The notes under the pieces were generated by a model. That model was given only the letters and a program-made list of their open reading frames with translations. It was not told the origin of the DNA and made no database searches. A stretch of DNA of 42,381 bases, taken from Amoeboaphelidium occidentale. Taxonomy: Eukaryota. Location of the stretch: assembly GCA_023515795.1 (NCBI GenBank), contig JALGPX010000099.1, positions 1 through 42,381 of the forward strand, read 5' to 3'. Of this stretch, positions 1 to 42,381 are shown piece after piece (positions within the stretch are counted from its first letter, which is position 1; every line of letters starts with the position of its first letter). A program made the position numbers and the translations under genes.

Positions 1-218
1 TTTCTTGGAATTGATCAACGTAATTTTTTATTTTGTTTTGATCGCGTTGCTTACTTTCAGGAAAATACTGTAATAAAAGTTGAATTCACAAAAACGACGG
101 CGCGAGTGATGTTTCAGATCGCGCTTCAAACCCTTCACTGAAAATTACGGTGGGACAATAAAATTGTAAATGGAAACGTTTTATGATTATTGCTCTCTTT
201 CTTCTACCATCATCCAAC

Positions 219-2132
219 TCAAAGCTGCATATCCTTCAATAGCTTGTTGCAAACATTCTTGTGATTCCAGTAACTTCCTTGCAACTTCCTAAAGAAAACT
301 TCGTGCTGATTCTTTTCATCTCGAATTTCGATCTCAAACTTGTGAGCTCCTTCCGTGCAAACGTAGATTCTGCCCTTCTTCTCAAAGCCTATGTTGTGAA
401 CACCAAGAACTCTTTCTACTTCAATGCTGATCTCAAACCATGTTTTATCTGAGTGCACCTGAAAGTTGAATAAACCTCTAACAGGACGATTTTGCTGAGT
501 TTGTTGAACAGGTGATGGGTTAGCTGAAACATTGCTCAGATTTGTTGTAAGTGGAACATCTGCTGCATCAGACTCAGAGTGTCTGCTTCGTGTAAATTTT
601 GGGAATCTCATTCCAGATTTCTTCTTGTTGTTAGCGGATGATCCCATGTCAATTTCCATAAATTCTTCCTGGCCAGAGACCTTTCGCGGCGGAGTGCTGA
701 TTGAAACAAGAGAGTTTGTTCTTTCACTCCTTGTGTCTTCTCCGAATCCCAACTCTGTTAGAACATTCTCTTTCCTCTTTCTTGTTTCGTCTATTAAGTG
801 GTATAAACTGACTATCGGATGCGGATTAACCTCAAGTCGTAGAATTTTGACAATCTCCTCCTCGCGAAATCCATATGACACCAATTCGGCAAGACTTTCT
901 GGGTGCGGACGAGCAACAGTGAAGGGGCGATCTTTTAGATGGCTTCTCACAGGTACAGAAAATCCAGTAGTGACCCAGACGTGATGCTTGACTTCATCCA
1001 GAGTCGCTCTTCTTGCAGGATCTGTGTGAAGCATTCTAGCAATCAAATGAGTTGCGTCTACCGAGAAATGTCTTGGGACGTCATACTTTCCTCTAGCAAT
1101 CTTATCATACAATTCATTAACTGTCTGAGCATCAAAAGGCAGTCTTCCAGACAGTAATGCAAATAGGATCACACCAAGTGACCAAACATCAACTTCAGGG
1201 CCAATGTATTTTATGCCCCGAATCATCTCAGGCGCTGCGTAGAATGGAGATCCACAGTAAGTATCAAGAAGTCTTTCTCTGTGAAACGTGTTACCAAATC
1301 CAAAATCTATAATTTTAATATTTTGCTCTGCATCCAATAGCAAATTTTCCGGTTTCAAATCGCGATGAATGATCGAGTTCTAGACGATATTGTTAGTCAT
1401 AACCGCTGTTGTAAAATTACTTGATGACAGTATTCTACAGCAGAAAGGATTTGCCTGAAGAACTTCCTTGCTTCAGGTTCCTTCACTGAGCCATGCTTTA
1501 CGATGTAATCGAAAAGTTCACCACCAGGTGCGTGCTCCATCACGATCCAGATATAGTTCGGAGACTCGTAGACATCAACTACTCCCACGATATGGGGATG
1601 GTTCAACAGCTTCATTAGACGGACTTCTCTGTCAACGCTAATCTTTTGCTTAGATGTCTTGATATTTGCCTTCTCGATGATCTTGATGGCGACCTTCTGT
1701 TTCGTAACGACATGTTCCGCTAGCTTCACCTTACCAAAAGTCCCTTTACCAAGAGTCTTGATGAAAACGTAGTCAGCAACTCCACTGTCAGAATATGCAG
1801 TCCCTTCCAGCTTAGTAGGACCAGATATAGATCCTTGTGGCCTAGTGGTCTGAGGTTTCTCAGGTGCCGGAGTAACAGGAAGCTACAGATCAATATCATC
1901 GCACATCAAATCGATCTACCTTTGATGTCTTGGACTTCTTATCGAAAAGAGCGTCAAGTAATCTAGCCATGACACTCTGCTTCTCTTTGACAGCGACTGG
2001 CTTCTTGTAGAACTCTCTCAAGATCTCAGCACGATCTTGATTAGGCAGTGAGTTGAGAACGGTTTCAAGCCTTGCTTGTGCCTCATGAGGATTCTTCCCC
2101 TGTATCTCTTCGGTTAAGCTTTTGCGACGCAT
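219..2132 (-). CDS. KIN1/MARK (AMPK-related) Ser/Thr kinase with C-terminal KA1-like domain; introns 1380-1420 and 1883-1919; probable 5'UTR intron 2156-2195
   Basis: Spliced frame gives LGKGTFGKV, VAIK, HRDLKPEN, DFG, YCGSPFYAAPE and a C-terminal FEIEI...FRKLQGSYWNHKNVCNKLL (KA1-like). GT-AG introns join ORFs 1896-2255, 1397-1729 and 219-1358. Start codon uncertain (2132 vs 2186). Confidence 0.9.
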
Positions 2133-2523
2133 ATCTGAATGAATTGCTGATGTATCTATCATCAGGTCAGAACTCTCCCGGCGCATTACACATACCTGAT
2201 GATCTTGACAGTAGATGCCCAAACTATGATGGGATGAAGTAGAGAGAGATATCAAACTTCAGAAATCTATCTGATGGTCCTTTGGACGTTGTTCGATCAG
2301 AGGTATATAAATAACTCATTGTTGCTGCCATGGAAACGATGACTGCTGCATATCGTGACGTCTTTCCCACGATAAAAACTAAGACCCGATTAAACTGGTG
2401 CACAGAACGCGTTTAAAATTAATTTGAAGGTTTAAAGAGAGGCTGAACCCGATTAATTCAATGTGGCTGGTTTGAAGTTTGAATGCACTTCGTTTTTACT
2501 AAACAAGTCGGACTGAAACTACG

Positions 2524-3207
2524 ATGCTCTTTCAAGTTGCCTTACTTGTTTACTCTTTCGCCTACATTCCGATACTTTTCTGGAGATCGACAACATTCAC
2601 TTCATATTTTACTGCTCATCCTGTGCTGATGTGTGTTGCTTATGCTTTAACTTGCTACGGAATCAGCATCTTCTCCCAAAGACCCAAAACCGAGAAGGGC
2701 AAAGCATCAAAGAATGACGTTACTAAACATAAAATATTGTCTGACATGCATGGGGCTGCACAATTTGTTGCTGTCGTTATGTTGCTTATTGCTTTCGGAA
2801 TAATCGAGTATAGCAAGTTTGCCAATAACAGATCTCATTTCGTTTCATGGCATGGTACTGTAGGATTTGGTGCTGCATTGGCCTTCCTTGGTATTGGCTC
2901 GTTTGGGTTCATGATGAAGAATCTGCCTGTGACCATGATCTCTGTGATGAAACGATTAGGCGGAACATACTCGCAAGGTTGGAAACTACACAGATATGCA
3001 GGATTCCTTATGCTCAGTGTGTTTTACAGTGTTTTGTTTATGGGTCAATACACTAGCTGGATGCTGTCACAAGCTGATCAATATCGCAAGCACTCGATGC
3101 AATTTGGCGATTACACAGTGAAATACTCTGACTTCTTCTGGGGCACTGGTCTAGGCCTTCAGACTGTGTTATATGTTGGCGCAATGAAGCAGTTACTGAA
3201 GCAATAG
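2524..3207 (+). CDS. Cytochrome b561 family membrane protein (CYB561D-like)
   Basis: Several TM helices with the four heme-ligand His motifs HPVLM, HGAAQ, HFVSWHG and LHRYAG. Confidence 0.85.
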   Translation: MLFQVALLVYSFAYIPILFWRSTTFTSYFTAHPVLMCVAYALTCYGISIFSQRPKTEKGKASKNDVTKHKILSDMHGAAQFVAVVMLLIAFGIIEYSKFANNRSHFVSWHGTVGFGAALAFLGIGSFGFMMKNLPVTMISVMKRLGGTYSQGWKLHRYAGFLMLSVFYSVLFMGQYTSWMLSQADQYRKHSMQFGDYTVKYSDFFWGTGLGLQTVLYVGAMKQLLKQ

Positions 3208-3233
3208 ACTCGCTGAATTATCGTTTTCAAAGA

Positions 3234-3891
3234 ATGTTCAGATTTGCTGCAACAAAACTGACCGCGAGGAAACTTTCGACAGGATTTACTCAACAACTTC
3301 GACTTCCTCTTCAGCTGCAGACTCCATTAAAAGCAATTCAAGTCCGACAGTGGCATCCTCCTCCAGCTGGATATGATCCACAGTTTGGTGATTACCCAAA
3401 GCTGCCATGGATTCCTCATGATAAAAGGTCGCCTTATGCGCACTACGATGACCCTGTGCATCGCAGAAACTTTGGAGAAACTGTAATTACTGTTTAATTG
3501 CCTTGAGGTGCTAAAATGTTTTTAGGTTCCTGAGGAGTTCGATTTGCAGGACGCTTACTTTCCTGGTGACCACACGCCATGGGAGAATTTCAAAGAGGGT
3601 TTAAAGGGTCAGATTCCTATGATCGGCATTGTGTTATTCTTCCTTGGGGCTGCTTATTTATTCTACTTGGATGATAATAAGGTAATACAAAGAGCGAGAT
3701 GATTAAGGATTTACTCGTAGGCTCCACCAAATGTTTTACCAGAGGAAGTTGTCAATTATTTAAAGAATTCTGGATGGGATGAAGTTCGTGTCAGGCCGTA
3801 TGAAGTCCCAAAGCTTCCACCTTTATCAGAGCAAGTTGCTGCTGACAGCAAGTTTGCAAAGATTGGAGTTAACGAACACCATCACCATTAA
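3234..3891 (+). CDS. NDUFB8: Complex I subunit NDUFB8 (ASHI); introns 3483-3525 and 3682-3720
   Basis: Mitochondrial-type presequence, GDYPKLP...YDDPVHRRNFGE motif, single TM in exon 2, stop TAA at 3889-3891. Confidence 0.85.
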
Positions 3892-3930
3892 TTCTTGACG
3901 CAATAAAATCAAAGATACCTCAGCTTAACT

Positions 3931-5091
3931 TTATTTAACAGCCTTCTTTAGCGCTTGCTCAAGATCTTTAATTAGGTCATTGGTTTCTTCAATGCCAACA
4001 CTGATTCTAACAAGCGAGTCAGTTATTCCCAAAACCGCTCTATCTTCAGGAGCAACTGAGGCGTGAGTCATGACACAAGGGAGTTCTGCTAGAGATTCAA
4101 TACCTCCCAAAGATTCTGCCAAAGTGAAATACTGACAACTTGACAAGAACTTGGTTGCTTCATTGACACCACCTTTAATGTAAAATGATATCATTCCACC
4201 AAAGCCCTTCTGTTGTCTCTGAGCAAGTTCGTGCTGAGGATGACTCTTGAGACCAGGATAAATCACCTTTGTGACATAAGGCGAGCTTTCCAAGTACTGA
4301 GCAACAGCTAATGCATTCTCTGCGTGTGATCTCATTCGAACATGCAAAGTCTTTAAGCCTCTGTTAGCAAGGAAACAGTCGAATGGAGAAGGAATAGCCC
4401 CAATAGAATTCTGTAAGAACTTCAACTTTGTGTAAATGTTCTCATTGTTTGTGATCATAACTCCCATCACAACATCACTGTGACCATTCAAATATTTTGT
4501 GACTGAATGCACAACGACATCAGCACCCAATTCCAAAGGTCTTTGAAAGTACGGACTCAAAAACGTATTATCAGTAACCAAAATAACGCCGGGATACTCT
4601 TTAACAATCTTTGCCACAGCCGCAATGTCGACTAATTTAAGCGTCGGATTAGTTGGAGTTTCGATCCAGACAAGTTTAGTGTTCGACTTGATATACTTTC
4701 TTAGACTCTCAGGGTCCTTTAAATCAGCAAAAGAACATTCAATTCCCAATGTAGACGCAACTTTTGTGAAGTATCGGTAAGTTCCTCCGTAAACATCATT
4801 AACAGAGACAATGTGCGATCCTGTGCCGAGCATTGTGACTATCGTGGCAGTAACAGCAGAACCAGAAGCATACGCCAAAGCGTATTTGCCCTGTTCAAGA
4901 GAAGCCACAGCAGTTTCGAAAGCAAATCTTGTTGGATTATTCGATCTGGAGTATTCATAGCCTTTATGAACACCTGGGGCTTCCTGGTGGAAAGTTGTAC
5001 TTAAACTAATTGGTGGGATGACAGCACCAGTGGTCGGGTCAGGATGTTGCCCAGCGTGGATGGCATTCGTGCCAAAATGTTCAAAAGTCAT
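3931..5091 (-). CDS. CYS3: Cystathionine gamma-lyase, copy A (intronless)
   Basis: YSRSNNPTR, ETPTNP, DNTF, SVTKYLNGHSDV (PLP lysine), AESLGG; ATG at 5089-5091 (MTFEHFGT). Confidence 0.93.
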   Translation of the reverse strand: MTFEHFGTNAIHAGQHPDPTTGAVIPPISLSTTFHQEAPGVHKGYEYSRSNNPTRFAFETAVASLEQGKYALAYASGSAVTATIVTMLGTGSHIVSVNDVYGGTYRYFTKVASTLGIECSFADLKDPESLRKYIKSNTKLVWIETPTNPTLKLVDIAAVAKIVKEYPGVILVTDNTFLSPYFQRPLELGADVVVHSVTKYLNGHSDVVMGVMITNNENIYTKLKFLQNSIGAIPSPFDCFLANRGLKTLHVRMRSHAENALAVAQYLESSPYVTKVIYPGLKSHPQHELAQRQQKGFGGMISFYIKGGVNEATKFLSSCQYFTLAESLGGIESLAELPCVMTHASVAPEDRAVLGITDSLVRISVGIEETNDLIKDLEQALKKAVK

Positions 5092-5215
5092 TCTAGGAAA
5101 TAAAGTTTGTGGGAAAATTTTGTTGGCCTCCACGTTTGGGAAGATTGCAAATCTTGCGAAAGAGCACGACAGAATAATGAAAAAGACACTTACGTAAAAT
5201 TACGCTTTTATACTT

Positions 5216-6444
5216 TTAATTAGATTTCTTGACAGCCTTCTCCAGAGCCTGTTGCAAATCTTCAATTAAATCCTCTGAGTCTTCCAAACCAACGCTGAAA
5301 CGAATCAACGCATCAGTAATTCCAAGCTTAGCGCGATCTTCAGGAGAAACACTTCCATGTGTCATAATACAAGGCAATTCAGCAAGAGACTCCGTGCCAC
5401 CCAAAGATTCTGCAAGAGTAATGTAATTCAAACTGGACAAGAACTTTGACGATTCTTCTAAGCCACCTTTAATGTAGAATGAAACCATACCACCAAACCC
5501 TTTCTGTTGTTTCAAAGCAATCTTGTGCTGAGGATGGGAAGGCAGACCAGGGTACAGAACCTTCTCGACATAAGGTGAACTCTCCAAGAATTTTGCACAA
5601 GCAAAAGCATTTTCTTCATGACGCTTCATTCTAACGTGCAATGTCTTCAAACCTCTTGAAGCGAGATAACTGTCAAAAGGAGATGGAATCGCGCCCATTG
5701 AGTTCTGTAAGAACTTTAATTTGGTGTAAATCTCTTCAGTGTTTGTCAAAGCGATTCCCATGACAGTATCACAGTGACCATTCAAATACTTTGTTACAGA
5801 GTGAATGACAATATCAGCGCCAAGATCAAGAGGATTCTGAAAGTACGGAGACAGGAAAGTATTATCAACCACGAGAATAGTTTCTGGCCTCTCTTTGACA
5901 ATATCAGCGATCGCTTTGATGTCAGTCAGCTTCAAAGTAGGATTCGTTGGAGATTCGATCCAGACCATTTTGGTGTTTGGTCTCAAATGCTGTCGCAACA
6001 CTGAAGGATCATCCAAATCACAAAATGTAACTTCAACACCCAAAGTAGACGCAATCCTGTTGAAGTAACGATAAGTGCCACCATAAACATCGTTAACAGA
6101 AACAATATGTGAACCACCGCCAAGCATTGTCGTTATTGAAGTTGTTGTTGCGCAACCTGAAGCGAAAGCGACACCAAACTTTGCATTCTCCAGAGATGCG
6201 ACAGCCTTCTCAAAAGATCCTCTTGTTGGATTATTGGTTCTGGAATACTCAAAGCCCTTCAAGTAAAAACGTTTAGATTATCATCACACTATCGATTAAC
6301 AAATACCTTGTGCTCTCCTGGCGCAGACTGTGCATAAGTTGTGGTCAAGTAAACAGGCGGAACCAAAGCGCCGGTAGTTGGATCAGGTTCTCTTCCATAG
6401 TGGATAGCGCGTGTAGCAAAACGGGCTGAGGATGGAACAGTCAT
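5216..6444 (-). CDS. CYS3: Cystathionine gamma-lyase, copy B; intron 6257-6306
   Basis: Same motifs (YSRTNNPTR, SVTKYLNGHCD, AESLGG). Exon 1 MTVPSSARFATRAIH...EHK splices to GFEYSR. Confidence 0.92.
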
Positions 6445-6485
6445 TTTACAGAAATTTGGAATGTTGAAATTCCCTTTCGAACAAA

Positions 6486-6742
6486 TCACGCAATCCGCAG
6501 CGAGCACGAACAAAGACAAACACAGAAAGCTTCTATTGGCGCTATAGTATCATTTTAATTAGCGTTTGGTTTGTGTTCCAAGAATAAAACATGTTGCCGT
6601 ACTNNNNNNNNNNNNNNNNNNNNNTCACGCAATCCGCAGCGAGCACGAACAAAGACAAACACAGAGAGCTTCTATTGGCGCTATAGTATCATTTTAATTA
6701 GCGTTTGGTTTGTGTTCCAAGAATAAAACATGTTGCCGTACT
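6486..6742. repeat. 118-bp direct duplication flanking N-gap (probable assembly overlap)
   Basis: 6486-6603 matches 6625-6742 except one A/G difference; gap at 6604-6624. Confidence 0.9.
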
Positions 6743-7051
6743 ATTTAAATAAGAATATCCTCCAAATAACATAAAAATTACCGAAAGGGTCATATTTGCG
6801 CAGTACCATTTTAGGCGATGTCCTCTTTCTACTGAATGTGTATGTGAATCCCGTTCCAGCCGCACTGAATAATTTAACGAATATGCGTCTACAGAAATTA
6901 TAGGTTAATGTTCTTTAAAAGGCAGCCCTTCCACCAGCAGCAGAGGGAAGAGCAAAGGATAATCTTACGCGCTCTTCTTTGCCATTATCGCTGTCGACTT
7001 TTGATTGGCCGCTTTCTTTGAAGACAAAATTTTCCAGCTTTTATGTGTTGA

Positions 7052-8512
7052 ATGAGTTCCTCCTCAACCTTTGAAGAACAGCCGAATGGGCCTTCGGAAT
7101 CACAAAGACAACAGCCACAACAGCCGCCTGTGATGGACAATAAGAAACTGTATGCAGTTCTCAGAGTGGAACCGACAGCGACAGCAGACGAAATCAAAAG
7201 GTCTTATCGTCGATTGGCATTACAGCTTCATCCCGATAAGTCGAACAGAGAAGAGGATGCCCAGCTGTTCCGGGAAGTGAACGCCGCGTGGGAGATTTTG
7301 GGCGATGAGAAGCTGCGTTCTATTTACGATCGACATGGAATGCCTGGAATTGAAATGTACCGACAGTTTGGTGACAGTTTAGGAGTGTTTCTGACACCGG
7401 AAGCAGAGGGGATGATCATGACAGGATTCTGTTTCTTATCTTTTCTTGTTCTCTTTGTTTCTCTGTTTCCGATATTCATTGCGTTGAAGGGCGACGGCGT
7501 TGTTGACTGGAGTTGGGTCGTAGTGTTTGTGCCTGTGTGGATAATCGACGTTTTCGCTTTGCTTATAATCGTATCGCGATATTTTCTATGGAAAAGTGAT
7601 GATCGGAATAATCAGAACGATTCTCCTAACGCTGGAGGTGATGCTGCAACTGCTTCTGATGATGGAAGTGAAACTGAGCGCAAGGATAATTTCCAGGATT
7701 ACTTGTTGGGCGCAAAGAGAGTTCTGGAATGGGCGCTTTTTGTGTTGTTTCAAATATTCTTGGTTATCAAGTTGGATGGTGTAGTTTCGTGGCAATGGGC
7801 AGCAGTTTTTGCGCCATGGTTCTGTTTGGAGGGACTGAATTGGTTGAATTTGTGTGTTCAGTATATTTTCATAATCTCAAGTCCTTTGCGAGAAGAAACA
7901 GAGAACGATTCAAGTTCTTTGGCTTCCACACGATACTACACTTTTCCACAGAAACTGTTGGTATTGTTTGAAGTATTTCATGTCTGGCTTCTAAGAGTGA
8001 TACTTGCGATTCTAATTGTTCTGAATGCTGACAGCATCATCACTGTGTCATGGACTGTTGTATTTACTCCGGTATTTATACAGTTCGGTATTATGTTGTT
8101 CGTCCCAATAATGACGTATGTTTATAATCGTAGAACTTGGCTAGCTTCTGCTCAAGATGATAGAAAGTTCGCAATGAAAGCCATGGTCATCAGTCGAACG
8201 GTAGTTACAGTTGTTCTTGGCACCTTGTTCTTTGCTATGTTGGGAATGTTCATCGCTCGATTAGACATGAGCAACTATTACTCCCTCTCTGCTATACTAA
8301 CACCATTATTTGTTCTATTGGGATTGACATTTTGTTGTGTATGTTGCTGTCTGCCTTGTTCGTTCATGGCACAAATGCCTGAACCAGACACAGAAGCACC
8401 ACAGTCCCCACGACCACATCATGATTTCGGAATGCCTCTGCGACAAATTGAATGGAAACGAAGTGGTAATAAGACCGTAGTCACAAGTCTGTTCAGTAAC
8501 ATCAAAAACTGA
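7052..8512 (+). CDS. DnaJ-domain multi-pass membrane protein with TMEM185/FAM11-like region
   Basis: J-domain with HPDK; repeated LKxDG...W.W..VF.P.W TM units; Cys-rich CCVCCCLPC near the C-terminus. Confidence 0.85.
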   Translation: MSSSSTFEEQPNGPSESQRQQPQQPPVMDNKKLYAVLRVEPTATADEIKRSYRRLALQLHPDKSNREEDAQLFREVNAAWEILGDEKLRSIYDRHGMPGIEMYRQFGDSLGVFLTPEAEGMIMTGFCFLSFLVLFVSLFPIFIALKGDGVVDWSWVVVFVPVWIIDVFALLIIVSRYFLWKSDDRNNQNDSPNAGGDAATASDDGSETERKDNFQDYLLGAKRVLEWALFVLFQIFLVIKLDGVVSWQWAAVFAPWFCLEGLNWLNLCVQYIFIISSPLREETENDSSSLASTRYYTFPQKLLVLFEVFHVWLLRVILAILIVLNADSIITVSWTVVFTPVFIQFGIMLFVPIMTYVYNRRTWLASAQDDRKFAMKAMVISRTVVTVVLGTLFFAMLGMFIARLDMSNYYSLSAILTPLFVLLGLTFCCVCCCLPCSFMAQMPEPDTEAPQSPRPHHDFGMPLRQIEWKRSGNKTVVTSLFSNIKN

Positions 8513-8591
8513 CGTAATTATCGCGTTGATTCTGTTTCACAACTATCTTCAAAGGATTACTTCAATTAATTCAAATAAAGATAACGAAATT

Positions 8592-8970
8592 TTATTTTCC
8601 AGCCCTCTTCTTGATCTCAGACGAAAGAGTCTTGACAAATGTATTGACAAACTTGTCTACTTTGAAGGCAGGAATCACAGGCTCAGGTGTGGTGTTGTAT
8701 TCTGATATTCTGTAAGGATTTGATGGTCGCGCTGGTGCAGGTCGTTTAGGTAATGTCTCTACATTAGAGCATTAGGAAAATCCAAAGGAAAACTTACGAG
8801 CTTGAATCGAACTGACGTGTTTGTGAGTCTTATGAGCAATATTCTGGAATGTCTTGCTGTTTGCAAGCTACAATGACGCAAGATGAGTCTATTCCACTGC
8901 AGGTGCTGCTACTTACCGATTTCACAATGAATTCATTTGCGAACCAACTGAAGATTCTCTTAAAGATCAT
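8592..8970 (-). CDS. Small 96-aa protein, MRX7/NCBP2AS2-like (not in ORF track); introns 8868-8916 and 8759-8797
   Basis: Two GTAAGT...TAG introns give an uninterrupted 291-nt frame MIFKRIFSWFANEFIVKSLANSKTFQNIAHKTHKHV...FVKTLSSEIKKRAGK*. Confidence 0.75.
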
Positions 8971-9033
8971 GCTGCAGAAAAAGTTGCTCAAGAGATTCGA
9001 TCAAGTTCTTCTCTGTAACTTCACTCTTACAAT

Positions 9034-10410
9034 ATGATCACCGTCAAAGAAATAAGTGGCGATAAAGGCAGAGGAACGTTTTCCACAAAGAAGCTATCTG
9101 TAGGTGAACTCGTGTTAAAAGAAAGACCTCTGGTGTATTGCGCCGATGCTGAAAAACAGGTCTGTAACGTGTGCTTCTTGGGAGTCAATGAGTGGTCACA
9201 CAAGAGTAATGCGCAGATGAAATTATGCACGGGATGCAAGGCTGTGTATTACTGCTCTAGGGAATGCCAGACAAAAGACTGGCTAGCTTTTCACAAGTAT
9301 GAATGCGGCGCATATCAAAAAATGCCAAAGAAACCGTTCACATTATTACGCATACTATCACGTATTATGATACTTAAACGAAACAATGAGTCGGAGTACA
9401 AGAGCAAGTTTGAAGTGTTGGTCCATAAAGTAGACAAGATGAAGTTGGCAGACAAGGAAATGTTTGGTCAGATAATGATTGCTATAAGAAATTATTTTGG
9501 GCCTGAGTATGGAATGAGCGTTAAGGAGTTCTTGGCAGCGTGTTCAAGATCATCACTTAATTCTATCGGAATTCAAGATGTTTATCAAGAAATTGTTGGT
9601 GTTGGTATTTATACTCAACTTTCAATGATAAATCATGCGTGCGAACCTAATGCTGAAGTGGTATGGGACAGGGAAGAGTTAATTGTCAGAATGCTAATGC
9701 CTTTGGCGTCTGATGAAGAAGTTTATATTTGTTACTTGAACTTCTTTATGCCAACGAGAATGATACGAAAGCAATTACAAGATCAATATCACTTTACCTG
9801 TTCTTGTTCTCGTTGTTCCACAAAGAAAGATCCGTTTGAAGGATACAAGTGTCCTAACGGATCTTGTGACGGCTATATCAATGTTGACGAAGATGTTGTG
9901 CTTAAACTGGAAACTCCTGCCAACGTTGAATGTGAAACATGTGGAAGCATTGCTGTTAATTTTGAAAAAACTGTTGCTGCTTGCATTGAAGCCAGAGCGA
10001 TCGAAGAGACTGCTCAAAAGTTTCTTGATGGTTCATGCGGTACAGAAGATGTTACAAATCTTTTTGTGAAACTACGTAAATCTTTGGATACTCTTCAAAT
10101 GTACTTATACCGGAAGAATTATTATCTGTCTCTGTGCCTTGAGAGCTACAAGGAAATGTTTGTCCGTTTAGGTATGGCGAAAGAAGCTTATGATTTGCTT
10201 GAACAAATTTTGTCGATAACAAAGGAAAAGGTTCCATCTTATCATTCCAAAGTAGCATATGAATGTCACTCGTTAGCTCTTGTGAGTCAGAACAAGAAAC
10301 AGGCATCGCATTGGTTTGAAGAAGCTCACAAAATTTATGCCTCGTATTTGAGTCCAGAACGAGAGTTTATCAAGAGGCTGGAAATGAGTATTTTAGCTTG
10401 CTCCAAATAG
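9034..10410 (+). CDS. SMYD-family SET + MYND lysine methyltransferase
   Basis: KGRG, MYND CxxC...CxxC..YCSRECQ..DW..HKYEC, NHACEPN, post-SET CSCSRC. Confidence 0.9.
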   Translation: MITVKEISGDKGRGTFSTKKLSVGELVLKERPLVYCADAEKQVCNVCFLGVNEWSHKSNAQMKLCTGCKAVYYCSRECQTKDWLAFHKYECGAYQKMPKKPFTLLRILSRIMILKRNNESEYKSKFEVLVHKVDKMKLADKEMFGQIMIAIRNYFGPEYGMSVKEFLAACSRSSLNSIGIQDVYQEIVGVGIYTQLSMINHACEPNAEVVWDREELIVRMLMPLASDEEVYICYLNFFMPTRMIRKQLQDQYHFTCSCSRCSTKKDPFEGYKCPNGSCDGYINVDEDVVLKLETPANVECETCGSIAVNFEKTVAACIEARAIEETAQKFLDGSCGTEDVTNLFVKLRKSLDTLQMYLYRKNYYLSLCLESYKEMFVRLGMAKEAYDLLEQILSITKEKVPSYHSKVAYECHSLALVSQNKKQASHWFEEAHKIYASYLSPEREFIKRLEMSILACSK

Positions 10411-10428
10411 ATTTTATTCTTTTCTCTG

Positions 10429-13400
10429 TTAGAAAGGAATTCCATTTGTCAACTTTTGATATCCATCGTAAATATAAGTTGACCAAGCTCTATGAGAAGC
10501 ATGAACAAGAGAAACCATGTATTGAGCTGCCAACTTCTCGCTTAGATCCAACTGGAAACGATCTCTCAATCTATGAATAGTCAACTCTCCCTTGAAGCAA
10601 GGCAATCCTGATTCCAACATCAAAGACACCATTTGACATATTTGGTCTGCATATGGTCTGCAAGCCAAGAAGGCTTTGATACAGTACTCAACAAAAGTCT
10701 TGTAGTACTTTGAACTAGAAGAACCTCCCATGATTTGGATCATTTCCTTTGTTAGCTTAAACGGACTCAATTCAAACTTAACCCCACCTGGACAGATGTC
10801 AAAGATGTATCCAAAGTCAATATGAACAAGATGCCCATCTTCATCAACCAGAACATTTCCATTATGACGATCCTTAATCTGGAGCAAATACAAAATTACA
10901 GAGTAAGCTGCCAAAGACTTGATAAAAGAGTCTCTAGCTTTTTGAAATGACAAACTCTTTTCATCGCCATATTTGGACAAGAACCACTGATACAGGTCAT
11001 TGATGTTGGATCTTCCCATTTGATCACGACTAACACTGTTGGGTACTACCTCAATAATTCCACAGCCTGGAGCAGTTGCAACTATTCTGTAAGGAAACAA
11101 GAACAAATCCAAGCCAACGCTCGAGAAAATATTACTGAAAATTGCAATCAATTGTAAAGCTAAAACATCCTGTCTACAATCGTCGCCAACTAAAGAAATC
11201 AGAGTAATAACATAAAAGCATACCTTTAAAAATGGCAGACTGCCATGTCGAATTTTCATCATTTTCTTCTGGCGAGTTGATATCATCATTTTGGTCATCT
11301 TGCAAGAACAAGCTTTCATAACTGCTTTGCTTCTTTGTTTCTCCGATATCTAATGCAGAGCCAACAAATGTAGCTTGATCAGGAGCCGCAGCCTTTTTGA
11401 TTCTAAATGTGGCCATAAATGGAGCTTTGGCATGACTCTGTAAAGGACGGCCAGATTTGTAATCAATGTCGACCACGATACTTTCTGGATTGCTAGGCAA
11501 GTAAACTCCGGGATCAACCTTGATAAGTTTCAACTCCTCATCGATTTTCTGCTTCTTTTCGTTCTTAGGCCGCTTGATATATGGTTTCAATAAACCTGAG
11601 ATTCCAGTGATCTTTGTAAAGAATGTAAATTCGCGCTCATAAAACTCCTTGTCGATGCCAGACAGGGAACGTAAAATTCTTTCAGTGACCCTATCGTAAG
11701 TAGAGTCCATGGTGGTTAACTGATTTGCAGCTTCCTGCGCAGAAGCTTCTTCATTGTCACTCTTGTTAGCATTCATGTTCCAAATGATTTGATGAGCAAA
11801 CAACTGATTCAATTTGGCAGTATTCACAATAAACTGTTCTGCATAACCATTATTATCATGGCGCAAAGTTTGAACAATTTGCGGAACATAAAAGAAGACA
11901 AGTTCAACAGGATAGTAATCCAAGCTCCTCAAGCCATACTGAATGACATAAGGATGTGATTGCTGAAAGAAGGATACAGCAGTAACAGGAGAAACAGGAG
12001 CCCAGTAAATCAAGTATTTCAAAGCAGATAGATTTTTCTTCAAAGAATTCTCGCGGACCAAGAATTGAATAGCTTCGGCAAAAGGAGTGCAAAAGAAAGC
12101 GTGCTTTGCAACTAGTTTCTCCAATTCAGATGCAGAGCCTGGTAAAAATCCCTTAGCTGCCAAATTAATTGCAAGTCTAGGATAGATATTCCAAACTGAG
12201 TTGATAAAAGGTCTGCAAAAGCTTTCATCATATCTCTTTCTTACCCTGAACATAGTGTCATCAAAAATCTCATTCTTTTCCTTTTTATCAGTTGGATTAT
12301 ACCAAACAAGCAACTTGTGTAATTCAAGCTCAAGCACTTCAATTGAAATGGTTTGGATATTCCTAATTTTATCAATCTTGGTCAGAACAATCTCTCTTTC
12401 ACTTTCAATCAAGAATTTATCGGTGGAGACCAGAGAAGCACCATCTGATTCCAGAGGAACTAAAGTGTCGTCATCATATTGGATGACGCTATTGTTTTGA
12501 ATAATCGCAGTAATAACTGCATCATTCAGAGGAGCTTCTGCTGCAATTTCCCTCTTGACAGTGGCAAAAATCTCCAACAAGGTATCAATATCATTTGCCA
12601 TGAACTTGGAATCATATGCGTTTGCTGCCGGCAAACCTAACATTCCCAACAACAACTCATAAAGTCTGGTCTTCATAGTATATTCACGATGCCAGTCTAG
12701 AATCTTGCGATCTTTGATAACCTTCCAGGCCAACAACCAAATCTTGAAATAGCAAAGTCGTGCAATCGGATGATTACTTGACTGACCACGCCTGTACATT
12801 GTACACTGAACTAGTCTCAAATACGCAGCGGTATGATCTCTTGAGGCTCCTCTGTACTTTTCATAATGAGAAGTCAAAAATTGAATCCAAGTAAGATGAG
12901 GAAGAAAGTATTGGATCGAAGCCTCAAGCTCTTTTTGACTCTTTGGAGAAGGACCGTAGTTCATCTTCTTGTTAAAAGTACTGACAACGTTGTATTTGTG
13001 ACTGAAGATGCCACGACTACGACGAATTGCCCATTCCCAAACTTCAATACTTTCATTCAAGAATCTCAATTCTAAGTCAGGGCGACTGACAATAAACCAG
13101 TTCCATGCATCAGTAGCAGCTCTGACAGAGGAAGTAGTAAAGATTTGAATTGGAGCAGAGCAAAACAATGAGAACAGTTCGTTATCCAGTTTCTTTTCTG
13201 TGATAAGAACACCAGCAGTTTTGTAGAAAATCTCGTACAATTTAGCATCCGCAACAGCCACCTTATTTGCAGCAGAAGCTACCAAATATTTAAGCTCTTG
13301 TTTAATACTGTTGACAACGCCGTCACTTGACCCTCCATCTGCGAAGGCGCTTCTTTCTCCTTCAATATTGCCACGATAGAATAACTGCTGCCCGTATAAA

Positions 13401-16354
13401 CCAATGAATCGGGTGGCATTAGACACATACTTGGTACTGAGAGGATTGATCGAAATTCCATACAAATCTTGACAAGCCTCTTTGGAGACACTCAATTCAG
13501 ATATCAAAGAAACTCCAGCATGAATAACATTATTTTTATCATTTGTAGTGTTAATAAACTTGTACAAGAAGCTTTGCAAGGTAGCAACCATCTCATCTGA
13601 AGACTTTATCAAAACTTCCTTCAATTGATAGGACCAATAGTCTCTGTACTTGTGCAATAATTGATGCCTAAAACTCAAACCTCTGCTAATCTCAATATTC
13701 TTGACAACAGCTTGACCTTGAACAACATATGAGTAACTTGCTGTTCCTAGCACTTCTTCATTATAAGCAGTAAACAATGTATGCAACAATTCAAATACCG
13801 TATCTAACACAACTTCATTGTTTCTGATAACAAACGGAAAGCTGGCCAGAATTACAGAAAGATCTTTCAGAATAATGTTTGAAACCTGAACAATTGGACA
13901 AGGATACTGGAGAATAATGTTGGTCACTTGATTAATAATTGTCCAGTTAAAATTATCACAAGCGTGCTTATACTTGGCGACGAAGTTGTGAATCATCTTT
14001 TCTGTGATCATTTTAACTTGATCATACAAATCTGTGGAGTACAATTCTTGCAAATACTCGTACATGCGATACAATCTCGGCTGATCAAACATGAGTGATT
14101 CGACTGAATACAGTTCCAACAAGAACAGTAAAAGCTTTTCCTCCAATAAACTTGCATTATTCATATCAAAGAATTGTTTAATGAGCCTGTCTCTCTTTTC
14201 TTCCATTGATTTGCTCATGCACTTCATAAAAGTGTTAACAATCGGATCAGTTTTCAAATCAGCAACAATAAGTTTTGAAGATCCTTTTCTTATAAGCAAA
14301 GGCGTCTTCTTTGCTGTTTGTGTTGCAGAGTCTAGCCATGCTGGAAACCATGTGCCTTTGTCATCGGTTCCGATTAACATTGCCAACATCCAAACGCTTC
14401 TAATCAGAATCAACAGTTCTTTCTTGGGAGTAAATACACCATCATTAGAATAGTTTATGAAACACTGTCTTATAATCAACAGTAACCATATCAATTCTTT
14501 ATGAGTATTAACCAGAAAAGTTGATTTTGTCGTTGAGTTAGGGTCTACACTGTCAAAGACGCTTTTAGAGATCTTTTCGTCTCTTTTAATGACTTCAGTG
14601 CCCTTTTCAATAAACAACAACGCAAGACGTTCCAAGTATGCTTCGTTCAGAGTATCAAAGCCTTTTACTTTTCTTGCAATAACCATGTGATACTCTGTTA
14701 TCAGTCTCATCAAACCGACCTTCTTTGAGTAAGCTTCAACACTGATATCACTGTCCATAAATTTAATGCTGCTATTTGCCAAACACAAATAATTCAAAGC
14801 ATCAATGACTTCCACGAAACTTTCAAATCCTCTACCAATAGCCAACTGAGGTAAAAATTGCATGATGCTAGAGGCAACGTTTGTATCAGCATACTCCTTG
14901 AGTAACAAAGCAAACAAAGGTGTAACCGTCTGAGAGGATGTGTCCGATGGGTACTCGCATGCCAAGTAACCAATTATACAAACCAAGTTTTCAGCAACAA
15001 CCTCATCTCTGTTCTCAAGACCGCTCAAGGAGTTAACATAATGCAACAATGCTTGGTTCATCTCATCATCATTTGAAGCAGTTTTTAAGCATTTCGAGAC
15101 ATTAAAGCCCATAGCATTACGCAGAATGCGTTTGTTCTCTTCATTTTCAGTTCTTGTGATTTCATGAAACTTGCCACCAATAATCAAACTAGAGAATGTT
15201 TGATTTACAAACCAAAGAATATCTTTGAAAGCTTGTCCAAGTATCCCTAAAGCTTGGATTATCGATTGATAAACAAATGGATCTTTTGTAAGCTTTGATG
15301 GTTCCTCCAAAAACGAGGCCAATTTTTGAACATGATCTGCAGCATTATCTTGTAATAGGATAGACACATTGACATAAAGCTGAAGCAAAACCACGTAATA
15401 TTGTCTCTCGCTAGCACTGTCCATGGACACTTTCTGAAGTCCAGCCACACAAGATTCAGAACATTTTTTAAGCAACTTGATCATATTCACAGGATTCTTA
15501 TCACTGTTCGTTTTAGCAAAAGCAATACTTTCATGCAATTGTGCGCAGCCTTTCATCCAGTTCTCTTGAAACGTGATAGGATTTGCTCTACCATACTTTA
15601 AAGTTAAATCTCTCAGACACGCCATTGCCAAAGGAACAATATCATTGCAAATACTAGTCAAGCGCAACTGCATATCACCAGCAAAAGGCATTTCCCATTC
15701 GTCAGGAGAAGCAATAGCTTGTTTCGATAGAACATTCATGATATCCCTTCCATTAAAAGATTCAAACTGCAAAAGACACTCGATGAGAAGTTCACTGTAC
15801 TCAACTTGAAGTTCAACATTGAAGCCTACCAAGGCTCTCAGTATACCATTAATAAAGGGCAAAATAACAGTTCCTGTATAAGAGGCTTGCTTTGATCCTT
15901 CCTTGCTCAAACCAAGAAGCTTCTGCAATATGGAACTGATGCTCTTGATTATGTGATCTTGCATACCCCAACTTTTATCTGAACATTCCAATAATCTCTT
16001 TGTCAGGGAATATATGAAACTGTCAACAGGCAAGTAAGACAATGAATAATGATTGCTCGTAGCCCAAGTAAACTCCAAAGACAATTCATAATACATCGTA
16101 ACAAGAGGAATAAGTTTCTCCTGGAACTTTCCTTTACTCAGGCACACAAATTTTGTTATTGCCAGAACAGCCAATTGCTCTGTTTTCGACAGAAATCCCA
16201 AAGGAACAAGCACAGAGTGTTCATCTTCAGCTTCAGCAGTAGCGTATGAAAGCAACGGAGTTAAATCTTCAAATGTGCTCTTGGGATTTGAAGCCAAAGA
16301 CTTTGCCCAATTATCCAGGGCTTCAGCGAATACCAAACGGCCGATCGTGTCCAT
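10429..16354 (-). CDS. STT4: Phosphatidylinositol 4-kinase type III alpha; intron 11190-11223
   Basis: LQSHAKAPF, IFK|VGDDCRQD across the intron, KDRHNGN, HIDFG, C-terminal TNGIPF. Confidence 0.93.
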
Positions 16355-16455
16355 TGCGACAACCAAGCCAAAACTGTTTGAACAAAAGAAAAACGGATTA
16401 TTGTCAGATAGTGCTTCTATTTAAATGCGTGCCCTTCTAGTCACCTCCTTATGGG

Positions 16456-17644
16456 TTAATCGTCATACTGAAATTTAACTGAGCTGATTGCCATGTTTAT
16501 CTTGCCGCCGCGATAACTTCCCTTCTTCTTCTTATTCTTTTCTTTCGTGAAACCTTTACCGCGCGTCTTTGAGAGGGCTTCGTGAGCTTTTAATCCGTAA
16601 GAATCGTCCTTTGTTTCAAATCTGTTGTCCTTTAGTCTTTCATCTAAAAATTCCACTTCTTCCTTCTTGACTCTCTGAAAGAATTTTGGCTTGTCTGCTG
16701 CTTCTTGTTCTGCAGATGTCTCAGCCTTACGTTTCTTTGAGACTTCAGGAGGTGTTGGTGGAGCTTTGATTTCTGCGACAGGTTTTTCAACAGGTTTTTC
16801 CTCTCCATCGGAATCTGAGTCTGAGCTTGAGCTATCAGAAGATGAAGATGAAGATGAAGAAGATGCACTATCAGCCTTCGCGTCAGATTCTGCATCAGAG
16901 CTTGAACTTTCATCTGATGAAGACGAGTCTGAGGAGGATGAGGAAGAATCTTTTGATGCGACTGCAACTTCCTTCTTCGTGATCTCCTTCTTAACTTCAA
17001 CTTCATCTTCAGAGTCGGAATCAGAACTTGAGCTATCCGATGATGAAGAACTATCATCGCTAGAACTTTCAGAGCTTGATGCTTCGACAACCTTTTGTTT
17101 CGCATCATCGTCCTTCTTTTTCACATCAACCTCTGCTTCGCTTTCTGAATCGGAACTTGAGCTATCATCATCCGAAGACGAGCTATCATCAGAAGAGGAT
17201 TTAACAACTTCTTGTTTCTCCTTCACTTCAACTGCGGAATCAGAATCAGAGCTTGAACTATCACTTGAGGAGGAAGATGCAGAAACTTTAGCCTTTTTAT
17301 CATCATTAACTTTAACAACGCGTTCAGTCTCAGACTCGGACTCAGAGCTTGAATCTGAAGAATCTGAATCTGATGAAGACGCGACATCCTTCACAGCCTT
17401 GACAGCTTTACCAGATTCTTCCAACAAACATGATAATGTCTTATTGTAACCCTTCTTCTTTAAAACTTTGATAATATCTTCCAATTCCAATGTCATNNNN
17501 NNNNNNNNNNNNNNNNTCTGATGAAGACGCGACATCCTTCACAGCCTTGACAGCTTTACCAGATTCCTCCAACAAACATGATAATGTCTTATTGTAACCC
17601 TTCTTCTTTAAAACTTTGATAATATCTTCCAATTCCAATGTCAT
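16456..17644 (-). CDS. SRP40: Srp40/Nopp140 nucleolar phosphoprotein (5' end duplicated across gap; single-copy CDS 16456-17496)
   Basis: Alternating Ser/Asp and Lys tracts; SRP40_C-type tail TRGKGFTKEKNKKKKGSYRGGKI...KF. Confidence 0.9.
17369..17644. repeat. 128-bp direct duplication flanking N-gap (probable assembly overlap)
   Basis: 17369-17496 matches 17517-17644 with one synonymous T/C difference; gap at 17497-17516. Confidence 0.9.
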
Positions 17645-17810
17645 GTTTTCGTAATTCTTGATCAAAAATCAAAAAGTTGTTCAGGGGCACTAAAAGATAG
17701 CTCCAGCGCAAACGAACCAACAGGAGTCAATAGCTCATAAATACGTAATAAGAAATACACAAAATAGACAAAGTTTAAAGGGTTTATTAAGAACATGCTA
17801 CGATCAAGCT

Positions 17811-18088
17811 TTACAGTTTCTCATAAGGTTCCCTAAACCCCAAATTTCCCTGATTATTATAATTCTTAATGTCCCTCTCCTTCATAAGATAGTCGAAATA
17901 GTCCAGAGCCTTCTTCTTTTCCCTACCGTCCTCTCTCTTCAAATAGTCTGCGATAGGCCTCATGCACATCACAGCCGCAGTTATGCCTTTACAAAAATCA
18001 CATTAAAAATACCTTCAAAGGGGGGTTGAATCGTACCTGCAATAGGAAGCATTGAAGACCAGGGTATAATGTAAACAGCTGATGACAT
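17811..18088 (-). CDS. NDUFA1: Complex I subunit NDUFA1 (MWFE)-like, 75 aa (not in ORF track); intron 17987-18036
   Basis: Spliced MSSAVYIIPWSSMLPIAGITAAVMCMRPIADYLKREDGREKKKALDYFDYLMKERD...; PW..MLP TM segment and LD.FD..M.ERD resemble MWFE. Confidence 0.75.
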
Positions 18089-18176
18089 TTTGCTTTTGCG
18101 CTGGGGCAACTGATTTCTTCAAAGAAAAAAAGGAACTGAATCTGTCGCTCGTGCTTTCGACAATACAGAAAACAAA

Positions 18177-19498
18177 ATGGACACTGGAATTCTGAGGCTG
18201 CTGTTATTCTCTTTTACATCTTTTGTCGCTGTTCTTTTCGCTCCGTTGGCTCTGTTCTTTTATGTTTTCTGTTCTACGCAAAAGCCTGAGTATCCAAGAT
18301 TATACTTCAAGGGCGGCAAGAGAATCACTTCGATTGTGAAGCGCATGGATATTCTGAAGAAGAAGTATCGCCCTTATCTACTCACATTTGTTCTGGAGCC
18401 TCTGAAGATAATTGTGCCAACGATCGAAGGGCATCTAATGACATTCTTTCATGAGTTCGTTCGAGAGTATTCTGGTGTGAAGTTTGTGCGTGAACATTTG
18501 CAAACTGTTGATGGCGGAGAAGTTTCAATTGATATTTACGATGGAGACGATGATGGTGATGATCTTATGGTTTCTTTGGATAAGAAATGTATAATGATCA
18601 TTGTGCACGGATTAGTTGGATCTTCTGAGTCCCATTATGTTCAGAACTATTGCCATCAATTGATCTCACAAGGGATATGGTAAACTACTGTACGCTTTTG
18701 ATTCTAACTGTGTATAGCCCTATTGTTATGAATGCCAGAGGTTGTGGCAACATGAAACTGAAGAGCGAGAGATACTTCACGACACACTACACGGAAGACA
18801 TTAGGATGGTCGTAAACACAGTCCATGCAAAGTATCCAAATGCAACTCTTCTCATCTCTGCTTACTCGCTTGGTTCTAATCTATTAACAAAGTATCTTGG
18901 TGAAGAAGGAGCATCGACACCATTGAGTGGTGCGATTGCTTTTGCTAATCCATTCTGTTGGTTGACAATATCTGATCATTTGATGAAACCACTGGAAAAG
19001 CGCCTTTACAATTATTTATTAACTCGATCTCTTGTCAATTATTTGCAGAAGCATTCTTATGCTTTTGAAACTATTGATTTCCACAAGGATCAATTGTTTG
19101 AATTGAAAACATTGCAGGAGTACGATCAGAAAGTCACGCTAAAACTCTGGGGCATGGAGTCATTGGAAAAGTACTACGTCGAATCTTCTGGTAAGCTGTT
19201 TCTGTCAAAGGTAAAAGTTCCATTCCTGATCATGAATGCTCTCGATGATCCCATCATTCCTATGGAAGCTATTGACTATGAGGGATGCATGGCAAACGAA
19301 AACATTTGTCTGGTGACTACGCAATATGGTGGTCATGTTGCATGGATGGAAGGAAACATCTTGCCTGATGATATTTCATGGGCTGACAAGGTTGGTACTG
19401 AGTTTTGCAAGTCAGTTTACGATCACGTAAAGGCATCAAGAGAAGATGATGTTGTTTTTGAGTCCCTTGTGGATAATGAAGCGAAAATGTTGAAATAA
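18177..19498 (+). CDS. Alpha/beta hydrolase, ABHD1-3/Eht1-Eeb1 family; intron 18680-18717
   Basis: DGG.V.ID, HGLVGSSES.Y, NARGC, AYSLG nucleophile elbow, NALDDP, GGHVAW. Confidence 0.88.
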
Positions 19499-19522
19499 AG
19501 TTCTTTTTTAAACTTTTCAAAA

Positions 19523-19900
19523 ATGTTGACGAATTATCAGCGAGTTCTTGACAAGAAGAAGAAAGAGAAAGTCAGAAAAATGGTGGTACGAAAAGAGTAC
19601 TACAAAACTCTGAAGAAGGAGGGCATGCTGGAATCCAAAAGGACTGGCGGAAAGCACGACAATCAGAGGGACAAAAAGCAGATTGATCGGAATGCTAAGC
19701 GTGCTAACGAGGAAAAAGACAAACAGGAAAAGGCTATAGAAGCAGAAAAGGAGGCCTTGGACAAAGAGAAAAGAAGAAGAGATAGAGAGCGAGAAAACAA
19801 AGCGATGAAGAAGAGGACAAGTAAAGGACAGATATTGATGGCACCGCGCATTAACGTATTACTAGAAAAGATTAAGAGGGATATCAAGAACGACAAGTGA
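19523..19900 (+). CDS. Fyv7/CCDC59-like rRNA-processing protein
   Basis: Lys/Arg/Glu-rich coiled coil ending KRTSKGQILMAPRINVLLEKIK. Confidence 0.75.
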   Translation: MLTNYQRVLDKKKKEKVRKMVVRKEYYKTLKKEGMLESKRTGGKHDNQRDKKQIDRNAKRANEEKDKQEKAIEAEKEALDKEKRRRDRERENKAMKKRTSKGQILMAPRINVLLEKIKRDIKNDK

Positions 19901-20124
19901 TTTTTAAATAGACTTTTAAATTTACGACGTTAGGTGCCATTTTGCTACGATACGCTTTGATGGTTGCGGCTTCAAATCACGATGTGACAAACGCTTAGAA
20001 GCAACCAATCAACGTCATGTTGCATGATCCCGCAAGGAGTAAAGAAATCGTTTTTCACATTTTTCTTCAAAGCACAACTGGTAATCGTTCTCTGTTTGTT
20101 GTTTCAGTCTTATTGTTTAGCGAT

Positions 20125-21987
20125 ATGGTTAATATTCCGTCACAGCTGTTTGGTCAGCCGCGTAAAGCATTACACAGGCTATCAAGATCTTACGCCATCA
20201 ATAGAGAGGACGCAAGAAGAAGAGCCTTGTTTCGTTTAGGTGAACGCTTTCTGTTTGGCAAAGAGGAGGAAGTGAAGGATGAAGTGAAGGCGATGATATA
20301 CTTCAAACAAGCAGCAGATCGTGGATACACGCTGGCAACGTCTGTTATGGGTTTCATGTACGAGTTTGGAATCGGATGTGAAATGAATTTCAAGGAGGCT
20401 GAGCGTCTTTACTTGGAAGCAGCATACACGGACGGAGATGGGCTAGCAATGGCAAGATTAGCGTTCTTACGAAAATATGGTCGTCCTGGAGTGAAAATCG
20501 ATCGTGTCGAAGCAGAAGCATGGTTGCAAAGAGTTTCCTCGCGTGGACGTGAGTGCATTGAATGGATAATCGAAGCAGCGGATGTTTCAAAGAATTCTTG
20601 TGCACAATACGCTCTTGGTGTTTGTTACCATGATGGCGTCGGTGTCGAGAAGAATGAAGCACTAGCTGTGCATTATTATCGTTTGTCTGCTGAACAAGGA
20701 AATCCAAGAGGCCAAGGTATTCTTGGCTTCTGTTACGGCGAAGGCTTCGGCGTTGAAAAAGACGAGAAAGAGGCAATGAAGTATTACATGTTGGCCGCAG
20801 AGCAAGGCGAATCTGTTGCTATCTACAATGTTGGGTACTGTTATGAAGACGGTATTGGAGTTGAAAAGAATGAGCTGGAAGCTGTAAGGTATTACAGAAT
20901 AAGTGCTGGCTTGGGCAATGCTTTTGCTCTTAACAGTCTTGGCTACTGTTATGAAGATGGAATCGGAGTCGAAATTGATGAAGAAAAAGCGGTAATGTAC
21001 TATCGTTTATCTGCAGAACAAGGTTATCCATGGGCTGAATGCAATCTAGGCTATTGTTATCAAAATGGCATTGGCGTCGAAAAAGACGAAGCTGTTGGAG
21101 CACAATGGTATGCAAAAGCAGCGCGTCAGTCACATTCCAGAGCACAACACAATTATGGCTACTGTTTCCAGAATGGTATTGGTGTTGAGAAGGATGAGGA
21201 AAAGGCTGTTTACTGGTATAAGAAGAGTGCAGAACAACAAAACTGCTTTGCTTATCATAGTCTTGGTTATTGCGCTCAAAATGGTATCGGTATGGCCAAG
21301 GACGAAGTAGCCGCAGTGAAATACTATACTAAAAGTGCAGAACTTAATCATGCTCCAGCACAGTTGTCATTAGGATACTGCTTCAGAAACGGTATCGGTG
21401 TCGAGAAGGATCTAGAGAAGGCAGTTTTCTGGTTTCAAAAAGCAGCTGATCAAGGCAATTCTTTGGCACAAAATTCGTTGGGCTACTGTTATGAAGATGG
21501 ATTAGGAGTAGCAAAAGATCCTGCAATGGCCGTCCACTATTACCGTTTATCTGCAGCTCAGAATAATCCTTGGGCTCTAACCAATTTGGGCTTTTGCTAC
21601 AGTGAAGGAATTGGAGTACCAAGAAACGACGTTGAAGCGTTCAAGTTATACGAAAAAGCCGCTTTACAGAATCACCAGAGAGCCATGAATAAGTTGGCCA
21701 TGTGCTACTTGAATGGCGTTGGAACAGAATGCAACCCTGAAACTGGCGTTGAGTGGTTGAGAAAAGCAGCAGAGCTTGGTTACACTGCATCGCAATTCCA
21801 ATTAGGTGTTTGCTTTGAAAAGGGCCTAGGCTGCGAAAAGGACTTGAATGAAGCGCTTTTATGGTATGAAAAAGCTGCAGCAAGCGGTGATAGCAACGCT
21901 AATGAAAGATTAACAAGATTACTTACTTCAGGATGTTTAAGTGCCGAATCGCGTTTGGTTCTTGGACACGCAGCGTGCTGCGCCTAA
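20125..21987 (+). CDS. SEL1-like repeat protein (about 14 repeats); possible 5'UTR intron 20081-20120
   Basis: 36-aa repeats AQxxLGYCYxxGIGVEKDxxxAVxxYxxSAEQG; start may be 20017 or 20125. Confidence 0.9.
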   Translation: MVNIPSQLFGQPRKALHRLSRSYAINREDARRRALFRLGERFLFGKEEEVKDEVKAMIYFKQAADRGYTLATSVMGFMYEFGIGCEMNFKEAERLYLEAAYTDGDGLAMARLAFLRKYGRPGVKIDRVEAEAWLQRVSSRGRECIEWIIEAADVSKNSCAQYALGVCYHDGVGVEKNEALAVHYYRLSAEQGNPRGQGILGFCYGEGFGVEKDEKEAMKYYMLAAEQGESVAIYNVGYCYEDGIGVEKNELEAVRYYRISAGLGNAFALNSLGYCYEDGIGVEIDEEKAVMYYRLSAEQGYPWAECNLGYCYQNGIGVEKDEAVGAQWYAKAARQSHSRAQHNYGYCFQNGIGVEKDEEKAVYWYKKSAEQQNCFAYHSLGYCAQNGIGMAKDEVAAVKYYTKSAELNHAPAQLSLGYCFRNGIGVEKDLEKAVFWFQKAADQGNSLAQNSLGYCYEDGLGVAKDPAMAVHYYRLSAAQNNPWALTNLGFCYSEGIGVPRNDVEAFKLYEKAALQNHQRAMNKLAMCYLNGVGTECNPETGVEWLRKAAELGYTASQFQLGVCFEKGLGCEKDLNEALLWYEKAAASGDSNANERLTRLLTSGCLSAESRLVLGHAACCA

Positions 21988-22276
21988 TCCGTTTAACACA
22001 TATAAATAAAATCCGCATCAGATTATTAGTATTTCCGTTGATTTCAGCTTCGAAGAATCGGCCTGTTTCGATCTCAGGGGAAAACCAAAACCCGTCGATC
22101 ATTCAGCGCGATTTTTGCATCCGCGGCGACCAAGTAGCGAAGAAGAGTTATTCAGGCTCTTCAAAACTAATTCGGAAAACACTTTTGGCCACGCAAAAGA
22201 GTCGGAAAACTCATTCTAAGAGAGGCTTAGCTGTCCATTTTGTGGATTCGTCAAAGTTTAACCAGATTTGATTGCT

Positions 22277-24022
22277 ATGGCTACTCAAGCACAGAAAATG
22301 CAGCCACCAGCGGCTCCAGACAAGAAATCTGACTGTAATCTGCTTCTACCTAAGCTCAGTGGGGTTAGTGTTAACGAAAGCGCATTAGTGTTCAAGAAAT
22401 TCATCGGTCCTGATTCCTCGCTTGTTGGGCCGAGCGATGTTGTTGCTCCAGTCGCAGTAGCAGAAACGCCTTTGCCTACTTCAACTGAATTAGAGAAGCT
22501 GAAGATCGAGCTACAGGCTTTAATGAAGAGTACACAAGATAACGCTGCCATTATATCACAAGAATTTGAGAAGGCTGAAACGTTCATAAAAACAGAAGCA
22601 AAAAGGCAGGCTGATATGCCTCCTCCTATTCAAGTTGGCTCCGAAGTTGTTGTTTACGGACAAGGTACAGCTGATGCTCCGCAGTCTGCTTCATCTAATG
22701 CTCCTTCCTTAAAGCTTAAACTAAAAGCGCAACTGTTCGATAATGCTGCAGCACTAGATACTAAGCAAAAGAAGAAGGCAAAGAATCGCACTAATGATGA
22801 TGGAATACCTAAACGAGGTCGTGATGATGACTCTAGTTCAGTTATGAGCGGTGGTGGTAATTTCAAGAAATCTCGGCATGATGTTCACGGTGACGTCAAG
22901 AATGGTCCAGTTCAAGGTCATCCGGTAATCCCAGGAGCAGAAGATGCTGCGCAAAATGCTGAAAATATTCGCATCAAGCCCTCAAATCAAGTATCCAGTA
23001 TTACATTCTGGAATTATGTGGATCAAGTATTCAAACCGATAACCGAAGATGATCTTAAAGTTCTTGATCAGAATGATGTAAGTTTTATTTTTCGTTGCAC
23101 TAAACCTTTTCAGGATGACCCTACGCCCTTCATTATTCCACCTCTTGGAAAGCATTATCGACAAGTTTGGCTTGAAGAAGATCAGTCACTGTTTCCGCAG
23201 AATCATCCAGAAAATTCTCATGCATCAAAACTAACCGCCACATCTGAGAAAAAATCCAAGAAGAAATCTATAGTACCTCAGTTACCGCAGAACGAAGTCG
23301 AAAATACCTTTCTTGATGATCAAAATGCTGTCATTAAATCATACTCAGGTGGGCCTATATCGGAACGTCTTGTATCTGCATTAATCGAAGACAAAGAATC
23401 TGTTTCTACGACAGGAAATCCAGATATACCAGACATGGTTAGTGAAGCAGATGACATGGAGTCTGTTTCCTACAAGGAGCCTAATCGGGAAGAAGTGTAT
23501 TCTATTGAGCAAAGATTGAAACGAGAGTTGAAGTTCATTGGTTTACTAGATTCTGACCCAGAAGATGAGGTGCTTAATGAGAAAGAAGATGAAATAAGTC
23601 TTGAAATACGGCAACTACAAAGTGACCTGCGAAGGCTTATGGCTGTTAACAAAGAACGTAAACGAATTGTTCGGGAGAAGGCTGTTGAGCGTCTGGCTTA
23701 TCAAGAATATGGCTTGATTCTGAATGAGCTTGAAAAACAAATTGAACAAATGTTTGCAAAAAGGCAAAAGATTTACTCAAAGAAAAGGAAGCGTACTACA
23801 TCAACTGTTAATGGTCAGCACACGAATTCAGCTGAGCCGTTTGCCCCAACCAAAGTTCATCTTCCTGTGTTGGCTAGAAGGAAAAGAATGATACAGGATT
23901 TCGAACCAGTATTCCCGGAAGCTAAACTCAGGATGCCAACAGAATCCGTTTTCAAAGATGATGCTGTCGAATGGATCGCATCGTTATCAAAATCCTTTAA
24001 TTTACCTTCAAAAAAATCATGA
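22277..24022 (+). CDS. ADA3: SAGA/ADA complex subunit Ada3 (Ngg1); in-frame intron 23078-23113
   Basis: NQV...TFWNYVD..F.PITEDDL, FIIPPLGKHY..VW, ERLVSALI, EQRLKRELKFIGL, EDEISLEIRQLQ, LAYQEY. Confidence 0.88.
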   Translation: MATQAQKMQPPAAPDKKSDCNLLLPKLSGVSVNESALVFKKFIGPDSSLVGPSDVVAPVAVAETPLPTSTELEKLKIELQALMKSTQDNAAIISQEFEKAETFIKTEAKRQADMPPPIQVGSEVVVYGQGTADAPQSASSNAPSLKLKLKAQLFDNAAALDTKQKKKAKNRTNDDGIPKRGRDDDSSSVMSGGGNFKKSRHDVHGDVKNGPVQGHPVIPGAEDAAQNAENIRIKPSNQVSSITFWNYVDQVFKPITEDDLKVLDQNDVSFIFRCTKPFQDDPTPFIIPPLGKHYRQVWLEEDQSLFPQNHPENSHASKLTATSEKKSKKKSIVPQLPQNEVENTFLDDQNAVIKSYSGGPISERLVSALIEDKESVSTTGNPDIPDMVSEADDMESVSYKEPNREEVYSIEQRLKRELKFIGLLDSDPEDEVLNEKEDEISLEIRQLQSDLRRLMAVNKERKRIVREKAVERLAYQEYGLILNELEKQIEQMFAKRQKIYSKKRKRTTSTVNGQHTNSAEPFAPTKVHLPVLARRKRMIQDFEPVFPEAKLRMPTESVFKDDAVEWIASLSKSFNLPSKKS

Positions 24023-24279
24023 TTAGCATTTCAAAAAACCATATTCTTGTTTTAAAAATTACAAAAAATCCTATTTCGTTATTATTGTGTATTGAATGGA
24101 AATATCGGCTAAAGTCTCAACAGGAATCTTTGTTGTACAATCATGTCCGTGTTTGCTGGTTGTTAACTAAACGAAATAGACATAAATTTTTATGCAAATA
24201 CGCTTTCTGTTCGGTCTCGAAAAGCCTCTTTGTCGTGTATTTATTCTTTTGCGGATAAAGCAAGGTAGTGCTGATAATC

Positions 24280-26126
24280 CTAATCGATCTTTACTGTCGC
24301 ATAAATCTTCTTGACAAACAAACTTGCACTCAAATAACCTACAGAGCCACACATTATAAGGAGCCCAAAGCATATCACCGCTGTGTATCCAAAGTAAAAG
24401 CTAGTCTGAAATAGACCATACATCTTTGTTCTTGCGAAGAAGTAATAAATAGCATACAGATAGACATATAATGAAATTGATCCACCAGTTAAAAACGTAA
24501 TCCAATGCCTAAACAATAAGACCTTCTTACTTTCAAAATTACCATTTATGATCTTCTGCATTCAAAGAGAAGTAACATGCAACTATTGTGACACAAGACG
24601 TAACAATCCATAAAATCAGTAGGACAAGGAACATGAACCCATACACATAGTAGATCTTGTATGCCCAAAACGATGTGAACACAAAGTACATTTCGATAAA
24701 AATGGACCCAAATGGAAGCAAACCTCCTACCAACATAATTATCAATGGTTCACCATACCAAGGTTTTTCTGGTATTGGCCTTGGAATCGGGTTGACTCTG
24801 GTTGGAAAATGTGGCTGACCATTCCAGTTACGCCCTATAATTGTTCCTACTAAAGTAAGTGGGAACACTAGGAAAAGCCAAATGCAAATGACCGCAATCA
24901 TAGTTCCAAACGGAATTGCTTTAGTGCTAGAGTAATAAATTGCCACGAAATTAATCAACAACGAAGCAGCAGACACTAATCCTGGCCATAGTCCAGCAGT
25001 TAAAAACATTGTAGATATCCAACTTTTGCCACCATATTGAGAATAGTGACTTCCGGAAACATATCCTGCCGCAATTGAAGTCAAAGCGTAAAGAAAGATG
25101 GTTGCAGTTAATATACTAGCTCTTTCAACGTATAAATCTCCAATAATGGTATATAAAACAACCATTACAGCCAACAAGCAAAGCTGTACACCAGACCCAT
25201 ACAAAGCACTGAAGAGACTCAAATTACTTGGAGACCTGAAAACATCGCCATGAATTAGTTTCCAACCATACTCATCTCCAATTTCCTTTTCCTACAGAAG
25301 AACATTAACCGGAACTGGATTAAAGTCTTACCAAATCCCCATAATCCTCCTCTTTGTCGTATCGTGCCAAGTCCAAACGAAGTGTGCGCAGGAAAATGAT
25401 TGCGACAAACACCGTCAAGAATATGACCATCATGAATGAGTTGAAAATGGAAAACCAATGAATCTTGTGCTCAAAGAATTCAGAGTCCAGATAACGGTCA
25501 AATCTATCCTCAAAGCTGTCCTTTGTAGGAATCCACTTGACAGAATATGTAAACTTTGGATAAGTTTTTGCCTTAGCTCCAGTAGCCAAAGAGTAACGAT
25601 TGCCCATAGTCAAATTTACAGCAATGATCTGATCTTTGTTATAGGAAAATACATAGTCCATGTGAGTGTATAAGTAAAGGGCATTGTTATCAGCCTCATC
25701 AACTTCACCCACAAAAGCACCAATAGGCAAATTATCAACGTACATGCTGAACCAGTAATAATTGCCAACAGCGTATCGAAAAAGCTGGAGCTGCTTTGAT
25801 GTAAGCTCTTTTGGAGTATCTGACTCTGAGCACACTGTTCCATTCTCAACAACTTCCTTAAAATGGATCTCTATACCGGAATTCACAAGCGACATTCCAA
25901 CGAGGGCCTCTCCCAGTGTTTCATGATGGTGCGCATGTTCCTTTGCTCCTTTACAATAAGGCAGCTGAAAATACTCATAAGTTTCTTGTCGATTTGCATA
26001 AGGCCCAACGGAATTGGCCCAGACTATAACATCGTCTCCAGGCTTGTATAAGTGGTCATGCTCATCAGCCATACTGACACTGCAAAGTAAAGCCAAGAGG
26101 GCTGAGAAGTATCGGAATTGTCGCAT
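24280..26126 (-). CDS. Transmembrane 9 superfamily member (TM9SF3-like); introns 25292-25331 and 24509-24542
   Basis: Signal peptide, [38 protein letters not shown]-terminal IYATVKID. Confidence 0.92.
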
Positions 26127-26251
26127 AATGATTAACAGTAGAATCCTCTAAACAGAATTTAAGTTTTCAAGCAACTTCTGTTCCGTCCCAACAAAGCACG
26201 AAAAATAACAAACCGGTCGGCTCCATTTTCTGCAATAAAACACTGCGACGT

Positions 26252-28022
26252 ATGACTGAAAGTGAATTGGGAACAAACGGAACTTCTCAAGGTATTTCCT
26301 GACTGTTAGGCCTCATGGTTTCTAACTTTGCGCAGAGTCTCCGGAGGCCTTGAAACAAGAGACTGCGGAAGCAATGAGTGATGACGACGACGGAATGTTC
26401 GATGATGATTTAAATGATGCACTTATGAGCGTTGATGAAGCTTCTTTAAGAACACCCTCAGTTGCTCAAAGTCAAAGTCATTTGCTTTCTCAGCCGATGG
26501 TCGATAAGTCTGAAGCTGCAACGCCAATGCGCCCATTGCAAAACTTCAGGGGCAGCCTTTCTACTACACAAAAATCTTCCGTTGAAATGTCTCAAGCTCC
26601 GTCTACATTTAATATGGCTGATTTCGACTTGTAAGTTCGTGTTTCATGTTGGCTTTGATTGTTTCAGGGGCGAAATCGACAAGAATAACATGCCAGAGCT
26701 GATGAGGCAGTATTATGGGCGCTTCTTTCCTTATGGTCGTTTTATTGAGTGGCTAAGTTATGGTGATCGAGACAAGTTGGCGCAAAGAGAGTTCAGTTTC
26801 ACCATCAGAGTTCCGTTCCAGAAGGACGAAGAAGTTTACTTGAGATACTTATCGTACTCTTCAAAGAATGAATTCAAGAATGATTTAATTAAGAAAAATC
26901 CTGAGAAGATTGATATTGGTGCTGTGTTCTCTGCGAGACCAAAGACCAAGAATGCATTGCGACCAGGAGCATTTAAACCTGTTGAAAGAGAGTTGGTCTT
27001 TGATATTGATATGACGGATTATGATGCTGTAAGAACTTGTTGTAGTGGTGCAGATATTTGTAATTTATGTTGGAAATACATGACGGTTGCTGTAAAGATT
27101 TTGCACAGAGCCTTGACTGAGGATTTTGGTTTCAAGAATCTGCTCTGGGTTTACAGTGGTCGTCGTGGTGTTCATTGTTGGGTTTGTGATGAGAAGGCTA
27201 GAAAGCTTTCAGAGGAAGCCAGAAAAGCTGTGGTTAATTATCTCGAAGTGATCAAAGGAGGAGAAAAGAAGGAGAAGAAGGTTTATTTCCCTCCAGGTTC
27301 TCTTCATCCTTCCATTCAAAAATCATTGAAAGTGCTTGAGAAGTACTTCAGTGAAATCTTTTTGGAGGACCAGGATATTCTATCTTATCCGGATAAAGAG
27401 AAAATGTTCCTAAACATTATGCAGGATGAAAAGATGCGAATCGAGTTGGAAACTGAATTTGATGGTTTGAATGATTCCAAAGATAAATGGCATGCCTTTG
27501 TAAAGTACCTTGCTAATAACCAAGAAAAGAAAACTCAACAGCTTCGAAATGAAATTGTGTTTCAGTATTTGTACCCTCGCCTGGATGCTCAAGTCAGTAT
27601 GCATTTAAATCACTTGCTCAAGAGTCCATTTTGTGTTCATCCAAAGACAGGAAAGGTTTGTGTTCCGTTTAGGGCTGAAAATGCTGATCAGTTCGATCCT
27701 CTGAATGTTCCGACTGTTTATGGGTTATGTCAAGAAATTAATGATTACAACTCTAAACATGCAGGTGATGATCAAGCAAAGAAGATTCCAGGTAATTTTT
27801 AGTGGTTTCGCTCATATTTGTAGATTGGCAAAAGACTTCATTGGTTGAGTACATGAAGATAATGGATGAGTTTTTAGTTGGTCTAAAGCCTGAGATCGAG
27901 GCAAATTTGAAAAAGAGAACGAGTAAGCTTAGTATAACATGAGGTGCTGATTTTTAGATGTCAAAGAAAAGCAAGCAAGCGATGAATGGATGAGAACGCC
28001 TTTGAAACAAGTTCCAGTTTAA
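26252..28022 (+). CDS. PRI1: DNA primase small subunit; introns 26292-26335, 26631-26667, 27792-27823 and 27923-27957
   Basis: REFSFT, KIDIGAV, ELVFDIDMTDYD, YSGRRGVHCW, HLLKSPFCVHPKTG; five exons splice in frame. Confidence 0.92.
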
Positions 28023-28040
28023 TTCGGCTAATATAATCTT

Positions 28041-28913
28041 TCAAAGCTCGATGTTAAAGATTAAAAGAATTATCGGGAGTGCAATAATCGTGAGACCAAT
28101 TCTAAACAAATTATTCATGATATTTGAAAAGATTACCCTAAAGACAAATACGAAGTACAACCTCCTCCTCCTGTTGGGTTGAAAACATTACTCGAACCCA
28201 AAATCTTCTTGACACGAGGCAATTTAGGGATGATTAACAAAACCGAAATAACGTAAGATAATAGCGTCGGAAAGTTTCCAAGCAATCTCTTGGGACCACA
28301 ACCCAAAAGATAAAACGCTGTGAGAAACAACGGAACATAAGAAGTAAGATATGCGGAGTACGTAGAGGCTCTAGTGATCAGATCAACATGCTCATATAAC
28401 TTACGCTTCGTCGTAGCTGCCGACTTGTTCATTTTCGTAATCTGTGAAATTAGTCCAATTGCTTTTGCCGGTAACGAGTCTGATCAAAAGCACCAAACCT
28501 TTGTTGTAACCAGGAAGCCCTTGAGTAATGCTTTGATAAGGCCTAGGGAACGCACTTTCAACGCCTCTAAACCCAGCATAACAGCTCTTTAGTACAGCTG
28601 CGATGAAAAAGATCACTGTCGCGATATAGAAGTACAAGTACACCTGATACCACAATCCCAACATATTCACGAGATCATTATTGGAGCGAGGATAACATAT
28701 TTCCGTGCTAACAACTGGCTTCCCGTAGGATCCACTGCCGCTACTAGAGTTCGTTCCATCTTGAAATAGAATGATTCCTCTTTGAACAGGCGCCAATGTC
28801 TGTTGCATGAAGTTATAACTTGAGTACAAACCAGTGATCTCCAGACCAAAGAACACCAAAGCAATAAGGAAAGATAGGACACCTGGGACCTTGAAAGACG
28901 AAGACTTGGGCAT
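28041..28913 (-). CDS. Uncharacterized multi-pass membrane protein, paralog 1; introns 28371-28404 and 28102-28136
   Basis: Spliced frame ends GIGLTIIALPIILLIFNIEL*; about 5 hydrophobic segments; intron positions shared with paralog 2. Confidence 0.8.
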
Positions 28914-29259
28914 TGATTAGTATCACTAAAAAGGTGTTCTCCGTAACAACCGTCAGTCTTACTGTTTTATTTTTAGCACAAGTCAAACCTCCGGCCGCTT
29001 TAAAATGACCTAGTCCTCCACTTAAGAAAATCAGTTGTCAAGCACCCCTGGTCAAATGGCAGGGTTGTCTGAAGTGATAAAGATGTTAGAGAAGTCGCGA
29101 TCATACAGCAATTTCCTGTATTGGATCCGGGTTCAAACCAAACGAATAAAGATACATTCCATTCTAAAATATTCTGTATCGTCTAGACAGCTGCTATCAG
29201 ATTCTTTCCGTTTATTTCAGGATGACACCCATATTTTAACACCAACGCAGCAAAACCTC

Positions 29260-30131
29260 TTAATAAACTTGAATGTTGGCGGCTAGAACGATCACTGGCA
29301 TTACTACCACAACTGAAAGAATACTAAAATTGTCAGAACATTCATATGAACTTACAATAATTGTATCACTGATAATTGACATAAACTCGACGCTCTTAGC
29401 CGTCCACTGAATCCCATGGCTACGAGCAATGTTGGAACCTTTTGAATAAACAGTATAACAGACAGGATGTATGATAATAAGGAGGACGTGTTTCCTAACA
29501 ACCTACTTGGACCACACGATAACAGATACCAGGCCATGCAGAATAGTGGTACCAAAGTGCTAACATATGCTGTGTAGTATGATGATCTAGAATAATCAGT
29601 AGCAGAGATTATCACTTACGCATTATCGTAGCTTACAACAGCAGATGTTTCAGAATTATCAAAGTCAAGCCAGTCAGACTTTCCAGTCAGTAATCTTAAG
29701 ATTAATATCAAACCCTTGCTGTACAAAGGAAGACCCTGTTTCAAACCTATATATTCACCAGGGAACGCAACTTTGAAACCTTTGAATACAGCCACGAAAC
29801 TTTTATACAGCATTGATATAAACAGTATAACCCCAGCTACAAAAAACACCAAGTACAGGAAATAGATGTTATTCACTTGATTTGCGAAGGAGTTGAAACG
29901 TGGTGGATAGCACAAATTGGTACTGATCACCTCATTAGTGGCCGCTTTATCGGTTCTTGTTATGTTCGTTCCGTCTTGTAACAAGATGATGCCTCCTTGA
30001 AGTGGAAGTAAAGTGCCTTGCATGAAGCTGAAGTTAGAGATCAAACTAGTGATATTGAGCACAAAGAACACAACGGCCATTATAAATGGCGCAGCAGCTG
30101 CGACCCTTCCAGTGAATGTCTCGCCCTTCAT
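29260..30131 (-). CDS. Uncharacterized multi-pass membrane protein, paralog 2; introns 29587-29619 and 29324-29355
   Basis: Spliced frame ends FILSVVVVMPVIVLAANIQVY*; shares GIIL.QDGTN, ST..CYP, AFP..Y....QGLP.Y.KGL.L..RL.TGKS.W, VPLF...YLL.CGP.RLLGN with paralog 1. Confidence 0.8.
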
Positions 30132-30321
30132 ATCAGGAAGGCTTGGAGGTCAAATCTAAAAATAGCGCATTCGATTAAAGCGGGGTAATTGATTCTGGGT
30201 AAAGGAAAGAGCACTACTGTTAGTATTTTAAGATGCTTTAGCACTTAATTTGATCATTTGAGTGATATTTGCGCCGCGACTGTTTCGTTTAGTTTTCTGT
30301 ATCAAGCAAACAATCTTTTCG

Positions 30322-31731
30322 ATGGATGACCTCAAGAGCTGTTTCATTTGTGGCATGGATTTAATGGAGCTGCCCGGGCCTTCTGCCAGAGAGCTTCATC
30401 TTAATGAATGCCTGGATAAGCCTCAGACGAAAAAGACTGAAAGGAAGAAAAGTTTTATTAAACAAAAATCTATGGACTTTGGTGAAGATGTTAAAGTTGG
30501 CAAAGAAGACCAAAATTCTGAAATGCTCCCGGTATACTGCCCGTCTTGCTCTGTAGCAACCGTAGATTTAAAGATCTCCAAACAGAGTGCCATGTGGGTT
30601 CACATGAAGCAATGCACAAAGAAGAACAAGGTCGATATCGCTCAGGTAATATCGGATTTACAAGGTATGAGAGAAAATGGTCAACTTATATCGGAAGCTG
30701 AGATATCAGGGAAAATATCGTGTGTGAAGCAGAAGACAAAACAGCTGAAACTGGTTGCGAAGGCCAAAGAAACGCTTCGTTTTGATGAGGTTATGCAGTA
30801 CTCAAGTGATGATGACTTTGCTGCAACTTCTATTATTAAGCGGAATAGTGTTTCACTCAAAAATAACGCAGATAAGAAGGATCCCGATTTACAGTTGGCT
30901 TTAGCGTTATCTGCTTCAGATGCTCCTGCAAAGACAAAATTAAAAAAGAGGAATTCCGAAGAGATGTGTGCCGTACTGCCAGCAGAAGAAGCTCAAATGC
31001 TCGCTTCAGGGAATATCGCGGAAATCTTAATCGCTTCTGAGCAGAGTCCTGCTAAGAAACGATCTCAAGCAAAATCTCAAATACGAACAACAAATGGCAA
31101 ACGATTTTTGTGGGATGTTGCCAAGCTGAAAGAAGGAAAAGGTGAAAAGTTTTTGTCAAGCATTGTAGACCATTTAAAGGAAAATTTAGAGGTAATTTTC
31201 GTGTATTGTTACTGAATTTAGCCATTCGAAGAGCAATTTAGAGAGATCGAATTAGACATGGACGATGAAAATAACATTGAAGCAATAAGTTTACTCTTTG
31301 AAGAACTTTACTTATCATTTAACAAAAGCCTACAAAGCTTTGGAATGAAGCTTTCTAAACTATCCAAGAAAAAGCCTTTGACTAAAACTACACAGAAGCC
31401 TGCAAAGGTTTTGAAATTTAAGAAAGAAGTTGCAAAGTCTGAAATAGTGTCCTCAATGGATTTAGAAGATATGAATATGCTCTCTATTGAAAACCAAGAC
31501 GACGATCTTGATTTAAAGATTACAGAGATCTTGAAGAATGATAAGGATACTTATGAAAAGATTCTCATGTATGAGCAGATCGAAATTAATCAAATTAAAG
31601 AGAAACTAGAAGGAAATGGAATTAAGCTTACAAAAAAGAGACTCCAAGAGTACCTTGATCTGCAGTCATTAACTTACACGGATGAGATGAAATCGTCATG
31701 GAAGTCAAAACGAACTCAAAAGAAGAAATGA
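30322..31731 (+). CDS. SLX4: Slx4-like structure-specific nuclease scaffold (459 aa); intron 31192-31221
   Basis: N-terminal UBZ4-like CFIC...HLNECLD and CPSC...HMKQC; LQLALALSAS and LWDVA (MLR-like); C-terminal YEKILMYEQI...LQEYLDLQSLTYT (Slx1-binding domain-like). Confidence 0.75.
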
Positions 31732-31779
31732 AAGACTTCTAAAAGACGGTTTTTAATTGTAATTAAGTATTTAAATCCA

Positions 31780-33882
31780 TTACTGTGCCATTTGATCATC
31801 TTTTTCATCGTTTTGAGGGCCCGCACCACGAGTCAAGTCTTCAGTACTTCCATCCCCGACTTCGCTTTCGGCATTGTCGGGATCGTCTTTCCTACCGCTC
31901 CTCCTCTTCTTAAAAGGGTGATCGTTAGATGGAGCCAAAGCATTACTTTGATTATCCGGTCTAGAAGAACCGTCTGTATTGTTTGTCTGAGCTGACTTCT
32001 TTTCCTTTTTTGGTGGTCGTTGTTGGCCTTCCTCATAAACATCGTCTGGAACACATCCACTAAACAAGTTAACACCAGAAAAGAAGGAGCAAACCGTTTT
32101 AGATACTTGACACAGATTCCCATAGTCTCTTGATCATAAAGTTCCCATGACTTGCAAATTTTTGTAAATTCACTGGTTGGCCATGTAATGTCCAGTTTCC
32201 TATTCTTACCAGCATCTCCCTGTTCACCAGCACTGGCACGAGGGACATGTAATCCTATATAAAACGTAGTAGTATGTACCGTTTTGTAAGGCTCTTCGCC
32301 TTCATTAAGTTCCTCTGTTTTACCATTCGGGTCTTTTGCTTTGTCATCATAGAATATTCCTCTGCCAGCTTCCATTGCTTCATGGTCAGACTTGCAATGA
32401 ACAGTCTTTTCAAAAGCTTTCGTAAAAGGATGAGCAAGGCCTAAATTCTCAACAACTTCCAGTTTCAAGACGAAATGTCTCAGTCTCGATTCAACCATAG
32501 CAGCCCTAACAGTTAATCAACCTCATAAATTATAAAATGTTTTACCATTTTCTCTGAGTATCTAAAGAGTCCGAAGACACAATTACTTGTAAATAATATT
32601 TGTATTTCAAAAAGAAATCAAGTTTTCGGAAAAGATCTCTCCATGGCCTCTCATTGTTCATTATTTGCTCACACAAAGCAGCTGATTCCATTAACTCATC
32701 AGTCATAATCTTTAGTGTGGAAGCTGTGACATTGTGCGTTGCACACATGGACGGATAAGCCGGTGTGATGATGGGCATCCTGTGAGCACGATCTCCAGGA
32801 TATATCTTTGGATTCCAAACACGAACTTGCAATGGACCATCCTCGATATTCTTTAACAATACAGGTTGTGGCCAAGGCCATCTGCCAATAATCCTAAAGA
32901 ATTTGCATACTACCGCAGACGCAGTATAATTCGGATACAACTGACAAACCCTCGCAACCAACATAGCCCATGCTACACCACCAAGAAATCCCATAACGTT
33001 AGAGTAGATTCCTCTTCGTTTTGCCCATAACTTTATACAGCGAAGAGCTAACCTGAATGTAGGAATGTTCGGAACAAGTCGCAGAATTTCATCAGTGACC
33101 CGAGAACCATTAAGCGATCTAACATCCCTCTCATCCAAATTCATTAGCAATTTATCATCACGCAGTTCCAATGAGTCTGGAACAGAAGACAAACCCAACC
33201 GGGCGAAAACTAAATCAATAGGAATCATATCAAACAACATTTTGATCACGGGGACATAAGCATCAGGAACAGCTGTGATCTCAGTGATTTCCTTTGTATT
33301 CTTTAGCACCTCATGAAATGTTGAAAAGAAATCTTCCCTTTGAACGTACTTTGGCACAACGCAAAGTGTATCGATATCAGCACCTTTTAGTAATTAAACA
33401 AATCTTGCTAAAGAAGAAAAACAATACCTGCGCCATGCACTCCGAGTCTATAAGAACCAAAAGTAAAAATCTTTCCTCCAGCCTCATTTGCCACAGCTTC
33501 AGGCAAATTCCTGGCCAAACTCACAGTGCGCACAAAGTCCTTCACCATCGTATTCAACCTTGCCAGCACAATTTCTCTACAGAAAATTCCCACAAGTAAA
33601 ACATTTCATAAGCGCAAAATACCTTCGACGGCTCTCTTCCTCCGACTCAAATACATTCATTTCGCGTAGGGTGCTCAAAAGCAAATCGGTCTGCTTCAAA
33701 TCTTCCGGTGTCGGCTCAGCAATGTCCACAGCTCCAGTAACTCCGAAATGAAGATTCCCACGGCTCTGTGGAGGATTAGAAGATGACGAAGATGATGAGG
33801 CTGCATTGTTGGAATTTATGGAGTGTTGTTGCTGCTGCTGCTGCGAATGATGATTTGAGTATGTCATGAAGTTCTGTTGCAT
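31780..33882 (-). CDS. PAP1: Canonical poly(A) polymerase; introns 33577-33622, 33384-33427, 32506-32545 and 32060-32094
   Basis: FTFGSYRLGVHGAG|ADIDTLC, DAYVPVIK, RSLNGSRVTDEIL, MPIITPAYPSMCATHNV. Confidence 0.95.
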
Positions 33883-34173
33883 CGGACAATTCTCGAGCGA
33901 GAGAAAAGGATTGCGATCCAGAGCTTAAAGTTTACTGGAAATATCAACGGAAGCTGAGGACCCACAGAAAGTTTCAATAGGTAGAAATAGAAGCTGAGCG
34001 CCCTGACTGAAGTAAGCCGCGTGCCTTGAGCTTTGATCGATTATTGTTCACGTTTAAGCTTTGTGTCTCTCTAAGCCGTAACACACGACACTGCAAAGCA
34101 CGGCCATTAGCATTTAAGAAAGTTTTAAGTTTCAATAAATACAAATCTCTTATCAGCCTGTTTTGACTTCGAC

Positions 34174-35496
34174 ATGACTTCCGAAAACTTGTGGCAAAGC
34201 TGGCTCGCTAAACAACAACAGTCTTCACTGCCATCGAGAACTGTAGCTGTATTTGGTACCTCTTAAATCTTATGAGTGCCCTCTTATCTTTTTATAGGAA
34301 GTATTCAAAGCGGCAAAAAGTCCCTCTTGAGGGCCACTTTCGGAAAGCATTTAAAAGCAATAGAGACTGCACAGAAGCTGGTCGCTGTTGATTTCTCAGC
34401 TTACGATGTTGTGGATGATAACGAAGTGTTGGGTAGAATGGGAATGTATATGATAAGTAGAGAGTTTAAAGATTTAATGGGGCAAAAGTGGTTGGTGCCG
34501 TCGCTGGATGCAAGCATTATCGTACTGGACTGGCAGAAGCCTGAGGAGTTTATTAATGAATTGAAATTCTGGCTTGAAGCACTGGAGAACTGTATCTCTG
34601 CACAATCCGAAAAAGACGATTTGGTAGACAGACAGAATGCTTTGCGCCATCTTTGGTCTCACGCAGGGGAATCAGACGCTTCAAAGGAAACATCTCCTGG
34701 AGAACTTTTACAGGGAGATCTGACTAGGAATACCGGAATGAAGCTGTTTATTGTATGTCACAAGTCTGATACTGTTCACTCGCTTGAGAAGGATGGTGTT
34801 TTAAATGAGGAAAAGTCTGATCAGATCCAACAACTTCTAAGGACTCTTTGTTTACAGTACGGTGCGTCTTTGCTATACACAAATACCTTTAAACCAGAGA
34901 ACACAGAGAAACTCCATCATTATCTTTTATACTCTCTGTTCAATATTAAACCGCAAGATATGGAGACAGCATTCAAGCCGAATGTTGTCGAGAAGGATCT
35001 TTTATTCGTTCCGTTCGGATGGGACTCATGGGGAAAGATTAATGTATTACGATCATTCGATTGTAAACGGTTTCAATTAGGGCAGTATCCTGATGTTGCT
35101 AATTGGGCTTCCGTTGCAGATTTTTATGCTGAAGTTTTCAAGAATAGGAAACATAACACTAATGAACATGGAAAAGAAAACATTCCTGTAATTCAAGCTG
35201 AAGATGAACAACAATTTCTAGAGAAACAGCATCAGATTCTTGTGAGCATCGGAGGAGTATCAAACATTAATCAATCTGCGTCGAAAGAAGTTCTTGCGGG
35301 CGTTGGTACTGCAAGTTCAACCTCAACTTCGCCTGTACCGCCGTCTGCGCAGTCTCAAGATGGATCTCAAAATCAAGTCTTGGCATCATTCTTTCAATCC
35401 CTATTGAACAAGAAGGGTGGAGCTTCTGGTACTTCACCCTCAAGTGTCAAAAGAGGTGCGGTAGAAGCTGAACTTGATAAAATGCGATCTAAATAG
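34174..35496 (+). CDS. Cytoplasmic dynein light intermediate chain; intron 34256-34297
   Basis: ENLWQS, degenerate P-loop G|SIQSGKKS, LDWQKP, IQQLLRTLCLQYGASLLYT, FVPFGWDSWGKI, VLASFFQSLL. Confidence 0.9.
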
Positions 35497-35526
35497 ACGT
35501 ATAAGTTTCGAAGAGGTGTTGAAACA

Positions 35527-36393
35527 ATGTTTTTGTGTATTTCAGACAGCCACAAAGTCTCGTTTCAAAGTGGCGCACCGTTTTGGTACAGACAACTTGC
35601 GATGCCAATGCATTCCATCTTTAAATTTATACCACCAGAGCCCGTGAAAAGAGGCAAAAAGAAACTTAGCGACTCTGACATTGAAGTCTCAAGCTCTGAC
35701 GAAGAAGAAAGGCGCATTAGAAACTCCAGAGGTCTAAAGAATCGATCCAGATCTTTAAATGCTCAAGAGAATCATTATGAAACTAGTTACAAGAACAAAG
35801 TTTACTGGGCTAAGACAGATTTCAGCGAGAACGAAGAAGGAATGTATGATTCTACTGATGGCATGGTCATTGACGGAGGTGCAGACAAGAAAACAATCAG
35901 AACCAAGAACATTCTCCAACGACTGACTTATCCACACGAGGAATGTTACAAGGCATTCCATCAGTACAATGTTGGCGATGACTGTGATGAGAACGATGTG
36001 AATGGCCACGTCGAAGAAAAGTTTTACTATGAACAGGCTTGTTACGGTTTCCGTGATGGTGATCGTCAGTATGTTTACGGCGAGCCAAACATAATATTGG
36101 ATTATATACCACCGTTGGGGCCTGATAGACCTTATCCAAAGAAGAGATCTTATAGGCCTAGAAAGCCAAGAACTAAAGATGAACTTGACAATCAGATGGA
36201 CAAGTACAGATCAAGGCTTCCACACGAGTTCAGCGCATCAGAAGATGAAATGCAACAAGATGAACAAGAAAAGTTAGGTTACAGAATAAGAGAAGAAGGT
36301 GTTCCTAATTGGAGAACAGTTCCGCAGAAGTCGCAGGAAGAGCTTGACATGGAAATGGATGACTACAATGCAAAAAGACAAGTAAAAGCCTAA
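35527..36393 (+). CDS. Uncharacterized protein with two FoP/UAP56-binding-like motifs
   Basis: TKDELDNQMDKY and KSQEELDMEMDDY; start may be 35527 or 35602. Confidence 0.65.
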   Translation: MFLCISDSHKVSFQSGAPFWYRQLAMPMHSIFKFIPPEPVKRGKKKLSDSDIEVSSSDEEERRIRNSRGLKNRSRSLNAQENHYETSYKNKVYWAKTDFSENEEGMYDSTDGMVIDGGADKKTIRTKNILQRLTYPHEECYKAFHQYNVGDDCDENDVNGHVEEKFYYEQACYGFRDGDRQYVYGEPNIILDYIPPLGPDRPYPKKRSYRPRKPRTKDELDNQMDKYRSRLPHEFSASEDEMQQDEQEKLGYRIREEGVPNWRTVPQKSQEELDMEMDDYNAKRQVKA

Positions 36394-36425
36394 AATAAAC
36401 CGAATTTATCTCGATTAATCCAAAT

Positions 36426-38006
36426 TTATGATGAATAGAATACGAGCATACCATCCTCGTGGAAAGAGGCAAGAATGCTTGACTTTGGGTTTGATGCAAA
36501 TGCGATCATTTCTGTTTCATGAATTGTCACTAGCATCTTCTGATCATATGTAAACAACTCTTTTCTTTTTATAAAAGAGTATAGTTGATAGTCATCAGTA
36601 ACTGCAAACAATAAGCCTCGTTCAGAGACAGCAAACCCTATTATTTCTCTCGGCAAGTTCATCGAAGAAACAGTCTTTCCTGTACTAATATCAACAAGAT
36701 AAATACCTCTAGCAGTCGCAGTTGCTACAATAGACGGGAATCCAGGTACAAAACAAATAGACAATACAGGCGGAAGATTTGTTTCGTTTTCATCCAGTCT
36801 AATTTTGTGGACACAAGAGCATGTTTTTGTGTTCCAGATCCTGACAGAGCCATCACCACTTGCAGAAATCAAAGCATTACCAGCTTCATTAAATTGAAGA
36901 GAGCTAACATAAGAAGTATGTCCGTAAAATTCCTTCAAAACTCGTCCCGACTTTAAACCGAATAATTTAATACTTCCATCGAAACCACCGCAAATAACTC
37001 CAGACATATCATTAAGAAACGTAACGGAAATAACTCCTTTACTTTGAGCCTTTTCTATGATCTTCACAGTCTTGCCTGTCAAAAATGTAAACAACTTGAT
37101 TTGTCCACTTTGGGTTCCAGCCGCTAACAGACTTCCATTCTTTGAAAAACAAAGTGAAAGCACTGCAGTATCGCACGACATAAATTTCCTTTCCCTTTGA
37201 TACTCAAAATCAGCAGAAAGTTTTCCGGAATTGTAATTCCATACTTCGATGAAACCATCTATGCTTCCGGTAACAAAATAGTTACCATCAGGGCTAAAGC
37301 AACCAGATTCAGCATGGCTCTTCTTTGTCATATCGATCTTTGAGAGAATCTTGCGAGGTAAGCCATCGTTTCTAGCCTTCTTGTGTAAAGGCTGCTCTTT
37401 AAAGACAGTGTCAAGGAATAGATCATAGCGGAATTCTTGGTTTTCTTTGTTCACAAAACTTTCATCTAACACGCCCTTGTGTTGTTTCCACTTTAAAGCG
37501 TCATTTATAATTTGAAGCAGTCGTCCTGAGGGCGCGTTTGTCACCAAAGTTGTTAATTTCTCGGCCAAAGCGTTACGATAATGCTCCAGGCCTTCAGGGA
37601 ATAATTCGTTCTCAGTAGCTGCCACCCCAACAGACAATCTCGAAAGCATTTCCTCCATGGCAGTGTATTCATTCTCAGAAGTTGATCGCCAATGCTCCAT
37701 TGGATCCGTTTGCCTCAAGACTGTAGACGCAGCTTCCGGTTCATGAAGCAGAACTAATTCCTTAATTATGTGCAAGTAATATGGAATCTTGTTTTCCGTA
37801 GAAATGTTAAGTAAAGAGAGTCCTTTCAAGCTATCCGCTAAGTTTCCAGAACGTATCGCATACTGAACTTCCTCGACGGAGTGCTGCGCCGTAGTGATTA
37901 AAGGGGAGCCGAATTCATTAAGCAGAGCATCAGCAGTATTATTAAAGCCATTTTCCGTTAAGAATTGATGGATTATCTGAATGATTTCCGTTGTAGCAAC
38001 TTGCAT
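36426..38006 (-). CDS. SMU1: WD40 splicing factor SMU1
   Basis: LisH IHQFLTENG, CTLH-like region, PSGRLLQIINDALKW, FSPDGNYFVTGSIDGFIEVWNY, GLKSGRVLKEFYGHTSYV. Confidence 0.88.
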   Translation of the reverse strand: MQVATTEIIQIIHQFLTENGFNNTADALLNEFGSPLITTAQHSVEEVQYAIRSGNLADSLKGLSLLNISTENKIPYYLHIIKELVLLHEPEAASTVLRQTDPMEHWRSTSENEYTAMEEMLSRLSVGVAATENELFPEGLEHYRNALAEKLTTLVTNAPSGRLLQIINDALKWKQHKGVLDESFVNKENQEFRYDLFLDTVFKEQPLHKKARNDGLPRKILSKIDMTKKSHAESGCFSPDGNYFVTGSIDGFIEVWNYNSGKLSADFEYQRERKFMSCDTAVLSLCFSKNGSLLAAGTQSGQIKLFTFLTGKTVKIIEKAQSKGVISVTFLNDMSGVICGGFDGSIKLFGLKSGRVLKEFYGHTSYVSSLQFNEAGNALISASGDGSVRIWNTKTCSCVHKIRLDENETNLPPVLSICFVPGFPSIVATATARGIYLVDISTGKTVSSMNLPREIIGFAVSERGLLFAVTDDYQLYSFIKRKELFTYDQKMLVTIHETEMIAFASNPKSSILASFHEDGMLVFYSS

Positions 38007-38227
38007 TGCGATCAAGAAGAAATTGTGCTATCGCATTTACGCAAGGCCTTAAGCTCATAGCATATCACGCATTCATATGGACCGGAAGCCAATTTCCTTC
38101 GTAAAACTTCTACTTGCTTCCTACGGGTTTGAAACAGCGATTTGAGTTTGTCGAGATAGAACGATCCGGCGTTTTCAAATAGATTCTAATGCAACGGAAT
38201 TCGTCAAAGAGTTTTCAGGGATTTTCT

Positions 38228-39815
38228 ATGGCGACTACTACAGAAGATGAATCTACAGCTGGGGACAATGTGAGGCGAAGTCCCCGTAAAGTTGCAGCGA
38301 GAAGACGAAAAGCTAAAGGCAACAACAATGCTAATGCTTCGGAACAGTCGCCTTTCTTTGTAAAGACTGATGAGGAAGAGATGGAAGAAGAAGAGCATGG
38401 GGCTGCCCCTGCTCATGCTTTGGCTGATTCTACGCAGAAGGCCTCAACAGGGACTTTAAATGGTCATCCTTCAGCGAATGGTAGCAACGACCCACAATTA
38501 GCTGCGGCACTTGCCACGCCACTATTAACAGAACTACCATCTTCGAAGCGTATCAGGGATTTTACTGTGCGATTTGTATGGACTTGGTTAATGCTGGGCG
38601 GTTTCTTTTTAGTACTTGCTTATGGCCCATTTGCTGTTTCACTTTTGGTGTTGGGCGTACAGATTCTTGTCTTCAGGGAAGTCATTGCTATTGCACACGT
38701 TCCAAACAAAGAAAAGAAGCTTCCGTGGTTTCGTGCGCTTAATTGGTTCTTCCTATTAGTTACTAACTATTATTTGTATGGGGAGACAATGTTTACACAC
38801 TTCCAGAGGAGCGTTACAGTTGATGCATTTCTGCAACCTCTTGCAACACATCACAGATTTGTATCCTTTATACTATATTGCGTGCTTTTGATATATTTTG
38901 TCATGAACTTAAAGAAGGGTCACTACAAGTTCCAGTTTCTGCAATTCTTTTGGACACACATGACGCTTTTGGTTGTTGTGCTTCAGTCCCATTTTATTAT
39001 ATCGAGTATTTTTGAAGGTCTGATATGGTTCTTGCTTCCGGTATTACTGGTTGTAACTAATGATATCATGGCTTATGTTGGTGGTTTCTTTTTTGGTAAG
39101 ACTCGTTTGATCAAGCTGTCACCAAAGAAAACCTGGGTAATATTTTAGTGTTGCTGAAGCTTTTAATGTTTTATAGGAAGGATTTCTATTTGGATTCTTT
39201 TGTACGCTTGTGTTTTCTGTCATATTTACGAGGATATTCATTAAGTATCCTTATCTTACATGCCCTGTCAAAGATCTTCACACAAATATCTGGAGTCAAG
39301 TTGAGTGCCCTACAAATCCTGCTTTTATTCCAGTGGCGTATCAATTATCACCAGCACTTCGAAGTTTAGCTCGCCACGTTGGTTTGGGAGAAATGAAACA
39401 TGTGATGATTCCTACTGTTATCTGGCATGCTTTGGCCATGGCTGTCTTTGCATCTATTATCGCACCTTTTGGGGGATTCTTTGCTAGTGGCTTCAAGAGA
39501 GCCTTTAAAATGAAGGACTTTGGAGTATCTATTCCGTAAGTGTTATACTGAAACCATTTAATGGAGTTTAGTGGACACGGAGGTATAACAGACAGAATGG
39601 ATTGCCAACTGATAATGGGAGTCTTTAGTTACATGTATTACACAACATTCATCAAGGTATTTTATGACACTTTGATCTTCACTAATTTTAAGATGTATGA
39701 GCCAATTACAGTCGACATGTTACTAGGTTCAATAGTGGACGGACTGAATCCCAATGATCAACTTGAACTGTATCATAGTTTGCATGATTATCTGAGGGGG
39801 CAAGGTATAATATAG
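38228..39815 (+). CDS. CDS1: Phosphatidate cytidylyltransferase; introns 39137-39176, 39536-39571 and 39657-39692
   Basis: LIKLSPKKTW|EGF, APFGGFFASGFKRAFKMKDFG..IP|GHGGITDRMDCQ; alternative start at 38189. Confidence 0.95.
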
Positions 39816-39822
39816 TTGGTTT

Positions 39823-40596
39823 TCACTGCAGATCTTTAATGTATCTCTCCCTTTGCGCATTGAGCTTTTGTTCATTAGATTTTTTCTTTGGTATTAAATC
39901 TTTCAGGATTTTTAAATGATTCTGAAATATTTCTTCTCTGTTCTCGTCATTAGGAATCTTGGACACTCTTGCCAGGTCAAGCATTACAGGCTGAAGAGTC
40001 CAGCCGTTCTTAATCTCTGATGGAAGTAAGCCGATATGATCCCATTTCACCTTTCTATCTTCCTGCTTCCAACCGCACTCAATTATCATTCGATGTAAAG
40101 CTATTCTAGCAACTTTCAGTGGATCACTCAACAAGCTTTTTGATTCATCGTTCTCAAGTACAGAATCCTCTTTCATTACTGAAACGTCAAAAAAGGAGGG
40201 ATATTATCACTTGTAGATTGTCAGCGAGACTCCCAAGTTGACATTGGACAGAATCGTAACTCATTAGGATATCGACGAATATGAAATACGAACGGCATCA
40301 TCATGGCATATCGTTTAAGCATAGAAACTACAATTGTGTCTACTTCCCATAATTCCTTCCACATCTTCTGTTCATTTTCTGCCATGTATTTTTCTTGAGC
40401 AAGATCGTCATCAATGAAGAACTTGGCGACCCAAATGTGACCCTCGCCTTAGGATTTGCACCGGTAGTCCATAAAGCAACCTTTCCGTCTCCTGTATGTT
40501 TATAAACATGCAGAAAGAACAATTTGCGTGGATTGCCAGGCAGTGGGAATTCATCCCTTGCTCGTTGATTAGAACAAATATGAATATGACTAAAGA
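39823..40596 (-). pseudogene. Decayed, 5'-truncated kinase-like (DUF5898/Crinkler-associated-like) gene
   Basis: Manual translation: ...LFFLHVYKHTGDGKVALWTTGANP[fs ~40449]GEGHIWVAKFF...ENEQKMWKELW...YAMMMPFVFH...SR*(40221-40223)...PPF[fs ~40190]DVSVMKED...WKQEDRKVKWDHIGLL...PVMLDLARV. Family assignment is from remembered motif pattern. Confidence 0.6.
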
Positions 40597-42381
40597 CACT
40601 GTTCCCATAACAACCGTCAGGATCGCCGCGTTTTTGCAATAATGTTCACTTCTCTTTATCATTCTTTCTCTATTGGGTCCACTTTCTTTTCGAAAATTCT
40701 CATCAAATGCACATTCCACCTGATGCTAGCCAAGATCACAGTGAAAGCAATCCCCATGTAGATCAAGCCTTTCCTATGGATCTTGACACCACGGATCAAC
40801 CGACTAATATTGTGGAGATTGAAATGGAACCGGTTCAAAGAACGGCTGCTTCAGCTGTAGATGTGATATCCACTGGCGATGATGTTGTTGGTGTCTCTTC
40901 ATCCGCATCAAAACGCAAGAGGAGAACTCAATGTAAATGCGGATATACAACTCATTTGAACATCTCCCACTCTACGTGCCCATTCAACAAGAAGCTAAAA
41001 TATAATTCAGTAATCGACCCTGTCTCAGCAAATGCATCTCCTTTTGTAGCCGCAAACGATCAATCTGCTGATAATGAGAATTCCGTAAAGAAGTGTCCAT
41101 CCTGCGGGGGGACTGATCACCAGCGGAAGTCAAGCAAAAAGTGTCCCAAGTATCAAGGAAACTTCGCAGATAGATACAAAGAACATGATCAAGAAGAATC
41201 TGAATGTACAGTAAAGTTAGGCTTGAATACTCTGTATAATCGAAAGTTGGAACCAGAGCAAAAGCAGCTGCTGCATAACGTTATACAAGATGCTGTATAT
41301 CGGATGGCAGAAATTTATTGTGAAACTACTAAATTGCTTCAAGGATACTTGATTTGGATTTTGGAACATGGTGGTAACATCCCCGATATTAGGTTTAGCG
41401 ATGGCATATTATCACAATTTTTCCAGGCTGTACAATTTGCGAATGAAAATTCTTATAGAGTTCCAAATACAGTCGCCACTGAAAGCGTTAATAGGTACGT
41501 CTCGGAGTTCTATAGTGCCGCAAGAGGAGAAAAGTCTTTTTGCGACGGATCCGGTCTNTGGTAACATCCCCGATATTAGGTTTAGCGATGGCATATTATC
41601 ACAATTTTTCCAGGCTGTACAATTTGCGAATGAAAATTCTCATAGAGTTCCAAAGACAGTCGCCACCGAAAGCGTTAATAGGTACGTCTCGGGGTTCTAT
41701 AGTGCCGCAAGAGGAGAAAAGTCTTTTTGCGACGGATCCGGTCTGTCGCATATGATTGCGACAGTTGCGAAAATGTATGGGACAAACTGCATGGTGCATT
41801 ATTCTTTGAACATGAGAAGATATTTGAAGCAGGTCCTGTGATTTTATTTGAAGCAATCTATCAGTGAGGATGTGAACGCAAAATCATTTAAGAGAATCGA
41901 ATCATACCTCCTTAAACAGTTGTGTAGAGAAGAATATCATAACAATCTTATACAGTTCCCCGTTGATGCGTTAAAATTCAACGATCATTGTAAATCATCT
42001 GGAGATTTACAAGAAGATCAGAGAACTCTCCTCTCCAAAGTCGTAACAGTTTGGGATAGAATGCTGAATATCATGGAATTTAAAACCGCTGGATCAGAAA
42101 CAATCAAAAAAACTTGGTGGTCTTATATCAATCCGTTCTATAATCTATTAGTCGTGTCAGGCGAATATTGTCTGTCTGAAGCTGAGCAAAGAAGAACAAG
42201 CAAAATCAAGGGCCGCTCCCTGCGATTATTTAATTTATTTCCCCAAGCTTCTCATCATCTGATGCATATTCCAATTGACAGTACAATATTGGTTGATCTT
42301 CTTTCCTCCGTCGGCCTGAAGAAATTTGGTTACAAGAACAAAGAAGAATGCGCGGCTGATCCACTGAAAGTTTGGAAATCG
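40597..42381 (+). mobile_element. Transposon carrying a Fanzor1-like ORF (ATG 40707), running off the window; left boundary approximate
   Basis: Two Cys/His zinc knuckles, TVKLGL...IQDAVYRM..IYCE..KLL..YL...L.....IP, and RLFNLFPQ....MHIPIDSTILVDLL...VW, which resemble the Fanzor1 N-terminal half; intronless; interrupts a pseudogene; internal TGA at 41839-41841. Confidence 0.7.
41372..41744. repeat. 186-bp direct duplication around single N (41558)
   Basis: 41372-41557 vs 41559-41744 with 4 substitutions. Confidence 0.9.

Follow-up and report, generated by a model that had tools for sequence, protein, structure and literature searches.

A truncated, probably inactive Fanzor1 copy with N-terminal zinc knuckles in a repeated element of Amoeboaphelidium occidentale

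The window analyzed here, an entire 42,381-bp contig of the algal parasite Amoeboaphelidium occidentale, ends in an interrupted reading frame that is cut at position 42381, before any RuvC segment. The Fanzor1 family comprises RNA-guided nucleases in its studied members, and the locus raises the question of whether the frame belongs to that family and, if it does, whether this copy could still function. We consider it highly likely that the stretch covers the N-terminal part, 496 codons or about 60%, of a Fanzor1 gene carried in a repeated element, that the contig end cuts the gene, and that a premature TGA makes the copy a likely pseudogene. The NCBI models compared with it are abbreviated P0003 (KAI3657723.1, the studied copy), P0004 (KAI3655506.1), P0005 (KAI3656286.1), and P0009 (KAI3657851.1).

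The left part of the frame runs uninterrupted from its ATG to a single N at 41558, which separates the two members of a 186-nt repeat pair with 4 mismatches (Table 1). The right part, read from 41560, contains the TGA as its sole stop, followed by 180 codons that stay open to the contig edge, just as an earlier note on this DNA had described. Collapse of the duplication gave 1488 nt, or 496 codons with the TGA as codon 316, in agreement with the single frame of about 495 codons that the note had obtained by collapsing the repeat and reading through one TGA. Sister copies start four codons upstream of the window's ATG, at MSDQRFIPPD. The duplication arose where the assembly joined two alleles or paralogs. 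The single-copy form is found in P0004, which is encoded on an independent 1248-bp contig from A. occidentale and is 98.8% identical to the left piece. Read depth at the N dropped to 0-10 in four public sequencing runs and no bridging contig was found among those listed, a depth hole alone being no proof; in run X1, which is possibly the source of the assembly and thus not independent evidence, the second repeat copy is found on a 113-nt piece of its own, covered at roughly half the depth of the flank. Other Fanzor gene models of A. occidentale show comparable repeats around an X, namely those in rows 631 and 1425 of the part of the Saito 2023 supplement consulted.

Table 1. Positions of the Fanzor1 frame, its motifs, and the surrounding element in the window
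Feature	Position	Strand	Basis
Left part of repeated Fanzor1-carrying element; left boundary at about 40585-40591, runs off the contig	40585..42381	+	Flank-switching contigs
32-nt segment, possible terminal inverted repeat or end of a different repeat	40553..40584		Also present in two further X1 contigs that diverge from the window to its left and right
Fanzor1 frame; once collapsed, 496 codons for the N-terminal part, with extension, zinc knuckles, WED, and REC; RuvC off the contig	40707..42381	+	ORF reading, alignment; NCBI model KAI3657723.1
First CCHC zinc-knuckle motif, aa 76-91	40932..40979	+	Motif pattern
Second CCHC zinc-knuckle motif, aa 130-146, the clade-conserved one	41094..41144	+	Motif pattern, alignment
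TVKLGL, first WED strand	41208..41225	+	Aligns to P0009 aa 63-68, a strand in the P0009 model
Overlap copy 1 (assembly join), 186 nt	41372..41557	+	Repeat comparison, read depth, P0004
Overlap copy 2, from the other allele or a paralog, 4 differences	41559..41744	+	Separate 113-nt piece in run X1
TGA in frame at codon 316, within a REC helix; probably a nonsense mutation	41839..41841	+	ORF reading, alignment, P0009 model
F-x-L-x-P...I-x-I-D motif, second WED part	42229..42279	+	Profile aligns the motif to FSAIPL...VRIDT of SpuFz1

The frame had been read in the earlier note as the WED/REC half of a Fanzor1 on the strength of a T-V/I-K-x-x-L and an F-x-L-x-P...I-x-I-D motif, and both are present, as TVKLGL (aa 168) and FNLFP...IPID. 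The window's pieces alone had no match in Pfam or the PDB, P0005 alone recovered no Fanzor from either database and just a sub-threshold match to PF07282 (E 0.0017), and a profile of 20 N-terminal fragments found no Fanzor in the PDB. The Fanzor1 assignment therefore depends on full-length relatives. The right-hand piece alone retrieved 45 relatives at E<=1e-3 from 1.84 billion representatives. The paralog P0005 (804 aa) is 40% identical over the whole query and contains TNG, GLDPG, E-YRTSQV-CxxC (E-x6-CxxC), and RDVNAA; P0040, a metagenome copy, is 85% identical over the window's last 40 aa and reaches GLDPG 65 residues later; and P0032, an internally deleted copy that is also 85% identical, joins to SEYRTSQVCFNC, the RuvC-II segment. 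The corresponding sites of the studied copy lie off the contig, and in the relatives the RuvC-I D-P-G is present in P0040, P0005, P0009, and P0072, the glutamate six residues before CxxC in P0032, P0005, P0009, and P0072, and the C-terminal zinc finger with the RuvC-III R-D in P0005, P0009, and P0072. Because P0005 is without two conserved segments and the gene models of the three catalogued sisters fall short of their spans, sister copies in this assembly are at best presumed to be intact; the core is complete in P0009, and P0072 shows every motif. All three RuvC patterns were found in 13 of the 24 matches of a P0005 search (12 with DPG, 1 with DLG). In the parts of Yoon 2023 consulted, the Fanzor1 RuvC-II Glu is described as rearranged to six residues before CxxC (PMC10711439). 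As a separate observation, P0024 and P0025 have D-V-N instead of D-P-G at RuvC-I and keep E-x6-CxxC and RD; P0024, from Amoeboaphelidium protococcarum, has 16 members in one 90% cluster, many of them 696 aa, which suggests a recent expansion.

A family alignment of 37 sequences, picked from the relative searches mainly by length, was used to build a profile of 662 positions, in which the window's right piece occupies positions 98-365. PF07282 matched 22 of the 37 members at E<=0.01. The profile matched SpuFz1 (E 1.3e-29) and GtFz1 (E 1.3e-27, the latter over positions 47-644), followed by TnpB-like proteins at E 2e-5 or weaker. An AlphaFold model of P0009, which is 37-40% identical to the window's pieces and stands in for the window protein, had a pLDDT of 86 and a pTM of 0.83 (P0005, modeled from its single sequence, reached a pLDDT of 37). 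A fold search with the P0009 model placed seven Fanzor1 chains at the top (E 4e-21 to 1e-16), ahead of Cas12f (2e-5), and its residues 58-716 superimposed on residues 18-633 of SpuFz1 with Z 24.0 and an rmsd of 3.7 over 542 residues. The comparison with SpuFz1 that the note had proposed succeeded for the family profile and the P0009 model but not for the window's pieces by themselves. The window aligns to P0009 aa 26-392, a stretch that spans the knuckle, the opening strand of WED, REC, and the greater part of the second WED portion, so that by way of the P0009 fold and its match to SpuFz1 it has an enlarged REC and a Fanzor1-type WED. In a tree of the right-piece columns for 35 of the 37 rows (P0040 and P0054 were too short), with no TnpB or Fz2 outgroup, the window grouped with P0004, P0005, P0009, and P0072 at 100/100, and P0005 and P0009 carry the FZ1 label in the part of the Saito 2023 supplement consulted. 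In the ESM Atlas, the matches at 0.90-0.91 were to unnamed clusters rich in Mucoromycota; recognition was low, and the lead is a weak one. The relatives' motifs, the profile matches, the P0009 fold, and the tree all bear out the WED/REC reading. Fanzor2 and the IS607 TnpBs have a compact REC of about three helices, a length of about 400-500 aa, and a linked serine recombinase, whereas the present family has about 570-850 aa and a large REC; the P0009 model matched Fanzor2 with Z 11.0 only over 412-708, the RuvC part, and no recombinase-like ORF was seen by eye upstream of the frame.

The state of the copy turns on the TGA, and the frame as read indicates that it is probably a pseudogene. An X1 contig of the sister type has 4 differences from the window that match P0004's residues and retains the TGA, so the stop is common to near-identical copies. 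Among these copies, 7 of 9 differences are non-synonymous, compared with 79% expected without selection, which fits neutral drift, although a sample of nine is too small to demonstrate relaxed selection. The data do not support an origin of the TGA by CpG decay, the observed/expected CpG ratio being 0.91 within the element versus 0.75 elsewhere. Both P0003 and P0004 treat the 36 nt (12 codons) at 41833-41868 as an intron, and one alternative is that this intron is real and that a spliced, nearly full-length Fanzor1 is made. Its size fits the apparent introns of 36 and 40 nt in the neighboring CDP-diacylglycerol synthase gene, but its GTCCTG donor and GAG acceptor are unlike those of the neighboring introns (GTAATA...TAG and GTATTT...AAG), the same NCBI model also skips over the N join, and the 12 codons align to a segment that is helical in the P0009 model and kept in 32 of the 33 other spanning rows, the exception being P0004 with its identical skip. 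We therefore regard a genuine intron as improbable. The relative A. protococcarum reassigns other stop codons, which together with the sharing of the TGA by near-identical copies speaks for its being recoded or read through in A. occidentale, with translation of the whole frame. Against this, TGA terminates 3 of the 14 host ORFs read in the window (DnaJ, Ada3-like, and kinase, named by eye), and the TGA column holds mostly K, R, or Q in the other rows and never W or C, making recoding very improbable.

Two further accounts concern what lies beyond the edge and the family itself. The copy could also be internally deleted or 3'-truncated, with no RuvC downstream; P0032 jumps from the same region to its RuvC-II segment, and the gene models of the closest catalogued copies fall short of their spans by 133, 183, and 302 nt (three proteins, in the part of Saito 2023 consulted), which suggests that decay is common. 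However, an X1 contig, judged by its extent, runs 326 nt beyond the edge unbroken, and P0040 demonstrates that the subfamily continues into RuvC-I, so we judge such a second defect unlikely. Finally, the frame might be that of a DDE transposase or Helitron protein, or of some other, unrelated zinc-knuckle protein, since the knuckle motif alone also retrieves transposase-like metagenome ORFs (L001, L004, and L007; piggyBac-like by eye). Those matches are confined to the knuckle, whereas the entire sequence beyond aa 165 can be aligned to proteins carrying Fanzor RuvC motifs and every top profile and fold match is a Fanzor1, rather than the DDE transposase, Helitron Rep, or unrelated family that the note had named as grounds for abandoning its reading; the chance that the frame is not a Fanzor is negligible. 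We retain the interpretation of an interrupted Fanzor1 copy cut by the contig end.

The copy lies on a eukaryotic contig and within a repeated mobile element, as befits a Fanzor of eukaryotic or viral hosts, its left boundary being common to unrelated flanks. Contigs with long unrelated flanks begin to match at 40585 (four in X2, four in X3), 40589 (X1, X2, and X3), and 40591 (X1), which places the boundary as given in Table 1; the single-copy contig of X1 ends at 40609. The summed depth over 40605-40670 was 10-17x that of the flank and that over the ORF about 2-5x, depth not being equal to copy number, and this excess at the left end is a hint of derivatives that keep only that end, comparable to the 'ghost' loci of Spu-1. 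The adjacent 32-nt segment has loose ends before 40553 and behind 40584 and a summed depth of about 392 versus 106.7 for the flank; the match to the orthologous flank in X2 and X3 stops at 40551, and the X2/X3 consensus before 40585 partly resembles the segment. It may mark where a different repeat ends, or may be a terminal inverted repeat seen from right ends, and the true left end could lie at 40553. A 16-nt inverted match (40111-40126 and 42357-42372) was dismissed as chance (E 0.09) and also falls outside the repeat boundary. Several minor features accompany this region. At 40580-40634 two X1 variants join the single-copy flank at depths of 65 and 49 versus 107, suggesting two haplotypes. 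About 70 nt left of the boundary is a near-perfect 20-nt palindrome (40494-40513; self-match E 0.03) with sub-threshold Rfam hairpin matches; the four Rfam matches obtained were all far below the gathering score. A DUF5898 (PF19250, E 1e-11) gene fragment at 40224-40448 (-), with 39826-40203 (-), points away from the left end of the element, and its 5' part may have been interrupted by the insertion. Inspection of the contig by eye revealed no transposase.

The N terminus may set this clade apart from the solved Fanzor1s. A C-x1,2-C-x3,4-H-x7,8-C knuckle precedes the first WED strand in 24 of the 25 rows that reach that far, one member having a longer spacer, and in 14 of 15 far-reaching rows retrieved by a knuckle-free query. 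Two knuckles are present in the window protein and in P0061. Pfam zf-CCHC_6 matches P0004 weakly (E 0.21, below the cut-off). The knuckle lies outside the segment structurally aligned to SpuFz1 and GtFz1, and the same knuckle heads granulovirus Fanzor1s and transposase-like ORFs. The latter, at 252-2693 of L001, 216-2762 of L004, and 462-1298 of L007, open with almost the same CCHC motif. A metagenome scan by knuckle patterns gave 7 loci, none of them a Fanzor, and no paper on a Fanzor with a zinc knuckle or CCHC was found in the literature searched, which covered few subscription journals. A wider proposal, which we advance tentatively and hold to be doubtful as a whole, is that the Fanzor1s of A. 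occidentale form a large radiation that was mobile recently and belongs to a clade with an N-terminal CCHC knuckle, doubled in the window's subfamily and absent from the solved SpuFz1 and GtFz1; that this nucleic-acid-binding module, shared with unrelated transposases, may help to load omega-RNA or hold target DNA; and that intact members (P0072, P0009, P0014, and P0016) may be active programmable nucleases with new TAMs. The conserved knuckle is in any case a testable structural difference from the solved Fanzor1s.

The closest comparisons are with relatives from the same organism. KAI3661661.1, KAI3656286.1, and KAI3657851.1 are labeled FZ1 in rows 1426-1428 of file 3 of Saito 2023 Supplementary Table 1 (PMC10432273) and are all Fanzor HMM hits in Tables S2/S3 of Yoon 2023, whose curated set includes the latter two (PMC10711439). 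Within the parts of these supplements consulted, file 3 has 26 'occidentale' rows, with the FZ1 label on 17 of 19 among the rows listed (PMC10432273), and Yoon 2023 has 84 'occidentale' occurrences (PMC10711439). The sister proteins are thus already catalogued as Fanzors, and no report of their testing was found in the sources covered; the note had suggested that intact sister copies could be an uncharacterized programmable nuclease. KAI3657723.1 and P0004 are absent from the two Saito 2023 and Yoon 2023 supplement files searched, the two files searched of the Jiang 2023 supplement hold no Amoeboaphelidium entry (PMC10530073), and no main-text mention of aphelid or Amoeboaphelidium Fanzors was found in the literature searched, again with few subscription journals covered. 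KAI3661661.1 is visibly the closest over the first 300 residues and has both knuckles (by eye, first 400 residues). The catalogued FZ1 entries share organism and clade with the studied copy; unlike them, KAI3657723.1 and P0004 lie on contigs without RuvC and carry the TGA or its skip. We conclude that the locus is a new but truncated, probably dead member of an already catalogued Fanzor1 radiation. Rows 630 and 1394 of file 3, also A. occidentale entries, have by eye an apparent XPG/FEN-like N terminus before the TnpB/Fanzor part.

SpuFz1 of the Spu-1 element (Spizellomyces punctatus; PDB 8gkh and 9cez) has, by way of P0009, the same WED-REC-WED-RuvC-zinc-finger order and fold, and Spu-1 is likewise a repeated element; the lack of a visible transposase is paralleled here, and the much deeper left end hints at 'ghost'-like derivatives. 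Identity to SpuFz1 is about 17-18%, and SpuFz1 has 17 residues before the aligned strand, whereas the window has a 165-residue N-terminal extension with two CCHC knuckles. GtFz1 (9cer; Z 19.4) has the Fanzor1 fold and aligns from residue 2, so that a knuckle would not fit before the aligned part, and PpFz1 (9cf0; Z 22.9), with the same fold, is compared from its residue 103. Granulovirus Fanzor1s (L008-L011) have the same N-terminal knuckle, then the WED strand, and then a Fanzor RuvC; at 22-24% identity and 571-576 aa, they form a long separate branch in what is a biased sample, having been found via the knuckle pattern. They are likely the HAgv-1 and PUgv-1 elements of Bao and Jurka 2013, who, in the parts consulted, defined the C-terminal motif and listed the granulovirus elements (PMC3627910).

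In SpuFz1, according to the parts of the published accounts consulted, omega-RNA comes from the right end, REC/WED reads the TAM, and RuvC cuts (PMC10432273 and PMC11423790). By analogy, intact members would load an omega-RNA transcribed from the right end of the element plus flank, use REC/WED to recognize a short TAM, and cleave the corresponding empty site, and repair of the cut site would restore the element and help to keep it. Movement would depend on an unlinked transposase, so that dead copies and left-end-only derivatives would still be able to spread. Help in trans is raised as a possibility, not a result, in the part of Saito 2023 consulted (PMC10432273). At this locus, about 280-380 further codons would follow past the edge, with the RuvC-I Asp about 65 codons beyond, then E-x6-CxxC, RD, the right end, and an omega-RNA, as projected from sister copies. 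The studied copy itself would give a 315-residue product without RuvC, and because of the TGA its RNA-guided, TAM-dependent cleavage is unlikely. It is accordingly of little importance, and the clade is of modest use, uninterrupted relatives being available. NCBI models of A. occidentale Fanzor genes can mask stops and assembly joins as introns, so candidates should be chosen from the DNA. Elsewhere on the contig, two tandem cystathionine gamma-lyase-like genes were recognized by eye at 3931-6277 (-).
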